Sequence record: PQ179042 | Strand: one strand, 5' to 3' | Source of the DNA: Escherichia phage KM02 | Length of the DNA: 40,673 nucleotides | In this document: positions 1 through 40,673 of the stretch, in pieces | Numbering within the stretch: position 1 is the first letter of the stretch | How the letters are laid out: the number at the start of each line of letters is the position of its first letter | Position numbers and translations under genes: made by a program | Notes under the pieces: generated by a model | What the model saw: only the letters and a program-made list of their open reading frames with translations | Database searches by the model: none | Told to the model about the DNA's origin: nothing

Positions 1-1
1 T

Positions 2-177
2 TCTCACAGTTCAAGAACCTCAAGTCTCCCCATAGGCCCTCTTTCAGTCAGACCAAAGGCCCTACCCCAGTCTATCATAAGGTTGGACCGATGGTCAAGA
101 CTTCAGGTCAACGATAGGTAGAGGCTATGGCTTAGGGAAGGACGATAGGTTGGGACTATGGGTCTTCTTTGAGTCTC
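2..177. repeat. Left direct terminal repeat (176 bp), identical to 40498-40673
   Basis: Exact match of window start (from nt 2) to window end; nt 1 (t) does not match 40497 (a). T7 has a comparable 160-bp terminal redundancy. Confidence 0.95.
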
Positions 178-197
178 TATCTGTATAGTGTTATAGT
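169..197 (+). promoter_or_regulatory. Candidate host sigma70 early promoter (TTGAGT-17-TATAGT)
   Basis: -35-like ttgagt at 169-174, 17-nt spacer, -10 tatagt at 192-197; straddles the terminal repeat boundary. Confidence 0.4.
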
Positions 198-214
198 ATA
201 ACATTACGTCCTAC

Positions 215-298
215 ACCTACAGTCTCACTAACCTACAGTCTCACTAACCTACAGTCTCAACCATAAGACACCAACACCTACAGTCATAGACCTACAGT
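215..298. repeat. Array of five ACCTACAGT-core short repeats (two full 16-bp units ACCTACAGTCTCACTA) beginning 38 bp inside the left terminal repeat boundary
   Basis: Copies at 215, 231, 247, 276 and 290, read directly. Confidence 0.8.
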
Positions 299-334
299 TA
301 ATAGACACAAGGCTATAGACTTAAGGTCTAAGAC

Positions 335-550
335 ATGTTAGTCAAAGACTATATCCTCTTACACCATGGGGCCGACGATAGCTTAATCAATATTATTTCG
401 AATTACCTATTGACTATAGGTCCAGACTATGGCTTAATAGCTTCCGTCAACACGACACGGCAACAACCGGATAGTGAAGACGCCTGGTCATCCCGGTTAA
501 GTAGACAGCCTGATAAGTCATACGAACAACAGGCAGATGACAGAAAGTAG
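335..550 (+). CDS. Hypothetical early protein (weakly supported)
   Basis: 71-aa ORF in the track; only a weak aagg Shine-Dalgarno; lies upstream of the best host promoter candidate. Confidence 0.25.
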   Translation: MLVKDYILLHHGADDSLINIISNYLLTIGPDYGLIASVNTTRQQPDSEDAWSSRLSRQPDKSYEQQADDRK

Positions 551-580
551 TTGACAAGATGTACCGACTTAAAGTAGTAT
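551..580 (+). promoter_or_regulatory. Candidate host sigma70 early promoter (TTGACA-18-TAGTAT)
   Basis: Perfect -35 TTGACA at 551-556 and -10-like TAGTAT at 575-580, upstream of the early gene cluster, as for the T7 A promoters. Confidence 0.5.
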
Positions 581-708
581 GTACCACATCAACACGAAAC
601 AACGGTGACGACCAACACTAAAACGGTCTACCTGAAGTCCTCTGACTGAAGGGAATGTTCTTTAACAATCTGGATAAACTCTTAATGTGCGCCGATAGCG
701 ACTAACTA

Positions 709-740
709 CAGGGCCTTTGAGTCTACATCTGAAGGCCCTG
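709..740 (+). promoter_or_regulatory. Leader hairpin (9-bp stem cagggcctt/aaggccctg), candidate RNase III processing site
   Basis: Perfect inverted repeat 709-717 / 732-740, followed by a conserved block gactgatagtcactaact-aaagga that recurs at 1058-1080. Confidence 0.45.
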
Positions 741-763
741 ACTGATAGTCACTAACTTAAAGG

Positions 764-1018
764 ATGGACACTATGAAACACTTAAGCACAATCACTAATC
801 ACAATGAAGTATTCGTGAATACTAAAGGTTATGCGTGGATTCAACTTAAAGAGATGACAGGAGCGCGTCACCGTGTGGTAGTGCGCAAGGTCTCAAGCAA
901 GCCGTTCAGCAACTACAGCGTAGATACTGTGCGTATAGACAACGAGACCTACCTGATAGACTCGCAGATAACCGTGAGTCCTACAGCGGGCGTCTCAGCT
1001 CCTTATTTCGCTAACTGA
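764..1018 (+). CDS. Hypothetical early protein (gene 0.3 position; not Ocr-like in composition)
   Basis: ORF in track; SD aagga at 759-763 favours the internal ATG at 773 as the true start; not acidic like T7 Ocr. Confidence 0.5.
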   Translation: MDTMKHLSTITNHNEVFVNTKGYAWIQLKEMTGARHRVVVRKVSSKPFSNYSVDTVRIDNETYLIDSQITVSPTAGVSAPYFAN

Positions 1019-1032
1019 GAGTGATTAACTAC

Positions 1033-1057
1033 AGGTCGTTAGACTTATAGCGGCCTG
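1033..1057 (+). promoter_or_regulatory. Second leader hairpin (7-bp stem with one G-U pair), candidate RNase III site
   Basis: caggtcg 1033-1039 pairs with cggcctg 1051-1057; followed by the same conserved block plus SD as at 741-775. Confidence 0.4.
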
Positions 1058-1088
1058 ACTGATAGTCACTAACTAAAGGATAGACAAT

Positions 1089-1277
1089 ATGGCAGACCGT
1101 AAGCTGACCAAAGCAGAAGTGATAGCCGAATGTCGTGAAACTTTCCGCGAGTTCCCTGAGACTTTCAGAGGTGACGACATAGCAAAACAGCAGTATTGGA
1201 ATGATTACACAGACAGTCTCTGTAAGTCTGGCATGATTTACAACCACCAGTATAACACCTGGTCAAACCCATTCTAA
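1089..1277 (+). CDS. Hypothetical early protein
   Basis: 62-aa ORF with SD aagga 8 nt upstream inside the repeated leader block. Confidence 0.5.
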   Translation: MADRKLTKAEVIAECRETFREFPETFRGDDIAKQQYWNDYTDSLCKSGMIYNHQYNTWSNPF

Positions 1278-1293
1278 CGTAAGGAATATAACC

Positions 1294-1806
1294 ATGAAAC
1301 TGATAGGCAAAGGCGCGTTCACTAAGTGCTACCTGAAGGATTGCGGAAAGCGTGTACTTCTGGTCTCTTCAGACCCAATCAAGGAGTGCATGGCGTGGGG
1401 CTGGTTCCCTGAGTCGCCGCTGTTCCCTGAAGTCAAGATGATTGAGGTAGGCACGTATGAGATGGACTACATGCCACCAACACGAGGACTCAAGGCGCAT
1501 TTAGGTGACGACCAGTGGCAACTCTATCAGGTGCTGCGAGATTGCTTCTCACGGTCTCCGGTATTCTCTCAACCTGCTGACCTGTATCACAAGTGGTACG
1601 AGATATTCCAAGCTGCACACGACAGGTCTGAGACCGAGACTGTGCGGGAAGGTCTGATGGATGTACTGATGGCGCTGGACGCTTGCGCTAACTTTGGGTC
1701 TGACATTCAGTTTGAGATAAGCCCACGCAATGTACGGGCCGTTCACGGCAAGTTGATACTGGTGGACTGCTTCTTCCTTGTGTCCAAGCTGCAAGAGGTG
1801 AGGTAA
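1294..1806 (+). CDS. 0.7: Short Ser/Thr protein kinase, T7 gp0.7-like kinase domain only
   Basis: N-terminal KLIGKGAFTKCY resembles the glycine-rich loop KMLGNGHFSAAY recalled from T7 gp0.7; SD aagga present; 170 aa versus 359 aa in T7. Confidence 0.55.
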   Translation: MKLIGKGAFTKCYLKDCGKRVLLVSSDPIKECMAWGWFPESPLFPEVKMIEVGTYEMDYMPPTRGLKAHLGDDQWQLYQVLRDCFSRSPVFSQPADLYHKWYEIFQAAHDRSETETVREGLMDVLMALDACANFGSDIQFEISPRNVRAVHGKLILVDCFFLVSKLQEVR

Positions 1807-1811
1807 TCAAG

Positions 1812-1961
1812 ATGGTAACTTATGGTCTCTGCCAGCACCACGTCACCAACGCCCGGCTTATGGTCAAGACCGGGCAGTTAAACCACGATGCGACTATGCG
1901 CTATCTGAAAGCGGTCTACGAGGGCCGCAAGCGTATACACGACAGTTTACACGCTGAGTGA
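1812..1961 (+). CDS. Small hypothetical protein (49 aa)
   Basis: ATG at 1812 preceded by gaggtgagg; not in the ORF track because it is under 60 aa. Confidence 0.25.
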   Translation: MVTYGLCQHHVTNARLMVKTGQLNHDATMRYLKAVYEGRKRIHDSLHAE

Positions 1962-2028
1962 CAGACGATAGGTCATCTAACTGATAGGTGGCCTCAAAGA
2001 TTATCACTTAAATTGATAGGGGTTAACT

Positions 2029-2193
2029 ATGAAACTTACAGGCATCACACTTTACGTAACCATCATTCTGTCTTGGCTGACTGCGGTCATAGCTGATGGG
2101 AATGCACTACGCCTTGGTTGGCTGGCAGTTGATATCATATTCTCTCCGGTAGGGGTTGTGCGTGGCATCCTGATGTGGATTGGACTGGCGTGA
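2029..2193 (+). CDS. Small hydrophobic (membrane) protein, 54 aa
   Basis: ORF MKLTGITLYVTIILSWLTAVIADGNALRLGWLAVDIIFSPVGVVRGILMWIGLA read from sequence; weak SD. Confidence 0.3.
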   Translation: MKLTGITLYVTIILSWLTAVIADGNALRLGWLAVDIIFSPVGVVRGILMWIGLA

Positions 2194-2199
2194 TAAACT

Positions 2200-2400
2200 A
2201 TGAGTCTTGCACTATTGATAGCCATAGGCTATGGACTTATCGCCTACGTGCTGGTGAGAGACATCAACAAAGCGCGTAAAGTCTATAAATTCAACTATGT
2301 ACGTATGGTCCGCTGGACTGTACGTCAACCTAACGGACGATTCATGTGCAACCTCGCGAACGTCTGGGATATAGCAACTCTTGGGAGCAAACTACAATGA
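2200..2400 (+). CDS. Hypothetical protein (weak)
   Basis: 66-aa ORF in track; no clear SD; overlaps the next ORF. Confidence 0.2.
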   Translation: MSLALLIAIGYGLIAYVLVRDINKARKVYKFNYVRMVRWTVRQPNGRFMCNLANVWDIATLGSKLQ

Positions 2401-2723
2401 ACAAGTCATACGGGATTAATCTGGTACACTCTATGGACGCAGACATGCAAATGTTAAGCCTACTGGCTACCGGGTATCGTCACGGAACGTCAAGTCACAC
2501 CTCACGTCAACAGCAGGAGCGGGACCGTGTACTACAGGCACGACTCCGGGCAGAGGGCCATAAGTCCGAGCTGATGTGTCTGGCGTATGGTGGACGACCA
2601 ATCACCGACGATGGTAAACTTCTGGTCTCAGGCTGGAAGGCGATAGACCAACGGTCAACCATCAAGCACACGACTCACGGTGACTTCTGTCATCTTCATG
2701 CTAACCCTCTGATATGCAAGTAA
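2346..2723 (+). CDS. Hypothetical early protein (probable start at ATG 2397)
   Basis: 125-aa ORF; ggag lies 9 nt before the internal ATG at 2397. Confidence 0.35.
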   Translation: MQPRERLGYSNSWEQTTMNKSYGINLVHSMDADMQMLSLLATGYRHGTSSHTSRQQQERDRVLQARLRAEGHKSELMCLAYGGRPITDDGKLLVSGWKAIDQRSTIKHTTHGDFCHLHANPLICK

Positions 2724-2728
2724 TTATG

Positions 2729-2751
2729 ACTTAACTATCACTATAGGACTC
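2729..2751 (+). promoter_or_regulatory. Phage-RNAP promoter directly upstream of the RNAP gene
   Basis: cttaactatcactatagg at 2730-2747 matches the consensus of the ten other phage promoters in this genome. Confidence 0.6.
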
Positions 2752-2820
2752 AAGGTCTAAGACTCCAAGTGAAAGACCAAAGAGACTTTAAGTGAAAGAC
2801 TAATAACAAGGACTTTAAGT

Positions 2821-5502
2821 ATGAGCGTCATCTCTATTGAAAAACACGACTTCTCTGATGTGTCGAACGCCATTGAGCCGTTTAACCTGCTGGCTGACCA
2901 CTACGGGCAAGACCTTGCAGTCAAACAGCTTCAGCTTGAGCACGAGGCATACACTGAAGGCGAGCGACGTTTCATCAAGAACCTTGAGCGCCAGACTGAG
3001 CGCGGGGAACTGGCAGACAATCAGGTCGCCAAGCCTTTGATGCAGACTCTGGTCCCTAATATTGCGCAAGCCGTCAGGGAGTGGCATGAAGGGCCAGACG
3101 GGAAGCTGTCAACCTCTCGTCCTAGCGTAGCGTTCACCGTGTTGAGCACTGAAGAGAAGGCCGTCAAGGACCGCTCTATGCGCATCTCCTGTGAGTCTGC
3201 TGCGGTTATCATACTGAAGGTCATACTCTCCAAGCTGGTCAAGCCTGAAGGGATACCGATTACACCGATGGCCTCAGCGATAGGTCGCACACTTGAGGAC
3301 GAAATCCGCTTCGGTCGCATCCGTGACAAGGAGAAAGAGCACTTCAAGAAGGCGATAGCTGATAACCTGAATAAGCGGGCCGGGGCGTCCTACAAGAAAG
3401 CCTACATGCAAGCGGTCGAGGCATCCATGCTGGAGCAAGGCCAACTGGAAGATGCGTGGGGGACTTGGAGTCCGACCGAGGCTGTCCACGTTGGAATCAA
3501 GATGCTGGAGATTGTCATCCAGTCCACACAACTGGTCGAGCTTAAGCGTTACGGTGCTGGCAATGCAGCGGCTGACGTTGAGATGGTCCACCTGTCAGAC
3601 TTCTGGGTCAAGAAGATGGCACAACGAGGATTCAGCCTTGCGGGTATAGCTCCAGTCTACCAGCCTTGCGTCGTTCCACCTAAGCCGTGGACTGGTGTCG
3701 TAGGTGGTGGGTACTGGGCCAAAGGACGCAGACCATTACCACTGATTCGCTTAGGGTCTAAGTCTGCGGTAGCACGCTACGAAGACGTGTATATGCCTGA
3801 AGTCTATGACGCTGTGAACATCATTCAGAATACACCTTGGAAAGTGAACAAGAAGGTTCTGGAAGTGGTGAACATGGTCGAGAAGCTGAACAACACGCCT
3901 ATTGATGACATACCTCAGATGGAACCGCTGAAGCCTGAGGACTATGCGGGTGAGACTGAAGATGAACTCAAGGCATGGAAGAAGGCTGCTGCTGGTATCT
4001 ACCGCCGAGAGAAGGCACGGCAGTCACGCAGATTGTCACTGAGCTTTATCGTTAACCAAGCGAACAAGTTCTCTCAGTTCAAGGTCATATGGTTTCCGTA
4101 CAACATGGACTGGCGCGGTCGCGTCTACGCTGTGCCGATGTTCAACCCTCAAGGCAACGACATGCAGAAAGGTCTCCTTACTCTGGCAGTCGGCAAGCCT
4201 ATTGGCGCTGATGGTTTCAAGTGGCTGAAGGTCCATGGTGCAAACTGTGCGGGTGTCGATAAAGTCACCTTCGAGGAGCGCATCAAGTGGGTGGAAGACA
4301 ACCACGACAACATCATGGCTGCTGCTAAAGCACCGATGGACAGCATTGAGTGGTGGGGCAAGTTAGACTCTCCGTTCTGTTTCCTCGCGTTCTGCTTCGA
4401 GTATGCTGGCGTAATGCACCACGGCCTGTCTTACTCCTGCTCGCTGCCGATAGCGTTCGATGGGTCCTGCTCTGGTATTCAGCACTTCAGTGCGATGCTT
4501 CGTGACCACATCGGTGGACATGCAGTAAACCTGACGCCATCCGGTAAGGTACAAGACATCTACCGCATTGTGTCTGACCGCATTGAGGAGGAGCTTAAAG
4601 TCCTGCTGATTAACGGTACTGACAACGAGATGGGCACTCACGAGGATAAGAAAACTGGTGAGATTACCGAACGTATCAAGCTGGGGACACGAGAGCTGGC
4701 CCGTCAGTGGCTGACATACGGTATGTCACGCAAGGTCACTAAGCGTTCAGTCATGACTCTGGCCTACGGGTCGAAAGAGTATGGCTTCGCAGACCAAGTT
4801 TACGAGGACATCGTGATGCCAGCGATTGACTCAGGGTCTGGCGCTATGTTCACCGAGCCAAGCCAAGCGGCTCGCTTCATGGCTAATATGATTTGGGAAG
4901 CTGTGAGTGTGACCGTAGTTGCTGCGGTAGACGCTATGAAGTGGCTTCAGGGTGCCGCCAAGCTGCTGGCTGCTGAAGTGAAGGACAAGAAGACTGGAGA
5001 AATCCTGAAGCCTTGCCTTCCGGTACACTGGGTAACACCTGATGGTTTCCCGGTCTGGCAGGAATATCGCAAGAAGGATACCACTCGTCTGAACTTGATG
5101 TTCTTAGGGTCATTCAACCTTCAGCCTACCGTCAACAGGGGTACGAAGAAAGAGCTGGACAAGCACAAGCAGGAGTCAGGCATTAGCCCGAACTTCGTCC
5201 ACTCACAAGATGGTAGCCACCTACGCAAGACTGTAGTCCATACTCACCGCAAGTATGGCGTGATGTCGTTCGCAGTGATTCACGATAGCTTCGGGACCAT
5301 CCCGGCTGACGCTGAGTATCTGTTCCGTGGGGTCCGTGAGACTATGGTCGAGACCTACCTAGACAACGATGTGCTGCTTGACTTCTACGAGCAGTTTGAA
5401 TACCAGCTTCACGAGAGCCAGCGCGATAAGTTGCCAGAGCTTCCGAAGAAAGGTAAACTGAATATCGAAGACATCTTGTCTTCAGACTTTGCATTCGCTT
5501 AA
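2821..5502 (+). CDS. 1: DNA-directed RNA polymerase, single-subunit T7-type
   Basis: 893 aa; extensive identity to recalled T7 RNAP motifs (FSDV...PFN.LADHYG, WFPYNMDWRGRVYAV, HGANCAGVDK, ending DFAFA). Confidence 0.98.
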   Translation: MSVISIEKHDFSDVSNAIEPFNLLADHYGQDLAVKQLQLEHEAYTEGERRFIKNLERQTERGELADNQVAKPLMQTLVPNIAQAVREWHEGPDGKLSTSRPSVAFTVLSTEEKAVKDRSMRISCESAAVIILKVILSKLVKPEGIPITPMASAIGRTLEDEIRFGRIRDKEKEHFKKAIADNLNKRAGASYKKAYMQAVEASMLEQGQLEDAWGTWSPTEAVHVGIKMLEIVIQSTQLVELKRYGAGNAAADVEMVHLSDFWVKKMAQRGFSLAGIAPVYQPCVVPPKPWTGVVGGGYWAKGRRPLPLIRLGSKSAVARYEDVYMPEVYDAVNIIQNTPWKVNKKVLEVVNMVEKLNNTPIDDIPQMEPLKPEDYAGETEDELKAWKKAAAGIYRREKARQSRRLSLSFIVNQANKFSQFKVIWFPYNMDWRGRVYAVPMFNPQGNDMQKGLLTLAVGKPIGADGFKWLKVHGANCAGVDKVTFEERIKWVEDNHDNIMAAAKAPMDSIEWWGKLDSPFCFLAFCFEYAGVMHHGLSYSCSLPIAFDGSCSGIQHFSAMLRDHIGGHAVNLTPSGKVQDIYRIVSDRIEEELKVLLINGTDNEMGTHEDKKTGEITERIKLGTRELARQWLTYGMSRKVTKRSVMTLAYGSKEYGFADQVYEDIVMPAIDSGSGAMFTEPSQAARFMANMIWEAVSVTVVAAVDAMKWLQGAAKLLAAEVKDKKTGEILKPCLPVHWVTPDGFPVWQEYRKKDTTRLNLMFLGSFNLQPTVNRGTKKELDKHKQESGISPNFVHSQDGSHLRKTVVHTHRKYGVMSFAVIHDSFGTIPADAEYLFRGVRETMVETYLDNDVLLDFYEQFEYQLHESQRDKLPELPKKGKLNIEDILSSDFAFA

Positions 5503-5520
5503 CAGGAGAGAGAGAGAGCT

Positions 5521-5736
5521 ATGAAATTTGCACACAAGCATACTGGCATTAATGGTGGGACTCAAATCGTGACCGTAACAGAACACAACGGCAAGGGTCT
5601 GGTGAAGACCACGGTCATCCCTACCGAGATGTCCAAGCAGCTTAACATCCCGTTCAAGACTCTTGTAGATCTGGTCGAGTCCAGCCACGAGAAGTACCTG
5701 AAGGACGCAGTGTCCAAACTGGAGCAGACCAAATGA
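5521..5736 (+). CDS. Hypothetical protein
   Basis: 71-aa ORF with SD aggag; follows a (GA)6 run at 5506-5518. Confidence 0.45.
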   Translation: MKFAHKHTGINGGTQIVTVTEHNGKGLVKTTVIPTEMSKQLNIPFKTLVDLVESSHEKYLKDAVSKLEQTK

Positions 5737-5811
5737 CAGACCTACAGTTGCTGGCCTTGTGGCTGGGAGCACTCGCAGTATTCACTTTAATCCAACGCAG
5801 AAGAGGTTAAC

Positions 5812-5834
5812 CCTAAACTATCACTATAGGATTA
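5812..5834 (+). promoter_or_regulatory. Phage-RNAP promoter (T7 phi1.1 analogue)
   Basis: ctaaactatcactatagg at 5813-5830. Confidence 0.75.
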
Positions 5835-5874
5835 GACTCAAGGTCATGACTCAAAGTCGTGGCCTTCATGATTA
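5833..5874 (+). promoter_or_regulatory. Conserved RNase III-site-like motif (copy A; T7 R1.1 position)
   Basis: tagactcaaggtcat-N11-gtggccttcatgatta; near-identical copies at 13420-13461 and 37474-37512. Confidence 0.5.
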
Positions 5875-5907
5875 ACCCTAAATAAACACTACTGGAGATT
5901 TAACCGT

Positions 5908-6087
5908 ATGTATCAGAATACTATCAACTTCGAGCGCATCCGTGAACGTCAGCAGACTGAAGGCTACATACCGAAGGGCCGCAAGCTGAACAAGACTAAA
6001 CGTGGCGGTGGTGTCAAAGGCGCTTTCCGTAATGCTGAAGGTAAAGACTCTATGATCAACCAAGAGAAGTACTTCGTAGGAGCGTAA
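5908..6087 (+). CDS. 1.1: gp1.1-like small basic protein
   Basis: 59-aa ORF with KGRKLNKTKR motif matching T7 gp1.1 as recalled; SD ggag. Confidence 0.55.
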   Translation: MYQNTINFERIRERQQTEGYIPKGRKLNKTKRGGGVKGAFRNAEGKDSMINQEKYFVGA

Positions 6088-6090
6088 GCC

Positions 6091-6342
6091 ATGAGTAAAC
6101 GTTGGTTATTCGACGCATCACCGAGCCAGTGGTCAGCGTTAGGCCGGACTCACCGCGAGATGAGTGAGGCAGGACTTGATGTCAAAATGGATGGCTCGCC
6201 GTGCTCCGGAAAAACTCTGGTAAGAGTAATTGAAGCAGACGGTGTGGGGCTTCTGGTCTCCAGAGAATTTACCGAAGATGAAATCTTTAGCTGTGAGCAA
6301 TGGTGCTTACGACAATTGAACGCTTATAGGAGCTGGAAATAA
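6091..6342 (+). CDS. 1.2: gp1.2-like protein (host dGTPase inhibitor family by position)
   Basis: 83 aa, right size and position, ends in WK like T7 gp1.2; SD aggag. Confidence 0.45.
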   Translation: MSKRWLFDASPSQWSALGRTHREMSEAGLDVKMDGSPCSGKTLVRVIEADGVGLLVSREFTEDEIFSCEQWCLRQLNAYRSWK

Positions 6343-7397
6343 TGACTACGACTATTAAAACTAACCCGCACCGCGCTGTAGATTACTCTGAGTCTGGCGT
6401 TAAGAAGGCTTTGGAAGCTGCTGGGTCACTGGAAGCTGAAGTGAAGTATGACGGTGTGCGGTTGAACCTTCCGGTCTTCCCTACTGGTGAGACTCAATGG
6501 TTGAGCCGTGAGTCCAAAGAGCTTCCGGCCCTAAGCTGGCTGGGCACATCCGGTGACGACATCGGTTCTGCCAAGGCTAGCGACTGGCGATGGTTCCTTA
6601 AACAGGCTGGATACGAAGGTACTGGCCTGATGATTGACGGCGAGGTGATGGTAAAGGGTGTAGACTTCAACACATCCTCAGGACTTATTCGCACGAAGTG
6701 GCTGAAGCCTGATAACCTAAAGTTCAATGACGTAAAGTTTGACGAGATGCCTCGTAAGTCTACAGGCGCTAAGTCTAAACTTCCGTTCCTACTGGCAGCC
6801 GAGCATATCCAAGTGGTTGTATACGGGATTATTGACCTTAACGTCATCCTAGACCCAAAAGCTGAAGGGCCTATCCACAGCGTAACGAGACTGAAGGCCG
6901 AAGCTGTCGTCCCTCTCCTCCAGAAATACTCCCCGGAAATCGACTGGGTGCTATCTGAGAGTCATACAGTGTTTAGCTTAGACGAGCTTACTGACTTGTA
7001 TGAGAAGAAGAGAGAAGAGGGCCATGAGGGTCTGGTAGTTAAAGACCCACTGGGTAAATGGAAGCGTGGCAAGAAGTCAGGCATGTGGAAGATGAAGCCA
7101 AGCGAAGAGGCGGATGGTCATGTTGTGCGCCCTGTGTGGGGTACGGATGGGTTAGCCAACGAAGGCATGGTCATCGGATTTGACGTTATGCTTGAGAACG
7201 GGATGGAGGTCTCCGCAACTAACATTAGTCGCGCCCTTATGTCCGAGTTCACGGAGAATGTTAAGTCAGACCCTGACTACTACAAGGGGTGGGCTTGCCA
7301 AATTACCTACATGGAGAAGACACCAGATGGAAGCCTCCGACACCCGTCATTCGACCAATGGCGGGGGACTGAGGACAATCCAACGGAGAAGATGTAA
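6342..7397 (+). CDS. 1.3: ATP-dependent DNA ligase
   Basis: 351 aa with the ligase adenylation motif KYDGVR; T7 gene 1.3 position. Confidence 0.9.
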   Translation: MTTTIKTNPHRAVDYSESGVKKALEAAGSLEAEVKYDGVRLNLPVFPTGETQWLSRESKELPALSWLGTSGDDIGSAKASDWRWFLKQAGYEGTGLMIDGEVMVKGVDFNTSSGLIRTKWLKPDNLKFNDVKFDEMPRKSTGAKSKLPFLLAAEHIQVVVYGIIDLNVILDPKAEGPIHSVTRLKAEAVVPLLQKYSPEIDWVLSESHTVFSLDELTDLYEKKREEGHEGLVVKDPLGKWKRGKKSGMWKMKPSEEADGHVVRPVWGTDGLANEGMVIGFDVMLENGMEVSATNISRALMSEFTENVKSDPDYYKGWACQITYMEKTPDGSLRHPSFDQWRGTEDNPTEKM

Positions 7398-7579
7398 TGA
7401 TAATTTTTGACCAAGGCATTTGGAAGGTATGGCAACATCCACACTTACAGGTATTCCACATCCTGAAATGGTCTGAGGGAGATGACCCATCCTCTTATGG
7501 GAGCAAGTGGGATTACTTCATACAGAAAGAGTGTTGGAGTATACTCGAGGTAAAGGCATATCTTCAAGCTAACATGTAG
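7397..7579 (+). CDS. Hypothetical protein lying between the ligase stop and a displaced ligase 3' remnant
   Basis: 60-aa ORF; its ATG overlaps the ligase stop (taATGa). Confidence 0.4.
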   Translation: MIIFDQGIWKVWQHPHLQVFHILKWSEGDDPSSYGSKWDYFIQKECWSILEVKAYLQANM

Positions 7580-7582
7580 TAA

Positions 7583-7657
7583 CAATGGCCAGTACTTCGT
7601 CACCCTAGCTTCAAGTGCTGGCGCGGGACGGAAGATAACCCGACCATTAAGAGCTAA
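7583..7657 (+). pseudogene. Displaced, divergent remnant of a ligase C-terminus
   Basis: Encodes QWPVLRHPSFKCWRGTEDNPTIKS, versus the true ligase end SLRHPSFDQWRGTEDNPTEKM; codons differ mainly at synonymous positions. Confidence 0.6.
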
Positions 7658-7666
7658 CTAAATGTC

Positions 7667-7700
7667 AACCCAGTGGTCTTATGACTGCTGGGTTTCTTTG
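7667..7700 (+). terminator. Rho-independent terminator (T7 TE analogue)
   Basis: Stem aacccag (7667-7673) / ctgggtt (7688-7694) followed by tctttg. Confidence 0.55.
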
Positions 7701-7739
7701 CTTATGCTAGCAAGCTATCGTTTGGGCCACCAGCTAGAC

Positions 7740-7762
7740 CCTAAGCTATCACTATAGGACAA
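7740..7762 (+). promoter_or_regulatory. Phage-RNAP promoter (phi1.5-like)
   Basis: ctaagctatcactatagg at 7741-7758; one mismatch to consensus. Confidence 0.65.
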
Positions 7763-7788
7763 CCCTAACCGACCAAAGGAGAAACCTT

Positions 7789-8043
7789 ATGTCTAAAAAC
7801 TTAATGTTCAACCGATTTACTAGAAGCTTCCACCTGTCGCATAGCCCATTCAGCTTCCATAAAGCTAATCAACCATTACCCCGCTTTGGTAAGACAGTGG
7901 CTCTGTCTCCTACAGTTCATGCGCTAGTCACCCGCAAGTCTATGCTGAATGCTATGGATAAAGAACAAATTGATGTACCTGTGGTCGTTACAAAATGGCC
8001 TCGCATTAAGCTGGCACTTCTGGTAATTAAGGAGGCGCTCTGA
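7789..8043 (+). CDS. Hypothetical protein
   Basis: 84-aa ORF with SD aaggag. Confidence 0.5.
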   Translation: MSKNLMFNRFTRSFHLSHSPFSFHKANQPLPRFGKTVALSPTVHALVTRKSMLNAMDKEQIDVPVVVTKWPRIKLALLVIKEAL

Positions 8044-8375
8044 TGACATACTGTGATAGCACCACATACTGTGAAGCATGTAATGGTGACGACCGCTTCC
8101 CGCACGTTGGTAAACTTGTAGGTAGCAAACTACAAGAAATTGATGGCGTCCGCAAGCCGTCCCACTATAAGGTCTTTGATGGTGTGGAATCCATTGAGAT
8201 TATAGCACGGTCAATGACTGTGAGTGAGTTCCGTGGGTTCTGCATGGGTAACGTCCTGAAGTATCGACTCCGAGCTGGTAAGAAGTCCGAGCTGGCTACT
8301 ATGGAGAAGGACCTGAACAAAGCGGACTTCTATCAGGAGCTGTTCGACCTGCACAAAGGTAAGTGCCATGCTTAA
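8043..8375 (+). CDS. 1.7: gp1.7-like protein, C-terminal domain only
   Basis: KPSHYKVFDGVESIEIIARSMTVSEFRGFCMGNVLKYRLRAGKKSEL...KADFYQELF matches the recalled C-terminus of T7 gp1.7; 110 aa versus 196 aa. Confidence 0.65.
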   Translation: MTYCDSTTYCEACNGDDRFPHVGKLVGSKLQEIDGVRKPSHYKVFDGVESIEIIARSMTVSEFRGFCMGNVLKYRLRAGKKSELATMEKDLNKADFYQELFDLHKGKCHA

Positions 8376-8455
8376 TGATATTGTGTATTACTGTGTAGTA
8401 TGCGCCGGAGTTGGAGCACTAATCCTTTTAATATATTGGGCCATAGAGGTGTAAT

Positions 8456-8554
8456 ATGGAAAAGCCGAGTGAGTGGTGCGAGCGTAAATTTGAGGAGACA
8501 GGTAACGTCGATTACCTTCAGCTCTACAACTTATGGAAGGAGCGTGGTCTATGA
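8456..8554 (+). CDS. Small hypothetical protein (32 aa)
   Basis: ATG with SD agaggtg; stop overlaps the gene 2 start. Confidence 0.3.
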
Positions 8555-8709
8555 CTGATGTTGAGAAGAAATACATCGTGGAGCTTGAGGGTTGCGTTCA
8601 GTCCTTCGAGGTTCCGGTGTACGCAAAGTCTCTTGAAGAGGCTACCCTGAAGTCCCAAGAGTATGAGGACGCTGGTTTTGTGGTCGGACGAATCCGTCCT
8701 GAGACCTAA
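8551..8709 (+). CDS. 2: Gp2-like inhibitor of host RNA polymerase
   Basis: 52 aa; SFEVPVYA...[10 protein letters not shown] matches T7 Gp2 SFEVPIYA...AGFEVTRVRP as recalled; SD aaggag. Confidence 0.7.
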
Positions 8710-8727
8710 ACTATCACTGTAGGACAG
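8705..8727 (+). promoter_or_regulatory. Phage-RNAP promoter (phi2.5-like; variant CACTGTAGG)
   Basis: ctaaactatcactgtagg at 8706-8723. Confidence 0.6.
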
Positions 8728-8766
8728 ACGTCCAGTTCGTAACTTTAAATTAGGAGATTTACACCG

Positions 8767-9465
8767 ATGGCTAAAGAGCAACTGAAGACTTTCACCACTC
8801 CTGTAGCTGGTATCGTTGAGCCTTACGCATGGCTTAACAAAGCAGACACCAAGTTTAACGAGCGTGGTGAGCATAAGGTTAACCTGACTTTCAGTCTGGA
8901 TGACCCGAAGGTCCGTAAGATGATTGATGTATTACAGAAGATTCACGACGATGCGTATGCGAAAGCACTCGCAGACCACGAGAAGAACCCACCTCAGGTT
9001 CAGCGTGGCAAGAAGCCTATAGAGCCGCGTGAAGGCGACATGCCGTGGATTGCGAATGGTGACGGTACTGTTACCATGAAGTTTAAATGCTTTGCGTCTT
9101 ACCTGAAAGACGGCAAGTCAGAGCCTATCGTATTACGGTTCTACGACACCGATGCTAAACTCATCCGTGACGTCCCGAATATTGGCGCTGGGTCTAAGCT
9201 GAAGGTAAAGTTTAAAGTCCTGCCGTTCAAGTGGAACGCTGCGACTGGTGCAAGCGTTAAGCTCCAGCTTGAGTCCTGCCTTCTGGTAGAACTGAAGGAA
9301 TGGAAAGGTGATGGTACTGGTGGCGATGGTGGTTGGGGTGATGATGAAGACCTCGGTACTGGCTACAAAGCGTCAACAGATGGTGACTTCGGGTCTGATG
9401 ACTTCGGTGACGATGGTTCCGAAGGTGGTGACGACTCCAGCTCTGGTGGCGATTACGATTTTTGA
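8767..9465 (+). CDS. 2.5: Single-stranded DNA-binding protein
   Basis: 232 aa, identical length to T7 gp2.5; acidic C-terminal tail ending DYDF; internal GKKPIEPREGDMPW. Confidence 0.92.
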   Translation: MAKEQLKTFTTPVAGIVEPYAWLNKADTKFNERGEHKVNLTFSLDDPKVRKMIDVLQKIHDDAYAKALADHEKNPPQVQRGKKPIEPREGDMPWIANGDGTVTMKFKCFASYLKDGKSEPIVLRFYDTDAKLIRDVPNIGAGSKLKVKFKVLPFKWNAATGASVKLQLESCLLVELKEWKGDGTGGDGGWGDDEDLGTGYKASTDGDFGSDDFGDDGSEGGDDSSSGGDYDF

Positions 9466-9896
9466 AGAGACTAAACCGTGAGTCACTGCGGAGTAAGATA
9501 CTAGAAAATGTGACCAGAGAGAATTACTGCTGGATTTGGCAGAAGTCTTTCGGGTCACATGGATATGGTAATATAGGGACTGGGGGACAACGAAATGAGA
9601 CAGTACATAGGGTTTCATACGAAGTGTTCAATGGGACCATACCTGAAAAAATGCTGGTATTACATTCGTGTGACAACCGTAAGTGTTGCAACCCTGAGCA
9701 TTTACGGGTCGGAACATACAAGGAGAACCTCACGGATAGAGACACTAGGTCAAAGCGTGTGGTTGTTATGACTATGGATAAGGCTAGGGAGGCGAGAGCC
9801 TCTGGTCTTTCATGTACTGAACTAGCCACCAAATATGGCCTGTCTTATTCCTCAATGTTTAAGCTATTAAGAGGTGAGACATGGCGAGAAGTATGA
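9462..9896 (+). CDS. HNH homing endonuclease with C-terminal helix-turn-helix
   Basis: Motif YGNIGTGG...VHRVSYEVFNGTIPEKMLVLHSCDNRKCCNPEHL; sits between genes 2.5 and 3; TTG start with no clear SD. Confidence 0.75.
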   Translation: MKRLNRESLRSKILENVTRENYCWIWQKSFGSHGYGNIGTGGQRNETVHRVSYEVFNGTIPEKMLVLHSCDNRKCCNPEHLRVGTYKENLTDRDTRSKRVVVMTMDKAREARASGLSCTELATKYGLSYSSMFKLLRGETWREV

Positions 9897-10333
9897 GTAG
9901 AGGACATCAAGTCGGGGCGTATCGCTCTGGACTGGAGGCAAAGAACCAAGAGTGGCTTGAGAAGAATGGCGTAAAAGCTGAATACGAAGCATATAAGATA
10001 GGCTACGTAGTCCCATCTAGCGATCATTTTTACACGCCAGATTTTATCCTTCCTAACGGTATCATCGTGGAGACCAAAGGTATCTTCGAAAGCGATGACC
10101 GTAAGAAGCACCTTTTGGTACGAGAACAGCACCCAGAGTTAGACATCCGGTTCGTGTTCTCAAGTTCACGCTCCAAGTTATACAAAGGGTCTCCGACCAC
10201 GTATGGCGCATGGTGCGAAAAGAACGGCTTTAAGTATGCCGATAAGTTCATCCCGGTTGAGTGGCTGCGAGAGACGACTGTACGTCTGCCCTCAGGTATC
10301 CTCATCCCCAAGAAGAAAGGAGTTAAGTTATGA
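9881..10333 (+). CDS. 3: Endonuclease I (Holliday junction resolvase)
   Basis: 150 aa; YTPDFILPNGIIVETKG...DDRKKHLLVREQHPELDIRFVFSSSRSKLYKGSPTTYG closely matches T7 gp3. Confidence 0.92.
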   Translation: MARSMSRGHQVGAYRSGLEAKNQEWLEKNGVKAEYEAYKIGYVVPSSDHFYTPDFILPNGIIVETKGIFESDDRKKHLLVREQHPELDIRFVFSSSRSKLYKGSPTTYGAWCEKNGFKYADKFIPVEWLRETTVRLPSGILIPKKKGVKL

Positions 10334-10554
10334 CTCAAGAAGTTGAGGTCGTTCGTAAGCGTCTGACCATTGATAAAATCCCGGTAGGCTATGCGTTTAT
10401 CGTCCACGGTAAGCCGGGTGAAGTGTACGTGAAGATTAGTAACTCTCACGTCTTCAACCATAAGTTGCTCCAGATGCACACCACGGATGCTAACCGCTTC
10501 CAACGTCATCTGAACCTAGTAGCTGTAGAGCTGGTGGTGTATGATGGTGAGTAA
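10330..10554 (+). CDS. Hypothetical protein
   Basis: 74-aa ORF with strong SD aaaggag. Confidence 0.5.
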   Translation: MTQEVEVVRKRLTIDKIPVGYAFIVHGKPGEVYVKISNSHVFNHKLLQMHTTDANRFQRHLNLVAVELVVYDGE

Positions 10555-11002
10555 GGTGCAATTCAACCCACGGTCCCGGACTGACGCTATCTTCGTTCAC
10601 TGTTCGGCTACCAAGCCAGATATGGACATCGGGGTAGAGACCATCCGTATGTGGCATAAGCAGCAAGGCTGGCTTGACGTAGGCTACCACTTTATCATCA
10701 AGCGTGATGGTACTGTGGAAGAAGGTCGCCCGGTAAATGTCGTAGGGTCACACGTTAAGGACTGGAACTCCAAGTCCGTAGGCGTCTGCCTTGTAGGCGG
10801 AATCAACGCTAATGGTAAGTTTGAAGCTAACTTCACTACAGCCCAGATGAACTCCCTGCGCAACAAGCTGGCTGACCTGAAGGTCCTGTATCCTCAGGCA
10901 GAAATCAAAGCACACCATGACGTAGCGCCCAAGGCGTGTCCAAGTTTCGACTTGCAACGCTGGCTGTCTACCAACGAACTGGTAACTTCCGACCGTGGAT
11001 AA
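10541..11002 (+). CDS. 3.5: N-acetylmuramoyl-L-alanine amidase (T7 lysozyme)
   Basis: DAIFVHCSATKP, GWLDVGYHFIIKRDGTVEEGR, KACPSFDL, ELVTSDRG all match T7 gp3.5. Confidence 0.92.
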   Translation: MMVSKVQFNPRSRTDAIFVHCSATKPDMDIGVETIRMWHKQQGWLDVGYHFIIKRDGTVEEGRPVNVVGSHVKDWNSKSVGVCLVGGINANGKFEANFTTAQMNSLRNKLADLKVLYPQAEIKAHHDVAPKACPSFDLQRWLSTNELVTSDRG

Positions 11003-11026
11003 TAAACTCTAAAGGAGAATAACTCA

Positions 11027-11242
11027 ATGATTAAACTTATTGAATTTCTTGGTCGTCTGGTGGTGCGTGGTTATCGTCGTGCTGCGGTACTGGAACGAAA
11101 GGTAGCAGAGAAGACTGCTGACGGTGCTGCTGATGCTGCTGCTCTGGCTGACAAGCTGACCATAGCGTCACTGGAAGCTGGAATGAAGGCTCGTCAGGCT
11201 GATACCAAAGCTGACCAGTTGTCTCAGTTCTTCAAAGACTAA
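11027..11242 (+). CDS. Hypothetical protein
   Basis: 71-aa ORF with SD aaaggag; its stop sits inside the next promoter. Confidence 0.5.
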   Translation: MIKLIEFLGRLVVRGYRRAAVLERKVAEKTADGAADAAALADKLTIASLEAGMKARQADTKADQLSQFFKD

Positions 11243-11260
11243 ACTATCACCTTAGGGATG
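11238..11260 (+). promoter_or_regulatory. Phage-RNAP promoter, diverged at -4/-3 (CACCTTAGGG)
   Basis: ctaaactatcaccttaggg at 11239-11257. Confidence 0.5.
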
Positions 11261-11310
11261 GGACCATGAGTCCTGTCCCTTTGTTCGCATTTGTTACTAA
11301 GGAGTGACCG

Positions 11311-11490
11311 ATGGTTACAGTTATTCTAGTTCTAACGCTGATCAGTGGTAGTGGGCAAACTATCAGCCAAGTACCTATAACAGCGCCAACATTACAGGAC
11401 GCATTCACAATATGTGACCAGTCCGGCTCAAAGTGGGCCGACAAGTTTGGCGATGTCTCAAACGTTGCAGCAGGGTATGAGTGTATTTAA
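11311..11490 (+). CDS. Small protein with hydrophobic N-terminus (59 aa)
   Basis: SD aaggagtgacc is identical to the one preceding gene 4; N-terminus MVTVILVLTLISG. Confidence 0.4.
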   Translation: MVTVILVLTLISGSGQTISQVPITAPTLQDAFTICDQSGSKWADKFGDVSNVAAGYECI

Positions 11491-11497
11491 GGAGTGA

Positions 11498-13201
<1,704 letters not shown>

Positions 13202-13216
13202 ATGTCAATGCCCTGA

Positions 13217-13417
13217 GTGCGATTGGAAGTCACCATACGGAGGACACCATTAGTGTTTAAGAAACTTAAAGCTCGCTACCATCGGTTCATGTACAAATGG
13301 TGGAGCGATGAAGCAACCTGCCTGTCGAACATTCTTGGAGAACAGCGGTTCGAGTCTAAGGCATGGAAGAAAGCTAACCGTAAGTTTATGTACCACTTCT
13401 TACGTACAGACTTATAG
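13217..13417 (+). CDS. Hypothetical protein (probable GTG start at 13253)
   Basis: ORF in track; SD acggagga lies 7 nt before the GTG at 13253. Confidence 0.35.
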   Translation: MRLEVTIRRTPLVFKKLKARYHRFMYKWWSDEATCLSNILGEQRFESKAWKKANRKFMYHFLRTDL

Positions 13418-13419
13418 GT

Positions 13420-13461
13420 ATAGACTCAAGGTCATTCACATCGAGTGGCCTTTATGATTAG
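13420..13461 (+). promoter_or_regulatory. Conserved RNase III-site-like motif (copy B; T7 R4.7 position)
   Basis: tagactcaaggtcat-N9-gtggcctttatgatta immediately upstream of gene 5. Confidence 0.5.
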
Positions 13462-13480
13462 ACTAAACGGAGGATTAACC

Positions 13481-15652
13481 ATGTTTGACCTTAAGAGTAT
13501 CTGGGGTTCTGACATCGAGACCGACGGTCTCCTTGATACAGTCTCCCAGTTTCACTGTGGGGTACTGATTAACGCCGAGTCGAATGAGACCCTTAAGTAT
13601 GGGGTAGCTCCGATGGTCGGTATCGTCGGGGGCTTCAAAGAGTATGTTCAGAAGGTGGAAGAGATTGCCGCATCACCTGATGGTATGCTGGTATACCACA
13701 ACGGTATCAACTACGACGTCCCTGCTATTGACAAGCTGAAACGTCTGTACTTTGGGAAACGCTTTAACTTCCCAAAACACAAGATGATTGATACCTTGGT
13801 GCTTGGGCGCTTGATGTATCCCAACATTAAGTTCTCAGACATGGGAGCAGTGAAAGCTGGTCGTCTGCCCCCTAAGATGATGGGACGCCAGTCTCTTGAG
13901 GCTTGGGGCTATCGTCTCGGTGAGATGAAGGGTGAGTACAAACACGATTACGTTGCCAAGTGCAAGGCCGAAGGTATCGAATATAAGGCTGGGGACGAAT
14001 GGTTGTTCCCGTCTCAGGAGATGCTAGACTATAACGTTCAAGACGTTGTGGTAACGCTGGCGTTGTTCAAGAAGTTCCTGACTGACAAGTATTACTTCCA
14101 GTCTGAACAGTTCGCTTTCGACCAGATTTATGCGTTGCGTCTGGAACATGATGCTGCGTGGACCTGTGCGAAGATGGAGCGTAACGGCTATCCGATGAAC
14201 ACCGAGATGGTCGAAGGCTTATATCGTGAACTCACCATCAAACGTGCAGAGTTGTTGGACAAGCTGCGTTCGACTTTCGGTAGCTGGTATGCACCAAATG
14301 GAGGCAAGGAGTTCTTCAAGCACCCACGGACAGGCAAGGACCTTCCGAAGTATCCGCGAGTCGTGTATCCTAAGGTCGGGTCAGTATTCAAGAAGCCGAA
14401 GAACAAAGCTCAACGCTTAGGTCTGGAGCCTTGCGAGTTCGACTCACGAGACACGATGGAAGGAGCACCGTTCACGCCAATCACTTACGTTGAGTTTAAT
14501 CCGGGAAGCGGAGACCACTTAGCGAAAGTCTTGATGGAGCGTGGTTGGGAGCCTGTTGACTTCACTGACACTGGGAAACCTGTAGTCGATGACGAGACGT
14601 TAGAACACGTTAAGCTACCAGACGCAGAGGCTCAGGCTTGCGTAGAGCTGGTCCGTGAGTATCTGGTAGTCCAGAAGCGCATCGGTCAGGCGGCTGAAGG
14701 TAAGAACGCATGGTTGAAACTTATAGGTCCAGACGGACGTATGCACGGTTCAATCAACCCATGCGGCGCAGTAACAGGACGTGCGACTCATAGTTCACCA
14801 AACATGGCTCAGGTCCCTGCTAACGGTGCTCCGTATGGTGAGATTTGCCGTGGTGCTTTCGGTGCAGCTTGGAACAAGACGGATAGTAAGCCAGACCCTT
14901 GGATTCAAGTGGGTGTGGATGCTTCAGGTCTTGAGCTTCGTTGTCTGGGGAACCGAGCTGCTCCGTTTGATGGTGGGGCCTATGCGAAGACTGTGGTAGA
15001 AGGTGACATCCACTGGGCCAACGCAGTCAACGCTGGGTTAGCACCTAACGTCCCACGCGACAAGTCGAGCCACGACCACGATGCTTTCCGTAACAACGCT
15101 AAGACGTTCATCTATGCGTTCCTGTATGGTGCAGGGGCCGCGAAGATTGGACTAATAGTTGGTGGTGGTAAGAAGGAAGGTGCTGCCCTGATGAAGAAAT
15201 TCATTGAGGGTACACCAGCTATCAAGGACCTCAGGGAAGCTGTGAATAATACGTTAATCTCAGACTCTAAGTGGGTGGATGGTGAGAATATCGTTAAGTG
15301 GAAACGCCGTTGGTTGCGTGGACTTGATGGTCGCCGTATCCACATCCGGTCGCCACACTCAGCACTGAACGCATTACTTCAAGGTGATGGCGCGGTAGTC
15401 TGTAAGCACTGGATGGTACTGACGGAGAAGAAACTTGAGGAAGCTGGCTACGGTAATGGCTGGGATGGTGACTTTGCGCTAATGGCTTGGATTCACGACG
15501 AATTGCAGATTGCGTGTCGTACTCAGGAGATTGCCGAAGAAGTCGTCCGTATTGCACAAGAAGCAATGCGTGAGGTAGGACGTTTTTATAACTTCAAGTG
15601 TGATCTTGATACGGAGGGTAAGATTGGACCAACGTGGAAAGAATGCCATTGA
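13481..15652 (+). CDS. 5: DNA polymerase (family A)
   Basis: Strong identity to T7 gp5 throughout (KFHCGV, HNG..YDVPA, QDVVVT, GRATHSSPNMAQVP, DASGLELRC, AKTFIYAFLYGAG, HDELQ); ATG 13481 with SD ggagga preferred over the track GTG 13445. Confidence 0.97.
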   Translation: MFDLKSIWGSDIETDGLLDTVSQFHCGVLINAESNETLKYGVAPMVGIVGGFKEYVQKVEEIAASPDGMLVYHNGINYDVPAIDKLKRLYFGKRFNFPKHKMIDTLVLGRLMYPNIKFSDMGAVKAGRLPPKMMGRQSLEAWGYRLGEMKGEYKHDYVAKCKAEGIEYKAGDEWLFPSQEMLDYNVQDVVVTLALFKKFLTDKYYFQSEQFAFDQIYALRLEHDAAWTCAKMERNGYPMNTEMVEGLYRELTIKRAELLDKLRSTFGSWYAPNGGKEFFKHPRTGKDLPKYPRVVYPKVGSVFKKPKNKAQRLGLEPCEFDSRDTMEGAPFTPITYVEFNPGSGDHLAKVLMERGWEPVDFTDTGKPVVDDETLEHVKLPDAEAQACVELVREYLVVQKRIGQAAEGKNAWLKLIGPDGRMHGSINPCGAVTGRATHSSPNMAQVPANGAPYGEICRGAFGAAWNKTDSKPDPWIQVGVDASGLELRCLGNRAAPFDGGAYAKTVVEGDIHWANAVNAGLAPNVPRDKSSHDHDAFRNNAKTFIYAFLYGAGAAKIGLIVGGGKKEGAALMKKFIEGTPAIKDLREAVNNTLISDSKWVDGENIVKWKRRWLRGLDGRRIHIRSPHSALNALLQGDGAVVCKHWMVLTEKKLEEAGYGNGWDGDFALMAWIHDELQIACRTQEIAEEVVRIAQEAMREVGRFYNFKCDLDTEGKIGPTWKECH

Positions 15653-15683
15653 CCCTCGAACCAAGACCTTGCGCTTCCACACA

Positions 15684-15977
15684 ATGCCTACTGGATGTAT
15701 CGTCTGCGTGTCCCACAAGAGGAACCAAGATGGATACTTCCGGTATTCTATGTGAAGCTACAGGAAGGGCAACAAGTTCGCCTTCATGTTTCACAGATGG
15801 GTGTGGGAACAGAAGCGCGGACCTATACCGGATGGCTATGAGATAGACCATTTGTGTTTGAATCGTGGGTGCTGTAACGTAGAACATCTACAATGTATTC
15901 CAAAGCGTGATCACGTCATCAAGACTAACCGTGAGCGCAAACTTATTAAGAAGGAGAAGACTAATGGCTATTACTAA
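15684..15977 (+). pseudogene. HNH homing endonuclease (T7 gene 5.3 position) interrupted by an in-frame TGA at 15753-15755
   Basis: Frame reads MPTGCIVCVSHKRNQDGYFRYSM-stop-SYRKGNKFAFMFHRWVWEQKRGPIPDGYEIDHLCLNRGCCNVEHL; HNH-like on both sides of the stop. Confidence 0.55.
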
Positions 15978-16248
15978 ACGTATTCGTGTAAGTTTCGACC
16001 TGAAGATGGTTGTCAACTCAAAGGAAGAAGAGACCATGTGTCGCCAACTGGCTGAGATGACTAAAGCCTACGCTGATGGCGAGAAGCTGGATGGACTTCA
16101 GTTGGCTATGGTCAAAGCAGCAATCGAGTCAGGACCTGAGTCTGCCCTCGAGATTGCCGTCAAGAAGGTCATCAAGGAGGAGCTGGTGGACGCCTTTGGT
16201 GATGACCAGTTCGGTGTGTCCAACCTGCAATTCGAGGTCAAGCAATGA
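15964..16248 (+). CDS. 5.5: gp5.5-like protein
   Basis: MAITKRIRVSFDL matches the T7 gp5.5 N-terminus MAMTKRFKVSFDV; SD aaggag; the track ORF 15907 is an upstream extension. Confidence 0.7.
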   Translation: MAITKRIRVSFDLKMVVNSKEEETMCRQLAEMTKAYADGEKLDGLQLAMVKAAIESGPESALEIAVKKVIKEELVDAFGDDQFGVSNLQFEVKQ

Positions 16249-16454
16249 GTGAATACTTACGGGTCCTAGCGGCCCTTAAGTCCTGCCCGAAGACCTTCCA
16301 GTCTAACTATGTGCGCAACAACGCTGCACTTGTGGCTGAGGCTGCGAGTCGTGGACATCTAAGCTGCCTGTCTATGGATGGGCGTAACAACGGTGCGTGG
16401 GAAATTACCGCTGCTGGCACCAAGTTCCTGAACCAACACGGAGGCTGTCTATGA
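16245..16454 (+). CDS. 5.7: gp5.7-like protein
   Basis: 69 aa; MSEYLRVLAALKSCPKTFQSNYVRNNAALVAEAASRGH is near-identical to T7 gp5.7 as recalled. Confidence 0.85.
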   Translation: MSEYLRVLAALKSCPKTFQSNYVRNNAALVAEAASRGHLSCLSMDGRNNGAWEITAAGTKFLNQHGGCL

Positions 16455-16900
16455 AGATACCTGAAAGTCTGAAAGAGCTGGTCCTTGAAATGGCTGAATT
16501 CGATAAGGAGCACCGCAAGTACGGTGAGTTCTACGCATCTTGGTCATTCACCCTGACTGAGAAGGACGTTGAGGCCTACGCAGAGTCTCCCGCTGAGGCT
16601 TATGAGTGGCATCCGTTCATCGGACTGACCATCGTAGCTAGCGGTATGTGGGATGACGGATACGGCTCAGAGGTAAACGACTGGGACGTGTACCGCCAAG
16701 TTGAGAAGGAGACCGAAATGTCTTCCAACTTCTGGAGCCTGATGTCACACCTCAACTCAGAGGATAATGACATGGCCCATGAGTTCGCCAGTAAATGGCT
16801 GAAGCCTGAGGTGACTCTGGAACGTATTGAGGAGCCTAAAGTTCCCTTGATGCCATATGCAGTCGCTATGGCTACAGGAGGTCTGGATGATGGGTGCTGA
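16451..16900 (+). CDS. Strongly acidic hypothetical protein at the gp5.9 position
   Basis: 149 aa from ATG 16451 (SD acggagg); about 30 D/E versus about 11 K/R; no similarity to T7 gp5.9. Confidence 0.5.
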   Translation: MKIPESLKELVLEMAEFDKEHRKYGEFYASWSFTLTEKDVEAYAESPAEAYEWHPFIGLTIVASGMWDDGYGSEVNDWDVYRQVEKETEMSSNFWSLMSHLNSEDNDMAHEFASKWLKPEVTLERIEEPKVPLMPYAVAMATGGLDDGC

Positions 16901-17759
16901 GAAGAAGATAGCTCTTGTTCTTGATGGCGATTACCTAGTATTCTCTTCTATGGCTGCTGCCGAGGACGAGACAGACTGGGGCGATGATATTTATACTCTG
17001 ATTTGTGACCACGCCAAGGCTCGTCATATCCTTGAGAACACCATCGCTGAAATCGTTAAGAATCGCAAGGCGTGGAAAGACGCTAAGATTGTGATGTGCT
17101 TTACGGATGATAATAACTGGCGTAAGGATGTTCTTCCTACCTATAAGGCCAACCGTAAGGGTTCACGTAAGCCTGTAGGTTACAAGAAGTTCGTAGCCGA
17201 AGTGATGGCTGACCCACGGTTCAACAGCTTTCTGCGTCCTACGCTTGAGGGTGATGACTGTATGGGCATCATCGGGACCAGACCTCAGATTGTCGGATGT
17301 GACCATGCGGTTCTGGTGTCCTGTGACAAGGACTTCAAGACCATACCGAACTGTGAGTTCTTCTGGTTAACCACTGGTGAAATCCTGAGTCATACGACTG
17401 CTGAGGCAGACTACTGGCACATGGAGCAAACCATCAAGGGTGACACTACAGATGGCTACGGTGGCATTCCGGGGATGGGTGAGGACACCACTCGTGCGTT
17501 CCTTGACGAGCCGTACTACTTCGTGCAGGAGAGCCGTGAGCTTAAGACTGGTAAGAACAAAGGCCAGATTAAGACTGAGTGGAAGAAGTATCCAAAGCGT
17601 GAAGACATGACGCTGTGGGATTGCATGGTGACTCTGGCTGCTAAGGCTGGCATGACCGAGGAGGAACTTCTGGTCCAAGCTCAGGTCGCTCGTATTTGCC
17701 GGGCCTCCGACTACGACCCTAAGTCCAAGGAGGTCATACTGTGGACACCATCCATGTAA
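16887..17759 (+). CDS. 6: 5'-3' exonuclease
   Basis: CDHAKARHILE, NWRK, YKANRK, CDKDFKTIPNC, TIKGDTTDGY, GKNKGQ, TLWDC, AKAGMTEEE match T7 gp6; SD aggagg 5 nt upstream of 16887. Confidence 0.92.
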   Translation: MMGAEKKIALVLDGDYLVFSSMAAAEDETDWGDDIYTLICDHAKARHILENTIAEIVKNRKAWKDAKIVMCFTDDNNWRKDVLPTYKANRKGSRKPVGYKKFVAEVMADPRFNSFLRPTLEGDDCMGIIGTRPQIVGCDHAVLVSCDKDFKTIPNCEFFWLTTGEILSHTTAEADYWHMEQTIKGDTTDGYGGIPGMGEDTTRAFLDEPYYFVQESRELKTGKNKGQIKTEWKKYPKREDMTLWDCMVTLAAKAGMTEEELLVQAQVARICRASDYDPKSKEVILWTPSM

Positions 17760-17833
17760 TTTACTGGGCCGGACTTCTGACCCTTTACTGCATGTACAAG
17801 TGGTTCGGGTCGAACAACCGTCCTAAACACTGA
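17741..17833 (+). CDS. Small ORF (30 aa) after gene 6, GTG start
   Basis: SD aaggagg 7 nt before the GTG at 17741; hydrophobic core; gene 6.3 position. Confidence 0.25.
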   Translation: MDTIHVIYWAGLLTLYCMYKWFGSNNRPKH

Positions 17834-17885
17834 GTCTAACCGATAGTCATATCCTATTAATCAAACAGTCATCCATAGGTGAAAC

Positions 17886-17908
17886 ACTAAACTATCACTA
17901 TAGGGACT
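17886..17908 (+). promoter_or_regulatory. Phage-RNAP promoter (phi6.5 analogue)
   Basis: ctaaactatcactataggga at 17887-17906. Confidence 0.75.
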
Positions 17909-17969
17909 TTAGGACCTAAGATATGACTATAAGATAGACTTTAGTCTTAACTTAAAGAGGAGATTCAAG

Positions 17970-18242
17970 ATGGCTCTTAATGCTATTGAAAACGTTGTTA
18001 AGCAGTTACAGGAAGAAAGACTTGATGTCCCTAACATCTCCCAGTCTGCCATCCAGTTCCTGCACGTATTGTTCAACGCAAGCTATGCTGAGAAGATGGG
18101 AGCTATCAGTCTCCTCAAGCAGCAAGGCTACAGCGATGCGTTCATTGCCGGGTTCATCAAGGGTCTCCAGTATTGTTCTGACACTCTCGACTCTGCGATT
18201 GCTATGCGTCGTGAGCTGAAAGATACAGTTCAGTTCGATTAA
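17970..18242 (+). CDS. 6.5: gp6.5-like protein
   Basis: 90-aa ORF with SD gaggag; assigned by position. Confidence 0.55.
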   Translation: MALNAIENVVKQLQEERLDVPNISQSAIQFLHVLFNASYAEKMGAISLLKQQGYSDAFIAGFIKGLQYCSDTLDSAIAMRRELKDTVQFD

Positions 18243-18256
18243 CTGTAGGAGGGACT

Positions 18257-18481
18257 ATGTGTTTCAGTCCAAAGATTAGCACTCCGAAGCCTTCGGTCCA
18301 AGCACCTGAACCAGCACCTCTGAGTGAGGAAGTTGCGTCAGTTGACATCGGGGCTGAATCGGATGTTGACACCAACGAGACCAAAGGTATCAAAGACCTG
18401 AAGGTCAAGAAGGAGTCTGCACCTAAAGATAAATCGTCAGTTAGCCGCGCTATGCGAGCCTCTGGCGTCAACATGGGGTAA
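18257..18481 (+). CDS. 6.7: gp6.7-like virion protein
   Basis: MCFSPKISTPK...EPAPLSEEV matches T7 gp6.7 MCFSPKIKTPK...EPAPLTQEV. Confidence 0.7.
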   Translation: MCFSPKISTPKPSVQAPEPAPLSEEVASVDIGAESDVDTNETKGIKDLKVKKESAPKDKSSVSRAMRASGVNMG

Positions 18482-18485
18482 GACA

Positions 18486-18908
18486 ATGCTACCATATCTC
18501 AACTCACGCGAAGGTCGCCACATGTGCGCTTGTCGCCTCTGGGAAGACGGGCAGTCTAACTTCAAGTCATTCGAGGACTTCAAGGCTCATACTTACCGTA
18601 TGGCTGACGAGTTCGATGGTGAAGAGTACACAATCTACGATGTCTCAGGTAAACCAGTAGCGTATCTCTACATGCTGGCTACCGCATCTTGGCACCGACA
18701 GACTCCCGGTCTTGACCTTTCAATCGTCGCTATTCGTCGTGACTTGCAGTCCTCCCGCAAGGTTCTTGAGACTGTCAGGCACATCATAGACGAAGAGTGC
18801 AAGCGTTGGGGTCTTGGCTGGTATTCTCGTGTCAAGCATGTTTCCGGGTCGGTAGACATCGTAACAACCAAGTGCGTTAGCACGAACAAGGAGATTAATC
18901 GTGGGTAA
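18486..18908 (+). CDS. 7: gp7-like protein (by position)
   Basis: 140-aa ORF between the 6.7 and 7.3 homologues. Confidence 0.5.
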   Translation: MLPYLNSREGRHMCACRLWEDGQSNFKSFEDFKAHTYRMADEFDGEEYTIYDVSGKPVAYLYMLATASWHRQTPGLDLSIVAIRRDLQSSRKVLETVRHIIDEECKRWGLGWYSRVKHVSGSVDIVTTKCVSTNKEINRG

Positions 18909-19149
18909 ATCAATCAGTAAGGCATTCAAGAAAGTGGTGAAAAGTACGCTAGGGACCGTTGGTCTTGGCTCTGATGACGCACCTAAGGTTGTTGAGGCTC
19001 AGACCCCAGCAGCACCAGTGGAAGTACCGAACGACCAAGTTGAAGATGTGGATACCGAAGCGACTGCATCTGACGAGAAGAAAGTGAAGAGTTCAGGTAA
19101 GCGTAGCCTTCAGGTCTCTCGTACCTCTGGTGGCGGTATTTCTATATGA
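18901..19149 (+). CDS. 7.3: gp7.3-like virion/tail protein
   Basis: MGK...KK N-terminus and C-terminal SGKRSLQVSRTSGGGISI match T7 gp7.3 (KKSLSVARSSGGGINI); GTG start. Confidence 0.7.
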   Translation: MGKSISKAFKKVVKSTLGTVGLGSDDAPKVVEAQTPAAPVEVPNDQVEDVDTEATASDEKKVKSSGKRSLQVSRTSGGGISI

Positions 19150-19538
19150 CACCATGTCATGAATGGGGTGGATACTGCACCAAGGATGGCTACGGTGAAA
19201 CTAGGGTAGATGGGCGCAAGGTTCGCGTTCATCGCCTAGAGTGGACGAAACACTACGGACCTATTCCGCATGACAAAGTGGTTCGCCACAAGTGTGACAA
19301 CCCTAAGTGTTTTAATATTGAACACCTAGAGTTAGGAACAACACAGGATAACACGGCTGACAGAGTGTCTCGTGGTCGAAGCGCCAAAGGAGAGGATAAC
19401 GGTAACGCCGTCCTCACTATTGATATTGTTAATGAGGTTCGCGAAAGTAGCATGTCTCAGCGCAAAATAGCGAAGACCTATGGAGTGTCACAGTCTACCG
19501 TATCTAAAATCAAACGCAATGTAACGTGGAGGTCATAA
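19146..19538 (+). CDS. HNH homing endonuclease with C-terminal helix-turn-helix (T7 gene 7.7 position)
   Basis: KDGYGETRVDGRKVRVHRLEW...GPIPHDKVVRHKCDNPKCFNIEHL plus HTH IAKTYGVSQSTVSKIKR; 130 aa. Confidence 0.8.
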   Translation: MTPCHEWGGYCTKDGYGETRVDGRKVRVHRLEWTKHYGPIPHDKVVRHKCDNPKCFNIEHLELGTTQDNTADRVSRGRSAKGEDNGNAVLTIDIVNEVRESSMSQRKIAKTYGVSQSTVSKIKRNVTWRS

Positions 19539-19539
19539 C

Positions 19540-21108
19540 ATGGCAGAACGTGAAGGATTTGCGGCTGAAGGGGCGAAGGCAGTTTATGATAGGCTAAAGA
19601 ACGGACGACAGCCTTACGAGACCCGCGCACAGAACTGCGCTGCCGTGACCATCCCCTCGCTATTTCCCAAGGAGTCCGACAACTCCTCTACGGAATACGT
19701 GACGCCGTGGCAAGCTGTAGGTGCTCGCTGTTTAAACAACTTGGCTGCAAAGCTGATGTTGGCATTATTCCCTCAGTCACCGTGGATGCGACTGACAGTC
19801 TCAGAATATGAGGCCAAGACCTTGAGTCAGGACTCAGAGGCTGCTGCTCGTGTTGACGAAGGGCTGGCTATGGTCGAGCGTGTGTTGATGGCATACATGG
19901 AGACTAACAGTTTCCGTGTCCCATTGTTCGAAGCTCTGAAGCAGCTTATCGTCTCAGGTAACTGTCTGCTCTACATTCCAGAGCCTGAACAGGGTACTTA
20001 CAGTCCTATGCGAATGTACCGCTTAGTGTCATACGTTGTTCAACGTGATGCTTTCGGTAACATCTTGCAGATTGTGACTCTCGACAAGGTAGCGTTTAGT
20101 GCTCTACCGGAAGACGTAAAGTCTCAACTCAACGCAGACGACTATGAGCCTGACACCGAGCTTGAAGTGTATACGCACATCTACCGTCAGGACGACGAGT
20201 ATCTGCGCTACGAGGAAGTGGAAGGCATTGAGGTTACAGGGACCGATGGTTCCTACCCGCTGACTGCATGTCCATACATCCCGGTACGAATGGTTCGACT
20301 GGATGGTGAAGACTACGGTCGTTCTTACTGCGAGGAGTATCTGGGAGACCTGAACTCGCTGGAGACGATTACAGAAGCTATCACTAAAATGGCTAAGGTA
20401 GCCTCCAAGGTGATTGGCCTCGTTAACCCGAACGGTATCACGCAACCTCGACGTCTGAACAAGGCTGCTACAGGTGAGTTCGTGGCTGGTCGCGTTGAGG
20501 ACATCAACTTCCTGCAACTGACGAAAGGTCAGGACTTTACGATTGCCAAGTCGGTGGCTGATGCTATCGAGCAACGTTTAGGCTGGGCCTTCCTTCTTAA
20601 TAGTGCTGTTCAGCGTAATGCCGAGCGAGTCACTGCTGAAGAGATTCGTTATGTTGCTGGCGAACTGGAGGCGACCTTAGGTGGCGTTTACTCAGTACAG
20701 TCACAAGAGCTTCAGTTACCTATCGTCCGTGTTCTGATGAACCAGCTTCAGTCTGCTGGAATGATTCCTGACCTTCCGAAAGAAGCGGTAGAGCCTACTG
20801 TCTCCACTGGTCTGGAAGCGTTAGGTCGTGGTCAGGACTTGGAGAAGCTAACTCAGGCGGTTAACATGATGACTGGTCTTCAGCCGCTATCTCAGGACCC
20901 GGACATCAACTTGCCGACCCTTAAGCTACGACTCCTGAACGCTCTGGGTATCGACACCGCTGGTCTACTCCTGACGCAAGACGAGAAGATTCAGCGCATG
21001 GCTGAGCAGTCGTCTCAACAGGCAGTTGTCCAAGGTGCGTCTGCTGCTGGTGCTAACATGGGTGCTGCTGTAGGTCAGGGAGCTGGTGAGGACATTGCTC
21101 AAGCCTAA
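19540..21108 (+). CDS. 8: Portal (head-tail connector) protein
   Basis: Near-identity to T7 gp8 over long stretches (YETRAQNCA, TIPSLFPK, TPWQAVGAR, YRLVSYVVQRDAFGN, YLRYEEVEG, RMVRLDGEDYGRSY). Confidence 0.97.
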   Translation: MAEREGFAAEGAKAVYDRLKNGRQPYETRAQNCAAVTIPSLFPKESDNSSTEYVTPWQAVGARCLNNLAAKLMLALFPQSPWMRLTVSEYEAKTLSQDSEAAARVDEGLAMVERVLMAYMETNSFRVPLFEALKQLIVSGNCLLYIPEPEQGTYSPMRMYRLVSYVVQRDAFGNILQIVTLDKVAFSALPEDVKSQLNADDYEPDTELEVYTHIYRQDDEYLRYEEVEGIEVTGTDGSYPLTACPYIPVRMVRLDGEDYGRSYCEEYLGDLNSLETITEAITKMAKVASKVIGLVNPNGITQPRRLNKAATGEFVAGRVEDINFLQLTKGQDFTIAKSVADAIEQRLGWAFLLNSAVQRNAERVTAEEIRYVAGELEATLGGVYSVQSQELQLPIVRVLMNQLQSAGMIPDLPKEAVEPTVSTGLEALGRGQDLEKLTQAVNMMTGLQPLSQDPDINLPTLKLRLLNALGIDTAGLLLTQDEKIQRMAEQSSQQAVVQGASAAGANMGAAVGQGAGEDIAQA

Positions 21109-21126
21109 ACTATCACTATAGGAACT
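21104..21126 (+). promoter_or_regulatory. Phage-RNAP promoter (phi9 analogue)
   Basis: ctaaactatcactatagg at 21105-21122, overlapping the gene 8 stop. Confidence 0.7.
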
Positions 21127-21204
21127 TAGACAAGATTCACAAAGCATTAGGCCGGGTGAGACTCCCGGTCGGTTCCTATCATCAACTTAAAGGAGAATGA
21201 CTCA

Positions 21205-22089
21205 ATGTCTCAATCAGTTTATGCCGAGTTCGGCGTTAGCTCTAATGCAATCACTGGTTCTGTTGAGGACCTGAACGAACACCAGAAGTCTATGCTTGAA
21301 CAGGACGTAGCTGTTCGTGATGGCGATGACGCTATTACCTTCAAGCAACTGGAAGCTGAAAATGAAGAGGCTACCGAAGAAGACGAGAACGTCGAAGAGA
21401 CTGAGGGTGCTGAAGACAACGAGTCCGATGACGAAGAGTCTGAGACCGATGGTGAGCAACCTGAGTTCGTCGAACTTGGTGATGCACCGAAAGAGCTGAC
21501 TGAAAGTGTCACCGCTCTGGATGAAAACGAAGCTGCATTCGACGACATGGTGTCTTCTGCTGTAGAAGCTGGCAAGGTCACTGCTGATGAAATTATTGCT
21601 ATCAAGGCTGAATACGCCAAGGACGGTAAGCTGTCTGACGCATCCTACGCTAAGTTGCAGGAAGCAGGTTACACCAAGCGTTTCGTAGATTCGTTTGTCC
21701 GTGGTCAGGAAGCTCTTGCTGAACAGTATGCTGCTGGTGTGGTTCGCTACGCTGGTGGTGCTGAACAATTTAATCGCATCCTGTCACACCTTGAGTCCAA
21801 CGACCCGTCAACTCGTGAAGCACTGGAAGCTGCTATCGTTCGTAAGGACATTGCGACTACCAAAGCTCTTCTGAATCTGGCTGGCAAGACTCTTGGTAAA
21901 GCTGTAGGTGTTAAACCTCAGCGTACCATCACCACTCAGGCTAAACCTGTGGTCGCACCTAAGGCTCCTCAGACAGAAGCATTCAGCTCCAAGGATGACA
22001 TGATTAAGGCTATGAGTGACCCGCGATACCTGCGTGACGCTAAGTACACGATGGAAGTTCGCGCTAAGGTAGCTGCCTCAAGCCTGTAG
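21205..22089 (+). CDS. 9: Capsid assembly (scaffolding) protein
   Basis: 294 aa, highly acidic, correct position; SD aaaggag. Confidence 0.88.
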   Translation: MSQSVYAEFGVSSNAITGSVEDLNEHQKSMLEQDVAVRDGDDAITFKQLEAENEEATEEDENVEETEGAEDNESDDEESETDGEQPEFVELGDAPKELTESVTALDENEAAFDDMVSSAVEAGKVTADEIIAIKAEYAKDGKLSDASYAKLQEAGYTKRFVDSFVRGQEALAEQYAAGVVRYAGGAEQFNRILSHLESNDPSTREALEAAIVRKDIATTKALLNLAGKTLGKAVGVKPQRTITTQAKPVVAPKAPQTEAFSSKDDMIKAMSDPRYLRDAKYTMEVRAKVAASSL

Positions 22090-22090
22090 G

Positions 22091-22113
22091 ACTAAACTAT
22101 CACTATAGGGAGA
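22091..22113 (+). promoter_or_regulatory. Phage-RNAP promoter (phi10 analogue; full CACTATAGGGAGA)
   Basis: ctaaactatcactatagggaga at 22092-22113. Confidence 0.8.
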
Positions 22114-22215
22114 CCAAGAGAAAGACTCAAGGTTTCCCTATTACTTCAGTCCATACGGATTGGGCGTACAACAAGTAATAAACTTTATCTTTCAATTGAA
22201 TAGGAGAATTATCAT

Positions 22216-23259
22216 ATGGCAAACGTTCCGGGTCAGAAAGTAGGTACAGACCAAGGCAAAGGCAAATCTGGTTCCGACGCTCTGGCGTTGTTCCTGAAGG
22301 TATTTGCTGGTGAAGTCCTGACTGCATTCACTCGCCGCTCTGTAACTGCTGACAAGCATATTGTCCGTACCATTCAGAACGGTAAGTCTGCTCAGTTCCC
22401 GGTCATGGGTCGCGCATCTGGTGTGTATCTGGCTCCGGGTGAGCGACTGTCCGATAAGCGTAAAGGTATCAAACATACAGAGAAAAATATTACCATTGAT
22501 GGTCTGCTGACTGCCGATGTGATGATTTTCGACATTGAAGATGCGATGAACCACTATGACGTGGCTGGCGAGTATTCCAACCAGTTGGGTGAAGCTCTGG
22601 CTATCGCTGCTGATGGTGCGGTGCTGGCTGAAATGGCGATCCTGTGTAACCTCCCGGCTGCATCCAACGAGAACATCGCGGGTCTAGGCACTGCGTCCGT
22701 ACTGGAAGTTGGTAAGAAAGCTGACCTCAACACCCCGGCTAAACTGGGCGGAGCAATCATTGGTCAACTGACCATCGCTCGTGCGAAGCTGACCTCCAAC
22801 TACGTTCCTGCTGGCGACCGTTATTTCTATACAACGCCGGACAACTACTCTGCAATCCTCGCGGCTCTGATGCCGAACGCTGCTAACTATGCTGCGCTGA
22901 TTGATCCAGAGACTGGTAACATCCGTAACGTGATGGGCTTCGTTGTTGTTGAAGTTCCGCATCTGGTACAGGGTGGCGCTGGTGATGCCCGTGGTGCCGA
23001 TGGTATCTCTATCGCTTCCGGCCAGAAACACGCATTCCCAGCAACTGCTACTGGCGACGTTAAAGTTGCTATGGATAACGTTGTAGGTTTGTTCTCTCAC
23101 CGTTCTGCTGTGGGTACTGTGAAGCTGCGTGACTTGGCGCTGGAACGTGACCGTGACGTCGATGCTCAGGGTGACCTGATTGTCGGTAAATACGCTATGG
23201 GTCACGGTGGTCTGCGTCCTGAAGCTGCTGGCGCACTGGTTTTCAGCCCAGCGGCGTAA
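22216..23259 (+). CDS. 10A: Major capsid protein (10A)
   Basis: 347 aa; long identical stretches to T7 gp10A (LALFLKVF.GEVLTAF, NYAALIDPE, RNVMGF.VVEVPHL, HRSAVGTVKLRDLALER, KYAMGHGGLRPEAAGA). Confidence 0.97.
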   Translation: MANVPGQKVGTDQGKGKSGSDALALFLKVFAGEVLTAFTRRSVTADKHIVRTIQNGKSAQFPVMGRASGVYLAPGERLSDKRKGIKHTEKNITIDGLLTADVMIFDIEDAMNHYDVAGEYSNQLGEALAIAADGAVLAEMAILCNLPAASNENIAGLGTASVLEVGKKADLNTPAKLGGAIIGQLTIARAKLTSNYVPAGDRYFYTTPDNYSAILAALMPNAANYAALIDPETGNIRNVMGFVVVEVPHLVQGGAGDARGADGISIASGQKHAFPATATGDVKVAMDNVVGLFSHRSAVGTVKLRDLALERDRDVDAQGDLIVGKYAMGHGGLRPEAAGALVFSPAA

Positions 23260-23390
23260 GCACCTTTAGCCAACCTAACGTCGCTACAGTAGCGGCTGCA
23301 CCTGAAGAGGAGACTCTAACTCCTCAACAGAAAGCTGCGCGTACTCGTGCTGCGAACAGGGCCGCTAAACTGGCTGAGTCCAACAACTAA
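22216..23390 (+). CDS. 10B: Minor capsid protein 10B by -1 frameshift at G_GTT_TTC (23238-23244)
   Basis: The same heptamer as the T7 gene 10 frameshift site sits 13 nt before the 10A stop; the -1 frame is open to 23390 and encodes ...EETLTPQQKAARTRAANRAAK, similar to the T7 10B tail. Confidence 0.55.
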
Positions 23391-23393
23391 TTG

Positions 23394-23434
23394 AAACCCC
23401 TTGGGTGCCTTCGGGTGCCTGAGGGGTTTTTTTG
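23394..23434 (+). terminator. Tphi-like terminator for phage RNAP
   Basis: About 16-bp stem with a ttcg tetraloop (23410-23413) followed by T7; resembles T7 Tphi. Confidence 0.75.
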
Positions 23435-23550
23435 CTTAAAGTGAGGATGATTATGTTTTACTTACTTACAGCCTTGGGACTATTTGTTAGTTTCTGGGCG
23501 ATTATATTATTAACCGGACCATGCAGTCCTTACGACAGATAGGAGGGAGT

Positions 23551-24117
23551 ATGGCTCAATACATTCCACTGAATGCTAACGATGACTTAGACGCTATCAA
23601 CGATATGTTAGCTGCTATCGGTGAACCATCAGTCCTACAGCTTGACGAAGGTAACGCTGACGTCTCGAATGCTCAACGTATATTACATCGTGTCAATCGT
23701 CAGGTCCAAGCTAAAGGATGGAACTTTAACATTAATGAAGCTGCTATCCTGACACCTGATGTCCAAGACAACAGGATTCGATTCTTGCCGTCATACCTTC
23801 GTGTAATGACTGCCGGTGCCACCAGCTACTACAGCAACATGGGTGGATACCTGTACGACCTGTCCACTCAGTCAACCACTTTCACCGACCCTATAACGGT
23901 AGAGCTTGTTGAGATGAAACCGTTCTCTGAGATGCCTGTGGTATTCAGGGATTACATCGTTACCAAGGCCAGCCGTGAGTTCAACGCTAAGTTCTTCGGT
24001 AGCCCAGAGTCTGAACTGTACCTTCGTGAGCAGGAAGCAGAACTCTATCAGCAGGTCATGGAATACGAGATGGACACTGGTCGCTACAACATGATGTCAG
24101 ACATCGGGAGGGACTAA
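23551..24117 (+). CDS. 11: Tail tubular protein A
   Basis: DAINDMLAAIGEP, GWNFNI, MEYEMDTGRYNM match T7 gp11; ATG 23551 with SD aggaggga preferred over the track start 23521. Confidence 0.9.
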   Translation: MAQYIPLNANDDLDAINDMLAAIGEPSVLQLDEGNADVSNAQRILHRVNRQVQAKGWNFNINEAAILTPDVQDNRIRFLPSYLRVMTAGATSYYSNMGGYLYDLSTQSTTFTDPITVELVEMKPFSEMPVVFRDYIVTKASREFNAKFFGSPESELYLREQEAELYQQVMEYEMDTGRYNMMSDIGRD

Positions 24118-24344
24118 TGGCTAGTCACAACCTGAAGATTCACCGCCAACACTTTGGTCCGGTACAACTAGGTCTAAAGACAGCAGAGCTGAGACTTAAC
24201 GACCGTGACTTTAAGGTTGGCGACTGGCTTATCCTGAATGAGTGGAACAACGGGTATACTGGACAACAGGTAGCACGTAAGGTTGTCCACATTGCTGACG
24301 TTGGGGACATCGCTGAAGGATACGTCCTAATGAGTATGATTTAA
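24117..24344 (+). CDS. Small DUF3850/ASCH-like (PUA-fold) protein
   Basis: HNLKIHRQHFGPVQLGLKTAELRLNDRDFKVGDWLILNEW..GYTG fits the recalled DUF3850/ASCH pattern; SD gggaggga; no counterpart between T7 genes 11 and 12. Confidence 0.5.
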   Translation: MASHNLKIHRQHFGPVQLGLKTAELRLNDRDFKVGDWLILNEWNNGYTGQQVARKVVHIADVGDIAEGYVLMSMI

Positions 24345-24355
24345 GTGGAGGTGAT

Positions 24356-24796
24356 ATGATACACGACAAGTGCGGTCTGGAGTTTAGGGAGGGAGCAAAA
24401 GGCTCATGCTTGAACTGTAGACGTATAGCCAAGCTGGTAAAGAAAGGACTATCAGTGGAGGAAGCTAGATTAGTTGAGCCGAGAGGAAAGAAGGTCATTA
24501 AAGATAAAGACTGGAAGAAGAACAGTCAGCTTAAATATCTTTATGGCATCAACCTAGAGAGGTTTAATAAAATGCGAAAGGAGGCAAACTATCAGTGCCA
24601 AATCTGTGGGTGTCATGAGAGCGAGAGTACAGGAGGGACATTATGTGTTGACCACAACCACGAAACTGGTGAGGTTAGAGGTCTTCTCTGTAGGCACTGC
24701 AATAAGTCTCTAGGAGGTTTCAAGGACTCCCGTGAGATTCTACTAAACGCTGCTAAGTATCTGGAGGACACATGCCGCTTATCACACAAAGCATAA
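24356..24796 (+). CDS. Endonuclease VII-like nuclease
   Basis: CQICGCHES...CVDHNHETGEVRGLLCRHCNKSLG matches the T4 endonuclease VII family core; SD ggaggtga. Confidence 0.75.
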   Translation: MIHDKCGLEFREGAKGSCLNCRRIAKLVKKGLSVEEARLVEPRGKKVIKDKDWKKNSQLKYLYGINLERFNKMRKEANYQCQICGCHESESTGGTLCVDHNHETGEVRGLLCRHCNKSLGGFKDSREILLNAAKYLEDTCRLSHKA

Positions 24797-27129
24797 AAAA
24801 TCTTAAAGGTGGCATTAGCCAGCAGCCTGATATACTGAGGTTCTCGGACCAAGGCGAGAAACAGGTAAACTGCTGGTCATCAGAGAGTGATGGCCTACAG
24901 AAGCGTCCACCTACAGTATTCAAGCGACGTCTTAACATCGACGTTGGGAGCAACCCTAAGTTCCACCTGATTAACCGTGATGAGCAGGAGCAGTATTACA
25001 TCGTGTTCAACGGGTCCAACATTCAGGTAGTCGACTTGAGCGGTAATCAATACTCAGTTTCAGGTGCGGTAGACTACGTTAAGTCGTCCAACCCGCGAGA
25101 TAACATCCGTGTCGTTACAGTTGCAGACTATACGTTCATCGTGAACCGTAAGGTTGTCGTTAACGGTGGAAGCGAGAAGTCACACTCTGGTTATAATCGT
25201 AAAGCTCGTGCTTTAATTAACCTGCGTGGTGGACAGTATGGTCGCACCCTTAAGGTAGGAATCAACGGAGGCGTTAAGGTTTCGCATAAGCTGCCAGCAG
25301 GTAATGATGCCGAGAATGACCCACCTAAGGTGGATGCTCAGGCCATCGGTGCAGCTCTGAGAGACCTTCTTGTTGCTGCTTACCCTACCTTCACGTTCGA
25401 CCTTGGGTCTGGCTTCCTGTTAATCACTGCCCCTTCAGGGACTGACATTAACTCAGTGGAGACGGAGGATGGCTACGCTAACCAGCTAATCAGCCCAGTC
25501 CTAGACACGGTGCAAACAATCTCTAAGTTGCCTCTTGCGGCTCCAAATGGGTACATCATTAAGATTCAAGGTGAGACCAACAGTAGCGCCGATGAATATT
25601 ACGTGATGTATGACTCCAATACTAAGACGTGGAAGGAGACAGTAGAGCCGGGAGTTGTCACTGGGTTCGATAACACCACAATGCCACATGCTCTGGTGAG
25701 ACAATCTGACGGCTCCTTTGAGTTTAAGACTCTGGACTGGTCTAAGCGGGGTGCTGGCAATGATGACACAAACCCTATGCCTAGCTTCGTGGATGCTACG
25801 ATTAACGATGTGTTCTTCTACAGGAACAGGCTAGGGTTCTTGTCCGGAGAGAACGTAATCATGAGCCGTTCAGCCAGCTACTTTGCGTTCTTCCCTAAGA
25901 GTGTGGCGACATTGAGTGATGATGATCCTATTGACGTAGCTGTAAGTCACCCTAGAATCTCAATACTTAAGTATGCCGTTCCGTTTAGCGAGCAGCTACT
26001 ACTTTGGTCAGATGAGGTGCAGTTCGTGATGACAAGCTCAGGGGTCCTTACCTCGAAGTCTATCCAGCTTGATGTGGGCTCAGAGTTTGCCTTAGGTGAT
26101 AACGCCAGACCGTTCGCTGTAGGACGCTCAGTCTTCTTCTCAGCGCCTCGTGGGTCATTCACCAGTATTAAGCGATACTTCGCTGTAGCAGATGTGTCTG
26201 ACGTGAAGGATGCCGATGATACCACTAGTCACGTACTGTCCTATATCCCTAACGGGGTGTTTGACATTCAAGGTACAGGGACTGAGAACTACATCTGCGT
26301 CAACTCTACAGGTGCATACAACCGAATCTACATCTACAAGTTCTTGTTTAAGGACGGCGTACAACTTCAAGCCTCTTGGTCGCACTGGGAGTTTCCTAAA
26401 GCTGATAAGATTCTGGCGTCTGCGTCGATTGGCTCTACCATGTTCATTGTTCGTCAGCACCAAGGGGGTGTGGACATTGAGCACCTTAAGTTCATCAAGG
26501 AGGCAACCGACTTTCCATTAGAGCCGTATAGACTCCACGTTGACTCCAAGGTGTCTATGGTAATACCAAATGGCTCATACAACGCTGACACCTATAAGAC
26601 TACGGTTGACATTGGTGCTGCTTATGGGGGCAACGCTCCGTCTCCCGGTCGGTACTATCTGATTGACAGTCAGGGTGCCTATGTGGACCTTGGTGAACTT
26701 ACCGACATCTCTACTGTGATTACCCTCAACGGCGATTGGTCGGGACGTACAGTGTTCATCGGACGGTCTTATCTGATGTCCTACAAGTTCTCACGGTTCC
26801 TGATTAAGATTGAAGACGATAGTGGCACTCAGTCTGAAGACACTGGTCGTCTACAGCTTCGTCGGGCTTGGGTCAACTACAAGGACACTGGCGCTCTGAG
26901 ACTCATTGTCAGAAACGGTGAGCGGGAGTTCGTGAATACCTTCAACGGGTACACCCTTGGTCAGCAAACCATCGGTACTACAAACATTGGTGACGGGCAG
27001 TATCGATTCGCTATGAATGGTAACGCATTAACCACGAGTCTAACCTTAGAGTCCGACTATCCTACCCCAGTGTCCATCGTTGGGTGTGGCTGGGAGGCAT
27101 CATACGCTAAGAAAGCTCGTTCAGTCTAA
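24772..27129 (+). CDS. 12: Tail tubular protein B
   Basis: SQSIKNLKGGISQQPDILR, LQKRPP, HLINRDE, VTVADYTFIVNR, RAWVNY, GCGWE match T7 gp12. Confidence 0.95.
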   Translation: MPLITQSIKNLKGGISQQPDILRFSDQGEKQVNCWSSESDGLQKRPPTVFKRRLNIDVGSNPKFHLINRDEQEQYYIVFNGSNIQVVDLSGNQYSVSGAVDYVKSSNPRDNIRVVTVADYTFIVNRKVVVNGGSEKSHSGYNRKARALINLRGGQYGRTLKVGINGGVKVSHKLPAGNDAENDPPKVDAQAIGAALRDLLVAAYPTFTFDLGSGFLLITAPSGTDINSVETEDGYANQLISPVLDTVQTISKLPLAAPNGYIIKIQGETNSSADEYYVMYDSNTKTWKETVEPGVVTGFDNTTMPHALVRQSDGSFEFKTLDWSKRGAGNDDTNPMPSFVDATINDVFFYRNRLGFLSGENVIMSRSASYFAFFPKSVATLSDDDPIDVAVSHPRISILKYAVPFSEQLLLWSDEVQFVMTSSGVLTSKSIQLDVGSEFALGDNARPFAVGRSVFFSAPRGSFTSIKRYFAVADVSDVKDADDTTSHVLSYIPNGVFDIQGTGTENYICVNSTGAYNRIYIYKFLFKDGVQLQASWSHWEFPKADKILASASIGSTMFIVRQHQGGVDIEHLKFIKEATDFPLEPYRLHVDSKVSMVIPNGSYNADTYKTTVDIGAAYGGNAPSPGRYYLIDSQGAYVDLGELTDISTVITLNGDWSGRTVFIGRSYLMSYKFSRFLIKIEDDSGTQSEDTGRLQLRRAWVNYKDTGALRLIVRNGEREFVNTFNGYTLGQQTIGTTNIGDGQYRFAMNGNALTTSLTLESDYPTPVSIVGCGWEASYAKKARSV

Positions 27130-27136
27130 CTTATTG

Positions 27137-27186
27137 AAGGGCCTATAGATTTACCTTAACTATCACTATAGGGACTATAGGCCCTT
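27137..27186 (+). repeat. Perfect 12-bp inverted repeat (aagggcctatag / ctataggccctt) bracketing the phi13 promoter
   Basis: Arms at 27137-27148 and 27175-27186 with a 26-nt spacer that contains the promoter core. Confidence 0.7.
27154..27176 (+). promoter_or_regulatory. Phage-RNAP promoter (phi13 analogue)
   Basis: cttaactatcactataggga at 27155-27174. Confidence 0.7.
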
Positions 27187-27205
27187 AAGGTTATAAGGAG
27201 ACTTT

Positions 27206-27667
27206 ATGTATATTCGCAAGGCTACAGATGTAGACGTTTGGTACGCTGCTGCACAACTTACAGATGACGACTTAGAGGAGTGTAAAGCCAACTATGGGAC
27301 CATTGAAGGTCTCACTGAAAGGTTACAAGCACACCTAACGTCTTCATCTGTGGTTTTGACTAACGCTCTTGGGGAGATATATGCCTATGGGGGCAACCAA
27401 GGTGACAACGTTTGGTTCCTGACTACCAGAATGACCGAGCGTCTCCAGCCTAAAGGTAAGCGAGAGTTCCGTGAGAGAATCATGGAGTATCGTGACAAGA
27501 TGCTGGAGGACTATCCGGTACTATGGAACTACGTCTGGGAAGGCAATACGTCTCACATCAGGTTTCTCAAGTCAATAGGCGCTAAGTTCCACGACGATAA
27601 GTGGACCAGAAGTCCAGTGACTGGAGAAGTATTTATTCTATTCACAATCACTAAGGAGGACACGTGA
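27206..27667 (+). CDS. 13: Internal virion protein gp13-like (by position)
   Basis: 153-aa ORF with SD aaggag between genes 12 and 14. Confidence 0.65.
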   Translation: MYIRKATDVDVWYAAAQLTDDDLEECKANYGTIEGLTERLQAHLTSSSVVLTNALGEIYAYGGNQGDNVWFLTTRMTERLQPKGKREFRERIMEYRDKMLEDYPVLWNYVWEGNTSHIRFLKSIGAKFHDDKWTRSPVTGEVFILFTITKEDT

Positions 27668-27846
27668 CTAAGGTCTGTACCGTCTGTAAAATTGAAAAGC
27701 CACTAGAAGCGTTCTCCCCACGGAAAGACTCTAAGTGTGGTGTACGCGCTGCCTGTAAGCTGACCAGTAGAAACTACCACTCTACATGCGAAGATTTCTA
27801 TGGTAAGGCTGCTGAGTATCTGGCTACAAGCCGGAAGGGGGATTAG
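27664..27846 (+). CDS. Small CxxC zinc-ribbon protein
   Basis: MTKVCTVCKIEKPLEAFSPRKDSKCGVRAACK resembles zinc-ribbon N-terminal modules of phage homing endonucleases; 60 aa. Confidence 0.4.
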   Translation: MTKVCTVCKIEKPLEAFSPRKDSKCGVRAACKLTSRNYHSTCEDFYGKAAEYLATSRKGD

Positions 27847-27882
27847 GAAATTTGCGAACCAATTTCAATCGGTTTAGGTATT

Positions 27883-28437
27883 ATGTCTGTAGCTGGTGCC
27901 ACTATGTCCGCATCCCAACAGGCCAAGGCTGAAGGTGCAGCAATTGATGCTCAGAACCGACAGTCTCAGGAAATGGTTAAGCAGATGAACTACTCTGACG
28001 CCAACCTGAAGATGCAGGAGCGCGACCTGAAGGAGCAGCAGATGGTTGAACTGACAGAGACCACGCTAAACGGTATCCGTAATCAGGGTATGGTCCGAGC
28101 TGCGGTGGCTGAGTCCGGTCTGGAAGGTAACTCTATGGACAGGATTGAACGTCAGGTAGAAGGAGATACAGTCAAGGAGCGAGCAGGGATTACCGAAAAT
28201 TACAACCGAGACTATGCGGCTATCTTCGGGAACCGTATCGCCAACATTGAGAACACAAAGTCTGCTATCCGTGGTCAAGGTAAAATCATCAAGACCAGCC
28301 CACTGGCTCATGCACTTAATGTTGCTACCGCAGGGATGCAAGGTTACGCCGCTGGTAAGTCAATCTCTGGAGCGTCCAGCTCTGGTGGTGCTGAACCAAT
28401 TAGTGCTGCTAAAGGCACACCTACAGGTCATAGCTAA
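27883..28437 (+). CDS. 14: Internal virion protein A
   Basis: MVRAAVAESGLEGNSMDRIERQVEG...ENYNRDYAAIF matches T7 gp14 (IRAAIGESMLEGSSMDRIKRVTEG...ENYRRDYQAIF). Confidence 0.8.
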   Translation: MSVAGATMSASQQAKAEGAAIDAQNRQSQEMVKQMNYSDANLKMQERDLKEQQMVELTETTLNGIRNQGMVRAAVAESGLEGNSMDRIERQVEGDTVKERAGITENYNRDYAAIFGNRIANIENTKSAIRGQGKIIKTSPLAHALNVATAGMQGYAAGKSISGASSSGGAEPISAAKGTPTGHS

Positions 28438-28448
28438 GAGGAGGACTA

Positions 28449-30731
28449 ATGGCTAGTAATATTGAATCAGCTCTTGCTAATCGGACTATGGGTCGTGGCA
28501 GAGCTCCTGGTAAAACTATCGCCGTCAACTATCAAGCAGCCAACGTTCAGGCTCCGACTGGGGACTCCGGGCTGGCTCGTGCATTAACTAACTTCGTTGA
28601 GTCTGGGACAGGATTGTACAAGCAGTTCAAGGACGAGGAGAAGACCAGAGCTGACGAGCGGTCTAACGAGATTATCCGTAAGTTGACACCTCAGCAGAGA
28701 CGTGAGGCTATCCAGAACGGTACATTGCTGTATCAGGATGACCCTTACGCTATGGAAGCACTTCGAGTCAAGACTGGTCGTAATGCTGCCTTTGCTGTAG
28801 ACGACGAGATTAACGTTAAGATTCAGAACGGTGAGTTCCGTACACGTCAGGACATGGAAGAGCATCGCCACCAGCGACTTCAGGACGCCGCTAAGTCCTA
28901 TGCTGAAGAGGCGGGTATTAACCCTACAGACGAGTTCTTCCAGCGTGGGTTCAACGATAACATCACAGACCGCAACATCGCTATCTATGGGTCTTTCAAT
29001 AAGTATTTCAGCAAGCAGTCTGAAGAGACAGCAATGTTGAACACTCGTATTGAGATGAACTCATTCCTGAACGATGGTGACTTGATGCGTTCACCTGAGT
29101 CTGGCAAGACATTCATGGCCTACCTTCGTGATGGACTGACTACTGCTGCTATCCCCTCGGACCAGCGAGCGCGGGAGGTTATTACCCAGACGGTACGTGA
29201 CGCAATCCAGAAGTCAGGAGGCTCAAACTTCCTACAGCAAGTACGAGGCGAGCGAATCGCCCTTAACGGCGTGGATGCTACAGTCGAAGAGATTGTAGGA
29301 CCTGACGTCTTCAATGCTGCTATGGTTGAGGCCCAAGGTACTGAGTATAAACTGGTGGCTAAGTATCAGGAAGACTTGTCGTTAGGCGTTCAGTCTGCGA
29401 TTCTTCAGGATGACCCAACCATCGGTCTGGCCCAGATTCAGAAACTCAAGGAGCAGAACAACCTGCTTCAGCCGGGTGAAGAACTAACGCCTCAGCGTCA
29501 GATGCTTATTAATGCCGAATCCAGCTTACTGGAAGCGGTAAAGCGTAAGTCCGCTGAACAGGCTAAGGAGAACACTAAGTTAATCCAGACCCAGAATAAG
29601 CAACTTGTCATTGACCAAGTTTATCAGCGACGTCTTTCTGGGGACAACGTGTCCACCAACTATGAGGACCTTCCGATCTCTGAAGCTACAGGAGAGTTCA
29701 AGCGTTCAGACATGAACAACTATGCGTCTGCCAAGCTACAGCAGATTGACCAGATGGACATCCCTGAGGCTGCTAAAGACGCACAGAAGGTGGCATTGTT
29801 GAGGGCTGACACTAACAATGGTCCGTTCCGTAATGCCTTCCAGACGCTGACTCAGGACGCTGCTGGTGAGTGGCAAGCTGCGGTCATCCGTGGGCAGTAC
29901 GACCCAGACAAGATGCAACGCTTCGAATCTCTTCGTCGTGCCTACACTCAGGACCATTCAAGTTTTGCTGCTCTGTATCCTGACCAAGCTCAGTTGTTCT
30001 CTACGTTCGACCAGATGGACAAGATGGGTCTGGACCCTCAGACGATGATTGAAGCTGATAAGCAAGCTGCAAGTCAAAGCCGTGAGATGCGCATGGAGTC
30101 AGACAAGGCGTGGCAGGAGTTGAAGAACGACTCCAAGAACACCCAGTTGTCTCGCCTCCCGACGTCTCTGGACGCAAGTGCTCGTAAGGTCTGGGACTCA
30201 TGGTACTATCGTACAGGTAACGCTGACGCTGCAACTCAGCAGACTCAACGCTGGCTGAATGAGAACACCGTAACGTTCCAGTCTGAAGGTTCTGATGGTA
30301 AGTCAATCGGCATGGTGTCCAAGCACCAGCTTATGGTCGGGGATAACCCAGAGTCGTGGCAGGTGGGTCGAGACATTATAGACACCGCTCGTCAGCAGCT
30401 CATTAAGGCCAACCCTTGGGTAGTGAACTCTCAGTTGTCCGTTGTTGAACAGAACGGCTCTATCTTCCTCCAAGACGCTACGGGGACTATTCGTATTCGC
30501 TACGATAAAGAACTTGTAGGTAAACTCTACAGCGAACAACAGCAGAAGGCACAAGATGCCGCATACGCTCAGGCAGAACGTGACGCTAACAAGCGAGCGC
30601 GTATCGTCGGGACTAAAGCTGCTGGTGACAAACGTCGAGCTGACCGAGAGGCCAACATCGAGAAGCGCGGTGGGATGTACAATGACGTCTCACTGGAGGG
30701 TATCTCAAACACCTTAATCGGTAAGGAGTAA
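28449..30731 (+). CDS. 15: Internal virion protein C
   Basis: ADERSNEIIRKLTPQQRREAIQNGTLLYQDDPYAMEALRVKTGRNAA is near-identical to T7 gp15. Confidence 0.93.
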   Translation: MASNIESALANRTMGRGRAPGKTIAVNYQAANVQAPTGDSGLARALTNFVESGTGLYKQFKDEEKTRADERSNEIIRKLTPQQRREAIQNGTLLYQDDPYAMEALRVKTGRNAAFAVDDEINVKIQNGEFRTRQDMEEHRHQRLQDAAKSYAEEAGINPTDEFFQRGFNDNITDRNIAIYGSFNKYFSKQSEETAMLNTRIEMNSFLNDGDLMRSPESGKTFMAYLRDGLTTAAIPSDQRAREVITQTVRDAIQKSGGSNFLQQVRGERIALNGVDATVEEIVGPDVFNAAMVEAQGTEYKLVAKYQEDLSLGVQSAILQDDPTIGLAQIQKLKEQNNLLQPGEELTPQRQMLINAESSLLEAVKRKSAEQAKENTKLIQTQNKQLVIDQVYQRRLSGDNVSTNYEDLPISEATGEFKRSDMNNYASAKLQQIDQMDIPEAAKDAQKVALLRADTNNGPFRNAFQTLTQDAAGEWQAAVIRGQYDPDKMQRFESLRRAYTQDHSSFAALYPDQAQLFSTFDQMDKMGLDPQTMIEADKQAASQSREMRMESDKAWQELKNDSKNTQLSRLPTSLDASARKVWDSWYYRTGNADAATQQTQRWLNENTVTFQSEGSDGKSIGMVSKHQLMVGDNPESWQVGRDIIDTARQQLIKANPWVVNSQLSVVEQNGSIFLQDATGTIRIRYDKELVGKLYSEQQQKAQDAAYAQAERDANKRARIVGTKAAGDKRRADREANIEKRGGMYNDVSLEGISNTLIGKE

Positions 30732-30736
30732 TAATA

Positions 30737-33700
30737 ATGGCGACTCGTGGTATTCGCAACAATAACATCGGGAACATTCGTGTTTCCAAAGACCAGTGGG
30801 AAGGAGCTACAGGAGACGATGGGTCTTTCGTAACGTTCGACAGCCCTGAATCCGGGGTCCGAGCCTTAGCAAAAAACCTTCAAAGCTACGGTCGCCAAGG
30901 CTATGACTCAATCGAGAAGATTATCAACCGATGGGCGCCCCCCAGCGAGAATGCCACTCAGTCTTACATCGACTCGGTTGTGGCTGCTACTGGCATTCCA
31001 GCGACCCAAAGTATCGACTTGACGAACCCTGATGTCCTCGCCTCTCTGTCTGAGGCTATCGGCTACCACGAGACTGGTTCCCGGTATGACCCTGAAGTCT
31101 ATCAGAAGGGAGTCGAAAGAGCACTTAACGGCATTAGCCCAAAGACTCCACCAGTAAGCGCTAACGTATTTGACGCACTCACGGAAGGACTCAAGGCTAA
31201 ACCTAAAGTAGCTCTGGGTGAGAACCTTCCGACCGCTGCTGGTCTAAACATTGAGGGTCAAGCACCTGAAGCTCCCAACGAATCGTTCGGTGAGATGTTC
31301 TATAAGTCTACTGGCGAGACCATGCAGGAACGAGAGGATCGCTCTACGTGGTTCGGTTTCGGCTCGGCTACAGAAGCTGAAGTGAAGAACTCTATGGTCG
31401 GCGTGGCTATCCGCGCTGGTCAGACCGAGGACTCACTTGATGTCATTGGCGATGTGTTCAACCCAACCCGATGGAACAACCATAAGTGGACTCGTGATGA
31501 GCTGGACCAGATTCGTAACGCTGGGGTTCTGCCTCAGTATTACGGAGTAATTACTGGCGGTTCTCCTCAGAATCTGACAGAGCTGATCAACTTGGCGTTG
31601 GAGAACCAGAAGTTTGACCAAGAGAAGGCCAAGGCTGGGACTGGCGCTCAGTTAGCTGCTGGTGTTATTGGTGCTGGCGTGGACCCTCTGACATACGTTC
31701 CTATTGCTGGACAGGTAGGTAAGGGAGCTAAGCTGGTCAATAAGATGTTCACCGTGGCTGCTCAATCTGGAGCATTGGCTGGTGTGTCTGAGATGGCCCG
31801 TACCTCAGTGGCTGGTGGTGATGCTCATGTGGCTGAGGCTATCCTTGGCGGTGCTCTATTCGGTGGCGGTATGACTGCTATCGCTGATGGTTTAGGCAGA
31901 GCATTAGGTCGTAACACTAACGAGTTCGCTGGCCCAGCTACACGTCTGGAAGCGCGTGAGACTGCTCGTAACGTTGATGGTCAGGACCTGTCTCGTCTCC
32001 CTATTCAGGAAGGTGAGCAGACCTTTAGTCATCAAGGCGTTAAGTTCTCTGACGTTCCGAACGAGCCGGGTAGTGTACGACTGGAAGATGGTTCAATCCT
32101 GATTGGTGAGAACCCTCTGAACCCTAAGACACGTCAAGTCTTTGATGAAGTGATTGAGCCTGAACGTGCCGCTGCTGGTGTGAACCTTGGTGGGCTGACT
32201 GAGATTGGCCTGAAGCTGCTTCGGTCTGAGAGCCCTGAGATTCGTGGAGTAGCTGCTGACTTAGTTCGTTCACCGACTGGTATGCAGTCTGGGGCCTCAG
32301 GTAAAATCGGGACCACTGCGTCTGACGTATTTGAGAGACTTCGTGCTGTGGACCATCGGTTCTACAACGACATCGACGACACGGTTACTGAGGCGCTCAA
32401 GGACCCATACTTCCAGACAGCATTCTGGCGAGACTCCGGCGCATTCCGTCAGGACATCTACCAGCGTGTGTCTATGGCTATTGAAGACGGAAGTGGGAAC
32501 CTGAAGGCTGAACTGACTCCGGGAGAACTGAAAGTCTATGACCTGCTGAAGAACCAGTTTGACGCCAAGCGTGAGATGATGGAGAACCCGGCGATGTTTG
32601 GTCGTCCAGACGCTCAGTCTATCTTTCCGGGCAGCCGCTTCAAGGGAACCTACGTCCCGCATGTGTATAGCAACCAGATGAAGGAGCTGTACATCACGGA
32701 GCTTGGGAGTCCAGAGGCACTACAGGAGGCCATCAAGAAGTCATGGTTGACCAGCTATGCGTCTCGACCTGAGGTCAAGAAACGTGTGGACGAGGCACTC
32801 TTAGAGGCTGACCCTACGTTGACTCCAGAAGGACTTGCGGCTGCGGTCGATAAGTACGCCAACGATAAGGCTTACGGCATCTCCCACACCGAGCAGTTCG
32901 AACGTTCATCCGTAATGGAAGATAACATCAACGGTCTGGTTGGTCTGGAGAACAACAGCTTCCTTGAGGCTCGTAACCTGTTCGATAGCGATATGTCAAT
33001 CGTCCTACCTAACGGTCAGACCTTCAGTGTCAACAACCTGCGTGAGTGGGACATGGACAAGATTGTCCCGGCCTACAACCGTCGAGTTAATGGCGATATT
33101 GCTATCATGGCTGGTACAGGTAAAACCACGAAGGACATGAAGGACTTGGTTGAGACCATGATGAACAAGGCTGGGGATGACGGTAAGTTGAAAGGTGAAG
33201 TATCTACCTTACGTGACACCTTGAAGATTCTAACTGGTCGTGCTCGACGTGATGGTGCTGATGATGCAGCCTTCGCTACCGTGATGCACACAATGACAGA
33301 CCTATCATTCTTCGCTAAGAATGCCTACATGGGTGTTCAGAACTTAACGGAGATTGGTGGTATGCTGGCTCGTGGCAACGTTCGTGCAATGCTGCATGGA
33401 GTCCCAATTTTCCGTGACCTAGCCTTCCGTAACAAGAAGGTTGGGGCCTCAGAGATTAAGGACCTGCACAATGTTATCTTCGGTAAGGAACTGGATGACT
33501 CAATCCGTCCGTCTAAACAGGATGTCATTGACCGTCTGCGATCTTACAGTGACCTCGGTCGTGGTACAGCTACAGCTCTGGGGACTGCCAAGTATTACAC
33601 TGGCGAACTTGCAGTACGCTCTCCGTTCACTAAAGTCCTCAACGGTACGACCAACTACCTGTTAGATGCTGGACGTCAAGGCTTTCTGTCTGACATCGTG

Positions 33701-34624
33701 GAGCATAGCCTGACTGGTAGTAAGCGTAAGTTCGATGACCGCTGGCTTAAGACCGCTGGTATCTCTGACGAGCAGTGGAAGGGCATTAAGTCCCTCATCC
33801 GTGAGTCAGTGACGCGTGGTCCAGACGGGAAGTACACCATCAAGGATAAGAAGGCGTTCAGTCAGGACCCAAGGGCTATGGACCTCTGGCGTATGGGTGA
33901 TACCATCGCTGACGAAACGTTACTACGTCCTCATAAGCTGTCCAACATGGACGCAAAGGCTTATGGCCCTCTCGCTAAGACTGTCCTTCAGTTTAAGAAC
34001 TTCGTCATCAAGTCCATCAATGGACGTACCATGCGAACCTTCTATAACGCCACGAAGAACAACCGAGCGATGGACGCTGCCCTGTCCACTGTGATCTCTA
34101 TGGGTCTTGCCGGTATCTACTACATGGCTCAGGCTCATGTCAAGGCTTACGCTATGCAGGATGATCGAGGCCGTGACTACCTCAAGCAAGCTCTAGACCC
34201 GACGATGATTGGATATGCAGCTCTATCACGTAGTTCACACCTTGGTGGACCACTTGGGGTCGCCAACATTCTGGGTGGCATCGCTGGGTATGAGGACACT
34301 AAGTTACTCCGCTCGTCTATCCTACCTCGTTCGCCAACAGAGAAGCCTGAACGTGCTATCGCGTATGGTGCAGCTACAAGTGACCCTGTGATGAATGTGG
34401 TCGGCAACTTCCTTGAGCAGGTCCCGGCTTTCGGATATGCTGCTAACGTTGGTGCTTCGGCTTATAACTTGGCGGGATACCTCAAGGCTGATACCCGTGT
34501 CAACGAGCGAGACTACATGACCGGGATGTATAACACGTTCCGTGAACTTGTACCGAATGACCCGATTACCCAGAAGTTGCTGCTTGGAACGTTTGAGGAG
34601 CAAGGCATCCACATCAAGGACTAA
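30737..34624 (+). CDS. 16: Internal virion protein D with a non-T7 N-terminal domain
   Basis: From about residue 190 onward matches T7 gp16 (TGGSP.NL, AGVIGAGVDPLTYVP, RLEARETARN, DLVRSPTGMQSGASGK, LTGRARR, HKLSNMDAKAYGPLAK); the first 130 aa or so lack the T7 SLT motif. Confidence 0.93.
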   Translation: MATRGIRNNNIGNIRVSKDQWEGATGDDGSFVTFDSPESGVRALAKNLQSYGRQGYDSIEKIINRWAPPSENATQSYIDSVVAATGIPATQSIDLTNPDVLASLSEAIGYHETGSRYDPEVYQKGVERALNGISPKTPPVSANVFDALTEGLKAKPKVALGENLPTAAGLNIEGQAPEAPNESFGEMFYKSTGETMQEREDRSTWFGFGSATEAEVKNSMVGVAIRAGQTEDSLDVIGDVFNPTRWNNHKWTRDELDQIRNAGVLPQYYGVITGGSPQNLTELINLALENQKFDQEKAKAGTGAQLAAGVIGAGVDPLTYVPIAGQVGKGAKLVNKMFTVAAQSGALAGVSEMARTSVAGGDAHVAEAILGGALFGGGMTAIADGLGRALGRNTNEFAGPATRLEARETARNVDGQDLSRLPIQEGEQTFSHQGVKFSDVPNEPGSVRLEDGSILIGENPLNPKTRQVFDEVIEPERAAAGVNLGGLTEIGLKLLRSESPEIRGVAADLVRSPTGMQSGASGKIGTTASDVFERLRAVDHRFYNDIDDTVTEALKDPYFQTAFWRDSGAFRQDIYQRVSMAIEDGSGNLKAELTPGELKVYDLLKNQFDAKREMMENPAMFGRPDAQSIFPGSRFKGTYVPHVYSNQMKELYITELGSPEALQEAIKKSWLTSYASRPEVKKRVDEALLEADPTLTPEGLAAAVDKYANDKAYGISHTEQFERSSVMEDNINGLVGLENNSFLEARNLFDSDMSIVLPNGQTFSVNNLREWDMDKIVPAYNRRVNGDIAIMAGTGKTTKDMKDLVETMMNKAGDDGKLKGEVSTLRDTLKILTGRARRDGADDAAFATVMHTMTDLSFFAKNAYMGVQNLTEIGGMLARGNVRAMLHGVPIFRDLAFRNKKVGASEIKDLHNVIFGKELDDSIRPSKQDVIDRLRSYSDLGRGTATALGTAKYYTGELAVRSPFTKVLNGTTNYLLDAGRQGFLSDIVEHSLTGSKRKFDDRWLKTAGISDEQWKGIKSLIRESVTRGPDGKYTIKDKKAFSQDPRAMDLWRMGDTIADETLLRPHKLSNMDAKAYGPLAKTVLQFKNFVIKSINGRTMRTFYNATKNNRAMDAALSTVISMGLAGIYYMAQAHVKAYAMQDDRGRDYLKQALDPTMIGYAALSRSSHLGGPLGVANILGGIAGYEDTKLLRSSILPRSPTEKPERAIAYGAATSDPVMNVVGNFLEQVPAFGYAANVGASAYNLAGYLKADTRVNERDYMTGMYNTFRELVPNDPITQKLLLGTFEEQGIHIKD

Positions 34625-34642
34625 ACTATCACTATAGGAAAC
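34620..34642 (+). promoter_or_regulatory. Phage-RNAP promoter (phi17 analogue)
   Basis: ctaaactatcactatagg at 34621-34638, overlapping the gene 16 stop. Confidence 0.7.
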
Positions 34643-34689
34643 GGGAGGCGCTACCATAGGTCTCCCTTTAATTCATAACGGGAGGCATA

Positions 34690-36903
34690 ATGTCCACGAT
34701 TACACAATTCCCTTCAGGAAGCACTCAGTACAGGATTGAGTTCGACTACCTAGCCAGAACGTTTGTTGTTGTTACGCTGGTGAATAGCTATAACCCTACC
34801 CTGAACCGTGTACTGGAAGTTGGTCGAGATTACCGATTCCTTAACCCAACGATGATTGATATGTTGGTTGACCAATCAGGTTTCGACATCGTTCGTATTC
34901 ACCGTCAGACTGGAACTGACTTAGTGGTAGACTTCAGGAACGGCTCAGTGTTGACAGCTAGTGACCTGACCAATTCAGAGCTTCAGGCTATCCATATTGC
35001 AGAAGAAGGTCGAGACCAAACGGTTGACTTAGCGAAGGAATATGCCGATGCTGCTGGTAGCTCTGCTGGCAACGCTAAGGATAGCGAGGATGAAGCACGC
35101 AGAATCGCTGAGAGTCTCAAGGCATCTGGTCAAATTAGCTATATTACCCGTCGCTCCTTCGAGAAAGGCTTCAACGTTATAACATGGAACGAGGTACTGC
35201 TATGGGAAGAGGATGGTGAGTATTACCGCTGGGATGGTACGCTTCCAAAGAACGTTCCTGCTGGTTCAACTCCTGAAACTTCCGGTGGGATTGGATTAGG
35301 TGCGTGGGTTAGTGTAGGTGATGCTACATTAAGATCTGACTTATCATCTGTGGATGGAATCAGTGTTGTTGGAGCAGCAAACTACGCAAATATCCGCGCA
35401 TATACAGGCCCAGCTAACCACATTAACTGTTATGGTAGAAGCTCTATTTTTGACAATGCTTCTGGGTATTTCTTCGCGGATTCATCCGATACGACAACCC
35501 AAGACAATGACGGAACTGTGCTTGTCGATGCGTCCGGTCGTCGCTGGAAGCGCAGCTATACAGGGCCTGTCGACGCCCGCTGGTTCGGAGTTACGGCAAA
35601 CGGGAGCACGGATGACACCGTTGCAGCTAACAAAGCGCTGGCAACACTTCAACATGTGGTCTTCCCGGTAGGCATAATAATAATCAGTGCACCTCTTATC
35701 TTTGGTACTCAGACCATCGAAGGCGCTGGAACTTATCCAAATGGCTCCTACGGTACTATCATCCAGTGTACAGGCGACCATGCCGCGTTTGAGCATGCTC
35801 CTACTAGGTATCAGCCGGGAGGTATTATTCGTAACTTTTGGATTAATTATCAAGCAGGGAAACCAACTATAACCACTGGAAATGCCAAAGGTGTTAACTT
35901 CGGTACGTCCAACACGTCTATTGATCCGCTGGTTAATGGCGCGACCAAATTTATAGTAGAAAACGTCATTGTCCGTGGTGCTTATTGGGGCTTCTATGAT
36001 GTAACGTCTACATATTTAATGGAGTACAGGAACTGCTGGGCATGGGACTGCTATGTTGGGTTTAAAAAGCATTACGGAACTACCATAAAATATAGCTCTT
36101 GTTACGCACTGGACTGCTACGGCTCGTGGGATATGCAAGATAGTCACTGCGCCACCTTTGAGAACTGCGCCTACGACGGCACAAGCATCATCGGTAACAT
36201 TAAGCCTATTTACTTCAAAGGATGCCCAGGCGTCACAATTAACGGGATGCAGCATGAATCAAGTAAAATTGACGTTTCAGGACGTGGTGACTTTGTTATC
36301 GAAAACTGCGTTGGGTTTGTGCTTAATGGCATGTCAATTCCTTCCTGGCTTAATACGTTAACTACCGGAGAAGCATATCTATTTGAGATTATAAACTCCA
36401 CGGCAGACATAAAGGGAGTAGCCCTCTCTGCGGATGCCGCCAATGTGAAAAGCTCGGGTGCGAATACGTATTTATTTAACGCCAAGAGCGGAAGTATCGT
36501 CAATGTTTCGGCGAGCGGGCTACCGGCTGTGGCTGGGTCATCTTTCAATTACAGCATGTCGGCAGACAGTACCAGCAGAATCGACAGAACTCCAAGTGCG
36601 GTAATTGGTGGATTGACCGCTGGTGCGGTGTTTCGTAACGGCGTGTCCGCGCCTGTGTATGTGGATTACAATTCTGTTACGATTGCCGTTGGTGCTGTTG
36701 CATTGATTGGTACCGTAACCCTGCCCGGAGTTAAATATCAGGACTTCCTGATGGCTGACTCGTCAACAGGGGTGAATGGTTGCACTATAGATGTTGTTAG
36801 GCCAGCGGGAGCAGTTGGGAGTGTTAACGTTTATATCCGTAACAACAACGCATCCCCTGTCACCCTTACAGGCCAAATCGCAATAAGATATCTTAGACCA
36901 TAG
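34690..36903 (+). CDS. 17: Tail fibre/tail spike: T7 gp17-like N-terminal anchor plus beta-helix (pectate-lyase-like) C-terminal domain
   Basis: N-terminus FDYLARTFVVVTL..DYRF...LVDFRNGSVLTASDL matches T7 gp17; the remainder is G/N/T/S/V-rich with ARWFGVTANGSTDDT, typical of depolymerase tailspikes; 737 aa versus 553 aa. Confidence 0.88.
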   Translation: MSTITQFPSGSTQYRIEFDYLARTFVVVTLVNSYNPTLNRVLEVGRDYRFLNPTMIDMLVDQSGFDIVRIHRQTGTDLVVDFRNGSVLTASDLTNSELQAIHIAEEGRDQTVDLAKEYADAAGSSAGNAKDSEDEARRIAESLKASGQISYITRRSFEKGFNVITWNEVLLWEEDGEYYRWDGTLPKNVPAGSTPETSGGIGLGAWVSVGDATLRSDLSSVDGISVVGAANYANIRAYTGPANHINCYGRSSIFDNASGYFFADSSDTTTQDNDGTVLVDASGRRWKRSYTGPVDARWFGVTANGSTDDTVAANKALATLQHVVFPVGIIIISAPLIFGTQTIEGAGTYPNGSYGTIIQCTGDHAAFEHAPTRYQPGGIIRNFWINYQAGKPTITTGNAKGVNFGTSNTSIDPLVNGATKFIVENVIVRGAYWGFYDVTSTYLMEYRNCWAWDCYVGFKKHYGTTIKYSSCYALDCYGSWDMQDSHCATFENCAYDGTSIIGNIKPIYFKGCPGVTINGMQHESSKIDVSGRGDFVIENCVGFVLNGMSIPSWLNTLTTGEAYLFEIINSTADIKGVALSADAANVKSSGANTYLFNAKSGSIVNVSASGLPAVAGSSFNYSMSADSTSRIDRTPSAVIGGLTAGAVFRNGVSAPVYVDYNSVTIAVGAVALIGTVTLPGVKYQDFLMADSSTGVNGCTIDVVRPAGAVGSVNVYIRNNNASPVTLTGQIAIRYLRP

Positions 36904-37015
36904 ATGTAATTAACCACCGCTTCTGCTGGGTGTGGTGGTATAGGCTAACTACACGCTAACCAACGTAGGGTAACAACTTTTGGTCACGGACGACCCGCTT
37001 TAAACTGGAGGTTTT

Positions 37016-37210
37016 ATGATTGAGTTAGACTTCAAGAATGAGGTCCTTAAAGCCTCTCCTATAGTCGGGACCGCTGCGGCTGATGGTGCCAGTCGGTTCT
37101 TCTTCGGACTCACACTTAACGAATGGTTCTACGTTGCAGCTATCGCGTACACCGTTGTCCAGATTGGGGTGCTAGTCTACAAAACGATTAAAGGAGGTGG
37201 TAAAACATGA
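37016..37210 (+). CDS. 17.5: Class II holin
   Basis: FFGLTLNEWFYVAAIAYTVVQIG is near-identical to the T7 gp17.5 core. Confidence 0.88.
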   Translation: MIELDFKNEVLKASPIVGTAAADGASRFFFGLTLNEWFYVAAIAYTVVQIGVLVYKTIKGGGKT

Positions 37211-37470
37211 CGCAGATGGACTTAGAGAAGTTCCTCTTGATGCTAGATACTGAACGTGCTAGACTCATGCTGCAAGACCTGCGGGATGACTCTAAGCGTT
37301 CTCCTCAGCTCTACAACGCCATTGAGAAGCTTCTGGCTCGTCACAACTTTGTGTTAAGCAAGGTGTCTGTTGACGAGAAGACGCTCGCTGATATGGAGGC
37401 CCTGAACGCAGAGTATGATAAGGTGCTCTCAGCGAACGAGGATAATGACACCGGGTATGGTGTCCAGTAA
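37207..37470 (+). CDS. 18: Terminase small subunit
   Basis: LMLDTERARLMLQDL...RSPQLYNAIEKLLARH matches T7 gp18. Confidence 0.88.
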   Translation: MTQMDLEKFLLMLDTERARLMLQDLRDDSKRSPQLYNAIEKLLARHNFVLSKVSVDEKTLADMEALNAEYDKVLSANEDNDTGYGVQ

Positions 37471-37473
37471 GTG

Positions 37474-37512
37474 TTAGACTCAAGGTCATCTATTGGTGGC
37501 CTTCATGATTAG
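37474..37512 (+). promoter_or_regulatory. Conserved RNase III-site-like motif (copy C; T7 R18.5 position)
   Basis: tagactcaaggtcat-N6-gtggccttcatgatta between genes 18 and 18.5. Confidence 0.5.
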
Positions 37513-37562
37513 CACTAACGTAGGTGACTATACGTGAATTCTTTTAAAACAGGAGGGCAACT

Positions 37563-38000
37563 ATGCTCAAACTTTTACGACAGGCCGTCCCTTGGCTGGT
37601 GGCAGGACTCCTGTTCTGTTCAGGCTACTGGGTGGCAGACAATAAGTGGGAGGCGAAAGTAAACGATGAGTACATCACGAAACTTGAGGCACGAGAAAAT
37701 CAACGGGCTGCTGTCCAAGGTGAAATCGACAAAGTGTCAAAAGACTGGCAAGACAAGATGTCCGCGCTGGAAGGCTCTACTGATAGGATTATTGCTGACC
37801 TTAACCACGATAACAAGCGGCTGCGCGTCCGAGTCAACACCTCAGGTCTCACCGAGTCAGATGTCAGTCGATGCTTCCCTAATGGTAGAGTCGAACTACA
37901 CCCAGAAACTTCTAAAAGTCTTATCCGAATAACTCAGGAGGCGGACCTTAAGGAGAAGGCGCTTCAGGACACAATAAGGAGGCTCCAAGGTGTTAAGTGA
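37563..38000 (+). CDS. 18.5: Rz-like i-spanin
   Basis: N-terminal TM segment; ALEGSTDRIIADLNHDNKRLRVRV matches T7 gp18.5. Confidence 0.88.
   Translation: MLKLLRQAVPWLVAGLLFCSGYWVADNKWEAKVNDEYITKLEARENQRAAVQGEIDKVSKDWQDKMSALEGSTDRIIADLNHDNKRLRVRVNTSGLTESDVSRCFPNGRVELHPETSKSLIRITQEADLKEKALQDTIRRLQGVK
37666..37932 (+). CDS. 18.7: Rz1-like o-spanin lipoprotein, embedded in the +1 frame of gene 18.5
   Basis: PRWKALLIGLLLTLTTITSGCASES (lipobox) and SVDASLMVESN match T7 gp18.7. Confidence 0.82.
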   Translation: MSTSRNLRHEKINGLLSKVKSTKCQKTGKTRCPRWKALLIGLLLTLTTITSGCASESTPQVSPSQMSVDASLMVESNYTQKLLKVLSE

Positions 38001-38035
38001 TTACTACAAAGTGGACCTAATGCTGGAGGGACTCT

Positions 38036-39802
38036 ATGTCTAAGAAAACACCTGTTGAAAGACAGGAAGAAATGACCAAAAGGATGAGGGACGACTTCGT
38101 GTTCTTCATCTTCGTTCTCTGGAAAGCTCTTAGCCTTCCGGTTCCAACCCGCTGCCAGATAGATATGTGTAAGAAGCTGGCTGCTGGGGATAATCGCCGC
38201 TTCATCCTTCAGGCGTTCCGTGGTATTGGCAAGTCGTTTCTGACCTGTGGTTTCGTGGTCTGGAAACTATGGAACAACCCAGACTTGAAGTTCATGATTG
38301 TGTCTGCCTCAAAGGAACGAGCCGATGCGAACTCCATCTTCATCAAGCGAATCATCGACCTCATGCCTCAGCTTCAGGAACTCAAACCTAAGCAGGGACA
38401 GCGAGATGCGGTTATCAGCTTTGACGTTGGGCCAGCCAAGCCAGATCACTCACCTTCGGTTAAGTCCGTTGGTATCACTGGTCAGTTGACTGGTAGTCGT
38501 GCTGACATCCTGATTGCCGATGACGTGGAGGTTCCTAACAACTCAGCGACTCAGGCTGCACGAGACCGTCTGTCAGAGCTTGTGAAAGAGTTCGACGCTA
38601 TCCTGAAGCCGGGAGGTACAATCATCTATCTGGGTACTCCTCAGAACGAGATGACCTTGTATCGTGAGCTGGAAGGCCGTGGGTACACCACTACTATCTG
38701 GCCCGCTCGTTATCCACGAGACCGGAAGGACTGGCAGTCTTACGGCGACCGTCTGGCTCCTATGCTTCAGGCAGAGCTTGAAGAGGACCCTGAGTCATTC
38801 TACTGGCGTCCGACTGATGAAGTACGCTTCGATGATACGGACCTTAAGGAACGTGAGCTGTCATATGGTAAGGCTGGCTTCGCTCTACAGTTCATGCTTA
38901 ACCCGAACCTGAGTGATGCCGAGAAGTACCCACTGAAGCTCCGTGACCTTATCGTAGCGGATTTGGACCCAGCGTCCAGCCCAATGGTCTACCAATGGTT
39001 ACCGAACCCTCAGAACAAGCGTGAGGACGTTCCTAACGTTGGACTCATGGGTGACTCATACCACACGTATCAGACTGTAGGTTCTGCCTTCAGTTCGTAC
39101 ACCCAGAAGATTCTGGTCATTGACCCTAGTGGTCGTGGTAAGGATGAAACTGGCTATGCGGTACTGTATCAGCTCAACGGCTACATCTTCGCTATGGAAG
39201 TTGGTGGTATGCGTGGTGGTTATGAAGACTCTACGCTGGAAGCCTTAGCTAAGATTGGTCGTAAGTGGAAGGTCAACGAATACGTCATTGAGGGTAACTT
39301 CGGTGATGGTATGTACCTTGAGCTATTCAAGCCTGTAGCGGCCCGTATCCATCCTGCTGCTGTAACTGAAGTGAAGAGTAAGGGTCAGAAAGAACTCCGC
39401 ATCTGTGACGTTCTGGAGCCTATCATGGGGTCTCACCGGCTTATCGTTAATGCTGCTGCTATCGTCCAAGACTACCAGTCAGCCTCCGATAAGGATGGTG
39501 TGCGTAACCCTATCTACTCCCTCTTCTACCAGATGACCCGTATCTCCCGTGAACGTGGAGCCTTGGCACACGATGACAGACTTGATGCGCTGGCTATCGG
39601 TGTACAGTTCTTCGTTGAGTCTATGGCGAAGGATGCCAACAAAGGCGAACGTGAAGTCACTGAGGAGTGGCTGGAAGAACAGATGGAGAACCCACGGAAA
39701 GGCTTCGAGTCCATCCACACTGAGTTCTGGGACAATGGGGTCCGGGTAACTCACGATACGGACGACGAGCTTGGACTAGGGTCCTACGTTACGTTCCACT
39801 AG
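38036..39802 (+). CDS. 19: Terminase large subunit
   Basis: 588 aa; [25 protein letters not shown] and the nuclease-domain region match T7 gp19. Confidence 0.97.
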
Positions 39803-39897
39803 CTGAATGAATAACTATAGGCGAAAACTGAATTAATACTCAGTTAGTAACCTATAGTTACTACCAGTCTAACCTACTGTTTTATAAGGAGTTTGGA

Positions 39898-39920
39898 CTT
39901 AACTATCACTATAGGGAAGA
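39898..39920 (+). promoter_or_regulatory. Phage-RNAP promoter near the right end (phiOR analogue)
   Basis: cttaactatcactatagggaaga at 39898-39920. Confidence 0.7.
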
Positions 39921-40099
39921 CCAATGGTTACTTATAGTATTACTGTAGTGAATATACATATGCAGACTTTATGCAAGACCTTAGGAGGCAGACTCCGAGT
40001 TCTTACCTAAGGCTTGCACCGATGGAAGGAGGGTGATATTAATCATAATCCCTCCAATACAGATAGTCACCGACCATAGATACAGGAGGTATGTAGCAT

Positions 40100-40258
40100 A
40101 TGGCAAAGACCAAAGCTGTACTTAAAGCTCTGGCGACCAATCGAGCTACATACAGGTTTCTTGCTGCTGTTCTACTTGCTGCTGGCGTTACTGCTGGAAG
40201 TGAGTGGGTCTGGTGGGTCGAGACTCTCGTATGTTCTCTGGTGTCTCAGTGTAGTTAA
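40100..40258 (+). CDS. Small hydrophobic protein (gene 19.5 position)
   Basis: 52-aa ORF with SD acaggagg 10 nt upstream; predicted TM helix LAAVLLAAGVTAG. Confidence 0.4.
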   Translation: MAKTKAVLKALATNRATYRFLAAVLLAAGVTAGSEWVWWVETLVCSLVSQCS

Positions 40259-40420
40259 CGCAATCATGATAACGATTCATGAGCGGAAGACCTAAGGTCA
40301 GTACGTGGATAAAGACTCACTCTACTGACCTTAGCTACTGTAGTCAAGGACTTTAGGTAACACCTTAATAGAAGCTCACTTAGGGTCATCCTACTTATTG
40401 GTCTATCCTAGTGTCGCCTG

Positions 40421-40459
40421 ACCTACGGTCCTTGACCTACAGTGGCTGTGGCCTACAGT
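40421..40459. repeat. Three (A/G)CCTAC(A/G)GT short repeats ending 38 bp before the right terminal repeat
   Basis: acctacggt 40421-40429, acctacagt 40435-40443, gcctacagt 40451-40459; same core as the left-end array. Confidence 0.75.
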
Positions 40460-40497
40460 AGTGACGATGAGTTTTGGACCAAAAGTTTGAGACCACA

Positions 40498-40673
40498 TCT
40501 CACAGTTCAAGAACCTCAAGTCTCCCCATAGGCCCTCTTTCAGTCAGACCAAAGGCCCTACCCCAGTCTATCATAAGGTTGGACCGATGGTCAAGACTTC
40601 AGGTCAACGATAGGTAGAGGCTATGGCTTAGGGAAGGACGATAGGTTGGGACTATGGGTCTTCTTTGAGTCTC
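40498..40673. repeat. Right direct terminal repeat (176 bp), identical to 2-177
   Basis: Exact sequence identity with the left end, read directly. Confidence 0.95.

Follow-up and report, generated by a model that had tools for sequence, protein, structure and literature searches.

Candidate RNase III processing hairpins of the T7 R1.1, R4.7 and R18.5 type in the genome of Escherichia phage KM02

RNase III signals of T7 and T3 and the KM02 genome

The early transcript of bacteriophage T7 is a precursor of ~7 kb that receives five cuts from host RNase III, and the middle and late precursors are processed as well; in R1.1 RNA the cut falls at a single phosphodiester, and RNase III has been reported to be non-essential for T7 growth (PMC4858673). 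Internal loops in such substrates confine cleavage to one strand, the resulting 3' hairpin guards against 3'-5' exonucleases, and T7 R1.1 yields a 28-nt upper-stem product and contains a U.C pair by the scissile bond (PMC1540722). Cleavage of T7 RNA at CCUUUAU^GA agrees with the length of this product and with the U.C pair. A G-C pair in the proximal box beside the scissile bond has been reported to act as a catalytic antideterminant (PMC1540722). In the reference sequences compared directly here (T7, NC_001604; T3, NC_003298), the form (A/C)CUCAAGG..(stem-loop)..CUU(U/C)AUG(A/G) is common to the T7 sites R1.1, R4.7, R18.5, R0.3 and R0.5. The curated T3 record carries ten stem_loop features labelled "RNase III recognition site", all sharing the same core sequence; R1.1 abuts promoter phi1.1 on its downstream side, R4.7 sits just ahead of gene 5, and R18.5 separates gene 18 from gene 18.5. 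The cut coordinates of the five core-bearing T7 sites (R0.3, R0.5, R1.1, R4.7 and R18.5), which we take to be those of Dunn & Studier 1983, fall without exception on (U/C)AU^G in the actual T7 sequence. For RNase III sites in K1F-like phages, a literature search returned reviews only.

The window analyzed here, the whole 40,673-nt record of Escherichia phage KM02 (PQ179042), is a complete, terminally redundant Kayfunavirus (K1F-like) genome of ~40.6 kb. Across the window it matches Kayfunavirus phages at ~91–93% identity, and its last 150 nt (40524–40673) recur from base 28 (region 1–180); the record therefore spans the entire genome, direct terminal repeat included, and its left end holds ~27 extra bases relative to that repeat. 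Protein identity to T7 amounts to 62% for gp1 (RNA polymerase), 56% for gp5 (DNA polymerase), 48% for gp18, 46% for gp18.5 and 64% for gp19 (terminase). In this genome, three copies of a repeated motif are most probably (with a probability of roughly 0.88) RNA hairpins in rightward polycistronic transcripts, orthologous to the T7/T3 RNase III signals R1.1, R4.7 and R18.5. Transcription through the sites and their cleavage, including its position and consequences, we infer from homology with T7.

Three hairpins and their transcriptional setting

The three copies lie on the + strand at 5833–5874, 13421–13460 and 37475–37511 (sites 1, 2 and 3) and follow the pattern TAGACTCAAGGTCAT-N(11/9/6)-GTGGCCTT(C/T)ATGATTA. 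An initial annotation of this DNA had described near-identical motifs at three places, and this is borne out: in a whole-genome search the exact 15-mer TAGACTCAAGGTCAT starts at 5833, 13421 and 37475, always on the + strand, GTGGCCTTYATGATTA starts at 5859, 13445 and 37496, and for the combined pattern AAGGTCAT-N(4-14)-GTGGCCTT three matches were counted vs 0.00 expected from 100 dinucleotide shuffles. The inter-arm spacers of 11, 9 and 6 nt were also given correctly, and the coordinates were exact for the first copy, with the starts of the second and third (13420 and 37474) off by one base. Outside the spacer the copies differ by one C/T alone, and this is the sole internal-loop position that varies throughout the family (U in 57% and C in 40% of 92 distinct relatives). 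Concerted evolution of the three copies was considered and rejected, since the shared core is conserved family-wide and purifying selection is sufficient to explain their likeness. An Rfam search gave no match in the whole genome at the gathering threshold and none around site 1 at E values up to 10; Rfam appears to be without a family for T7-type RNase III sites.

Each copy is non-coding, lies on the transcribed strand and is syntenic with its T7/T3 counterpart. The first is found past the gene 1 region, directly behind a phage promoter and upstream of ORF 5908–6087, the counterparts of which are called 1.1 in phages CR44b and EcoDS1 and 1.15 in K1F; a comparison of this ORF with T3 gp1.1 detected no similarity. 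The second lies 25 nt upstream of gene 5 (ATG 13481), and the third lies between gene 18 (stop 37470) and gene 18.5 (ATG 37563), its hairpin ending 44 nt before the latter. The placement initially proposed, before genes 1.1, 5 and 18.5, therefore agrees with the gene map for genes 5 and 18.5, while "gene 1.1" holds as a positional name only. ORF 13308–13457 (+ strand, 49 aa), which corresponds to gp4.4 in the K1F annotation, crosses the 5' arm and loop of site 2; it either overlaps the hairpin or is a spurious call.

A predicted phage RNA polymerase promoter (5810..5832, + strand; consensus CTAAACTATCACTATAGG, +1 at ~G5829) abuts site 1, and the region initiated from it is the 5' arm of the site 1 lower stem. 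The consensus occurs at 9 positions on the + strand vs 0.09 expected, in CR44b and EcoDS1 the segment matching 5810..5832 bears a promoter annotation, and promoters predicted by this consensus alone are found upstream of all three sites. A promoter directly before site 1 reproduces the arrangement of T7 phi1.1A/R1.1 and T3 phi1.1/R1.1. Beginning within the 3' arm of the site 1 lower stem there is also a degenerate second promoter copy (5875–5895, + strand; ACCCTAAATAAACACTACTGG), with two mismatches in scored positions and TATAGG changed to TACTGG. The layout of promoter, site 1 and degenerate promoter mirrors T7 phi1.1A-R1.1-phi1.1B, except that the counterpart of T7 phi1.1B is here only degenerate. 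The 5' flank of site 2 was considered as a decayed promoter and rejected, as it shares only TATAGG with the promoter consensus.

The location of the hairpins in intergenic regions would also suit intrinsic terminators or pause hairpins, and their likeness to one another might be no more than a chance repeat. A terminator would combine a G+C-rich hairpin with a T-run, and no T-run stands downstream of any of the three sites; a terminator scan of 5400–8000 returned only the TE-like hairpin at 7667–7694, the Tphi-like hairpin being located at 23393–23433. Chance is excluded by the shuffles together with the conservation of the motif in hundreds of phages, and we give hardly any credence to this group of explanations. 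On the RNase III reading, the sites should be reached by transcription, and no TE-like or Tphi-like terminator (7667–7694, 23393–23433) intervenes between a promoter and a site.

The two terminator-like hairpins, both on the + strand and followed by T-runs, sit where T7 has TE (past the ligase region) and Tphi (past the capsid gene), and no other 60-nt fold in the genome is as stable as the one at 23393–23433 (-28.8 kcal/mol). A further stable hairpin (22106–22140, + strand; UAGGGAGACC..GGUUUCCCUA), just downstream of the promoter at 22089–22109, is reminiscent of the stem-loop at the 5' end of T7 phi10 transcripts.

On folding, which the initial annotation had proposed as a check, each copy adopts the architecture of T7 R1.1: a lower stem of 8–9 bp, an asymmetric 4/5-nt internal loop (ACUC / (C/U)AUGA) and an upper stem of 9–11 bp. 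The site 1 hairpin, equivalent to R1.1 (5826..5882, + strand; motif core 5833–5874), consists of the lower stem UAGGAUUAG/UUAACCCUA, the internal loop ACUC / CAUGA, the upper stem AAGGUCAUGAC/GUCGUGGCCUU and the loop UCAAA, and folds at -20.2 kcal/mol (z -4.3). Site 2, equivalent to R4.7 (13414..13468, + strand), has the upper stem AAGGUCAUUC/GAGUGGCCUU and folds at -13.3 kcal/mol (z -2.7), the lower stem being absent from the MFE fold; this stem is weakened by A13420, which produces an A.G mismatch where K1F, EcoDS1 and CR44b have a C that pairs with G. Site 3, equivalent to R18.5 (37468..37519, + strand), starts at the gene 18 stop codon, is formed by the lower stem AGUGUUAG/UUAGCACU and the upper stem AAGGUCAUC/GGUGGCCUU, and folds at -19.3 kcal/mol (z -4.6). 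The irregular hairpin typical of RNase III signals in the T7 group (Studiervirinae) is thus recovered in MFE and centroid folds and in the covariation described below. In a genome-wide MFE scan with 60-nt windows, sites 1–3 are no outliers (z = -2.0, -0.2 and -2.1), and folding energy by itself therefore does not single them out. Stability is lower for the antisense folds than for the sense folds, at -17.6, -8.4 and -7.1 vs -20.2, -13.3 and -19.3 kcal/mol, and the conserved U.G wobbles become C.A mismatches on the opposite strand.

Family membership and covariation among relatives

The likeness of the arms to T7 R1.1, put forward in the initial annotation, is confirmed by the actual T7 genome, in which 5861–5884 fits the strict pattern AAGGTCAT-N-GTGGCCTT. 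A covariance model built from 11 T7/T3 sites only (model R2) and run over the KM02 genome with filters off scored site 3 at 56.5, site 1 at 52.7 and site 2 at 49.4 bits (E 1e-11 to 1e-9), and nothing outside the family scored above 13.2 bits. This model is blind to KM02, and its scores of 49–57 bits, together with T3 annotations in the same contexts, uphold the proposed identity of the three positions with R1.1, R4.7 and R18.5, and they recover the core ACUCAAGGUC...GGCCUU(U/C)AUGA in all three. A first model (R1) gave 63.9, 66.7 and 64.5 bits for sites 1, 2 and 3; as calibrated on T7 and T3, it scored known sites left out of it (R6.5, R1.3 and R1) at 18–38 bits, with noise at or below 15.4.

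The two models also match three diverged hairpins in the early region, all on the + strand and with the same architecture as sites 1–3. The first lies before the first early ORF, 764–1018 (695..756; 25.1 bits with model R1 and 26.8 with model R2; fold -25.6 kcal/mol, z -4.7), and its core, ACUACAGGGCC...GGCCCUGACUGAU, is like that of the T7 site R1 (ACUACAGG..CCUGACUGAU). The second lies between ORFs 764–1018 and 1089–1277 (1018..1073; 33.0 and 33.2 bits, respectively; fold -23.3 kcal/mol, z -4.7), and the third between ORFs 1812–1961 and 2029–2193 (1955..2011; 26.4 and 23.2 bits; fold -18.9 kcal/mol, z -3.1), the latter with a core, AUAGGUCAUC...GGUGGCCUCAAAGAUUAUCAC, like that of T7 R0.5. 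Together with the three canonical copies, these matches bring the family in KM02 to six members rather than three.

The first two early hairpins have a near-identical 3' flank (736–775 and 1055–1091, + strand) that runs into the RBS and start codon, CTGACTGATAGTCACTAAC(T)TAAAGGAT(G/A)GACA..ATG, and looks like a duplicated cassette of processing site and RBS. Two other candidates were discarded: a sequence at 2749–2800 that resembles the T7 site R1, follows closely on the promoter preceding gene 1 and contains ACTCAAGGTCT has no model match and an insignificant fold (z -0.17), and a + strand regular-expression match at 8584–8611, inside the gene 2 region, is supported by neither covariance model.

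The case for the structure rests on covariation. In a structure-free MAFFT alignment of 16 sites from four genomes, 93.4% of cells are paired, vs at most 48% when the partners are slid, and double changes occur in 10 pairs, including 7 of the 9 lower-stem pairs. A scan of viral_contigs with the loose pattern ACTCAAGG-N(10-34)-CTTYATGR was dropped since the matches listed were mostly chance ones in unrelated contigs, and relatives were therefore gathered through neighboring genes, without use of the hairpin sequence, by gp19 (80 loci) and gp5 (80 loci, +/-10 kb); gp18.5 as a query yielded 13 loci only. A regular-expression scan of the relatives' loci was noisy, with 22 chance matches on the minus strand, and the covariance-model results were used instead. 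The model found 47 matches in the gp19 loci and 217 in the gp5 loci, 264 in all, every one on the + (coding) strand and at the R18.5, R1.1/R1.3, R4.7 and R6.5 positions, so that the motif search in relatives suggested at the outset returns hairpins at the corresponding places. Among the distinct sequences of these relatives (33 and 92, ~125 together), 95.1% and 93.3% of cells are paired, vs at most 52% with slid partners. These alignments were collected with the model and fitted to it, and their counts refer to sequences rather than to events; they hence lean to the structure and corroborate it rather than prove it. Across all alignments, 10–12 pairs show double changes, chiefly in the lower stem and the apical stem, and six upper-stem pairs next to the loop are near-invariant, as are the loop bases. 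A lack of structural covariation among relatives had been named as grounds for abandoning the RNase III assignment, and the pairing of 93–95% of cells, vs at most 52%, speaks strongly the other way.

The sites are also conserved within Kayfunavirus. The promoter and site 1 are 99–100% identical in relatives with flanking genes 85–96% identical, and site 2 is 94–98% identical in relatives whose flanks reach ~85%. A hairpin of the R4.7 type precedes gene 5 in 21/21 Kayfunavirus-like loci, and a match at the R18.5 position is present in 21/21 close relatives and in 46 of the 80 gp19 loci overall. K1F, EcoDS1 and CR44b have three copies each in the same places, and in their records, where promoters or genes are annotated, none of the three sites is. 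For site 3, just 3 of 551 matching phage records reach 95% identity across the site, and its apical stem-loop is unlike that of most Kayfunavirus relatives. The segment 37490–37511 combines a short CUAUUG apex with CAUGAUUAG, the corresponding sequences of K1F, EcoDS1 and CR44b being UACUAUAUGUA and UAUGGUUAA.

The presence of three identical arms of 15–16 nt at module boundaries raises the question of a role at the DNA level, be it as points of crossover when co-infecting T7-like phages exchange modules, as landmarks for homing endonucleases or as elements of a replication origin, in which the RNA fold would be incidental. In many relatives identity to KM02 drops across site 3, from 93–95% in gene 18 to 74–77% in the 5' half of gene 18.5, cassettes are inserted beside the sites in EcoDS1 and CR44b, and the primary replication origin of T7/T3 lies near R1.1 (T3 rep_origin 5682–5758). 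However, compensatory changes keep the pairing intact, and the G.U wobbles work on the sense strand only; such sense-strand-specific compensatory pairing points to selection on RNA. Furthermore, arms of 15–16 nt are short for homologous recombination, the drop in identity is placed at or near the hairpin and gene 18.5 has further internal breaks, and insertions beside intergenic regions are to be expected anyway. A DNA-level role in place of an RNA one is thus very unlikely.

The comparison of 37207–38000 with loci L141–L161 shows the sharp drop in identity across site 3 in many close relatives and the opposite in two, which indicates a putative mosaic junction at or near the site 3 hairpin, with further breaks inside gene 18.5. 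EcoDS1 (L140, 5568–6056) and several phages with split BLAST matches hold a gene 1.05 of ~470 bp upstream of the promoter and site 1, and in CR44b (L003, 11851–12252) site 2 and gene 5 are separated by an HNH homing endonuclease gene.

Selection on RNA could also be exerted by something other than RNase III, with the hairpins acting as an exonuclease barrier, as a site for another host or phage protein or in the translational control of the downstream gene. The 31-nt core, unpaired loop bases included, is conserved far beyond the needs of RNase III, with loop positions 84–100% conserved save for the one variable position, and the elements are more conserved than the neighboring genes. T7 gp0.7 protein kinase phosphorylates and stimulates RNase III. 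No gp0.7 kinase homolog was found by tblastn over the whole KM02 genome (best E 2.5), the early ORFs (335–2723) all match PHROGs of unknown function, and KM02 combines this lack of a kinase homolog with fewer RNase III-type sites than T7. A phage without the stimulating kinase, and the reported dispensability of RNase III for T7 growth (PMC4858673), would be in keeping with a cleavage-independent role. On the other hand, the sites are direct orthologs of established T7 RNase III substrates, with 8 upper-stem bp identical to those of R1.1, and T7 R1.1, too, has the conserved loop and is cleaved there (PMC1540722, PMC4858673). Any second function would, moreover, come on top of cleavage and not supplant it, and we regard an RNase III-independent role as quite unlikely.

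Because the core is conserved beyond what RNase III requires, loop bases included, and more strongly than the neighboring genes, a second role in addition to processing is conceivable, in which the 31-nt core would serve as a crossover point for mosaic exchange between co-infecting T7-like phages or as the binding site of a second factor. We put this forward tentatively and hold it to be rather improbable; such a role would fit the break in identity at site 3 and the presence in site 3 of the site 1 3' arm, neither of which demonstrates it.

Predicted cleavage and relation to known substrates

In the RNase III model, the host enzyme would bind the quasi-continuous helix of each hairpin, and the internal loop would restrict it to a single phosphodiester cut on the 3' side, at (C/U)AU^GA, after T5869, T13455 and T37506. 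The predicted cuts, T5869/G5870, T13455/G13456 and T37506/G37507, would leave the upstream mRNA with a protective 3' hairpin, and the downstream mRNA would acquire a 5' end that lies 38, 25 and 56 nt ahead of the following start codon at sites 1, 2 and 3, respectively. Transcripts from the promoter adjacent to site 1 (+1 at ~G5829) would lose a leader hairpin of ~41 nt. The predicted upper products measure 31, 29 and 26 nt, or 12, 11 and 10 pairs, to be set beside 28 nt (11 pairs) for T7 R1.1 and 26 nt for T7 R0.3. As judged by sequence comparison only, the hairpins have box sequences that would suit RNase III binding and the at least ~10–11 pairs that a substrate needs between scissile bond and loop.

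The sites look real and functional; though unannotated, they are an ordinary component, to be expected in a relative of T7. RNase III sites of the T7 type have been known since the 1970s–80s, and the findings consequently carry no conceptual novelty; what this analysis contributes is the tally of six sites, an independent test by model, evidence from covariation and predictions of where the cuts fall. Their main use lies in annotation and engineering, as the six marked sites give the likely boundaries of mature mRNAs in Kayfunavirus phages, which serve in phage therapy and engineering work. Marking the sites also cautions against calling small ORFs across hairpins, ORF 13308–13457 being a case in point.

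The closest described counterpart of site 1 is T7 R1.1 (~5847–5900; the "R1.1 RNA" model substrate), which shares its position after the gene 1 region, with a promoter just upstream and a small gene before 1.2 and ligase downstream. The upper-stem 8 bp that border the internal loop (AAGGUCAU/GUGGCCUU in T7 R1.1) are identical, the 4/5 internal loop is the same (ACUC / UAUGA in T7), and the T7 lower stem also has one mismatch. The lower stems themselves differ in a compensated manner, UAGGAUUAG/UUAACCCUA in site 1 vs GAGGGACAA/UUGACCUUC in T7 R1.1. At the apex, site 1 has UCAAA on an 11-bp stem, whereas T7 R1.1 has GCAA on 10 bp, and the first 3' internal-loop base is C in sites 1 and 3 vs U in T7 R1.1.

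Site 2 has the core and fold of T3/T7 R4.7 in common, and T3 R4.7 likewise stands immediately before gene 5; T7 R4.7 precedes gene 4.7, whereas KM02 is without that gene. T3/T7 R18.5 lie between genes 18 and 18.5, overlap the gene 18 stop and adopt the same fold as site 3, whose upper stem is one pair shorter than that of T7 R1.1 and equal to that of T7 R0.3. Where R18.5 of T7, T3 and K1F has ...UAUGG(A/U)U..., site 3 has CAUGAUUA, identical to the 3' arm of KM02 site 1.

Generic E. coli RNase III substrates, such as rRNA precursor stems and the hairpins of lambda or cellular mRNAs, likewise present a helix of about two turns, with recognition expected to proceed through the proximal and distal boxes (PMC1540722). 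Most cellular substrates are, however, cut on both strands and share no common sequence, whereas the T7-type family, to which the KM02 hairpins most probably belong, is set apart by a conserved core and by an internal loop that restricts the cut to one strand.

Follow-up and report, generated by a model that had tools for sequence, protein, structure and literature searches.

The 40,673 nucleotides of Escherichia phage KM02 analysed here (sequence record PQ179042; one strand, called the window throughout) belong to a Kayfunavirus of the K1F group. The intact ATP-dependent DNA ligase gene of this phage, of the T7 gp1.3 type, is a complete reading frame with adenylation and OB domains, matches the Pfam families PF01068 (E=7e-20) and PF17879 (E=2e-31), and ends with the C-terminus ...LRHPSFDQWRGTEDNPTEKM. 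The gene is a mosaic of Kayfunavirus alleles: compared in 66-nt intervals, positions 6342–7067 are 94–100% identical to phages Zappy and/or SR04 (one interval is 85% identical to Zappy and 100% to SR04), positions 7068–7331 are 95–100% identical to ZG49/EcoIv41_Bia, and the nearest sequence to 7332–7397 is contig L016. The ligase gene is followed by a 60-aa gene (ORF60), part of a terminator hairpin, a second ligase 3' end and an early terminator (Table 1). The initial annotation had placed a TE-like terminator after the second ligase end, and a hairpin with a U-tract is indeed found there (7667–7694; −19.4 kcal/mol, z=−5.0), the sole terminator-like site in 7200–7900. With its GC-rich hairpin and U-tract after gene 1.3, it is consistent with an intrinsic (rho-independent) TE terminator. 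In all Kayfunavirus loci examined, this terminator comes after the ligase stop or after an HNH gene. The sequence CCTAAGCTATCACTATAGGACAACC, with what we take to be a resemblance to T7-group promoters, lies further downstream and is identical or nearly so in K1F, Zappy, SR04, PH1061, YZ1, TH16 and the contigs L016 and L017. A 10-bp pairing between the unpaired hairpin arm (7588–7597) and the second ligase 3' end (7613–7622) in the predicted fold was treated as chance (region z=−0.4 against shuffles) and is weakened in L016.

Table 1. Positions of the genes, sequence blocks and signals at the end of the ligase gene in the window.
Feature	Position	Strand	Basis or remark
ATP-dependent DNA ligase gene, T7 gp1.3 type, intact	6342–7397	+	Open reading frame and Pfam
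Copy A, working ligase 3' end (LRHPSFDQWRGTEDNPTEKM, then stop)	7335–7397	+	Codon-by-codon comparison, allele matches
Berlinvirus-like block	7380–7597	+	blastn; limits J1 (7379/7380) and J2 (7594–7599)
GGAG, Shine-Dalgarno-like motif for ORF60	7385–7388	+	In the final ligase codons; the ATG follows after 8 nt
ORF60, 60-aa gene, conserved phage protein	7397–7579	+	phrog_6957; the A of its ATG is the last base of the ligase TAA
Donor early-terminator stump (spacer, 5' arm GGCCAGTAC, loop TTCG)	7580–7599	+	Holds J2
Copy B, putatively non-coding ligase 3' remnant ((R)HPSFKCWRGTEDNPTIKS, then stop)	7598–7657	+	No start codon; behind TAG, TAA
Kayfunavirus early terminator, TE-like (predicted)	7667–7700	+	Fold; 12-bp hairpin and TCTTTGC
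Conserved phage-promoter-like sequence CCTAAGCTATCACTATAGGACAACC	7740–7764	+	Context only; upstream of the gene 1.6 homologue

ORF60 is a real gene, though it is unannotated in phages 285P and PZJ0206. A database search of the 60-aa frame identified a conserved protein of the phrog_6957 family (E=3.5e-19), which it matches over its full length (residues 1–56 against profile positions 1–56 of 63) and which is found at the same position in Berlinvirus. By tblastn, the homologues are 90% identical in Berlinvirus, 63–75% in T7-like phages of Erwinia, Yersinia and Salmonella, and 45–60% in jumbo and T4-like phages; they share the motif W-x-x-GD-x-x-x-SYG-x-x-(W/Y)DY and stop at the same place, after 60–61 aa. 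A word-indexed protein search returned two clusters only, and an exhaustive search of representatives eight; two of these eight, being long repetitive proteins, were regarded as spurious. The Pfam search found no family for ORF60, leaving phrog_6957 as its only match, and thus no nuclease domain of the kind carried by a free-standing homing endonuclease. The AlphaFold model (pLDDT 84) has four strands and a C-terminal helix, and its structural matches are to uncharacterised viral proteins only; Foldseek against the PDB gave nothing significant (best E=1.6, with PC4/Sub1-like folds at E=4–9). The GGAG motif within the last ligase codons is present in all ORF60-bearing phages aligned and missing from Kayfunavirus tails without ORF60; it probably acts as the ribosome-binding site of ORF60, which is presumably expressed. 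In all eight ORF60-bearing T7-like loci examined outside the lineage of the window, the gene begins on the final base of the ligase stop (TAA, or TGA in SPLA4), and a complete hairpin with its U-tract comes after it.

The last 20 ligase codons (copy A) are repeated at 7595–7657, which translates as LRHPSFKCWRGTEDNPTIKS and ends in a stop. The initial annotation had described a ligase ending at 7397 and a copy of its tail at 7583–7657 in another frame, and both its positions and its sequences hold; aligned with each other, the copies are identical at 16/20 residues and 40/63 bases. The match is far above chance: a tblastn search of the window with the last 30 ligase residues finds the site of copy B at E=1.4e-8, and among ~81,000 windows of 20 residues in six frames the runner-up reaches 7/20 identities, against 16/20 for copy B. 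The copies differ at 4, 4 and 15 bases at codon positions 1, 2 and 3, and 11 of the codon differences are synonymous and 4 non-synonymous. The first two codons of the repeated stretch (CTT CGT) consist mostly of junction sequence that comes from the hairpin loop of the donor, and ligase sequence of recipient origin starts at ~7598–7600. Copy B lies in the frame of ORF60, beyond the TAG of that gene plus a subsequent TAA. With ~20 codons, no start codon and a preceding TAG TAA, it does not qualify as a ligase gene, and in annotation the ligase-like stretch 7595–7657 should be named neither a gene nor a frameshifted ligase.

The neighbourhood of the two copies changes its relatives abruptly. Bases 1–45 of copy A (7335–7379) match the functional tails of the Kayfunavirus phages TH16 (42/45) and Milel (41/45) better than that of Berlinvirus 285P (29/45), whereas bases 46–63 are identical to 285P, PZJ0206 and Erwinia phage pEp_SNUABM_03 (18/18) and match the nearest Kayfunavirus at 13/18. 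From this point on, the block 7380–7597 is 92% identical to 285P, BSP161, S523 and PZJ0206 (blastn), while the Berlinvirus ligase upstream of the equivalent of 7380 is only ~74% identical to the window. The block contains the last six ligase codons (PTEKM and stop), ORF60 and, of the early terminator hairpin of the donor, no more than the 5' arm and loop. Aligned to the intact hairpins of 285P (GGTCAGAC-TTTCG-GGTCTGGCC-TTTTCG), nasanit, C2, WX2, SPLA4 and pEp03, the stump at 7580–7599 is without its 3' arm and without a U-tract. From 7598 onwards the sequence is of the YZ1 type: copy B shares 62/63 bases with the functional tail of the YZ1 ligase (Kayfunavirus) and its last 33 bases (33/33) with K1F, and it runs uninterrupted into the terminator exactly as in YZ1, K1F and ZG49. 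When the insert is excised in silico (7000–7334 joined to 7595–7800), the product aligns without a break to ZG49 and EcoIv41_Bia (92%).

Since a Berlinvirus-type block lies between Kayfunavirus segments, two joints must be accounted for. J1 (7379/7380) is a homologous, in-frame joint within the conserved last ligase codons. J2 (7594–7599) lies in the loop of the donor terminator hairpin, where the parents share only 2 exact bases (CG), or 5/6 in an imperfect match (ACTNCG), at recipient ligase codons 332/333; with so little parental homology, it is illegitimate. A single insertion point at 7330–7335, level with the start of copy B and suggestive of one repaired double-strand break at this codon, was considered as the original event and rejected, given that 7335–7379 is of the Kayfunavirus type; the boundary near 7332 is real, but reflects a later crossover between Kayfunaviruses. 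These sources bear out the proposal in the initial annotation that a ligase 3' end and the 60-aa frame were recombined in, stranding the older 3' end, with a 92% Berlinvirus block and a YZ1-like remnant. Its derivation of the segment from a diverged relative is right for 7380–7597, but the contribution of the other genus to the working tail is limited to its final 18 bases. Likewise, the differences between the copies are mostly synonymous, as had been noted; because 7335–7379 is a Kayfunavirus allele, however, they mostly reflect two Kayfunavirus alleles (the FDQW and FKCW types) and not a difference between genera.

The joint is present in assembled contigs from three samples (SRR33209174, SRR30480101 and ERZ791577). 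J2 is found, two substitutions apart, in Logan contig SRR30480101_482 (88% identical overall) and in NODE_14154 of ERZ791577, an ENA metagenome contig. Its presence in contigs of two other samples indicates that it is inherited and not an artefact of assembly. The event is thus not private to the genome of the window but common to two other samples, a refinement of the initial annotation. Two ligase tails occur in only 3 of the 19 sequences checked, namely the window and the two joint-bearing contigs; all 16 other T7-group loci have a single ligase tail and no independent gene at the position of the remnant, the finding that the initial annotation had named as its refutation. Exact-pattern scans for the joint gave no match in IMG/VR or in GTDB genomes, no INPHARED record covers it, and literature searches found no description of the locus.

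The duplication, the sources of the blocks, the positions of the joints and the sharing across three samples can be read directly from the sequences. On these grounds, the locus is very probably a recombination scar, left when one T7-like phage gained a gene from a T7-like phage of another genus. The recipient would have been a Kayfunavirus whose ligase gene led directly into the early terminator, and the donor a Berlinvirus-like phage with ORF60 between ligase and terminator, translationally coupled to the ligase stop. This direction of transfer follows from the donor-side context of ORF60, which retains a complete hairpin. At J1, an in-frame homologous crossover would have retained the 18 bases encoding PTEKM and the stop, with the GGAG motif and the overlapping TAATG. 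At J2, the donor sequence would end in its own hairpin loop and be joined to recipient ligase codons 332/333, so that the last ~19 ligase codons are present twice; a break or a template switch at the hairpin is the probable cause. Deletion and recombination at short repeats and palindromes are known from T7. Copy A completes the working ligase, copy B would be left as untranslated filler between ORF60 and the terminator, and the early transcript would now be closed by the recipient's own terminator. Subsequently, homologous exchanges among Kayfunaviruses probably rewrote the flanks. Between the window and L016, 10/288 sites differ in the core (7335–7622) and 164/1178 in the flanks (Fisher p=7e-8), consistent with homologous recombination having transferred or retained the cassette; the duplicated tail gives this ORF60 cassette homology at either end, which would allow it to pass from one Kayfunavirus background to another. 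At least one such later exchange must be assumed, because bases 1–45 of copy A and copy B are different Kayfunavirus alleles, which a single two-parent event cannot yield. No sequenced phage carries both the exact donor arm GGCCAGT(A/C)C and the ORF60 allele, and the donor is therefore reconstructed from relatives at 92% identity.

Copy B itself has probably been neutral and untranslated since the transfer. The remnants of L016 and L017 carry R to S and P to Q substitutions at positions that are otherwise invariant in the ligase tails examined; the first falls in the conserved LRHPSF motif and the second at a proline invariant in every functional tail examined, which suggests that selection does not act on the remnant. 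Even so, the remnants differ from each other mostly at synonymous sites (6 synonymous, 3 non-synonymous). We attribute this bias to import from working ligase tails, although it can also be read as selection on the frame; the 3' half of the L016 remnant, for instance, is 96% identical to functional ligase tails such as those of LNA5 and EPr2. The retention of the remnant through ~12% background divergence in a compact genome counts against the acquisition of ORF60 having left mere filler, and a role for it is possible.

Such a role could be in coding, copy B being translated as a readthrough extension of ORF60 or as an alternative C-terminus of the ligase (by frameshifting or hopping) and kept by selection. 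Copy B does share the frame of ORF60, and it persists in three diverged genomes whose remnants differ mostly at synonymous positions. This reading is very unlikely, as all three genomes have the double stop TAG TAA between ORF60 and copy B, rather than a single leaky stop, with no start codon; the substitutions in the remnants of L016 and L017 affect the LRHPSF motif and the invariant proline; and each remnant half is near-identical to working tails of other phages, which explains the synonymous pattern. Moreover, ORF60 homologues elsewhere end where ORF60 does, and an Rfam search found no family, including no recoding RNA family. Artefact is less probable still. Kayfunavirus and Berlinvirus have common hosts and habitats and might have been sampled together and assembled into a chimera, and the window may share source reads with the 99.97% identical Logan contig L013. 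Yet the same joints recur in two further assemblies from other samples and different pipelines that are 4–12% diverged, the joints share 2–6 bases with the parents, too few for a k-mer assembler to span, and the ligase frame is kept with ORF60 intact; a chimera is therefore hardly to be entertained. Equally remote is a tandem duplication of the ligase end within one genome, with divergence in place and later insertion of ORF60. The direct orientation of the copies, 260 bases apart, would suit it, but they are only 63% identical to each other and near-identical to different existing alleles (bases 1–45 of copy A to TH16/Milel, copy B to YZ1), and the DNA between them, together with the final 18 bases of copy A, resembles Berlinvirus up to a Berlinvirus hairpin that is cut short.

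The most serious alternative, itself improbable, concerns the trigger of the event: an HNH homing endonuclease would have cut near the ligase 3' end, and the break would have been repaired from a co-infecting Berlinvirus-like genome, the end invading the ligase gene, with synthesis through ORF60, a stall at the terminator hairpin and rejoining by microhomology. In PH1061, JSS1, CLB_P1, PE3-1 and TH16, the slot between ligase and terminator holds an HNH gene, as it does, without annotation, in Zappy and SR04, the nearest relatives of the ligase body of the window. In addition, a joint in a hairpin loop with tiny microhomology would suit synthesis-dependent repair with a template switch. There is, however, no nuclease gene in or beside the cassette in the window, the HNH-free type of junction (stop, CTAAATG, hairpin) is still intact at 7655–7667, so that the cassette does not obviously remove a target, and the product would look no different after a double-strand break of any other cause or a replication slip.

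Taking the locus as the scar of a transfer between genera, copy B might also serve as the homology arm on the right and thereby make the ORF60 cassette portable, so that the scar would hitch-hike with the cassette and promote its spread. Ligase sequence lies on both sides of the cassette, and a Kayfunavirus with a plain junction could therefore gain ORF60 by two homologous crossovers. This role for copy B is possible but doubtful; in a bolder version, breaks made by the HNH homing endonucleases of the same slot may drive the exchanges.

Compared with known arrangements, the locus resembles the ligase–phrog_6957–terminator order of Berlinvirus (285P, BSP161, vB_EcoP_S523, PZJ0206, nasanit, SPLA4) and of T7-like phages of Erwinia, Yersinia and Salmonella. 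Like the 285P group, the window has the same 60-aa gene (90% aa, 92% nt) starting on the last base of the ligase stop, in the same context of PTEKM, stop and GGAG, with the spacer and the 5' arm of the hairpin. Berlinvirus, however, has a complete hairpin and one ligase tail, whereas the hairpin of the window breaks off in the loop, a second ligase tail and a terminator of the Kayfunavirus type come next, and the ligase body is Kayfunavirus. The standard Kayfunavirus junction (K1F, YZ1, ZG49, EcoIv41_Bia, EcoIv39_Milel) is collinear with copy B, the terminator and the promoter-like site at 92–98%, but runs from ligase stop to terminator without an insert, whereas the window has 260 extra bases and its collinear tail is detached from the ligase. 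The HNH inserts are polymorphic in presence and absence among close relatives; they encode a nuclease and leave no duplication of the ligase end, while the insert in the window encodes a 60-aa protein without a nuclease motif and has left one. In Kayfunavirus, this slot thus holds nothing, an HNH gene or ORF60, and the minimal moving unit is predicted to be ORF60 with the 18 ligase bases that carry its ribosome-binding site.

In the model of Hendrix and Hatfull, novel joints and additions of the 'moron' type in lambdoid and other tailed phages arise by non-homologous recombination followed by selection. The locus is a clean yet ordinary case of phage genome mosaicism, an event of a type already known, and leaves the understanding of phage evolution unchanged. 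Illegitimate joints that add a gene are usually deduced from mosaicism, and it is rare that both parental contexts and the direction can still be read. In this locus, the cut donor hairpin and the repeated recipient codons reveal a transfer between genera, from Berlinvirus-like to Kayfunavirus. As in the mosaics of that model, the locus combines an extra gene, abrupt shifts of relatedness, one non-homologous joint and later homologous shuffling. Unlike in morons, the illegitimate joint falls within a gene and has left a partial duplication that can still be seen, and ORF60 uses the overlap with the upstream stop codon and the resident terminator rather than a promoter and terminator of its own.

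The window belongs to a T7-like phage of the genus Kayfunavirus (K1F group), whose sequenced members match positions 8000-32000 at ~93-94% identity over ~90% of the length; the top matches of the ligase region also fall within Kayfunavirus. The structure between the ligase gene and its terminator is a well-preserved recombination scar. A 60-aa gene (ORF60) was most probably taken up from a phage of a different genus by way of two joints, one homologous and one illegitimate, leaving a non-functional second ligase 3' end stranded ahead of the resident terminator. Such events are familiar in mosaic phage genomes; literature searches turned up no account of the present scar. Downstream of the terminator hairpin, the order continues with a promoter-like sequence kept in all relatives and a gene 1.6 homologue.

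Features of the ligase-terminator region and distant homologues of ORF60
Feature	Position	Description
Ligase gene	6342-7397	Adenylation and C-terminal domains present, as expected
Copy A	7335-7397	Working ligase 3' end
J1 (left joint)	7379/7380	In frame; within the conserved ligase stretch GA.GA.AA.CC.AC
ORF60	7397-7579	60 codons; its first base is the final A of the ligase TAA; TAG stop at 7577-7579, then TAA
J2 (right joint)	7594-7599	Donor hairpin loop joined to ligase codon 333 onward, YZ1 type
Copy B	7595-7657	Second ligase tail; reads LRHPSFKCWRGTEDNPTIKS, then stop; in the frame of ORF60; no start codon
Terminator-like hairpin	7667-7700	12-bp stem, then U-tract
ORF60 homologue, Cronobacter phage S13	L014:2531-2701	
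ORF60 homologue, PBECO4	L015:2501-2692	

The initial annotation had proposed a displaced second ligase tail differing from the first mostly at synonymous positions, and both points hold at the coordinates it gave. Copies A and B are identical at 16/20 residues and 40/63 bases, and a tblastn search of the window with the last 30 ligase residues recovers the second copy at E=1.4e-8. The runner-up among the window's 20-mers, taken in all six frames, shares 7/20 residues with the ligase tail. Third codon positions hold 15 of the 23 base differences, and 11 codons differ synonymously compared with four non-synonymously.

The blocks of the region can be assigned to different sources. In a sensitive DNA search, 7380-7597 is 92% identical to the Berlinvirus phages 285P, BSP161, vB_EcoP_S523 and PZJ0206, whose ligase bodies are only ~74% identical to that of the window. 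The first 45 bases of copy A (7335-7379) are of Kayfunavirus type (TH16 42/45, Milel 41/45, 285P 29/45). The remaining 18 (7380-7397) are identical to 285P, PZJ0206 and Erwinia phage pEp_SNUABM_03 (pEp03), and match TH16 and Milel at 13/18. From 7594 on, the top matches are Kayfunavirus ligase tails (e.g., YZ1, 98%). Copy B is identical to the functional YZ1 tail at 62/63 bases, its final 33 bases match K1F at 33/33, and its continuity into the terminator is exactly that of YZ1, K1F and ZG49. When the insert is excised in silico (7000-7334 joined to 7595-7800), the product matches ZG49 and EcoIv41_Bia (Bia) in one piece at 92%. The earlier explanation, that a diverged segment was recombined in and the original ligase 3' end left behind, is thus essentially right.

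J1 is in frame and lies inside a conserved ligase stretch, which makes it a homologous crossover. To its right come 18 bases, CCAACGGAGAAGATGTAA, with GGAG 8 nt before the ORF60 ATG and the overlapping TAATG. This stretch does not vary among 285P, PZJ0206 and pEp03 (15-16/18 in nasanit, C2 and SPLA4), and pEp03 keeps it unchanged although its ORF60 DNA is only 73% identical. From this conservation, these 18 bases would constitute the translation-initiation region of ORF60, and recombinants retaining ORF60 expression would have had to retain them. ORF60-bearing phages outside the window's lineage all have, after ORF60, a short spacer and then an unbroken terminator (GGTCAGAC-TTTCG-GGTCTGGCC-TTTTCG in 285P; GGTCAGTCC-TTAAC-GGGCTGGCC-TTTTTG in nasanit). 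The window retains the donor spacer, 5' arm and loop (TAACAATGGCCAGTACTTCG), after which TCACCCTAGCTTCAAG... begins the ligase sequence. At J2, the parental sequences have in common just CG, or ACTNCG with one mismatch, which makes this join illegitimate. With the donor hairpin cut and a complete recipient terminator beside it, the transfer can be oriented: it ran from a Berlinvirus-like phage to a Kayfunavirus. The orphaned donor 5' arm (7588-7597, GCCAGTACTT) can form 10 base pairs with AAGTGCTGGC in the ligase remnant (7613-7622). This pairing is probably due to chance, because the region is not more stable than shuffled sequences and the pairing is weakened in the Logan contig SRR30480101_482.

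The scar is neither an artefact nor private to the window genome. The exact ORF60 protein is on record in one 40.5-kb Logan contig (SRR33209174_18), which is 99.97% identical to the window and thus represents the same phage. This independent assembly differs from window 4399-10579 by a single 2-base indel over 6183 bases; it is 145 bases shorter overall (40,528 vs 40,673), presumably at the terminal repeats. SRR30480101_482, only 88% identical to the window overall, encodes an ORF60 95% identical and has the same layout: ligase ending PTEKM, ORF60, TAGTAACAATGGCCAGTCCTTAG joined to TCACCC..., second ligase tail and terminator. A degenerate junction pattern retrieved a third case, the ENA metagenome contig ERZ791577 NODE_14154. 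By a ligase-tail peptide pattern, just 3 of 19 T7-group sequences carry two ligase tails, namely the window and these last two contigs. In the two contigs the remnants read LSHPSFKCWRGTEDSPTVKS and LSHPSFKCWRGTEDSQTVKS, each followed by a stop. One R-to-S change hits the conserved LRHPSF motif and a P-to-Q change replaces a proline that all the examined functional ligase tails share; both agree with a remnant that would not be under selection as protein. In the ENA contig (low coverage, 1.8x), the first 55 reverse-complement bases, upstream of TGGTCTGAGGGAG inside ORF60, are wholly unlike the window and SRR30480101_482; this might mark another recombination joint within the gene, or the contig end might be chimeric.

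Later exchanges among Kayfunaviruses have also shaped the locus. Scored in 66-nt windows against relatives, the ligase gene is a mosaic of three stretches of Kayfunavirus alleles that change abruptly near 7068 and 7332. The first, 6342-7067, has 94-100% identity to Zappy and/or SR04 (in one 66-nt window, 85% to Zappy and 100% to SR04); the second, 7068-7331, has 95-100% identity to ZG49/Bia; and the third, 7332-7397, is nearest to the SRR30480101 contig. Certain 66-nt windows match one relative at 100% and others at <40%; for instance, 6738-6803 is 100% identical to Zappy vs 24% to K1F. Between the window and the SRR30480101 contig, 10/288 sites differ in the core 7335-7622 (from copy A through ORF60 and J2 to base 28 of copy B) compared with 164/1178 in the flanks (Fisher p=7e-8). 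The source of the remnant's 3' half differs by genome: K1F/YZ1 type in the window, and 96% identical to working ligase tails of LNA5, EPr2 and others in the SRR30480101 contig. The cassette therefore occurs in more than one Kayfunavirus background, and on both sides the exchange points lie in ligase sequence. The apparently synonymous character of the differences between remnants is explained by their import from functional ligase genes, through crossovers within copy B. Bases 1-45 of copy A represent one Kayfunavirus allele (FDQW type) and copy B another (FKCW type), so that the original acquisition and at least one later homologous exchange are required.

In sister phages, the same slot holds either nothing (K1F, YZ1, ZG49, Bia and Milel, in which the ligase stop leads to the terminator) or an HNH endonuclease gene (PH1061, JSS1, CLB_P1, PE3-1 and TH16, the last with a diverged variant), so the slot accepts different inserts across Kayfunavirus. 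None of these insert-free and HNH-bearing sisters, Zappy and SR04 included, has a duplicated ligase tail. HNH-made breaks might have promoted the acquisition of ORF60, though we regard this as improbable. Because ORF60 does not encode a nuclease, the insert does not qualify as a homing endonuclease element. The ~390-bp ligase-terminator gap of Zappy (L001:2057-2445, OQ870568) and SR04 (L002:2057-2445, OQ870567), unannotated in GenBank, encodes HNH endonuclease-like sequence (…DHINRDPSDNRIENLR…) homologous to the annotated PH1061 gene.

ORF60 belongs to phrog_6957, a family of unknown function, and matched no Pfam family. Its AlphaFold model (pLDDT 84) consists of four strands with a helix at the C-terminus. 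Solved structures yielded no significant match, and the only proteins matched are uncharacterised ones from viruses. Copies directly 3' of the ligase occur in Berlinvirus and related Erwinia, Yersinia and Salmonella phages. Distant copies (45-60% identity) do not adjoin a ligase: those of jumbo Asteriusvirus phages and of the Straboviridae phage Cronobacter S13 are surrounded by small early genes whose function is unknown. The family motif is W-x-x-GD-x-x-RSYG-x-x-(W/Y)DY, and its members occur in enterobacterial podoviruses, T4-like phages and jumbo phages, apparently also in phages of Campylobacter, and always among early genes of unknown function; the family is a candidate host-takeover or anti-defence gene. 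ORF60 is annotated as hypothetical in BSP161 and S523, and it is intact yet unannotated in 285P (L005:1818-2000, NC_015249) and PZJ0206 (L007:1818-2000, MT625440), with 88-90% protein identity to the ORF60 of the window.

Follow-up and report, generated by a model that had tools for sequence, protein, structure and literature searches.

A probable homing endonuclease gene of the T7 gene 2.8 family between genes 2.5 and 3 of Escherichia phage KM02

The window, meaning the whole stretch of 40,673 nucleotides analysed here (Escherichia phage KM02, PQ179042), is a complete Kayfunavirus-like genome of the T7 type. Between its genes 2.5 and 3 lies an open reading frame for an HNH protein, which raises the question of what this gene is and how it came to be placed there. 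The neighbours were named as SSB and endonuclease I in a preliminary description made from the sequence, and profile searches bear this out: gene 2.5 (8767..9465, + strand) matches the T7-type SSB (PF21265, 2.3e-72) and gene 3 (9881..10333, + strand) matches endonuclease I, the Holliday junction resolvase (PF05367, 2.4e-76). On the reading that is very probably correct, drawn from sequence and from analogy with known systems, the open reading frame represents a free-standing homing endonuclease gene (HEG) of the HNH_3/I-HmuI-like kind, a member of the T7 gene 2.8 family that would spread by homing with co-conversion.

The gene occupies 9462..9896 on the + strand and encodes 144 amino acids, with a TTG start and a TGA stop. 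These coordinates, and the overlaps with the gene 2.5 stop and the gene 3 start, are as first described. The TTG start combines with the gene 2.5 stop codon (TGA, 9463-9465) to form TTGA, an overlap of 4 nt. At the other end, with the ATG at 9881 taken as the start of gene 3, the stop codon (TGA, 9894-9896) reaches 16 nt into that gene; should gene 3 begin instead at the ATG at 9893, the two genes would share an ATGA overlap. Gene 2.5 ends in GAT TTT TGA here versus GAC TTC TAA in phages with an empty site, and these synonymous variants create the TTG start while retaining the ...DYDF C-terminus of SSB. Both flanking genes are undamaged by the insertion, as seen in the list of open reading frames and the junction alignment, and gene 3 is of full length. 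Two reverse-strand open reading frames (9524..9832 and 9373..9618) have no other support and were set aside as spurious, each a shadow of the gene on the + strand.

The TTG start is non-canonical and is preceded by a weak and distant Shine-Dalgarno sequence. Both this start codon and the TTGA overlap are also kept in the phage vB_Eco_ZCEC02 (ZCEC02). Comparison with the ZCEC02 allele gives a pN of 0.146 and a pS of 0.724, a pN/pS far below 1, and at the level of sequence the gene appears intact and under purifying selection across the whole protein, including its C-terminal helix-turn-helix (HTH).

The gene does not seem to have its own transcription signals. A phage RNA-polymerase promoter, the equivalent of phi2.5, is located 5' of gene 2.5 (8706..8723, + strand) and reads CTAAACTATCACTGTAGG, with one mismatch to the consensus; phi2.5 is equally placed in T7 and T3. 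In the window, 11 copies of this consensus were found against 0.02 expected, and the next copy after 8706 is at 11239. Scans for sigma-70 and terminator consensus sequences gave hits at chance level only. A promoter or terminator belonging to the HNH gene was thus rejected, the phage consensus being present nearby only at 8706 and 11239, and the gene is not a separate transcription unit since neither signal was found. The promoter at 8706 is presumed to drive a 2.5-HNH-3 transcript.

The nuclease assignment is carried by the catalytic core. Residues 48-89 (9603..9728, + strand) form an HNH_3 or His-Me finger core according to Pfam, alignment and predicted fold. The HMM search that had been proposed as a check of the family returned Pfam HNH_3 (PF13392) at E = 9.6e-14, scoring 51.2 bits where the cut-off is 24.8. 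This family is common to all close homologs, and PHROG endonuclease/HNH families also match (down to 6.7e-31); NCBIfam gave no match to the protein. An alignment of 43 homologs shows no variation at H68, N77, H80, N89, C23, C70 and C75, and almost none at D71 and N72. H68, the putative general base, and N89 line up with the His and Asn of I-HmuI in a profile alignment. By sequence, the protein thus passes the HNH_3 gathering score with its catalytic His and the Asn/His residues of the metal site all present.

Among solved structures, I-HmuI of Bacillus phage SPO1 (PDB 1U3E) is the best match by both profile and fold. The profile match (E = 7.7e-4, residues 33-163) spans the nuclease and the HTH. 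An AF2 model of the KM02 protein, built from an alignment with GenBank-derived rows left out, has a pLDDT of 90.8, and Foldseek ranks 1U3E first (prob 1.00) and I-PpoI next among its matches. The remaining Foldseek figures against I-HmuI are not strong (E 3.7e-3, TM 0.43, rmsd 10.7 A), as expected for an extended two-domain protein. The two proteins share an order of parts comprising an N-terminal beta-rich segment, the HNH (beta-beta-alpha-metal) core, a helical linker and a C-terminal HTH. Identity is about 19%, however, and I-HmuI lacks both the Cys cluster of the KM02 protein (C23, C70, C75, C76) and its partial His-Cys-box-like match (zf-His_Me_endon, Pfam). The I-HmuI gene also lies inside a DNA polymerase gene, within its group I intron, whereas the KM02 gene stands free between two genes. 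I-HmuI-type enzymes nick one strand in a strand-specific manner, and single-strand nicking by the KM02 protein is inferred by analogy.

A C-terminal HTH had also been described, and predicted helices, the I-HmuI alignment and HTH_psq scores support it. The putative DNA-binding domain comprises three helices within residues 105-136 (9774..9869, + strand), placed by model and profile alignment. Five lines of support can be named, none of them strong singly. The AF2 model predicts helices at 105-113, 118-125 and 129-136 with a pLDDT of about 90. The profile alignment extends through the HTH domain of I-HmuI. Pfam HTH_psq matches the tail alone at E = 0.0025, which is below the cut-off. A paralog at 19146..19538, recovered in a Pfam scan of mid-size open reading frames and 37% identical in pairwise comparison, has an aligned tail that scores 21.8 bits for HTH_psq versus a gathering threshold of 20.4. 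Several HTH proteins are found among the weaker fold matches of the model. An HNH core followed by a C-terminal HTH is the two-domain architecture of I-HmuI, and the KM02 protein is predicted to have it.

One statement of the preliminary description fails, namely that this junction holds no gene in T7. T7 (NC_001604) carries gene 2.8 (9857-10276), annotated as an endonuclease of 139 aa, exactly between genes 2.5 and 3. BLASTP aligns its product (NP_041971) with the KM02 protein along its full length at 37% identity over 136 columns (E = 1e-21); the alignment takes in the LR.KILE helix at the N-terminus, the HNH core and the HTH-like tail at the C-terminus. The gene 3 start is overlapped in T7 as well. 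The two also differ: T7 gene 2.8 begins with an ATG directly after the gene 2.5 stop whereas the KM02 gene begins with a TTG overlapping it, and T7 gp2.8 has about 5 fewer residues in the loop ahead of the HNH core. By sequence and by position, the KM02 gene is evidently a homolog of T7 gene 2.8, so that with respect to T7 it is no novelty. The right comparison for absence is T3 together with most Kayfunavirus genomes, all of which lack the gene. In the literature searched, T7 gp2.8 was not found as a characterised enzyme and was mentioned once, incidentally, with HNH. The T7 HNH genes have been treated as dispensable homing endonucleases (bioRxiv 10.1101/2025.09.07.674715).

The description of the junction as an insertion site for mobile nucleases holds when relatives are compared. 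The 2.5/3 junction is uninterrupted in 201 of the 214 Kayfunavirus-like records of a phage collection, so that about 94% have no HNH gene, and these HNH-less relatives share about 93% genome identity with KM02. The gene is therefore sporadic and not a core gene conserved across all relatives. Among IMG/VR loci with an SSB at least 85% identical, 9 are empty, 3 are occupied and 1 is scarred. The T3 junction is empty, and those of T7 and KP32i195 are occupied. In ZG49 the HNH gene has been lost and only a deletion scar remains. The record SHAK9454 is UNVERIFIED and its annotation is displaced relative to its sequence; the sequence alone was used. Presence or absence at one locus among close relatives is the polymorphism by which a HEG is recognised.

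Occupied junctions do not all hold the same gene. The gene 2.8 type of HNH family is present at the 2.5/3 junction in several genera, and at least 4 HNH lineages with about 40% mutual identity share it in different relatives (the window type, the TM1 type, the Penshu1 type and the L018/L063/UFJF_EcSW4/Midid type). HNH genes of Przondovirus (KP32-like), Leclercia, Pantoea and Escherichia T7-like phages have the same junction and architecture; identity to the KM02 protein is 57-59% for KP32i195, Patroon, 10164-302 and F2M1C. Some homologs of 122-124 aa lack the HTH tail. The nearest GenBank phage protein is the HNH protein of ZCEC02 (80% identical), and the nearest GenBank phage HNH allele is only 75% identical in nucleotides, while the flanks of the KM02 gene are about 93% identical to many phages. 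A metagenome copy (ENA protein P0001) is far closer, at 98% identity in protein and 99% in nucleotides.

Other settings for the gene were considered. It is not inside an intron or intein and its neighbours are intact, which is what defines a free-standing HEG. No structured RNA was matched by Rfam at E <= 1 within 8600-10600; the absence of any Rfam family there means that no group I intron surrounds the gene, and a group I intron or other structured RNA was ruled out as its context. No target-site duplication or terminal repeats are visible in the junction alignment, as expected of homing and not of transposition. A terminase-associated HNH protein (HK97 gp74-like) was likewise rejected, the gene being sporadic and located in the DNA-metabolism region, about 28 kb from the large open reading frame at 38036..39802 that is assigned as terminase large subunit by position only.

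The sequence to the right of the gene provides further evidence of mobility. Relative to empty-site phages, KM02 is 97-100% identical up to the gene 2.5 stop, falls to 57-81% over 9907-10056, and returns to at least 97% from 10057. This comparison delimits a divergent patch of about 150 nt at the 5' end of gene 3 (9897..10056, + strand; haplotype A). In 199 of 216 records, identity to KM02 across this stretch is only 60-80%. No co-conversion tract is seen by the same comparison on the gene 2.5 side. The patch has 3 or more haplotypes, with A, B and D set against a majority type C. In a survey that covered 26 loci rather than all 214 records, and that included some duplicates of one phage, all 13 of the 13 empty loci are type C and every occupied or scarred locus is non-C. 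The HNH gene is paired with type A in KM02 and with type B in ZCEC02 and in the 98%-identical ENA copy. That an HNH gene with 99% nucleotide identity lies beside a different gene 3 patch indicates that recombination had a breakpoint where the HNH gene ends, on its 3' side. A divergent linked flank with a breakpoint at the border of the gene is another feature by which free-standing HEGs are known. HEGs have been described at the limits of the segments over which phages exchange genes (PMC10448857).

From these alignments, the borders of the apparent cassette are defined at about 9459 and about 10056. The pattern fits a homing and co-conversion cassette with a target at or just to the right of the junction. 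The gene 3 patch is a candidate for the location of a resistant target variant, or for a co-conversion tract. It could also be a simple import from a diverged donor and not the target.

The T4-like Seg and Mob systems offer a comparison. Seg proteins are GIY-YIG enzymes and Mob proteins are HNH enzymes with zinc-finger tails, and cleavage and homing have been demonstrated experimentally for both. Like the KM02 gene, their genes are sporadic and inserted at gene ends or between genes, by conserved essential genes, and the KM02 locus matches their pattern of a resistant target variant with co-conversion of the flank. Their DNA-binding modules are unlike that of the KM02 protein, for which homing is deduced from sequence.

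A mechanism can be proposed on this basis. The HNH gene would be transcribed from the 8706 promoter as a member of the class II (DNA metabolism) unit and translated at a low level, coupled to gene 2.5 through the TTGA overlap; with a TTG start and a poor, distant Shine-Dalgarno sequence, expression could be very low. When an HNH-less relative infects the same cell, the protein would use its HTH and nuclease domains to bind a specific site in the recipient DNA, perhaps at the empty junction or in the type C 5' end of gene 3 but conceivably elsewhere, and would nick or cut it. Recombinational repair off the HNH-carrying genome would then copy the HNH gene and the adjacent resistant gene 3 patch, that is, by co-conversion. 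The carrier genome, with an interrupted junction and a different gene 3 patch, would for these reasons be immune.

A different proposal is that the protein is a domesticated or moonlighting accessory that helps the phage, with homing secondary or lost. It might mask DNA ends from GAPS4-like break-sensing defence through nuclease-independent DNA binding, or exclude co-infecting relatives. GAPS4 is reported to be attenuated by two phage HNH homing endonucleases, T7 gp3.8 among them, in a manner that does not depend on catalysis, and a T7 mutant lacking three homing endonucleases, which is viable and gives a shorter PCR amplicon around gp2.8, is outcompeted on GAPS4 hosts in competitions tracked by PCR of the gp2.8 flank (bioRxiv 10.1101/2025.09.07.674715). 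Purifying selection over the entire protein, the HTH included, and persistence of the family at one junction across several genera are in keeping with such a role. However, most close relatives (about 94%) do without the gene and ZG49 has lost its copy, the invariant catalytic residues would be needless for DNA masking alone, and the linked divergent patch with a breakpoint at the gene end is a signature of mobility. As the main account of the gene, an accessory role is judged unlikely. Accessory function and homing are compatible, and it is possible, by analogy with the report for T7 gp3.8, that a gp2.8-type protein also blunts break-sensing host defence.

It is very unlikely that the gene is an inactive relic, a once-mobile HEG that no longer cuts and is kept as harmless and recently inherited. 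The non-canonical start and weak Shine-Dalgarno sequence would suit a relic, and the homologs without the HTH tail, together with the ZG49 deletion, indicate that decay does occur in this family. Yet the KM02 reading frame is of full length with all catalytic and Zn-type residues intact, pN/pS against ZCEC02 is far below 1, and that phage shares the TTG start with its TTGA overlap. The 98%-identical copy in a phage with different flanks further implies recent transfer or recombination. A core replication or recombination factor, or a transcription regulator, acting as an HTH partner of SSB and endonuclease I is scarcely credible, for although the gene carries an HTH and sits in a DNA-metabolism operon overlapping two recombination/replication genes, it is missing from 201 of 214 relatives at about 93% genome identity, is replaced elsewhere by HNH proteins only about 40% identical, and is absent from T3. 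In T7, a mutant without three homing endonucleases is viable although its gp2.8 flanking region is shortened (bioRxiv 10.1101/2025.09.07.674715).

Free-standing homing endonucleases of this kind have long been known, and the KM02 gene adds a new allele. Alone it carries little weight: T7-like phages commonly have HNH homing endonuclease genes, and gene 2.8 has been mapped since the T7 genome was sequenced. The comparison does correct a misconception at the level of annotation, the slot being occupied in T7. The value of the locus lies in the natural experiment that it provides, with about 200 empty sites, at least 4 HNH lineages, one scar and perfectly linked gene 3 alleles. Such material could serve to map the specificity of a gp2.8-type enzyme, and to follow how HEGs drive the replacement of alleles in a recombination gene that is essential. 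More tentatively, and less probably than not, the 2.5/3 junction may be a long-lived hot spot at which competing HNH lineages each drive in their own gene 3 5' allele of about 50 codons. If so, HEG traffic would be the source of diversity in the N-terminal portion of endonuclease I, with haplotypes A, B and D beside the majority C, and the type C allele of gene 3 would be the target shared by the HNH lineages.

The ORF at 9462..9896 (+ strand, 144 aa) lies between two T7-type genes and overlaps both, exactly as the preliminary description had it. Upstream is gene 2.5, encoding a T7-type single-stranded DNA-binding protein (SSB; PF21265, 2.3e-72), and downstream is gene 3, encoding endonuclease I (PF05367, 2.4e-76). 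The TTG start overlaps the TGA stop of gene 2.5 (T-TTG-A, 9462-9465). The TGA stop at 9894-9896 falls 16 nt within gene 3 if that gene starts at ATG 9881, or forms an ATGA overlap if it starts at ATG 9893. The TTG start is credible because no ATG or GTG precedes the conserved N-terminal helix (LRSKILE here, LREKILE at the aligned position in T7 gp2.8), and because the same TTG/TGA arrangement is kept in phage ZCEC02. Perfect 176-bp direct terminal repeats (2-177 = 40498-40673) mark the window as a complete linear T7-like genome, and approximately 86% of its first 25 kb aligns to Kayfunavirus genomes at about 93% identity. The phage-polymerase promoter consensus CTAAACTATCACTATAGG occurs 11 times against 0.02 expected, with one copy at 8706-8723 upstream of gene 2.5 and the next only at 11239. 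The HNH gene would be co-transcribed with genes 2.5 and 3, and its translation is expected to be low and coupled to gene 2.5, given the TTG start, the TTGA overlap and a nearest GGTGG 12 nt upstream.

The protein matches Pfam HNH_3 over aa 48-89 (E = 9.6e-14, 51.2 bits against a cut-off of 24.8), with an additional sub-threshold match of His-Cys-box type, and nine endonuclease/HNH families in PHROGs (best 6.7e-31). Across 43 aligned homologs, H68, N77, H80, N89, C23, C70, C75, G34 and Y35 never vary and H49, R50, D71 and N72 hardly do; the catalytic core is intact. The profile of this alignment identifies I-HmuI (PDB 1U3E) as the best solved relative (E = 7.7e-4), the match extending from before the HNH core to the C-terminal HTH. 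In an AlphaFold2 model built from 39 homologs (mean pLDDT 90.8), the N-terminal part is rich in beta structure, the HNH core follows, and the C-terminus folds into three helices (105-113, 118-125 and 129-136). Foldseek against the PDB places 1U3E top (probability 1.00, 136 columns, E = 3.7e-3, TM 0.43) and I-PpoI next, with several HTH proteins among the weaker matches. Taken by themselves, the last 52 residues match HTH families only below threshold (HTH_psq, E = 0.0025). A paralog encoded at 19146..19538 shares 37% identity with the protein of 9462..9896 over both nuclease and tail; its tail scores 21.8 bits for HTH_psq, above the gathering score of 20.4, other HTH matches being sub-threshold. 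The proposed HNH protein with a C-terminal HTH is thus accepted, the HTH on convergent evidence of moderate strength. Compared with the ZCEC02 allele, the gene has a pN of 0.146 and a saturated pS of 0.724; the ratio is far below 1, indicating purifying selection. By the available tests the gene can be placed among the HNH_3 / I-HmuI-like homing endonucleases, presumably working like them, and more specifically in the T7 gp2.8 family at the 2.5/3 junction. Four metagenome homologs (P0010, P0014, P0016 and P0018; 122-124 aa) are 67-77% identical over the nuclease domain and carry a short unrelated tail in place of the HTH, which suggests that members of this family exchange their DNA-binding domain as a module or lose it.

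The insertion is real, but the rationale first offered for it, that T7 has no gene at this junction, is false. The T7 reference record places gene 2.8 (9857-10276, 139 aa, annotated 'endonuclease') exactly between genes 2.5 and 3, where it likewise overlaps the start of gene 3, and full-length identity between gp2.8 and the window protein is 37% (E = 1e-21). In T3, gene 2.5 passes straight into gene 3 with no gene between. The slot is therefore polymorphic across the subfamily, and the window gene corresponds, in Kayfunavirus, to gene 2.8 of T7. The gene is an insertion relative to close relatives: a 241-nt query across the empty junction of phage SH3 matched 214 records, 201 of them in one unbroken piece, so that approximately 94% of relatives have no gene here; in the others the junction is occupied or scarred. 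A megablast search with the 2.5-HNH-3 segment found 222 related records, nearly all split in two with a record span about 413 nt shorter than that of the query.

Comparison of occupied loci distinguishes at least four HNH lineages at the junction. The window type is found in the window, an ENA metagenome contig (98% aa) and ZCEC02 (80% aa); the TM1 type, which shares 39% identity with the window protein, in TM1 and SHAK9454; the Penshu1 type in Penshu1 and the IMG/VR locus L012; and the fourth in the compared loci L018 and L063, UFJF_EcSW4 and Midid. By tblastn, the alleles next closest to that of the window (57-59% aa) come from Klebsiella KP32-like, Leclercia, Pantoea and other Escherichia phages, and they too lie between the SSB and endonuclease I genes. 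Nucleotide identity to the closest GenBank allele is just 75%, compared with about 93% between the flanks and those of many phages. The SHAK9454 record (OR594184.1, vB_EcoM_SHAK9454) is UNVERIFIED, its feature table is displaced relative to the sequence so that a 'primase/helicase' label covers the SSB-HNH-endonuclease I region, and its suffix 'EcoM' conflicts with a podovirus-type genome. In Kayfunavirus-like Salmonella phages of the PRF-SP/STP-SP/CRW-SP series the junction is empty and a 37-38%-identical HNH homolog lies about 1 kb downstream (e.g. OL773676.2 9780-10020, 10752-11189), so that the family occupies another insertion slot there.

The left border of the insertion is sharp. Gene 2.5 is 97-100% identical throughout between the window and empty-site phages, and the sole differences at its end are synonymous (GAC TTC TAA to GAT TTT TGA), yielding the TTG start of the HNH gene and leaving the SSB C-terminal ...DYDF unchanged. 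On the right, gene 3 homology is recognisable from the first codons (MARSMSRGHQVGAYR vs MAQWSAKRGHSVGAYR), with identity to empty-site phages of 57-81% over 9907-10056 and at least 97% thereafter. Over 9897-10060, identity is no higher than 60-80% in 199 of the 216 records matched across the database, against a genome identity of about 93%. This gene-3 patch has at least four haplotypes: A in the window, TM1, SHAK9454 and ZG49; B in the ENA contig, ZCEC02 and Penshu1; D and D' in the fourth HNH type and L012; and C in all empty sites. Patch C marks every empty site, and no occupied or scarred one, among the 26 Kayfunavirus-like loci examined, some of which are duplicate entries for one phage. 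HNH lineage and patch type are reshuffled among loci; the window and the ENA contig, 99% identical in HNH nucleotides, carry patches A and B, switching at about 9880-9970. ZG49 carries a deletion scar at 2199..2260 of its own locus, where all that remains of a TM1-type HNH gene is its first ~50 nt, fused to the beginning of gene 3. Its patch is still type A, a natural case of homing endonuclease gene (HEG) loss leaving the linked flank behind.

Three features together form the classical footprint of a free-standing homing endonuclease: the selfish nuclease gene itself, the divergent patch linked to it in the essential gene next door, and recombination breakpoints at its edges. Nucleases at boundaries of genetic exchange have been described (PMC10448857). 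During mixed infection the HNH protein would recognise a site in HNH-less genomes and nick or cut there, and repair templated by the carrier genome would copy the HNH gene together with the gene-3 patch. In our judgement, the type-C 5' end of gene 3 is somewhat favoured as the cut site, given the perfect association and the confinement of divergence to the gene 3 side. The junction itself, which the insertion disrupts, is a distinctly weaker candidate, and a site elsewhere is less probable still. Only tentatively might the junction be regarded as a multi-lineage HEG hot spot that diversifies the N-terminal part of endonuclease I, possibly with an anti-defence side role.

A benefit to the phage that is partly nuclease-independent is possible and would be compatible with homing, for example if the protein weakened the break-sensing GAPS4 defence, an effect reported for T7 gp3.8 and for an HNH protein of a BASEL phage (bioRxiv 10.1101/2025.09.07.674715). 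In the same study wild-type T7 was competed against a mutant without three homing endonucleases, and the competition was followed by PCR of the gp2.8-flanking region, whose product is shorter in the mutant. Absence of the gene from 94% of relatives speaks against a beneficial role, and invariant catalytic residues against nuclease independence. An inactive relic is unlikely in view of the purifying selection, the intact HNH motifs and the near-identical copy in a genome with different flanks. Sporadic distribution rules out a core function, and an intron-encoded enzyme is ruled out by the position between two separate genes and by a search for RNA families around the HNH gene, which detected none.

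The HNH insertion is a real but ordinary finding; elements of this kind, at this location and with this behaviour, have long been known. New is only the allele, 80% identical in amino acids to the nearest GenBank phage protein and 98% to an unannotated metagenome contig, together with patch A. The paralog at 19146..19538 (+ strand, 130 aa) is a second HNH_3 plus HTH gene (HNH_3 3.4e-17) directly upstream of a 522-aa ORF (19540..21108) in the place of the T7 portal gene, which is the position of T7 gene 7.7. A 146-aa ORF at 24356..24796 (+ strand) with an Endonuclease_7 domain (PF02945, 2.2e-20) overlaps the start of a 785-aa ORF (24772..27129) in the tail-tubular gene region and is a candidate for another free-standing nuclease gene; an 'endonuclease VII' is listed as an extra gene in a Hafnia Kayfunavirus (PMC8861465). 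The slot between gene 3 and the amidase gene (10330..10554, + strand) also varies between relatives: an ORF of 74 aa fills it in the window, SH3, ST3, ZCEC02 and Penshu1, and an unrelated one of 151-163 aa in TM1, Vec13 and the ENA contig L089, neither of them matching Pfam.

Follow-up and report, generated by a model that had tools for sequence, protein, structure and literature searches.

Escherichia phage KM02 has a complete-looking genome of the T7 type, falls within the genus Kayfunavirus, and is ~93–94% identical to its nearest relatives in GenBank. In the window, i.e., the whole stretch of 40,673 nucleotides that we analysed, a small gene lies between the DNA polymerase gene (gene 5) and a gene 5.5-like gene (Table 1). 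The latter is annotated as gene 5.5 or HNS binding protein in SD6, SH3, EcSW4, and phiYeO3-12. The frame of the small gene is open from 15579 to a TGA, reopens at 15756, and then runs to a TAA at 15975–15977. The frame that holds position 15654 translates as TLRFHTMPTGCIVCVSHKRNQDGYFRYSM, stop, SYRKGNKFAFMFHRWVWEQKRGPIPDGYEIDHLCLNRGCCNVEHLQCIPKRDHVIKTNRERKLIKKEKTNGYY, stop, and the nucleotides at 15750–15758 read ATG TGA AGC. The probable start of this gene overlaps the last 29 nt of the polymerase gene. Because gene 5.5 has a ribosome-binding site of its own, the polar effects of an upstream stop should be small.

Table 1. Features of the gene 5.3 locus of KM02 (positions in the window).
Feature	Start	End	Strand	Description and evidence
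DNA polymerase gene (gene 5)	13445	15652	+	Ends with TGA at 15650–15652; list of open reading frames; annotated as DNA polymerase in all relatives
Shine-Dalgarno-like GGAGG	15613	15617	+	6 nt before TTG 15624; read from the sequence
Truncated N-terminal gene 5.3 frame	15624	15755	+	Probable TTG start, 43 sense codons, premature TGA; encodes LDQRGKNAIDPRTKTLRFHTMPTGCIVCVSHKRNQDGYFRYSM, then stop
Premature opal codon	15753	15755	+	G to T at 15753 changes Gly44 (GGA) to TGA; alignments and base-by-base comparison with R1
Gene 5.3 in-frame remainder	15756	15977	+	73 codons and TAA, undamaged; includes the 63-codon ORF from ATG 15786
Pfam HNH_3 (His-Me finger) catalytic domain	15786	15917	+	FHRW...DHLCLNRGCCNVEHL...DHV; hmmscan; invariant H, C, N, C, N, H columns
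Gene 5.5-like (H-NS-binding) gene	15964	16248	+	Own AAGGAG at 15951–15956; shares 14 nt with the end of gene 5.3

We identified the catalytic domain using the curated gathering score of Pfam (24.8) as the criterion for a match. The 63-codon ORF at 15786–15977 contains a complete HNH_3 domain (PF13392, E = 5.9e-19, 67.9 bits). When the opal codon is ignored, the conceptual protein of 117 codons matches the same profile at residues 55–98 (hmmscan, E = 2e-18, 66.2 bits). KM02 has, as DHLCLNRGCCNVEHL, the H, C, N, C, N, and H positions that are invariant in 27 homologues and that include the residues for catalysis and metal binding in the beta-beta-alpha-Me motif (DH...N...H plus the Cys ligands). 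The uninterrupted frame expected of an HNH_3 enzyme is lacking: the TGA lies 43 codons after the probable start and 10 codons before the domain.

The conceptual protein is 80.8% identical to gene 5.3 of phiYeO3-12 over residues 13–111 and 82.7% identical to the gene 5.3 product of T7M, and the record of Pipis cites gene 5.3 of T3 (Y53_BPT3, E = 1.9e-40). The order gene 5, gene 5.3, gene 5.5 is the same in the annotated relatives and in phiYeO3-12. The small gene of KM02 is orthologous to the gene 5.3 found in T3 and phiYeO3-12, and the label of an HNH endonuclease at the gene 5.3 position, given in an earlier note made from the letters alone, was right. The copies of these Teetrevirus phages share with that of KM02 the slot between gene 5 and gene 5.5, the N-terminal block, and the HNH_3 core. 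They differ from it in three respects: KM02 has the opal codon at Gly44, it has a probable TTG start within the 3' end of the polymerase gene where phiYeO3-12 and T3 have an ATG with a Shine-Dalgarno sequence after the polymerase stop, and its C-terminus is of the ...EKTNGYY kind. More generally, gene 5.3 has two C-terminal variants caused by a difference of 1 nt in length before the start of gene 5.5. One ends with ...KKECH or ECR and has a TAATG stop-start overlap. The other ends with ...KKEKTNGYY, overlaps the first 14 nt of gene 5.5, and occurs in KM02, R1, SD6, and the loci L006 and L007.

The closest copy of the gene is that of Escherichia phage vB_EcoP-R1 (OQ703102, hereafter R1), which is identical to KM02 at 323 of 325 nt (99.4%). 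The two differences are the nonsense change at 15753 and a synonymous one at 15926. R1 has an intact gene with GGA at the position of the TGA, and it shares the start context and the C-terminal variant of KM02. In the alignment, R1, SH3, MopsHU1, and Pipis read ATGGGAAGC and KM02 reads ATGTGAAGC. Among the ~28 close relatives that we read directly, all those retaining the codon encode glycine, either with GGA or with another glycine codon; the exception is TH20, which lost the preceding 65 nt. The lesion is thus best described as one substitution, G to T at 15753. The rest of the gene is free of further decay, which indicates that this transversion is evolutionarily very recent. A search for the TGA allele with an exact degenerate pattern returned nothing from IMG/VR or the JGI metagenomes, and the control pattern with GGA did find SH3. 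An exact look-up of the 63-residue product gave no record. The earlier note had reported an in-frame TGA flanked on both sides by HNH-like sequence, which is what we find (the HNH_3 domain downstream, a homologous N-terminal block upstream), and among its proposals that of a fresh pseudogene is the one supported by these comparisons.

The consequences of the stop depend on where translation begins. The nine codons at 15657–15683, upstream of ATG 15684, show a pattern of purifying selection across 18 relatives: eight of them (R, T, T, L, R, F, H, and T) keep their amino acid while using two or three synonymous codons each, and the ninth shows a single change between K and Q. This near absence of other variation means that translation must begin further upstream, and the coding region proposed earlier to begin at 15654 had to be corrected. 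The only well-placed start is TTG 15624, within the 3' end of the polymerase gene; in the subgroup of KM02 the gene 5.3 cassette abuts the polymerase stop. The GGAGG preceding this TTG is conserved, which is not independent evidence because it is also within the polymerase coding sequence. The annotation of MopsHU1 uses the TTG start. Relatives with an unambiguous ATG preceded by a Shine-Dalgarno sequence (phiYeO3-12 and the IMG/VR loci L007 to L013) start 25–26 codons before the DGYFR motif, and the curated gp5.3 of phiYeO3-12 (110 aa) begins with MGGVATLRFH after TAAGGAGG. The true start of the gene is thus probably TTG 15624. With this start, the intact protein would have 117 codons and the product of KM02 would be a stub of 43 residues.

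GenBank annotations of gene 5.3 in the relatives are inconsistent, with products of 113 aa (from the TTG), 93 aa, or 71 aa. The gene is unannotated in R1, U8, and EP1, and a spurious ORF on the reverse strand is annotated instead in EcSW4 and CtuP_B1. We rejected ATG 15684 (the 93-aa annotation) and ATG 15750 (the 71-aa annotation) as true starts because the codons upstream of them are under strong purifying selection and because relatives with their own Shine-Dalgarno sequence and ATG start 26 codons before DGYFR. The patterns of selection support only the long form of the gene, and the real N-terminus of the family lies ~25–35 codons upstream of DGYFR.

The segment upstream of the stop, when taken alone, matches no Pfam family. 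Yet it belongs to the gene 5.3 protein: across 27 homologues, some of them with only 35–50% identity, G15, C16, S21/H22, N25, and D27-G-Y-F-R31 show no or almost no variation. In 13 relatives aligned without gaps, the 29 codons before the stop (the block TLRFH..YSM, GC..SH..N.DGYFR) have a dN/dS of 0.05, against 0.15 for the loop of 11 codons after the position of the stop and 0.06 for the C-terminal 55 codons, HNH_3 included. For one family member, the AlphaFold (AF2) model (pLDDT 86, pTM 0.74) places three beta-strands before the stop and the position of the stop itself in the beta3-beta4 hairpin loop, which has lower pLDDT than any other stretch and is the richest in indels among the homologues. 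The stop is in a variable beta-hairpin loop 10 codons before HNH_3 and outside the catalytic core. The suggestion that it lies within the conserved core was inaccurate; the stop falls where constraint on the protein is weakest.

Sequence searches placed the family only weakly among proteins of solved structure. Searches with the single protein returned spurious matches (e.g., TCR beta and NDUFB10), and those with the family profile gave I-HmuI as the only plausible match, with a marginal E-value of 0.15, so a comparison of folds was needed. The best solved matches of the model in Foldseek were I-HmuI (PDB 1U3E, probability 1.00, TM 0.58) and I-PpoI, a His-Cys box enzyme (probability 0.8). I-HmuI is the HNH homing endonuclease of the Bacillus phage SPO1. 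It is encoded in an intron and has a C-terminal helix-turn-helix also present in more distant members of the family, whereas the gene 5.3 proteins are free-standing, much shorter (~100–117 aa), and devoid of that element. The profile alignment with I-HmuI, ..H..KDGY.R..HR..DH.., covers the segment upstream of the stop (E = 0.15). We presume that the H-x-C-x4-C-x4-H spacing together with the N-terminal Cys resembles the first zinc site of I-PpoI. The possibility raised earlier that the upstream segment is foreign to the HNH fold is at odds with these data, because the N-terminal block is conserved in the homologues and aligns with the N-terminal part of I-HmuI.

Gene 5.3 is a dispensable, accessory gene. 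Penshu1 lacks the cassette, with an unrelated spacer of ~105 nt instead, and YZ1 (NC_047927) has a different, unannotated insert of ~370 nt in the slot (690–1065 of that locus). An insert of the type of YZ1 is apparently also present in HC12, HC13, and 6925. The junctions of the cassette are directly after the polymerase stop and directly before the ribosome-binding site of gene 5.5. Close relatives thus differ in whether this one site between two conserved genes holds gene 5.3, as expected of a free-standing homing endonuclease gene. Among previously described phages, SH1 lacks gene 5.3, SH2 and phiYeO3-12 have it, and its product, annotated as a homing endonuclease in SH2, was called a homing endonuclease and a mobile element (Hamdi et al., PMC4925675). 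The literature that we found on the function of gp5.3 consists of statements at the level of annotation, with no biochemical or genetic study. We infer that homing is the way of life of this gene.

Other copies of the gene are also damaged. SP7 (MT682707) has a deletion of 1 nt in a CCC run at the SH codons, and TH20 (MT446394, a record marked 'UNVERIFIED') has a deletion of 65 nt between CCATG direct repeats that removes MPTGC..DGYFRYS. Among metagenomic proteins, P0009 and P0013 lost the catalytic core by deletion and P0026 is frameshifted. In the close Kayfunavirus group, the three lesions (KM02, SP7, and TH20) all fall in the N-terminal half and leave the catalytic one untouched, a distribution that chance could produce with p ~0.06. 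The presence or absence of gene 5.3 at one intergenic slot, the strong purifying selection in its intact copies, and its scattered inactivated copies are shared with homing endonuclease genes that go through gain, fixation, decay, and loss. Intact copies under selection combined with sporadic decay make the pattern expected of a selfish or accessory nuclease gene.

The surroundings of the cassette are mosaic. From 15392 to 16015 (624 nt, covering the 3' end of the polymerase gene, gene 5.3, and the start of gene 5.5), KM02 has five differences relative to R1, whereas the flanking segments in the polymerase gene and gene 5.5 are 6–7% diverged. Recombination or co-conversion around the cassette could account for this block. 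T7-like phages often show such mosaicism without homing as well, and as a sign of homing the block is only suggestive. At the left junction of the cassette, the last polymerase codons (15640–15653, GAATGCCATTGAC) are identical to those of Penshu1 and YZ1, two phages without the HNH gene, and show three synonymous differences from R1, at 15643, 15646, and 15649.

We think it most probable (about 0.72) that KM02 carries a genuine and fresh nonsense mutation, resulting in a null or near-null allele of a known accessory HNH gene of the homing type. Gene 5.3 is a small free-standing His-Me finger (HNH_3) cassette, present in many Studiervirinae and missing from others, and in KM02 a single change of G to T at 15753 would have turned Gly44 (GGA) into an opal stop. 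Translation from TTG 15624 would end after 43 residues, and the HNH_3 module would no longer be made, save for the background readthrough of 0.1–1% that affects any stop. The accessory nature of the gene, which is of the homing-endonuclease type, would explain why the phage tolerates this loss. The truncated products are presumably inactive. The C-terminal fragment alone is expected to be so because four strands and the invariant N-terminal residues are missing from it, and because of the presumed likeness to the first zinc site of I-PpoI. To speak of loss of function presumes a function of gp5.3 that is itself predicted.

An error of sequencing, assembly, or consensus, or a minority variant that entered the consensus, could create the same picture in a phage that really has GGA and an intact gene. 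We consider this unlikely, if far from negligible. The TGA is the sole lesion in an otherwise pristine copy that has one other, synonymous, difference from R1 in 325 nt, and the allele is unique among all the sequences that we examined. A consensus or base-calling error would look identical, and an error would explain the lack of further degeneration just as well as a very recent mutation would. The damaged copies of SP7 (in a CCC run) and TH20 ('UNVERIFIED') also come from records that may contain errors. However, the change in KM02 is a substitution and not a homopolymer indel, consensus substitution errors are rare at the usual depth of phage sequencing, and no other gene in the 40.7 kb of the window has a broken frame.

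The other explanations keep the TGA as a real codon and differ from that of a null allele in what the ribosome would do with it. Expression of the gene might persist at a low and possibly useful level, by near-cognate readthrough of UGA-A with insertion of Trp at a tolerant position of the loop or by termination and reinitiation at AUG 15786, the stop acting as an attenuator of a potentially harmful nuclease. We regard this as improbable, even if the stop lies in the most variable and indel-tolerant loop, the whole of HNH_3 is intact downstream, and the lesions of KM02, SP7, and TH20 share their N-terminal location (at p ~0.06 for chance). Readthrough of stop codons in bacteria occurs at frequencies of 1e-3 to 1e-2, and up to ~10% under stress (PMC10057733). 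The background frequencies would give traces of full-length gp5.3 and nothing more. A stop used for programmed readthrough or selenocysteine insertion is expected to be conserved in relatives and to be followed by a stimulatory RNA element. Here, 0 of the ~28 close relatives have it, it was not found in IMG/VR or the JGI metagenomes, and a scan of Rfam with E-values up to 10 revealed no SECIS or other relevant element, only two matches at chance level (C0719 and NEAT1_2). The RNA fold near the stop does not stand out (z = -1.5), and the scan for promoters and terminators gave background levels. Programmed readthrough is thus unsupported; the earlier note had listed TGA readthrough as one option. 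The same note's suggestion of reinitiation at ATG 15786 is possible and unsupported. The nearest purine-rich tract is ~16 nt from this AUG, which therefore has no usable Shine-Dalgarno sequence, and the AUG lies in a predicted stem. The resulting product of 63 residues lacks beta1 to beta4 and the invariant C16, SH, and DGYFR residues, which are as constrained as the core. Upstream, AUG 15750 directly precedes the stop, and the overlapping GUG 15752 lies in another frame. A stronger version of this idea holds that the opal codon is no dead end, that a small fraction of ribosomes would insert Trp in this tolerant surface loop, where an A follows the stop, and yield a full-length nuclease, or would restart at AUG 15786 and yield a catalytic mini-HNH of 63 residues, and that, with the lesions of SP7 and TH20, it reflects recurrent selection for an attenuated or N-terminally stripped gp5.3 over plain decay; we give it little credence.

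A split enzyme, in which an active nuclease forms from the 43-residue N-terminal peptide and a C-terminal fragment with its own translation start, would find some encouragement in the model, where the break falls in a predicted surface hairpin loop between two structural blocks. This option, also listed in the earlier note, is hardly credible: none of the relatives carries the gene in two pieces, the second half lacks a signal for starting translation, and the interruption arose by one point mutation and has no compensating change. Recoding of the TGA, either as selenocysteine or by an alternative code with Trp or Gly, is effectively refuted. The replaced residue is a Gly and code 25 reads TGA as Gly, which is a coincidence only. 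Under an alternative code one expects in-frame TGA codons in many genes and no TGA as a terminator, and KM02 shows neither. The polymerase gene ends with a TGA and all the large genes of the 40.7-kb genome are open under table 11, which led us to reject an alternative genetic code. The relatives of KM02 infect Enterobacteriaceae, which use the standard code, and no SECIS accompanies the codon.

The family, location, and optional presence of gene 5.3 were known before, as was the decay of genes of this sort; only this allele is new. Gene 5.3 of KM02 is best annotated as a pseudogene or a disrupted HNH gene rather than as a 63-aa 'HNH endonuclease', and the finding has little import beyond annotation. 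If the allele is real, it provides a natural knockout that can be compared with the near-isogenic GGA allele of R1 for the role of gp5.3, be it homing, exclusion of related phages, or nothing.

KM02 encodes other putative nucleases. At 19146–19538 (+), directly upstream of the portal gene (19540–21108), an intact gene encodes a second free-standing HNH_3 endonuclease, which is 130 aa long and carries a helix-turn-helix at its C-terminus. It aligns with gene 5.3 over the catalytic core only (37% over 43 aa) and thus says nothing about the N-terminal block. An ORF of 146 aa at 24356–24796 (+) has an Endonuclease_7 domain (E = 2e-20) and is probably another mobile nuclease cassette. It lies between the ORFs at 23521–24117 and 24117–24344 and a gene of 785 aa at 24772–27129; from the order of the genome, these neighbours are probably the tail tubular genes.

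Follow-up and report, generated by a model that had tools for sequence, protein, structure and literature searches.

A strongly acidic protein encoded at the gp5.9 position of a K1F-like phage pairs a predicted new alpha/beta domain with a helix-loop-helix module of PF25708 proteins

The slot that holds gene 5.9 in T7 carries, in Escherichia phage KM02, an exchangeable cassette for a strongly acidic 149-aa protein, in which a predicted alpha/beta core is joined to a helix-loop-helix module shared with PF25708 proteins. We propose this protein as a candidate inhibitor that would act stoichiometrically on a host DNA-end nuclease, with RecBCD as the likeliest target, and give this reading a probability of roughly 40%. 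RecBCD is singled out by the slot, by the shared module, and by the recombination genes nearby. It is a central hub of bacterial immunity, and to our knowledge only a few architectures of RecBCD inhibitors are known (Gam, gp5.9, and Abc2). The analysis covered the whole of sequence record PQ179042 (40,673 nt, hereafter the window), to which all positions refer unless stated otherwise.

The acidic gene and the 5.7/6 junction

The window phage is a K1F-like T7-type phage (Kayfunavirus), with vB_EcoP-R1 as its best match (95%). Genes for DNA polymerase, an HNH endonuclease, a gp5.5-like protein (phrog_1452), and a gp5.7 homolog (phrog_1334) lie upstream of the 149-aa gene. The features of the slot are:

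16245–16454, + strand: gp5.7 homolog, left flank of the slot (77% identical to T7 gp5.7)
16440–16444, + strand: Shine–Dalgarno sequence GGAGG, with a 6-nt spacer to the ATG of the 149-aa ORF (sequence reading)
16451–16900, + strand, stop included: CDS of the acidic 149-aa protein, phrog_4382 family (ORF, profile match, purifying selection)
16455–16897, + strand: accessory cassette of 443 nt holding the 149-aa gene (blastn boundaries against relatives)
16887–17759, + strand: gene 6 5'-3' exonuclease, right flank of the slot (51% identical to T7 gp6)

The 149-codon ORF runs from an ATG at 16451 to a TGA at 16898–16900. Its start codon overlaps the gp5.7 stop codon as ATGA, an arrangement that would couple the translation of the two genes. 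Gene 6 starts at ATG 16887 or 16890, with a GGAGG ahead of it at 16877–16881, and overlaps the 149-aa CDS by 11–14 nt; T7 gene 6 likewise overlaps gene 5.9. Inside the 149-aa CDS, no antisense gene, no sigma-70 promoter above chance, and no terminator were found.

The first-pass annotation had described a strongly acidic protein at 16451–16900, located in the gp5.9 slot and larger than T7 gp5.9, and each of these points was borne out. The protein contains 31 Asp and Glu residues and 12 Lys and Arg residues, which gives a computed net charge of −19 and a pI of 4.35, values that agree with the description of DNA mimics as "small, very acidic (pI about 4)". Nineteen residues are aromatic. With an acidic fraction of 20.8%, the protein ranks second among the window ORFs, behind the scaffold protein (21.1%). 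It is 149 aa long, compared with 52 aa for T7 gp5.9, and the slot is defined by the flanking homologs of T7 gp5.7 and gp6 and by matching cassette boundaries.

Selection on the gene was evaluated with four Kayfunavirus alleles. The dN/dS of the 149-aa gene was 0.10–0.26, which is 3–5 times that of gene 6 (0.02–0.06) and near that of the host-takeover gene 5.5 (0.14–0.36); gene 5.7 gave a value of 0. Among the four alleles, residues F94–F112 differed by a single change, E104D. The 149-aa ORF is a real gene under purifying selection.

Blastn comparisons showed that the cassette is bounded sharply, with flanks 93–96% identical to those of relatives. In K1F and SH3 the slot is empty and gp5.7 directly abuts gene 6; homology with the window extends to 16454 and picks up again at 16898 or 16899. 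A Kayfunavirus-like contig (L018) carries a different cassette of 231 nt between flanks that are 94–95% identical, with homology stopping at 16454 and resuming at 16902. This cassette encodes a 78-aa protein matching Pfam PF25708 ("T7 gp5.9 RecBCD inhibitor"), and a PF25708 protein likewise fills the 5.7/6 slot in P510-like Klebsiella phages (L014). The junction coordinates are 16454/16898 in the window, 3188/3190 in L012, 1156/1159 in L006, and 3504/3736 in L018, and each cassette provides the Shine–Dalgarno sequence and start codon of gene 6. T7-type gp5.9 itself was found in 187 phage records (T7-, T3-, and Yersinia-type phages). The alternative cassettes seen in relatives therefore give the slot at least four states: T7-type gp5.9, a PF25708 protein, the 149-aa protein, or nothing. 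We concluded that the 149-aa gene is accessory, being dispensable and polymorphic within Kayfunavirus, and that the 5.7/6 junction is a precise hot-swap site.

Upstream in the same region, the HNH homing-endonuclease gene that follows the DNA polymerase gene (15684–15977, + strand) contains an in-frame stop at 15753–15755 (codon 24), as judged against an intact 93-aa homolog in L018 that is 92% identical. Only a 63-aa ORF with the HNH_3 motif (15786–15977) is left, and the gene is therefore probably a pseudogene. Two more HNH-like ORFs lie at about 9567–9761 and 19227–19331.

Predicted fold and the shared module

The structure of the protein was predicted by AlphaFold2 with a 42-sequence alignment. 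The mean pLDDT was 82, and about 90 over residues 1–128. The predicted topology is alpha1, beta1–beta2, alpha2, alpha3, beta3–beta4, alpha4, loop, alpha5, beta5, with acidic residues placed on helices and strands alike, and the gene divides accordingly:

16451–16708, + strand: core alpha/beta domain, residues 1–86 (to about 90), from alpha1 through the beta3–beta4 hairpin (AlphaFold2, conservation)
16709–16798, + strand: helix-loop-helix module (alpha4-loop-alpha5), residues about 87–116 (AlphaFold2, alignment, profile matches)
16799–16834, + strand: beta5, residues 117–128, rejoining the core sheet (AlphaFold2, alignment)
16835–16897, + strand: predicted disordered tail, residues 129–149 (pLDDT below 50)

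The tail is confined to a Kayfunavirus-type subset and carries the Shine–Dalgarno sequence and start codon of gene 6. A Foldseek search of the PDB with the model returned nothing at E<0.001, and a structure search of BFVD returned uncharacterised relatives only. Since no structural relative was found, the fold is not that of gp5.9, Gam, Ocr, ArdA, Ugi, or a known sponge or enzyme. Residues 1–128 are thus confidently predicted to form a new alpha/beta domain. The first-pass annotation had suggested a DNA mimic and had looked to structure prediction for a non-mimic fold of known, unrelated function as the counter-evidence. Because the predicted fold matches no protein of known function, such counter-evidence did not emerge; nor did the model offer anything positive for mimicry, and no structural similarity to a known DNA mimic was found for it.

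An alignment of 110 family sequences showed that the core (residues 1–90 plus beta5) is common to all members, with E13, E16, E20, H21, R22, K23, F27, G58, G65, W67, D69, G72, E74, and D77 as its conserved residues; R22 varies, the motif reading HVKY in Bas63. The module, residues 91–116, is present in about a third of the members and is lacking in the short forms. Its pattern is F94..L97-M-S-H-L-N-S-E-D-N..M-A..E-F112. A search with the module segment retrieved a large family of acidic phage proteins of 65–85 aa (phrog_6163, hereafter b-type), which show the pattern MS..FD.LMSHLNGEDN.MAEEF, a long helix, AGGVDNW.GY, and an acidic tail, and which score 47–65 bits on PF25708 (gathering score 24.5).

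Several comparisons connect the two families. Aligned by hhalign, the target family and the b-type family gave a probability of 96.6% (E 6e-10, 29 columns), and hmmsearch with the b-type HMM matched the 149-aa ORF at E 6e-10. The phrog_6163 match falls on residues 90–115. BLASTP aligned target residues 73–147 with residues 3–71 of the protein P0128, including AMATGGLDD against ALEAGGVDN. The AlphaFold2 model of a b-type protein showed the same helix, six-residue loop, and helix, followed by a 29-residue helix. On these profile matches, we judge residues 87–116 to be homologous to the N-terminal module of PF25708 proteins, which the majority of the high-scoring proteins in that family possess. 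The Pfam model itself stayed below its threshold of 24.5 bits, with no match of the whole protein at E≤1 and none of residues 92–149 at E≤10. An EF-hand reading of the helix-loop-helix was rejected because of the six-residue loop and the wrong pattern.

The 149-aa protein and PF25708 proteins (PF25708/phrog_6163; examples from Klebsiella phage P510, Cronobacter phage GW1, Erwinia phage Y2 gp58, and ST32 gp48) are both acidic, contain the helix-loop-helix, and sit in one and the same slot, where their cassette boundaries almost coincide. The tail of the 149-aa protein ends in AMATGGLDDGC, in which GGLDD echoes the GGVDNW of PF25708 proteins (ALEAGGVDNW), and stops short of the W.GY motif and the acidic tail. 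What sets it apart from PF25708 proteins is a beta-sheet core of about 90 additional residues, together with the absence of their long central helix, invariant G-V-D-x-W, W.GY motif, and poly-acidic tail.

The b-type HMM also gave a second, short match, in which its G-G-V-D-N-W-x-G-Y region (profile positions 51–64) falls on target residues 75–88. This match overlaps GSEVNDWDVYRQ (residues 72–83, 16664–16699, + strand) on strand beta4, and hints that b-type proteins may represent a permuted, minimal beta4 plus helix-loop-helix.

Module and core were found paired in three ways. In the 149-aa protein, the module is inserted within the core. In the metagenomic protein P0114, it forms an N-terminal fusion, with phrog_6163 matching residues 1–32 and phrog_24684 residues 54–155. 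In Erwinia phage Y2, gp58 is a PF25708-type protein whose gene overlaps the start of the core-type gene for gp59 by 8 nt (L020 2953–3595); the statistics of this pairing were hmmsearch E 4e-10, hhalign E 5e-5, and Foldseek probability 1.0. Y2 gp59 (phrog_24684) and P0114 are divergent core-domain relatives with about 20% identity. They differ from the 149-aa protein in where the same module sits: it has its own gene upstream of that for Y2 gp59 and is fused at the N-terminus of P0114, and in neither case is it inserted within the core. The independent fusions and the Y2 adjacency argue that module and core act together. P0117 resembles a truncated or frameshifted copy of P0114. ST32 gp49, encoded downstream of a PF25708-type gene, was considered as a core-family member and rejected, and the Y2-type adjacency is absent from ST32.

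No DNA similarity was detected by blastn between the 443-nt cassette and the 231-nt cassette of L018, and a recent in-place chimera with the PF25708 cassette was therefore rejected; the shared module must be older, or have been exchanged as a module. On a T7-like contig, a PF25708-type gene (L016 3501–3728) is found away from the 5.7/6 slot, with the gene 2 RNA-polymerase inhibitor on one side and the 2.5 SSB region on the other, a placement indicating that the module moves between accessory slots.

The first-pass annotation had also called the protein unrelated to gp5.9. For T7 gp5.9 itself this holds: tblastn with T7 gp5.9 against the whole window gave no match, and phrog_9014, which T7 gp5.9 matches at 5.6e-40, was not among the PHROG matches of the 149-aa protein. 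For PF25708 proteins it does not hold, given the homology of residues 87–116. T7 gp5.9 (L005 960–1118) scores just 27.8 bits on PF25708, against the gathering score of 24.5. Our own b-type profile reached an hhalign probability of 0.5% with T7 gp5.9, and a PDB profile search did not return the gp5.9 chain; b-type proteins are tied to T7 gp5.9 only by Pfam's own model. They carry 'RecBCD inhibitor' labels from Pfam, phrog_6234, phrog_4790, and some GenBank records, and no experimental support for these labels was found in the searched literature. PF25708 may be heterogeneous, with 'RecBCD inhibitor' over-propagated to phrog_6163, phrog_6234, and phrog_4790 proteins. We also considered whether phrog_4790 ('host RecBCD nuclease inhibitor'), which PF25708-type proteins match, is lambda Gam; this was rejected, as Gam is phrog_259.

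Family distribution and genomic neighbours

The 149-aa protein matches phrog_4382 at E 1.3e-45, with residues 1–130 on profile positions 6–129/130; this PHROG is catalogued without an assigned function. Homologs occur in at least 170 phage records, and an HMM search of 1.84 billion representative proteins retrieved only 58 family representatives, nearly all of them stand-alone proteins of 100–160 aa. Searches of Pfam, NCBIfam, PADLOC, and PDB sequences with the protein and the family profile gave no meaningful match: SLT_L (17 bits, below the cut-off and the sole Pfam match) and PDC-M02B (13 bits) were dismissed as noise.

The 5.7/6 slot also holds homologs in Przondovirus (Klebsiella), Berlinvirus Citrof5, and Jarilovirus. 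Nearly all Ounavirinae carry a divergent homolog of about 25% identity (232 records, among them Felix O1 and Bas63 gene 0071), which always lies between nrdD and nrdG, the anaerobic ribonucleotide reductase genes. The homolog of Proteus phage P59 lies near polA, a macro-domain gene, an exonuclease, and a ligase, and that of a marine contig near NT5C, dNMP kinase, and dUTPase. In all contexts, the gene belongs to a module for replication, recombination, or nucleotide metabolism, and a 5'-3' exonuclease and a ligase are often close by. All family members of 90–170 aa carry a net charge of −7 to −20, down to about 25% identity. In the Ounavirinae homologs the helix-loop-helix motif is degenerate (LMTR--AQEDELLQEF), and their nrdD–nrdG interval (L003, L009, L013) also contains homing endonucleases and small ORFs (bas63_0069 to 0072).

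A peptide motif search of the searchable supplements of an anti-defence catalogue and of accessory-gene screens did not find the 149-aa protein, and full-text literature searches returned nothing relevant on the motif, phrog_4382, PF25708, or gp5.9 homologs. In the literature searched, there appears to be no earlier account of the module that links this family to PF25708 proteins, of the exactly bounded cassette with its several alleles, or of the new fold.

Candidate function and alternatives

We favor the inhibitor reading because the gene shares its slot and its coupling to gene 6 with T7 5.9, and because the alternatives in this slot are an empty junction, a PF25708 protein, or the 149-aa gene. 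It is also favored by the module shared with PF25708/phrog_6163 proteins and its three independent pairings with the core, by the conserved acidity, by the constant placement in replication, recombination, and nucleotide-metabolism modules, by the accessory nature and elevated dN/dS of the gene, and by a fold that is neither enzyme-like nor otherwise known. From these data, we infer the host target, the inhibition, and any DNA mimicry. The gene would be a non-essential host-takeover gene, horizontally swapped into the hypervariable slot of T7's gp5.9 and most likely expressed with the class II (DNA metabolism) genes. Its two-part acidic product, a new alpha/beta core with an inserted helix-loop-helix module, would bind stoichiometrically to a host DNA-end-processing complex, RecBCD foremost. 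The conserved loop of the module (S-H-L-N-x-E-D-N) could make the specific contact, and the negative surface, also conserved, could act as an electrostatic decoy for a DNA-binding site. Strict DNA mimicry is a possibility that the new fold and the acidic residues, spread over helices and strands, do not support. The linear phage genome and its replication and recombination intermediates would be protected as a result.

T7 gp5.9 is described as a 52-aa acidic parallel coiled-coil dimer, a DNA mimic that blocks RecBCD, in a cryo-EM report (PMC9836394). Its defining activity is to bind the arm of RecB and so keep RecBCD from binding DNA ends. The 149-aa gene resembles 5.9 in its position between 5.7 and 6, the 11–14 nt overlap with gene 6, class II context, strong acidity, and non-essential nature. 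However, the protein shows no detectable sequence similarity to gp5.9 and is three times larger, with a predicted five-strand alpha/beta domain of 128 residues in place of a coiled coil of about 50 aa with an N-terminal beta brace.

A similar location is seen for known RecBCD inhibitors: T7 5.9 adjoins gene 6, and lambda gam adjoins bet in the gam-bet-exo cluster. Lambda Gam (phrog_259), an acidic dimeric DNA mimic, and P22 Abc2 are small RecBCD modulators encoded, like the 149-aa protein, beside phage recombination or exonuclease genes. No sequence or family relationship to either and no significant match to a PDB chain was found for the 149-aa protein. A low pI and a high carboxylate content are shared with the generic DNA-mimic inhibitors Ocr, ArdA, Ugi, and Arn; as a class, DNA mimics space their surface carboxylates in the manner of DNA phosphates and compete with DNA for a DNA-binding protein.

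We also put forward, more tentatively, the somewhat doubtful proposal that the core and the SHLN helix-loop-helix together define a class of phage anti-nuclease (RecBCD-type) inhibitors that is both new and modular, with the module as a portable target-recognition 'warhead'. The module would then be carried on a coiled-coil scaffold (PF25708), supplied in trans (Y2 gp58/gp59), or grafted into an alpha/beta fold, and the class would be distributed over T7-like, Felix O1-like, and Chaseviridae phages as hot-swappable cassettes. The family is widespread in therapy-relevant phages (K1F-like coliphages, KP32-like Klebsiella phages, and Felix O1 and relatives). Should the 149-aa protein prove to be an inhibitor, the known repertoire would gain a new fold as well as a recognition module that is portable. 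The protein could then help to explain how T7-like phages without gp5.9 handle RecBCD, and would yield new triggers or probes for guard systems, retron Ec48 among them. The three-state locus (empty, PF25708-type, or 149-aa gene) constitutes a natural isogenic test system.

The same logic of acidic decoy and specific epitope could be directed at a host target other than RecBCD, such as a nuclease-based defence, a restriction system, or an SMC complex. MukBEF is an example of the latter, as T7 gp5.9 is reported to inhibit it in addition to RecBCD (PMC7617805, PMC9836394), and the new fold gives no reason to expect the target of gp5.9. Conserved acidity, elevated dN/dS, and an accessory hot-swap locus, which is typical of counter-defence genes, would suit such a target as well. 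We nevertheless consider it unlikely: nothing indicates a specific alternative, the protein is absent from the searchable anti-defence catalogue and accessory-gene screens, and its neighbours are recombination and replication genes, not early anti-restriction genes.

The genomic neighbourhoods could also be read as pointing to an accessory subunit or a regulator within the DNA metabolism of the phage itself, for example a partner of its 5'-3' exonuclease, ligase, polymerase, or nucleotide-supply enzymes, with no role as a host inhibitor. The gene is embedded in replication or nucleotide-metabolism modules in five or more phage groups and in one type of marine contig, including the nrdD/nrdG placement in essentially all Ounavirinae, the genes near the marine homolog, and those near the P59 homolog, and translation appears coupled to gene 6. 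Yet the slot is empty in K1F and SH3, which have the same exonuclease, and no one neighbouring enzyme is common to all contexts. The 149-aa gene evolves faster than the neighbouring enzymes, and the Bas63 segment with the ribonucleotide reductase genes is described as non-essential on laboratory strains (PMC11482910). We assign this explanation a low probability.

Judging from residue conservation, H21-R22-K23, F27, W67, D69, E74, and D77, at two beta-hairpin turns, might form the site of a small-molecule binder (sponge) or a small enzyme. These are the best-conserved core residues in about 110 sequences and include basic and aromatic side chains in an otherwise acidic protein, and a nucleotide ligand would suit the nucleotide-metabolism context. 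This explanation is quite improbable, as R22 is not invariant and no fold or sequence similarity was found to sponges (Tad1, Tad2, Acb2), nucleases, or other PDB enzymes. Finally, an ORF that is selfish or decaying, fills a recombination hotspot, and has no dedicated function would fit the variable presence among close relatives and the regional gene flux shown by the pseudogenised HNH neighbour, but is very improbable given a dN/dS of 0.10–0.26, a confident fold prediction, and retention of motifs and charge across several phage families at about 25% identity.

Several GenBank labels for these proteins are evidently wrong. Members of the phrog_4382 family and b-type proteins are listed as 'tail tube protein', 'putative tail spike protein', 'putative DNA methylase', or 'nonfunctional dGTP triphosphohydrolase inhibitor', and the gene 6 exonuclease of IME177 is labelled 'DNA polymerase I'.

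Follow-up and report, generated by a model that had tools for sequence, protein, structure and literature searches.

A probable T7-type −1 frameshift site at the end of capsid gene 10 in Escherichia phage KM02

Escherichia phage KM02 (PQ179042), whose 40,673-nt sequence is the window analyzed in this study, very probably carries a working T7-type 10A/10B programmed −1 ribosomal frameshift site in its capsid gene 10. Judging from the locus and its counterparts in related phages, we put the probability of this reading at roughly 90%. The genome is K1F-like and belongs to the genus Kayfunavirus within the T7 family. A 1.4-kb stretch around gene 10 shows 94 to 96% identity to many coliphages of the Autographiviridae (Studiervirinae, Kayfunavirus), for example, BUCT788, phiYIO1-1, vB_EcoP_F, and ST31, and the gene order at the locus corresponds to genes 9-10-11 of T7, with a scaffolding protein, a capsid protein of 347 amino acids, a terminator, and the tail tubular protein gp11. 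The following features were identified:

22091..22113, + strand: phage-RNA-polymerase promoter (phi10 equivalent), source of the gene 10 mRNA, ACTAAACTATCACTATAGGGAGA
22216..23259, + strand: gene 10A, major capsid protein and zero-frame product of 347 aa, taken from the list of open reading frames (ORFs), with the stop codon TAA at 23257-23259
23223..23256, + strand: shift window of 34 nt, the sole stretch giving −1 entry to the tail frame, delimited by flanking stops
23238..23244, + strand: slippery heptamer G_GTT_TTC, consisting of the third base of the Leu341 codon and the codons for Val342 and Phe343, read directly
23244..23390, + strand: predicted 10B-specific extension in the −1 frame, 48 codons followed by TAA at 23388-23390, obtained by translation
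23393..23433, + strand: Tphi-type intrinsic terminator with a 17-pair hairpin and a run of seven T, found in a terminator scan

The promoter ACTAAACTATCACTATAGGGAGA agrees at 22 of 23 positions with the K1F promoter consensus (A/C)CTAAACTATCACTATAGGRAAA, which was taken from the annotation of the homologous site in phage ASO2B. The 10A protein shows 92 to 98% identity to other Kayfunavirus capsid proteins and matches the Pfam family Gp10A-like (PF21703) with an E value of 7.6e-103 over residues 60 to 342. Residue 342 is thus the end of the capsid domain, and the slip site is located exactly at this boundary.

The slippery heptamer and access to the −1 frame

Direct reading of the locus upheld the phasing G_GTT_TTC given in the first-pass annotation, with the zero-frame codons 341 to 343 read as CTG-GTT-TTC. 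The distance of 13 nt to the 10A stop given there also agrees if it is counted from the last base of the heptamer to the first base of the stop codon; 12 bases (23245-23256), i.e., four codons, lie in between. As a TGA at 23220-23222 closes the −1 frame on the upstream side and the 10A stop follows downstream, a productive shift is confined to positions 23223 to 23256, where no slippery motif other than the heptamer occurs. Over the 40,673 bases of the genome, GGTTTTC occurs once on both strands, against 3.96 copies expected, and this sole copy aligns with the shift site of T7 gene 10 in homologous codons. A search for a Shine-Dalgarno-like stimulator of the dnaX type 10 to 14 nt upstream of the heptamer gave nothing convincing, just GCUGG.

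According to the proposed mechanism, most ribosomes would read CUG GUU UUC AGC CCA GCG GCG UAA and release the 347-aa 10A protein (calculated mass, 36.0 kDa). A minority would slip back by one base while GUU occupies the P site and UUC the A site; tRNA-Phe would re-pair fully (UUC to UUU) and tRNA-Val partially (GUU to GGU). Shifted ribosomes would then read CAG CCC AGC and onwards, 48 further codons in all, and terminate at the TAA of 23388-23390, immediately ahead of the Tphi hairpin. The product would be a minor capsid protein, 10B, that is the same as 10A through Phe343 and continues with a 48-residue tail. The open frame of 48 codons, the predicted length of about 391 aa, and the end of the frame just before the Tphi hairpin had all been put forward in the first-pass annotation and were reproduced here: the frame runs from C23244 to this TAA, the predicted product has 343 + 48 = 391 aa (40.7 kDa), and the hairpin starts at 23393, 2 nt past the TAA. 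Slippage itself and its efficiency in KM02 are what we infer by analogy with T7, for which a frameshift efficiency, or share of 10B, of about 10% has been published (PMC1635266). Similarly, co-assembly of 10B with 10A and exposure of the tail on the exterior of the head are established for T7 and would be expected for KM02.

The tail could also be reached if the phage RNA polymerase dropped one U in the T4 run. Such transcriptional slippage would yield the same junction protein (...LVFQPSGV...) and is therefore indistinguishable from ribosomal slippage in sequence data. However, the homopolymer run at the site comprises only four T (23240-23243), whereas for a polymerase to slip productively, about 6 to 9 or more identical bases in a row are required. 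The G_G preceding the T-run is conserved as well, which fits tandem tRNA re-pairing better than a homopolymer effect, and the identical site of T7 gene 10 is classed under ribosomal frameshift sites (PMC5009743). We therefore regard transcriptional slippage as highly improbable. Independent translation of the tail frame from an internal start is effectively refuted by the sequence: neither ATG, GTG, nor TTG is present in this frame between the TGA at 23220 and the TAA at 23388, and the ORF list contains no ORF of at least 30 aa in it. Without a start codon of its own, the tail frame is reachable from gene 10 only, and the preferred reading remains a ribosomal −1 shift at the heptamer.

The predicted 10B tail and its conservation

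Translation from the re-read C23244 yields QPSGVSTFSQPNVATVAAAPEEETLTPQQKAARTRAANRAAKLAESNN, which comprises 48 sense codons and is followed by TAA. The tail is rich in Ala, Glu, Arg, and Lys, and the predicted 10B protein ends with the residues LAESNN. Its junction is predicted to read ...ALVF-QPSGV... (...GALVFQPSGVSTF... / ...ALVFQPSGVSTF...), and in silico digestion with trypsin gives a junction peptide of 48 residues, YAMGHGGLRPEAAGALVFQPSGVSTFSQPNVATVAAAPEEETLTPQQK (4,912 Da), next to very short tail peptides. In a BLASTP comparison with the tail of T7 10B, an E value of 2e-11 with 64% identity over 36 residues was obtained, in support of the T7 10B-like character proposed in the first-pass annotation, and both tails have the motif EETLTPxQxAARTRAAN in common. 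A Pfam search with the KM02 tail gave no match. A tblastn search of the phage collection with the 48-aa tail also returned no matches, for which low-complexity filtering of a short Ala-rich query is probably responsible. A DNA search with the tail region hit 1,051 records, 229 of them with a coverage of the tail and terminator of 80% or more.

The frameshift had also been called conserved, and this description holds for the relatives analyzed. In a sample of 69 distinct 3′ ends of gene 10 collected from IMG/VR and GenBank, a −1 extension of at least 40 codons is present in 33 of 35 distinct relatives with a T-run (defined as NGTTTTY) versus 16 of 34 without (Fisher P = 1.3e-5, uncorrected for phylogeny). 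Among the ends without a T-run, 18 of 34 have short −1 frames only, and 10 of the 16 long ones contain a T3-type in-frame A_AAG. The heptamer is unchanged in all 14 aligned relatives with a T7-type tail and also in Kayfunavirus loci with other tails. Within the Kayfunavirus clade (>92% identity), synonymous changes occur in the neighboring codons for Pro, Ala, and Gly but never in CTG GTT TTC.

As a separate observation, three 3′ ends (L038, L042, and L054) have −1 ORFs of 221 to 228 codons with neither a T-run nor A_AAG; here, the frame of gene 11 is probably open upstream.

These data also bear on the simplest alternative, namely that no recoding occurs at all. The −1 frame would then be a relic or a chance opening, and the heptamer would merely encode Val-Phe. 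Taken alone, the length of the open frame is not significant and lies within chance (P of about 0.1 to 0.135), as 13.5% of shuffles had a frame open for at least 48 codons and the value of (61/64)^48 is 0.10. In the densely packed KM02 genome, the −1 frame stays open for at least as many codons beyond the stop of 14 of 35 long ORFs on the + strand. In addition, more distant relatives without the extension keep the Val-Phe dipeptide, and single-base indels cut the tail or access to it in two relatives, L009 from IMG/VR (15 codons) and Yepe2 (39 codons); these indels stem from faulty sequencing or else hint that 10B can be dispensed with. In T7, 10B is dispensable; for K1F, its authors suspected that this may not hold. 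The codons used for the dipeptide, however, argue against this alternative: almost without exception, relatives with an extension encode Val by GTT, and those without one do so by GTC, GTA, or GTG. In a few relatives lacking the −1 extension, the Phe codon is TTT.

Further evidence against the absence of recoding comes from the tail itself, which is homologous to a proven segment of a T7 protein. The 17 core codons of the tail were compared among nine distinct sequences, which come from Kayfunavirus, Berlinvirus (FE44, Yepe2, and PC127), and T7; pN/pS amounts to 0.16 for the tail frame and to 3.0 and 1.8 for the two others. Variable columns are distributed 4/4/15 over codon positions 1/2/3 of the tail core, with 15 of 23 at the third position. 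This substitution pattern indicates that purifying selection acts specifically on the −1 tail frame. Furthermore, g10b of phage K1F was described as arising by a −1 frameshift “adding 44 triplets,” and GFP fused to the end of g10b, i.e., to the same tail frame, was expressed and gave stable fluorescent phage (PMC6277420). Taken with the codon usage at the site, these points make a nonrecoded, fortuitous frame very unlikely and favor programmed frameshifting in KM02.

The terminator and candidate stimulatory structures

The KM02 terminator is homologous to Tphi of T7 and conserved in 14 of 14 aligned relatives; the spacer between the 10A stop and Tphi measures 130 nt. Inside the terminator, CCCC is found at 23397-23400, at a distance of 153 nt from the shift site. 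In T7, gene 10 frameshifting reportedly depends on the CCCC of the terminator, more than 200 nt downstream, in a manner that is unexplained (PMC5009743). Closer to the heptamer, one further structure was predicted:

23250..23285, + strand: candidate local 3′ hairpin of 8 pairs, AGCGGCGU / ACGUCGCU, predicted at a 5-nt spacer after the heptamer

The candidate hairpin has a folding energy of −10.8 kcal/mol with a z score of −1.0 relative to shuffles. Its K1F version contains one mismatch and has a z score of +0.55, and an arm reads GGCG in KM02 but GGAG in K1F. The changes observed in the hairpin are one-sided (G.U to A-U and C-G to U.G), compensatory pairs are absent, and an alternative hairpin (23280-23285 with 23290-23295) competes with the stem. 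The stem at 23250-23285 is thus a weak candidate for a local stimulatory hairpin or pseudoknot: it is no better than shuffles, and one pair is broken in K1F. In relatives of the Berlinvirus type, a strong hairpin with two tiers lies 6 nt past the site (z scores of −4.6 and −3.9), so that the local structure is lineage specific.

A consensus fold of 14 sequences paired the heptamer with GAAAGCT at 23330-23336 and showed no covariation; because both partners are invariant, this pairing is uninformative. The Rfam scan gave no matching family, and sub-threshold hits to NsiR1 and SpF22, which are terminator-containing sRNAs, were taken as chance hairpin matches. Of the candidate 3′ stimulatory elements in KM02, the terminator CCCC is present and the local hairpin is weak.

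Comparison with known systems and exchange of tails

A programmed −1 ribosomal frameshift in gene 10A/10B of T7 was reportedly described by Condron, Atkins, and Gesteland in 1991; the details used here are those of the Atkins 2016 review and of Slootweg 2006. The T7 shift site is G_GUU_UUC (PMC5009743; PMC1635266) and is listed as a variant of the X_XXY_YYZ motif with G_GU as X_XX (Atkins et al. review, PMC5009743). KM02 and T7 have identical heptamers in homologous Val-Phe codons and homologous tails, which in both phages end just before a homologous Tphi with CCCC inside. Differences concern the number of codons from the site to the 10A stop (four in KM02 and three in T7), the length of the tail (48 codons in KM02 and 56 in T7, with the first ~20 residues not alignable), and the spacing between the shift site and the CCCC of the terminator (153 nt in KM02 compared with the >200 nt reported for T7). 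Moreover, KM02 lacks the G-rich stretch, CUGGGGGUGGCC, found after the site in T7.

K1F, which belongs to the same genus, shares with KM02 the heptamer, the 48-codon length, and the terminator, and the two tails are identical at 47 of 48 positions. At the frameshift locus, the phages differ by point substitutions only, e.g., Ala in KM02 versus Asp in K1F at tail residue 41; beyond it, a 31-codon mini-ORF between Tphi and gene 11 is extra in KM02 and missing from K1F. The RefSeq record of the Kayfunavirus EcoDS1 states that the product “may be translated via slippery sequence” and contains a misc_feature “region of similarity to gp10B.” Joined 10B coding sequences are annotated in the records of T7 and FE44. 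Most other Kayfunavirus GenBank records annotate 10A alone or name 10A “minor capsid protein.” The missing 10B in these records is a gap of automatic gene calling and annotation and no biological difference. A literature search for a frameshift-made minor capsid protein under the genus name Kayfunavirus found none.

In Kluyvera phage Kvp1, tandem mass spectrometry (MS/MS) of 10B showed a −1 shift at TTTTCA (PMC2579914). Both Kvp1 and KM02 have a U-run slip site followed by A, which reads GGTTTTCA in KM02, but Kvp1 belongs to another genus and is closer to T3; the comparison with it covered the slip site. In T3-type phages, capsid frameshifting leads to an Ig-like C-terminal extension (PMC5009743). 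As would be the case in KM02, a −1 frameshift in the last capsid codons yields a C-terminally extended minor capsid protein there. T3-like relatives in our sample (e.g., L045, L049, and L065) carry the in-frame lysine-codon site A_AAG in place of the U-run. A T3-type site in KM02 was rejected, as neither AAG nor A_AAG occurs in 23223-23256 and the tail shows no Ig-like domain or Pfam match.

According to the published view, the T3 extension is Ig-like and the T7 extension is not, and such extensions move by recombination. Among sibling Kayfunaviruses with capsids more than 92% identical, the same heptamer is followed either by the T7-type basic tail or by an alternative tail of 91 to 94 aa, which has a domain-like look and, in the one example scanned, no Pfam match. 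A relative with 78% capsid identity (L028) has a tail of 87 aa that includes a Big_2 Ig-like domain, and in two others with 73% capsid identity (L059 and L044), the tail is 475 aa long and has a Big_2 domain at its start. In the DNA search, phages with alternative tails yielded two separate matching pieces, the end of 10A and Tphi, which suggests exchange of a tail cassette between these two conserved borders. The Kayfunavirus pattern fits the published view of T3 and T7 and extends it slightly, in that both kinds of tail are found on the T7-type site within one genus; we consider this a modest addition.

More speculatively, GGTTTTC and Tphi might be the fixed borders of an exchangeable display cassette, with stimulation of the shift independent of the adjacent downstream sequence, an idea that we consider rather doubtful at present. 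If it were true, stimulation might need the heptamer and the distal terminator alone, and the long-range effect of the T7 CCCC could become testable by natural variation.

A frameshift site of the kind proposed for KM02 is already known in the genus through K1F and EcoDS1, and recoding biology gains nothing new from it, apart from a modest insight from the comparison: in Kayfunavirus, several unrelated tails share a single slip site. For KM02 itself, the annotation can be corrected to 10B = join(22216..23244,23244..23390). The C terminus of 10B is a natural point for display or tagging, as used by T7Select in T7 and g10b::gfp in K1F, and knowing its exact end therefore helps the engineering of therapeutic K1F-like phages.

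Slip sites and RNA structure in gene 10 loci

In the consensus fold of 14 aligned phages, the slip site GGUUUUC (23238-23244 in the window) is paired in 14/14 with GAAAGCU (23330-23336), which forms the Gln-Lys-Ala codons of the 10B tail. The pairing at this position is made through G.U pairs in T7, and covariation between the two segments was absent across the 14 aligned phages. Analysis of the Berlinvirus-like gene 10 loci L011 and L034 (both at 2530-2590 of the respective locus) revealed a strong two-tier hairpin that starts 6 nt 3' of the slip site, with folding energies of -25.3 and -21.2 kcal/mol and z-scores of -4.6 and -3.9, respectively. Its pairing is kept despite base changes between the two loci. 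This hairpin is a much better candidate for a frameshift stimulator than any found in the window's own clade.

Furthermore, we inspected the last five codons of gene 10 in relatives lacking the T-run of the T7-type slip site. An in-frame A_AAG is present two codons 5' of the gene 10 stop in L045, L049, L053, L058, L065, L032, L041, L050, L051, and L062, where the -1 ORF comprises 87 to 178 codons. This motif is the T3-type alternative slip site and, in contrast to the T7-type site, sits a few codons further 3'.

Tail-frame indels and annotation of relatives

Single-base indels affect the tail frame in two relatives. In L009, an IMG/VR contig of 39,300 bp (2522-2560 of the locus), an indel at the 10A stop converts TAAG to TAG, leaving just 15 codons in the -1 frame and shifting the tail to the +1 frame, while in Yepe2 (L085) one added A at ~1340 (AACAAAGG) cuts the tail at 39 codons. 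These indels are either sequencing errors or natural losses of 10B.

In Salmonella phage PRF-SP2 (L001) and about 20 sibling GenBank records, the 347-amino-acid zero-frame capsid CDS is named "minor capsid protein 10B," and the true 10B extension carries no annotation. This label is an annotation error propagated through the submission series.

Mini-ORF between Tphi and gene 11

A mini-ORF lies downstream of the Tphi terminator and ahead of gene 11, the ATG of which is at 23550:

23447..23542, + strand: mini-ORF of 31 codons, hydrophobic (MIMFYLLTALGLFVSFWAIILLTGPCSPYDR), with GAGGA directly 5'

An identical peptide is encoded by L003 (BUCT788), L009, and L012, and that of L011 shows 80% identity. 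K1F lacks this insertion. Possibly, the mini-ORF lies on a mobile insertion and encodes a small membrane protein.

Different tails behind one slip site

GGTTTTC is common to L010, L012, L014-L023, L028, L070, L074, and L075 (from ~2522 onward), but the -1 tails differ. A different tail also follows the slip site variant GGTTTTT in L059 (963 onward) and L044 (1247 onward). Alternative tails of sibling kayfunaviruses are 91 to 94 amino acids long, and a Pfam scan of one example gave no match. The 87-amino-acid tail of L028 has a Big_2 Ig-like domain, and the 475-amino-acid tail of L059 and L044 harbors Big_2 at its start. The tails look like an exchangeable C-terminal cassette, with the slip site and Tphi as fixed borders.

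Follow-up and report, generated by a model that had tools for sequence, protein, structure and literature searches.

The genome of Escherichia phage KM02 (sequence record PQ179042) carries two small genes between tail genes 11 and 12, raising the question of whether they travel as one mobile two-gene cassette or arrived at this junction separately. The window analysed here is the whole stretch of 40,673 nt; the phage is T7-like and belongs to Kayfunavirus.

Two optional genes at the gene 11–gene 12 junction

A sequence-only reading had placed two open reading frames between the tail genes, each with a strong Shine–Dalgarno sequence (SD). Both are there, preceded by GGGAGG and GGAGGT, respectively, and flanked by conserved neighbours (Table 1). 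The overlapping starts and stops also described in that reading hold at the outer edges of the pair: the ATG of the first gene and the gp11 stop codon overlap by a single base (TAATG), and the last 25 nt of the second gene overlap gene 12, with its stop codon 25 nt inside. They do not hold between the two genes, where the nuclease frame starts 11 nt past the DUF3850 stop. The SD of gene 12 itself falls within the conserved Y-L-E codons at the C terminus of the nuclease (TATCTGGAGG), an arrangement shared by the window, L083 and Klebsiella phage KP32 isolate 195. An Rfam search for RNA elements gave only a sub-threshold match, at the terminator upstream of gene 11.

Table 1. Features of the junction, in positions of the window
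Feature	Position	Strand	Basis
Gene 11 (tail tubular protein A)	23551–24117	+	Pfam Tube 7.9e-46, phrog_446; left conserved neighbour
DUF3850/ASCH (PUA-like) gene, 75 aa	24117–24344	+	Pfam DUF3850 4e-19, ASCH 1.2e-5; PDB 3IUW 8e-11
Insertion, 418 bp, relative to nuclease-less relatives	24346–24763		Alignments, junction reads; boundary ±1 nt
Nuclease gene, 146 aa, DHHRN (Endo VII-motif) type	24356–24796	+	Pfam Endonuclease_7 2.2e-20
N-terminal module, codons 1–36 (H3, C6, C18, C21)	24356–24463	+	Homologues have CxxC...CxxC at the same position
Endonuclease_7 catalytic domain, aa 58–137	24527–24766	+	Alignment to T4 Endo VII and Hpy99I
D99-H100-N101-H102 codons	24650–24661	+	
Gene 12 SD, TGGAGG	24762–24767	+	Within nuclease Y-L-E codons
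Gene 12 (nozzle / tail tubular protein B)	24772–27129	+	Pfam Phage_nozzle E=0; right conserved neighbour

The family calls of the sequence-only reading, DUF3850/ASCH and Endonuclease VII, are borne out by Pfam E-values far beyond chance (Table 1), and PHROGs agrees with both. The 75-aa frame scores 69 bits against DUF3850 (PF12961; cutoff 22.9) and passes the gathering threshold of ASCH (PF04266) with 26.4 bits against 21.2; in PHROGs it falls into an ‘RNA-binding protein’ family (1.5e-34). Its residues 19–26, GLKTAELR, fit GxKxxExR through G19, K21, E24 and R26, which we take to be the N-terminal motif of ASCH/DUF3850 proteins. Residues 3–73 are covered by PDB 3IUW, a structural-genomics entry named ‘activating signal cointegrator’, in which a DUF3850/ASCH barrel of 83 aa stands alone. 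EcoDS1 has the same gene, there unnamed, in the same place between genes 11 and 12 (YP_002003774). The label ‘RNA-binding protein’ is a transferred annotation, and in the literature DUF3850 appears simply as a PUA-like domain without an assigned role. We read the product as a PUA-like accessory protein that is expressed late and probably binds RNA or nucleosides.

The two genes differ sharply in distribution. The DUF3850 protein occurs beside gene 11 at 80% amino acid identity or more in 154 phage records, and the DUF3850 DNA part of the interval finds matches in 165; the nuclease DNA part matches only Hafnia phage yong1 (full length, 97.4%) and LI10P1 (a truncated copy). The 75-aa gene is a dispensable accessory gene resident in most members of Kayfunavirus, and LI10P1 shows that a phage can do without it. 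The sequence-only reading had taken universal, syntenic presence of the cassette in relatives as a point against it, and this is what we find for the DUF3850 half, which is near-universal and syntenic, and not for the nuclease half, which is sporadic.

Alignment to nuclease-less relatives resolves the nuclease gene as a precise 418-bp presence/absence polymorphism located in the 9-nt spacer that separates the DUF3850 gene from gene 12. In Salmonella phage ST29 the empty site reads TTTAAG/GAGGACACATG (slash, junction), identical to the window flanks, and the empty site was found in ST31, SD6, EcoDS1 and vB_EcoP_F as well as in nine IMG/VR contigs. The insertion is lower in G+C (44.5%) than the window as a whole (49.7%). 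Around the insert there are no transposon-like ends: inverted repeats at the termini are absent, as are direct repeats of any significance, and the sole repeat is the SD-like TGGAGG present at both ends.

These observations bear on whether the DUF3850 gene and the nuclease gene form a single mobile module, for example one whose PUA-like protein acts as a reader and directs the nuclease. The pair lies side by side in the same orientation in the window, yong1, L085, L086 and the divergent L083, and both are absent from T7 and K1F, as one module would have it. Such a module is nevertheless highly unlikely: about 150 GenBank Kayfunavirus records have the DUF3850 gene at the 11/12 junction without the nuclease, KP32 isolate 195 has a nuclease there without DUF3850, the empty site lies after the DUF3850 gene and not before it, and the synonymous divergence (dS) from yong1 is 0.18 for DUF3850, as high as in the flanks, versus 0.074 for the nuclease. 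The proposed two-gene cassette therefore dissolves into separate optional genes, ordinary for Kayfunavirus-type phages; of the mobile module that had been suggested, mobility fits the nuclease. We consider it likely that the junction records two nested, independent insertions, a DUF3850/ASCH gene and then a homing endonuclease.

An Endonuclease VII-motif nuclease

Residues 58–137 of the nuclease align with positions 3–81 of the 82 in the Endonuclease_7 model (PF02945) at 72.8 bits (cutoff 23.6), and PHROGs places the protein in ‘endonuclease VII’ families (5e-31). Endonuclease_7 is its only Pfam match at E≤0.1, with none to classical HNH models (HNH or HNH_3); NCBIfam returned no match, and PADLOC only an Hpy99I-like REase_II model. 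The AlphaFold model (pLDDT 89.5) has Hpy99I and T4 Endo VII as its best PDB folds. A tblastn search of the window with the nuclease detected no paralogues. Elsewhere in the window, the frames at 9462–9896 and 19146–19538 match HNH_3, and a decayed gp13.5-type copy is present.

Alignment to T4 Endo VII and Hpy99I identifies C81, C84, C112 and C115 as zinc ligands and D99, H100, H102, R108 and N116 as active-site residues. Across 55 homologues, conservation is at least 90% for C84 and complete for all the others. They complete the pattern of the DHHRN homing endonuclease family defined by Fang et al. 2018 (PMC6083498), CX2-4C...D-H-x-H...R...CX2C-N, which corresponds to C23/C26, D40, H41, H43, R54, C58/C61 and N62 of the T4 enzyme; every family-defining residue is present in the window nuclease. 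Members of the endonuclease clade have the Endo VII motif at the C terminus and, in podoviruses, accompany a T7 endonuclease I encoded by the same genome (PMC6083498). Here the motif occupies residues 58–137 of 146, and the window encodes a T7-type endonuclease I at 9881–10333 (Phage_endo_I, 2.4e-76). The N-terminal 36-residue module, with its histidine and cysteines, is presumed to bind zinc and DNA. The gene is thus best read as encoding a free-standing homing endonuclease of the DHHRN (Endo VII-motif, beta-beta-alpha-Me) family, its activity being a prediction.

The Pfam family name would suggest instead a structure-specific resolvase like T4 endonuclease VII, acting on Holliday junctions or other branched DNA in packaging or recombination, and the core does superimpose on T4 Endo VII with an rmsd of 2.8–3.3 Å over 90 columns. 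We regard this role as extremely unlikely. The T4 enzyme resembles the nuclease only weakly in sequence, and only in the core (E=0.05 over 53 residues, 72–124), so the full-length alignment typical of a T4 Endo VII-type resolvase is missing and the remainder of T4 Endo VII goes unmatched; the nuclease gene is also optional. Cleavage of branched or modified DNA, as the sequence-only reading had proposed, is unlikely because the phage has its own resolvase in endonuclease I and because the motif sits towards the C terminus, where the endonuclease clade, unlike the resolvase clade, has it (PMC6083498).

Spread, decay and proposed homing of the nuclease gene

Several comparisons point to horizontal movement of the predicted homing endonuclease gene. 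First, the insert is 97.8–98.3% identical to its counterparts in yong1 and ERZ11473979, versus 90–95% for flanking gp10, gp11 and gp12, and the LI10P1 remnant is 100% identical next to a gp11 of 91%. Second, the window and yong1 differ at a dS of 0.074 in the nuclease and of 0.18–0.29 in the flanks (Fisher P=0.002), with DUF3850 as diverged as the flanks. Because the nuclease dS lies below that of the flanks and the LI10P1 remnant is so much closer than its gp11, these divergences indicate that the gene spreads horizontally and is younger than its surroundings. Third, related nucleases sit directly upstream of gene 12 in L083 and KP32 isolate 195, marking this as a recurrent site. Vertical retention with frequent loss over a long time could account for part of the distribution.

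A large protein collection contains 30 variants at 90% identity or more, so the nuclease is not very rare in the wild; the 15 of these that are listed are all 146 aa long, most on contigs of about 40 kb. Close copies come only from this collection, and in IMG/VR no relative exceeds 58% identity. A dN/dS of 0.13–0.25, together with pN 0.16 and pS 0.75 against the 75%-identical L083 copy, indicates purifying selection.

That selection also bears on whether the window copy is a dead remnant without cutting activity. Decayed copies do occupy the same slot in other genomes, variant P0071 carries H100R, and the decayed gp13.5-type copy shows that decay has occurred elsewhere in this window. For the window gene, however, such a fate is very unlikely: its catalytic and zinc residues are all intact, dN/dS is well under 1, and the protein is full length with a confident model.

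The nuclease gene looks like one that spreads by intron-less homing, which the sequence-only reading had raised; its mobility is indicated by the sporadic presence, the 418-bp polymorphism, the low divergence relative to the flanks and the decayed copies. A mixed infection would bring nuclease-carrying and nuclease-less genomes together. The enzyme, combining a small N-terminal zinc/DNA-binding module with a C-terminal Mg2+/Zn2+ His-Me nuclease domain, would cleave alleles that lack the gene, in or close to the stretch where the DUF3850 stop meets the gene 12 start, the 5′ region of gene 12 being the likely target, and recombinational repair off the nuclease-carrying genome would then install the gene there. 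Carriers themselves would most probably escape cutting, their site being interrupted by the insert. The phage is not harmed by the insertion, which comes with an SD of its own and restores that of gene 12 through the conserved YLE codons at the nuclease C terminus.

The cleavage activity, the target site and the immunity mechanism in this scheme are what we infer, and the flanks offer little to refine them. In sliding-window comparisons with yong1, LI10P1, SD6 and ST31, identity is raised only in the insert and about 70 nt downstream, leaving no clear co-conversion tract; similarity in the upstream DUF3850 gene is no higher among carriers than among non-carriers. For codons 2–10 of gene 12 there are two haplotypes, which encode the same residues but differ at 10 of 27 nt; haplotype A is the one in every carrier, and EcoDS1 is of the haplotype B type. 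We considered this haplotype as a nuclease-derived or immunity allele and rejected the idea because it also occurs in nuclease-less ST29 (100% over 77 nt) and in K1F, which has neither gene. No flank difference fixed between carriers and non-carriers was found, and the target and immunity mechanism given above are therefore guesses.

The slot also preserves products of decay. In LI10P1 the nuclease survives as a deletion fusion in the same slot, with its breakpoint at a CACAACC repeat found in the nuclease (24653–24659) and in DUF3850 (24126–24132). In L080–L082 the slot holds chimeras of the nuclease with a siphovirus gene. Several genomes keep the ends of the endonuclease gene, namely its first 36 codons with the SD and its last 14–35 nt with the gene 12 SD, around an interior swapped in frame for part of an unrelated siphovirus gene; codons 1–36 are retained in the chimeric derivatives P0014 and P0045. 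We also considered the opposite direction, in which the nuclease invaded a phiTE_015-like gene. This idea was dropped because the siphovirus homologues have a different N terminus, with similarity only from the VEE junction on, and because the 36-residue nuclease N terminus is kept in the 75%-identical nuclease P0002. It is conceivable, although we think it improbable, that the slot before gene 12 is a gene-capture site and not merely a parking place for a selfish nuclease. If so, decaying homing endonuclease genes would supply T7-like phages with ready-made signals for expression and with arms of homology, by which new small genes could be gained and traded.

A different reason for keeping the nuclease would be benefit to the phage, through cutting competing phages (exclusion), host DNA or defence elements. 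Many variants keep the frame intact under purifying selection, the catalytic domain resembles that of the sequence-specific restriction enzyme Hpy99I, and the authors describing Hafnia phage Ca speculate that extra nucleases attack the host (PMC8861465). Most close relatives on the same kinds of hosts do without the gene, however, and it decays readily; its slot between conserved genes and its horizontal spread form the classic signature of a selfish element, and exclusion of competitors would be a by-product of homing anyway. Retention for such a benefit is accordingly an unlikely alternative to homing.

The main value of the locus is a correction of annotation: the labels ‘endonuclease’ and ‘endonuclease VII’ in Kayfunavirus genomes hide a homing endonuclease of the DHHRN family, and what looked like a two-gene cassette is in fact two unrelated accessory genes. 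At a single site one can follow the life cycle of one homing element, from empty slot through intact gene to deletion fusion and foreign in-frame replacement, while the insertion keeps an essential downstream tail gene translated by re-creating its ribosome-binding site. This natural series of slot states and the preserved translation of the tail gene make the locus a convenient test system for Endo VII-motif intron-less homing in an easily crossed T7-like phage. The general understanding of T7-like and Kayfunavirus phages is not altered; the nuclease family was already known, and an orthologue had been deposited as ORF37 of yong1/Ca.

Relation to known nucleases

The best solved relative is the type II enzyme Hpy99I (PDB 3FC3), at 2e-9 in sequence (residues 77–137) and E=9e-4 in Foldseek, and both proteins have the core DHNHxTG...R...CxxCN...LGxFKD...YL. 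Unlike the window nuclease, Hpy99I is a dimeric restriction enzyme of 190–200 aa with a methylase and its own N-terminal domain, and is neither phage-borne nor mobile in that sense. T4 endonuclease VII (gp49; PDB 1EN7) shares the beta-beta-alpha-Me catalytic core, with zinc ligands C23, C26, C58 and C61 and active-site residues D40, H41, H43 and N62 as equivalents; its E65 is replaced by L119 in the window nuclease, a replacement also seen in Hpy99I. The T4 enzyme, which has a C-terminal dimerisation domain, differs in belonging to the resolvase clade, in its N-terminal motif and in being essential for T4 packaging.

Closer in setting is the ‘homing endonuclease’ AWN07166.1 of KP32 isolate 195 (Przondovirus), a protein of 152 aa (Endonuclease_7, 8e-23) encoded between genes 11 and 12 and 43% identical to the window nuclease over 108 aa. 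Its 3′ end likewise overlaps gene 12, with YLE codons serving as the gene 12 SD; it differs in lying in another genus without DUF3850, in overlapping gene 11 at its 5′ end and in having an unrelated N-terminal part. The orthologue is the ‘endonuclease’ ORF37 of Hafnia phage vB_HpaA_yong1/Ca (QBQ73019.1; PMC8861465), identical at 97.9% of amino acids and 97.4% of nucleotides on a genome background only about 93% identical, and likewise placed between DUF3850 and gene 12 with the same overlap. In the description of phage Ca, ORF37 figures simply as an addition to the ST31 gene set, not as a homing element, and its best match is a Vibrio phage ICP2 protein at 59% (PMC8861465).

The family’s founding member, F-CphI (ORF177) of cyanophage S-PM2 (PMC6083498), is 49% identical to the window nuclease over the 82-aa catalytic domain (E=7e-22). 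Both are free-standing genes adjoining a conserved gene, of similar length (142 and 146 aa), and both proteins combine a cysteine-rich N terminus with a C-terminal Endo VII motif, CxxC...DHxH...R...CxxCN, although the N-terminal domains do not align confidently. The phages differ, S-PM2 being a T4-like cyanomyovirus in which the neighbour is psbA, and the window coming from a T7-like podovirus in which the neighbour is tail gene 12. Cleavage by F-CphI was shown experimentally, whereas the window nuclease is known from its sequence and a model. For immunity, F-CphI depends on a group I intron that the phage itself carries (‘collaborative homing’); the window has no such intron.

Layout of the interval and structure of the insertion

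The window is the genome of a T7-like podovirus in the K1F-like genus Kayfunavirus (Studiervirinae); its top whole-genome matches are about 93% identical, no identical record was found in the phage collection, and a 40.5-kb contig from run SRR33209174 encodes an identical nuclease in the same context. The two ORFs that a sequence-only reading had placed between genes 11 and 12 are present exactly there, and its family calls, DUF3850/ASCH and Endonuclease VII-like, agree with both Pfam (see the table of features) and PHROGs. The gene 11 stop overlaps the start of the DUF3850 gene (TAATG), and an 11-nt spacer separates this gene from the nuclease gene, which is preceded by a GGAGGT Shine–Dalgarno sequence and stops 25 nt within gene 12. 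Upstream of gene 11, a strong intrinsic terminator hairpin lies where the EcoDS1 record annotates a terminator (‘phiTE’). This hairpin gave the sole Rfam match of the 11–12 region, to NsiR1 and below threshold (23.6 bits versus 39), which we take to be a chance match; no additional terminator-like site was found inside the 11–12 interval.

The nuclease gene arrived as a 418-bp insertion in the 9 nt that separate the DUF3850 stop from the gene 12 ATG. In Salmonella phage ST29, the empty site (the junction without the nuclease insert) reads ATGATTTAAG up to the insertion point and GAGGACACATGCCGCTT after it, the same as the flanks in the window, and further empty sites occur in ST31, SD6, EcoDS1, vB_EcoP_F and nine IMG/VR contigs. 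The insertion supplies its own Shine–Dalgarno sequence and start (TGGAGGTGATATG) and has no stop of its own, the frame continuing through native sequence to a TAA. The GGAGG serving gene 12 is rebuilt by the conserved C-terminal Y-L-E codons of the nuclease (TAT CTG GAG G), an arrangement also found in contig L083, which has a 75%-identical copy, and in Klebsiella phage KP32 isolate 195. Transposon-like repeats are absent from both sides of the insert, whose G+C content is 44.5%, versus 49.7% for the window.

Coordinates of features in the window and in compared sequences
Feature	Sequence	Position	Strand	Details
Nuclease gene, free-standing His-Me	Window	9462-9896	+	HNH_3 1e-13; TTG start; between gp2.5 and endonuclease I
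Nuclease gene, free-standing His-Me	Window	19146-19538	+	HNH_3 3e-17; C-terminal helix-turn-helix; just before portal gene
Terminator hairpin, then T-run	Window	23393-23430	+	Between genes 10 and 11
Gene 11	Window	ends 24117		Pfam Tube 8e-46
DUF3850 gene, 75 aa	Window	24117-24344		Pfam DUF3850 4e-19, ASCH 1e-5
CACAACC repeats	Window	24126-24132, 24653-24659		Ends of LI10P1 deletion
Insertion	Window	24346-24763		Boundary ± 1 nt
Nuclease gene, 146 aa	Window	24356-24796		Pfam Endonuclease_7 2e-20, residues 58-137
Nuclease TAA	Window	24794-24796
Gene 12	Window	24772-27129		Pfam Phage_nozzle E-value 0
Gene 12 codons 2-10	Window	24775-24801		Two haplotypes
gp13 region	Window	27100-27700		Mosaic
60-aa ORF	Window	27664-27846	+	Between gp13 and gp14
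Rz-like/large terminase gap	Window	38000-38036		35-nt gap only
Gene 11/gene 12 junction	L089 (K1F)	1195-1215		TAATG
Deletion fusion	L067 (LI10P1, OZ035801)	26912-27064
Deletion fusion	L005	1504-1656
In-frame chimera	L080	3001-3345
In-frame chimera	L081	3001-3345
In-frame chimera	L082	3001-3408

Distribution, mobility and decay of the two genes

The two genes do not behave as the paired cassette that had been proposed. Searched as DNA, the 680-nt interval matches 165 phage records, with full cover only in Hafnia phage vB_HpaA_yong1 (yong1; 97.4%); in the remaining records the match is confined to the DUF3850 part and the beginning of gene 12. DUF3850 adjoins gene 11 at a protein identity of at least 80% in 154 records, most of them without the nuclease, of which close copies occur only in yong1 (full length) and Kayfunavirus LI10P1 (C-terminal third). 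Conversely, KP32 isolate 195, from another genus and without DUF3850, encodes a 152-aa Endonuclease_7 protein between genes 11 and 12 that overlaps gene 12 and is 43% identical to the nuclease in the window. DUF3850 is itself an optional insertion within Kayfunavirus, because the type phage K1F has neither gene and joins gene 11 directly to gene 12. The separate distributions therefore form a nested series: 11–12, 11–DUF3850–12 and 11–DUF3850–nuclease–12.

By contrast, the proposed mobility of the nuclease is borne out. Between the window and yong1, synonymous divergence is lower for the nuclease (0.074) than for gene 11 (0.29), gene 12 (0.23) or DUF3850 (0.18) (Fisher P=0.002). The nuclease is therefore younger than the genes around it, a sign of horizontal transfer.

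Nucleotide identity to the window
Region	yong1	ERZ11473979	LI10P1
Nuclease insert	97.8%	98.3%	100% (111-nt remnant)
gp10A 3′ part	94.6%	93.0%	89.7%
gp11	94.3%	93.8%	91.3%
gp12 first 300 nt	94.7%	92.5% (133 nt)	94.0%
gp12 next 600 nt	92.3%	not covered	94.3%

The dN/dS of the nuclease is 0.13–0.25 and, against the L083 copy, pN is 0.16 with pS saturated at 0.75, so the protein has long been under purifying selection. Thirty sequences make up its 90%-identity cluster; all 15 of those listed have 146 aa, mostly on contigs of about 40 kb, and single variants carry H100R and C6R.

Two kinds of decay product occupy the same slot. LI10P1 has lost 527 bp between two CACAACC repeats, so that codon 5 of DUF3850 is joined to codon 101 of the nuclease in a 50-aa ORF (MASHNHETGEV...), and both genes are thus dispensable. 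Three metagenomic Kayfunavirus contigs (L080, L081 and L082) retain the left junction, the first 36 nuclease codons and the last 14–35 nt of the insert, with the interior swapped in frame for phiTE_015-like sequence (chimeric proteins P0014, 114 aa, and P0045, 135 aa). Homologues of this interior, 66–87% identical, occur in unrelated phages of about 46 kb (gmqsjt-1, Bas78, DS8 and C1), which we take to be siphoviruses; they have another N-terminus, and the shared sequence starts only at the VEE junction, where the microhomology AGTGGAGGA joins nuclease codons 1–36 to the phiTE_015-like part. Because these homologues share sequence only from that junction onward, the nuclease came first and was overwritten later.

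The DUF3850 protein matches a stand-alone 83-aa structure (3IUW, 8e-11) and carries GLKTAELR, which we take to fit the GxKxxExR motif of ASCH domains. Its conservation within the genus is high (dN 0.006 versus dS 0.16–0.18), and homologues are dispersed over many unrelated phages. In the literature, DUF3850 figures only as a PUA-like domain with no assigned role; our tentative best guess is a late-expressed, non-essential accessory protein that might bind RNA or nucleosides. No functional tie to the nuclease was found.

Nuclease family and a homing model

Alignment to T4 endonuclease VII and Hpy99I equates the zinc ligands C23, C26, C58 and C61 of the T4 enzyme with C81, C84, C112 and C115 of the nuclease, its active-site residues D40, H41, H43 and N62 with D99, H100, H102 and N116, and the conserved arginine R54 with R108. 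These columns are invariant among 55 homologues, except that C84 is conserved in at least 90%. The AlphaFold model (pLDDT 89.5) has good PDB matches only to Hpy99I and T4 endonuclease VII. The first 36 or so residues (H3, C6, C18 and C21) correspond to the N-terminal CxxC...CxxC module of homologues and may bind DNA. The same residue signature defined the DHHRN homing endonuclease family (Fang et al., PMC6083498), and mutagenesis found it essential in F-CphI of cyanophage S-PM2 (PMC6083498), which is 49% identical to the nuclease across 82 residues (E=7e-22). A role on branched or modified DNA, also suggested by the sequence-only reading, is disfavoured: the Endo VII motif of the nuclease lies in its C-terminal half and the phage encodes its own T7 endonuclease I (2.4e-76), the two criteria separating the ‘endonuclease clade’ from the resolvase clade (PMC6083498).

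Intron-less homing is the best-supported reading. During co-infection, the nuclease would cleave an allele without the insert, at the DUF3850/gene 12 junction or close to it, and repair of the break would then copy the nuclease gene into that allele. Three observations suggest this target position. Related nucleases recur directly before gene 12 in three lineages; the empty site and the window’s own flanks have the same sequence; and no fixed flank difference separates carriers from non-carriers, so that splitting of the site by the insertion itself would be the simplest form of immunity. No co-conversion tract is visible around the insert. Codons 2–10 of gene 12 occur in the genus as two synonymous haplotypes, with 10 differences in 27 nt affecting 8 codons and no amino acid; haplotype A is found in all nuclease carriers and also in K1F and many non-carriers, and vB_EcoP_F returns to near identity directly after these codons.

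Other nuclease genes and known systems

Two further, free-standing His-Me nuclease genes lie elsewhere in the window, and ST31 also has an HNH gene at the site before the portal gene. The ends of the 60-aa ORF between gp13 and gp14 (MTKVCTVCKIEKPLEAF at the N-terminus, AAEYLATSR at the C-terminus) match those of the gp13.5-type Endo VII nuclease, of which yong1 and EcoDS1 have intact, 133-aa versions; because the catalytic middle is missing, this ORF is a second homing endonuclease gene from the same family, now decayed. The directly adjoining gp13 region is a mosaic replacement, about 69% identical to yong1, LI10P1, SD6 and ST31 with both sides above 90%. Between the Rz-like and large terminase genes, the window has the empty allele of a site at which yong1/Ca has an optional 397-bp HNH homing endonuclease gene linked to plaque size (PMC8861465).

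Neither the natural series of states at the 11–12 slot nor the rebuilt gene 12 Shine–Dalgarno sequence is surprising; both are neat details. The yong1 orthologue of the nuclease is already in GenBank as an ‘endonuclease’ (QBQ73019.1), and the paper on Hafnia phage Ca names it ORF37 and counts it as an extra gene relative to ST31, with no homing-element analysis (PMC8861465). The enzyme family and its occurrence in T7-like podoviruses were described in 2018 (PMC6083498).

Follow-up and report, generated by a model that had tools for sequence, protein, structure and literature searches.

A known class of RNase III-type sites in the T7 phage group, represented by R13 and R6.5, overlaps phage promoters. 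Passages in two papers count R13 among the RNase cleavage sites of phage T7, after Dunn and Studier 1983 (PMC6938266; bioRxiv 10.1101/106799), and in a passage of the second, which cites the same work, T7 R13 is called weak. In the T3 record (AJ318471), the stem_loop annotated as "RNase III recognition site R13" (25443-25480) overlaps "T3 promoter phi13" (25457-25479), and the fold predicted for this region coincides with the annotated feature. The T7 GenBank records consulted list the promoter alone at phi13; in this region an upstream arm, UUCUCCCUGUGGUGG, pairs with promoter sequence, CCACUAUAGGGAGAA, to give a hairpin of 15+3 bp. At a second T3 locus, the R6.5 stem-loop (17135-17206) fully encloses promoter phi6.5 (17160-17182).

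We analyzed the phi13 region of Escherichia phage KM02 (sequence record PQ179042), and by "the window" we mean the whole stretch of 40,673 nucleotides that was studied. The window belongs to Kayfunavirus, is K1F/EcoDS1-like, and falls within the Studiervirinae (the T7 subfamily), with best matches that are 95-97% identical. All of its genes lie on the plus strand. An original prediction, made from the letters of the sequence, held that a perfect 12-bp inverted repeat embeds promoter phi13, that read-through RNA would fold it into a hairpin serving as a processing or regulatory element, and that the DNA could extrude a cruciform. We consider it reasonably likely that this locus is the Kayfunavirus counterpart of T7/T3 R13, folded in read-through RNA and putatively cut by RNase III.

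Results

A perfect inverted repeat brackets promoter phi13

Both a direct reading of the window and a repeat finder returned an exact inverted repeat, with 12 of 12 positions complementary and the arms 26 nt apart. The 5' arm, AAGGGCCTATAG, lies at 27137-27148 and the 3' arm, CTATAGGCCCTT, at 27175-27186, both on the plus strand, as are all features described here. The 26-nt loop between them (27149-27174) holds most of phi13 (-22 to +4). Promoter phi13 itself, CCTTAACTATCACTATAGGGACT, occupies 27154-27176 (-17 to +6, with +1 at G27171) and is the base-for-base counterpart of the feature annotated as "promoter phi13" in EcoDS1. The spacer contains TTAACTATCACTATAGGGA, and a T7-like phage promoter consensus is repeated 9-10 times in the window; together with the EcoDS1 annotation, this consensus bears out the promoter assignment of the original prediction. 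The arms were also placed as claimed, one upstream of +1 and the other in the transcript. The 5' arm spans -34 to -23 relative to the phi13 start and is confined to read-through RNA from upstream promoters, and the 3' arm spans +5 to +16, sharing 2 nt (+5 and +6) with the promoter. The 3' arm opens with a second copy of the promoter motif CTATAGG, straight after the promoter's own copy, and the sequence immediately 3' of the stem is AAGGTTATAAGG. As for sites of the R13 type, the element is situated between gene 12 (nozzle; Pfam Phage_nozzle), which ends at 27129, and gene 13 (Pfam Phage_T7_Gp13), which starts at 27206, and it overlaps phi13.

In the window we observed two perfect 12-bp inverted repeats whose loops measure at most 60 nt, versus 0.16 per dinucleotide-shuffled genome. 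A 12-bp repeat was present anywhere in 13% of the shuffled genomes, and arithmetic from the shuffle result gives an expectation of ~3e-4 for such a repeat inside this 76-nt intergenic space. RNA covering -50 to +20 of phi13 gave a fold with z = -3.4, and 0 of 200 shuffles were equally stable. Because two repeats were observed against 0.16 per shuffled genome, and because of the z value of the fold, we conclude that the phi13 repeat is not a chance feature.

Apart from it, the window has a single perfect 12-bp short-loop repeat, CTAAGGTCAGTA/TACTGACCTTAG, at 40292-40303 and 40323-40334 with a 19-nt loop, just past a 52-aa open reading frame (40100-40258) and in a position like that of gene 19.5. 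Its stem has an AAGGUC...GACCUU motif and gave no match to the canonical RNase III model described below. We also compared the ends of the window (1-400 and 40270-40673) and found no exact direct terminal repeat between them. Terminal repeats measure 178 bp in EcoDS1 and 231 bp in T3; in the window one copy may be missing, or the sequence may be permuted.

Conservation of the repeat among kayfunaviruses

The 106-nt segment at 27110-27215 was present in 220 phage records, K1F included, and was at least 99% identical in 107 of them. For comparison we assembled 18 distinct kayfunavirus versions, along with more distant ones, from viral and metagenome contigs and from GenBank. The original prediction had pointed to the promoter flanks of relatives as the place to look, and there the repeat was conserved. 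The 3' arm, with its core CTATAGGCC, was unchanged in 18/18 aligned sequences. The 5' core GGCCTATAG was unchanged in 17 of the 18, the exception (L008) being an A to G change that gives a G·U pair. In a metagenome contig outside the alignment (L098), the loop-closing pair was lost. We searched metagenome and viral contigs with CACTATAGGGACTATAGG and with GGCCTATAG-N-CTATAGGCC and recovered no compensatory changes; the arms of the matches were near-identical or carried one change that weakened the pairing or made a G·U pair (L008 and L098), and the remaining matches were unrelated repeats. With arms that are near-invariant, compensatory changes in the kayfunavirus-type helix amounted to 0 of 14 pairs. 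Because no pair among these 14 had changed in a compensatory manner, sequence-specific and structural constraint cannot be separated within the genus on the strength of the alignment.

The rest of the intergenic region was less uniform. Both the spacer beside the 5' arm and the promoter specificity region vary, and versions of the latter include TTAACTATCAC, TTACACCCTCAC, TTTAACACTCAC, and TTTTACCCTCAC. Mean identity to the window was 0.91 in the intergenic sequence, which is conserved to a similar degree as the end of gene 12 (0.85 over its final 300 nt) and better than the start of gene 13 (0.70 over its initial 300 nt). Closely related kayfunaviruses (L011, L023, L049, L113, and L115) carry at least 4 different specificity regions (-17 to -7) between identical arms, which implies that the specificity of RNA polymerase and promoter has switched within the genus. 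Not one of 60 GenBank records sampled has an RNase III site annotated at this position, and the EcoDS1 GenBank record has zero such sites annotated anywhere; for the K1F record, the part inspected was the gene 12/13 junction.

The gene 12/13 junction (27106-27205) is a mosaic breakpoint, and the promoter/hairpin segment coincides with the recombination junction. When the window was compared with L006 and L009, identity was ~96% across gene 12, 100% in the intergenic sequence, and ~70% from the start of gene 13; comparison with L003 gave the reversed pattern, ~65% and then 96-98%. The gene 13.5 region (27664-27880) is a replaced or variable segment that is nearly unalignable with relatives. The window encodes there only a 60-aa GTG-initiated open reading frame with cysteine pairs and no Pfam match. 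The gp13.5 of EcoDS1 is 133 aa long and is annotated as endonuclease VII in other records.

Predicted RNA fold at the gene 12/13 junction

Plus-strand RNA from this region was predicted to form a stable hairpin with a 12-bp stem, the 5' arm of which lies upstream of the promoter. In the minimum-energy fold of the window, an internal loop of 2x6 nt separates the 12-bp stem from two lower stems of 5 bp each (27130-27134 paired with 27193-27197, and 27123-27127 paired with 27199-27203), for a total of ~22 bp. An RNAalifold consensus of the 18 kayfunavirus sequences consisted of a 9-bp core and a 5-bp lower stem, UAACU:(A/G)GUUA. The candidate strands of that lower stem in the window are UAACU at 27127-27131, which takes in the stop codon of gene 12, and GGUUA at 27189-27193; among its 5 pairs, one varies between U-A and U·G, with no compensatory change in the 18 sequences. 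The lower stems are thus short, predicted, and different between relatives. Compared with a helix of ~20 bp, or two turns, the window would reach 12+5+5 bp and type-B relatives 13+4+5+3 bp when the predicted lower stems are counted. The Shine-Dalgarno sequence of gene 13 (AAGGAG, 27195-27200) and its start codon (27206-27208) lie beside or partly within the predicted lower helix. At its base, the upper stem reads AAGGGCC...GGCCCUU, which is close to the canonical AAGGUC...GGCCUU. We found no intrinsic terminator in 26500-27900, that is, no GC-rich hairpin followed by a T/U run, and a terminator reading of the element was ruled out for want of this signature.

Hairpins over phi13 across the Studiervirinae

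Some relatives have a helix that extends toward the promoter, with the register of its 3' arm shifted. In Dev2-type sequences, GGCCUAUAGUUUC pairs with GGGACUAUAGGCC over 13 bp, two of them U·G, and the 3' arm spans +1 to +13. In Ro103C3lw, GCCUAUAGUCUCUAU pairs with AUAGGGACUAUAGGC over 15 bp with one U·G, up to promoter position -4, so that the 3' arm spans -4 to +11. A further relative (L004), whose gp13 is 89% identical to that of the window and whose promoter is different, shows a T7-like arrangement inside the group, with an upstream arm, GUCCCCUAU, that pairs with the promoter start, AUAGGGGAC. In 15/15 distinct Studiervirinae lineages, the sequence from -50 to +20 of phi13 folded as a hairpin over the promoter, with z values from -1.8 to -8.5. 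Alignment of the T7-, T3-, L040/L041-, and L004-type sequences produced a 16-bp consensus helix in which 3 pairs had changed on both sides and several had exchanged G·U and A-U.

In one respect the window departs from the R13 type. A 3' arm drawn from promoter positions -9 to +7 was not found, and the promoter of the window could pair over only 7 bp (CCTATAG:CTATAGG). Judged from the sequences compared, this departure is a difference in register, bridged by the Ro103C3lw and Dev2-type intermediates. Because all 15 lineages fold in this way, T3 and T7 have R13 at this position, and a 16-bp consensus helix could be derived, a conserved RNA hairpin overlapping phi13 is a general and already described trait of this phage group, of which the window is a register variant.

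Comparison with canonical RNase III sites

We built a covariance model from seven canonical T3 RNase III sites and scanned the window with it. Six canonical RNase III-type hairpins were detected on the plus strand, at 696-754, 1019-1071, 1956-2009, 5827-5880, 13415-13465, and 37469-37517, with scores of 25-48 bits and E values of at most 7e-4. On the basis of these six model-detected sites, the phage clearly uses the RNase III-type processing system of the T7 group. The same model gave no match at 27100-27210 at E <= 10. As a control we applied it to T3, where it also missed R13 and R3.8 and detected R6.5 weakly. Because T3's own R13 is missed as well, the result at phi13 is not decisive, and it points to the non-canonical R13 class rather than to exclusion of the window hairpin from such sites. 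A scan of the whole window against Rfam returned no family at threshold.

A second promoter in the window is flanked by a repeat. The equivalent of the EcoDS1 phi6.5 promoter (+1 = 17903) is bracketed by a perfect 11-bp repeat, ATAGTCATATC/GATATGACTAT, at 17843-17853 and 17920-17930 with a 66-nt spacer, an arrangement that parallels the T3 R6.5 stem-loop enclosing phi6.5.

Other explanations for the repeat

The hairpin might be functional without being an RNase III substrate, serving as a 3'-exonuclease barrier for the end of gene 12 or as a folding insulator between the cistrons. We regard this as doubtful, even though the hairpin is conserved across lineages, departs from the canonical AAGGUC...GGCCUU consensus, is without a strong lower stem, and has in T7 R13 a relative described as only weakly cleaved in the passage cited above. 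The same position is an annotated RNase III site in T3 and a mapped one in T7. Moreover, a barrier needs an adjacent 3' end, which neither an endonucleolytic cut, on this explanation, nor a terminator, absent from this region, would supply.

It is quite improbable that the element acts chiefly in translational control, with the lower stems hiding the gene 13 ribosome binding site in unprocessed read-through RNA, so that processed RNA and RNA initiated at phi13 would account for most of the translation. For the window, the Shine-Dalgarno sequence was predicted to be unpaired with a probability of ~0.2 in read-through RNA versus ~0.6 in RNA that was initiated at phi13 or cut at 27187. Most relatives showed little or none of this contrast, T7 and T3 showed none, and the lower stems involved are not conserved. 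Occlusion of the ribosome binding site was therefore rejected as a general function.

A DNA-level element, either a cruciform or a dyad operator through which a phage or host protein controls phi13, seems to us very improbable. A perfect dyad brackets the promoter, the arms are invariant in the genus in a manner compatible with sequence-specific recognition, and the fold of the region as single-stranded DNA had a z of -3.3. However, the G·U pairs found in L008, Dev2-type sequences, Ro103C3lw, T7, and L041 are tolerable in plus-strand RNA alone; DNA and minus-strand RNA would have mismatches there. These pairs, together with the compensatory changes in T7/T3-like phages, argue for plus-strand RNA rather than a DNA cruciform. 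Likewise, the 3' arm slides in register (-9 to +7 in T7/T3, then -4 to +11, +1 to +13, and +5 to +16) while the helix is kept, which indicates an RNA fold and not a fixed protein-binding dyad. A 26-nt spacer disfavors cruciform extrusion, and as single-stranded DNA the hairpin reached only -11.4 kcal/mol; on these grounds and on the G·U pairs of the relatives, the cruciform of the original prediction is unsupported. We also count against it the junction-cutting endonuclease, gene 3, that these phages encode, and we know of no transcription factor that acts on class III promoters in this phage group.

That the repeat is a non-functional by-product of CTATAGG duplication and chance complementarity beside an essential promoter, or else a weak pause or attenuator site for the phage RNA polymerase, is highly improbable: the second CTATAGG directly after the promoter's copy and the 13% of shuffled genomes with a 12-bp repeat somewhere would agree with it, but all 18 aligned sequences and the metagenome kayfunavirus contigs retain the arms even where the specificity region has been replaced, analogous hairpins of unrelated sequence occur in other genera, and there is no U-run or terminator signature.

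Discussion

Taken together, these data make it likely that the repeat at phi13 functions as a plus-strand RNA hairpin within read-through transcripts. By analogy with the T7 and T3 sites, RNase III probably cleaves it. Of the original proposal that a 12-bp hairpin in read-through RNA is a processing or regulatory element, the RNA-processing reading is the best supported, through a position shared with R13 and a topology shared with R6.5; the cleavage is deduced by analogy, and the canonical consensus is not matched. In the literature that we searched, we found no paper that combined RNase III with Kayfunavirus and no kayfunavirus RNA-end data. A paper that we found on secondary replication origins, a role considered for phi13, names phiOR and phi6.5 only.

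The following sequence of events would account for the features of the locus. Transcripts from upstream promoters that read through gene 12 would carry both arms, and such RNA would fold in vivo into an upper stem of 12 bp that holds the promoter sequence in its loop. Below it, the gene 12 stop region and the gene 13 leader would form short, imperfect stems on which the upper one stacks, making a helix of ~20-25 bp in total. Host RNase III would then cut this irregular helix at the unpaired positions ~27187-27190, immediately past the 3' strand of the upper stem, if the architecture of the T7/T3 sites is a guide to the position. The cut would separate the gene 12 mRNA, which would keep a protective 3' hairpin, from the mRNA for gene 13 onward; failing a cut, the hairpin may act at least as a stabilizing 3' hairpin. 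Transcripts started at phi13 (+1 = 27171) would have the 3' arm alone and should not be substrates.

In kayfunaviruses the 3' arm lies at +5 to +16 and not inside the promoter, and for this reason RNA initiated at phi13, as well as long abortive products of ~13 nt (GGGACUAUAGGCC), would carry 9-12 nt of antisense to the 5' arm. Activity of phi13 could conceivably open the hairpin in trans and so tune RNase III processing or the stability of gene 12 mRNA, although we think this, suggested by the complementarity of the two RNAs, extremely unlikely. Abortive-transcript antitermination at T-phi (Lee et al. 2010; PMC2952870) offers an analogue for trans feedback. If the idea is true, abortive or short phi13 transcripts would exert feedback on read-through RNA.

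The hairpin leaves the current understanding of T7-group gene expression unaltered. Its description does fill an annotation gap, as more than 200 sequenced K1F-like phages carry the element and several of these are used for therapy or engineering. Redesign of the gene 12/13 junction, or promoter swaps there, would have to reckon with a conserved RNA structure made by the flanks of phi13. From genus to genus the 3' arm shifts in register, an example of one RNA structure that is kept while the promoter inside it changes specificity.

The canonical sites R0.3, R0.5, R1, R1.1, R1.3, R4.7, and R18.5 share with the window hairpin an intercistronic location and an upper stem, asymmetric internal loop, and lower stem. 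The window hairpin differs from them in having a much larger loop, weaker lower stems, and no score with the model. T3 R6.5 has the topology of the window hairpin: its upper stem of ~10 bp begins AAGG.../...CCUU, its apical loop holds a complete promoter, and an internal loop and lower stem follow. Unlike the window hairpin, it is located at phi6.5, has a long canonical lower stem, and scores 21 bits with the canonical-site model, a weak hit where the window hairpin goes unrecognized. T7/T3 R13 has in common with the window the gene 12-gene 13 position, the overlap with phi13, carriage in read-through RNA only, and a non-canonical hairpin that lacks the AAGGUC...GGCCUU consensus. In R13, however, the 3' arm is the promoter itself (-9 to +7), whereas in the window it is a separate segment at +5 to +16 with the promoter in a 26-nt loop, and cleavage has been demonstrated in T7 only. 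The phi13 hairpin combines the topology of R6.5 with the position of R13. As far as sequence comparison can tell, it most likely belongs, as a kayfunavirus representative so far left out of annotations, to the known R13/R6.5 class of promoter-overlapping RNase III-type sites and is not a new type of element.
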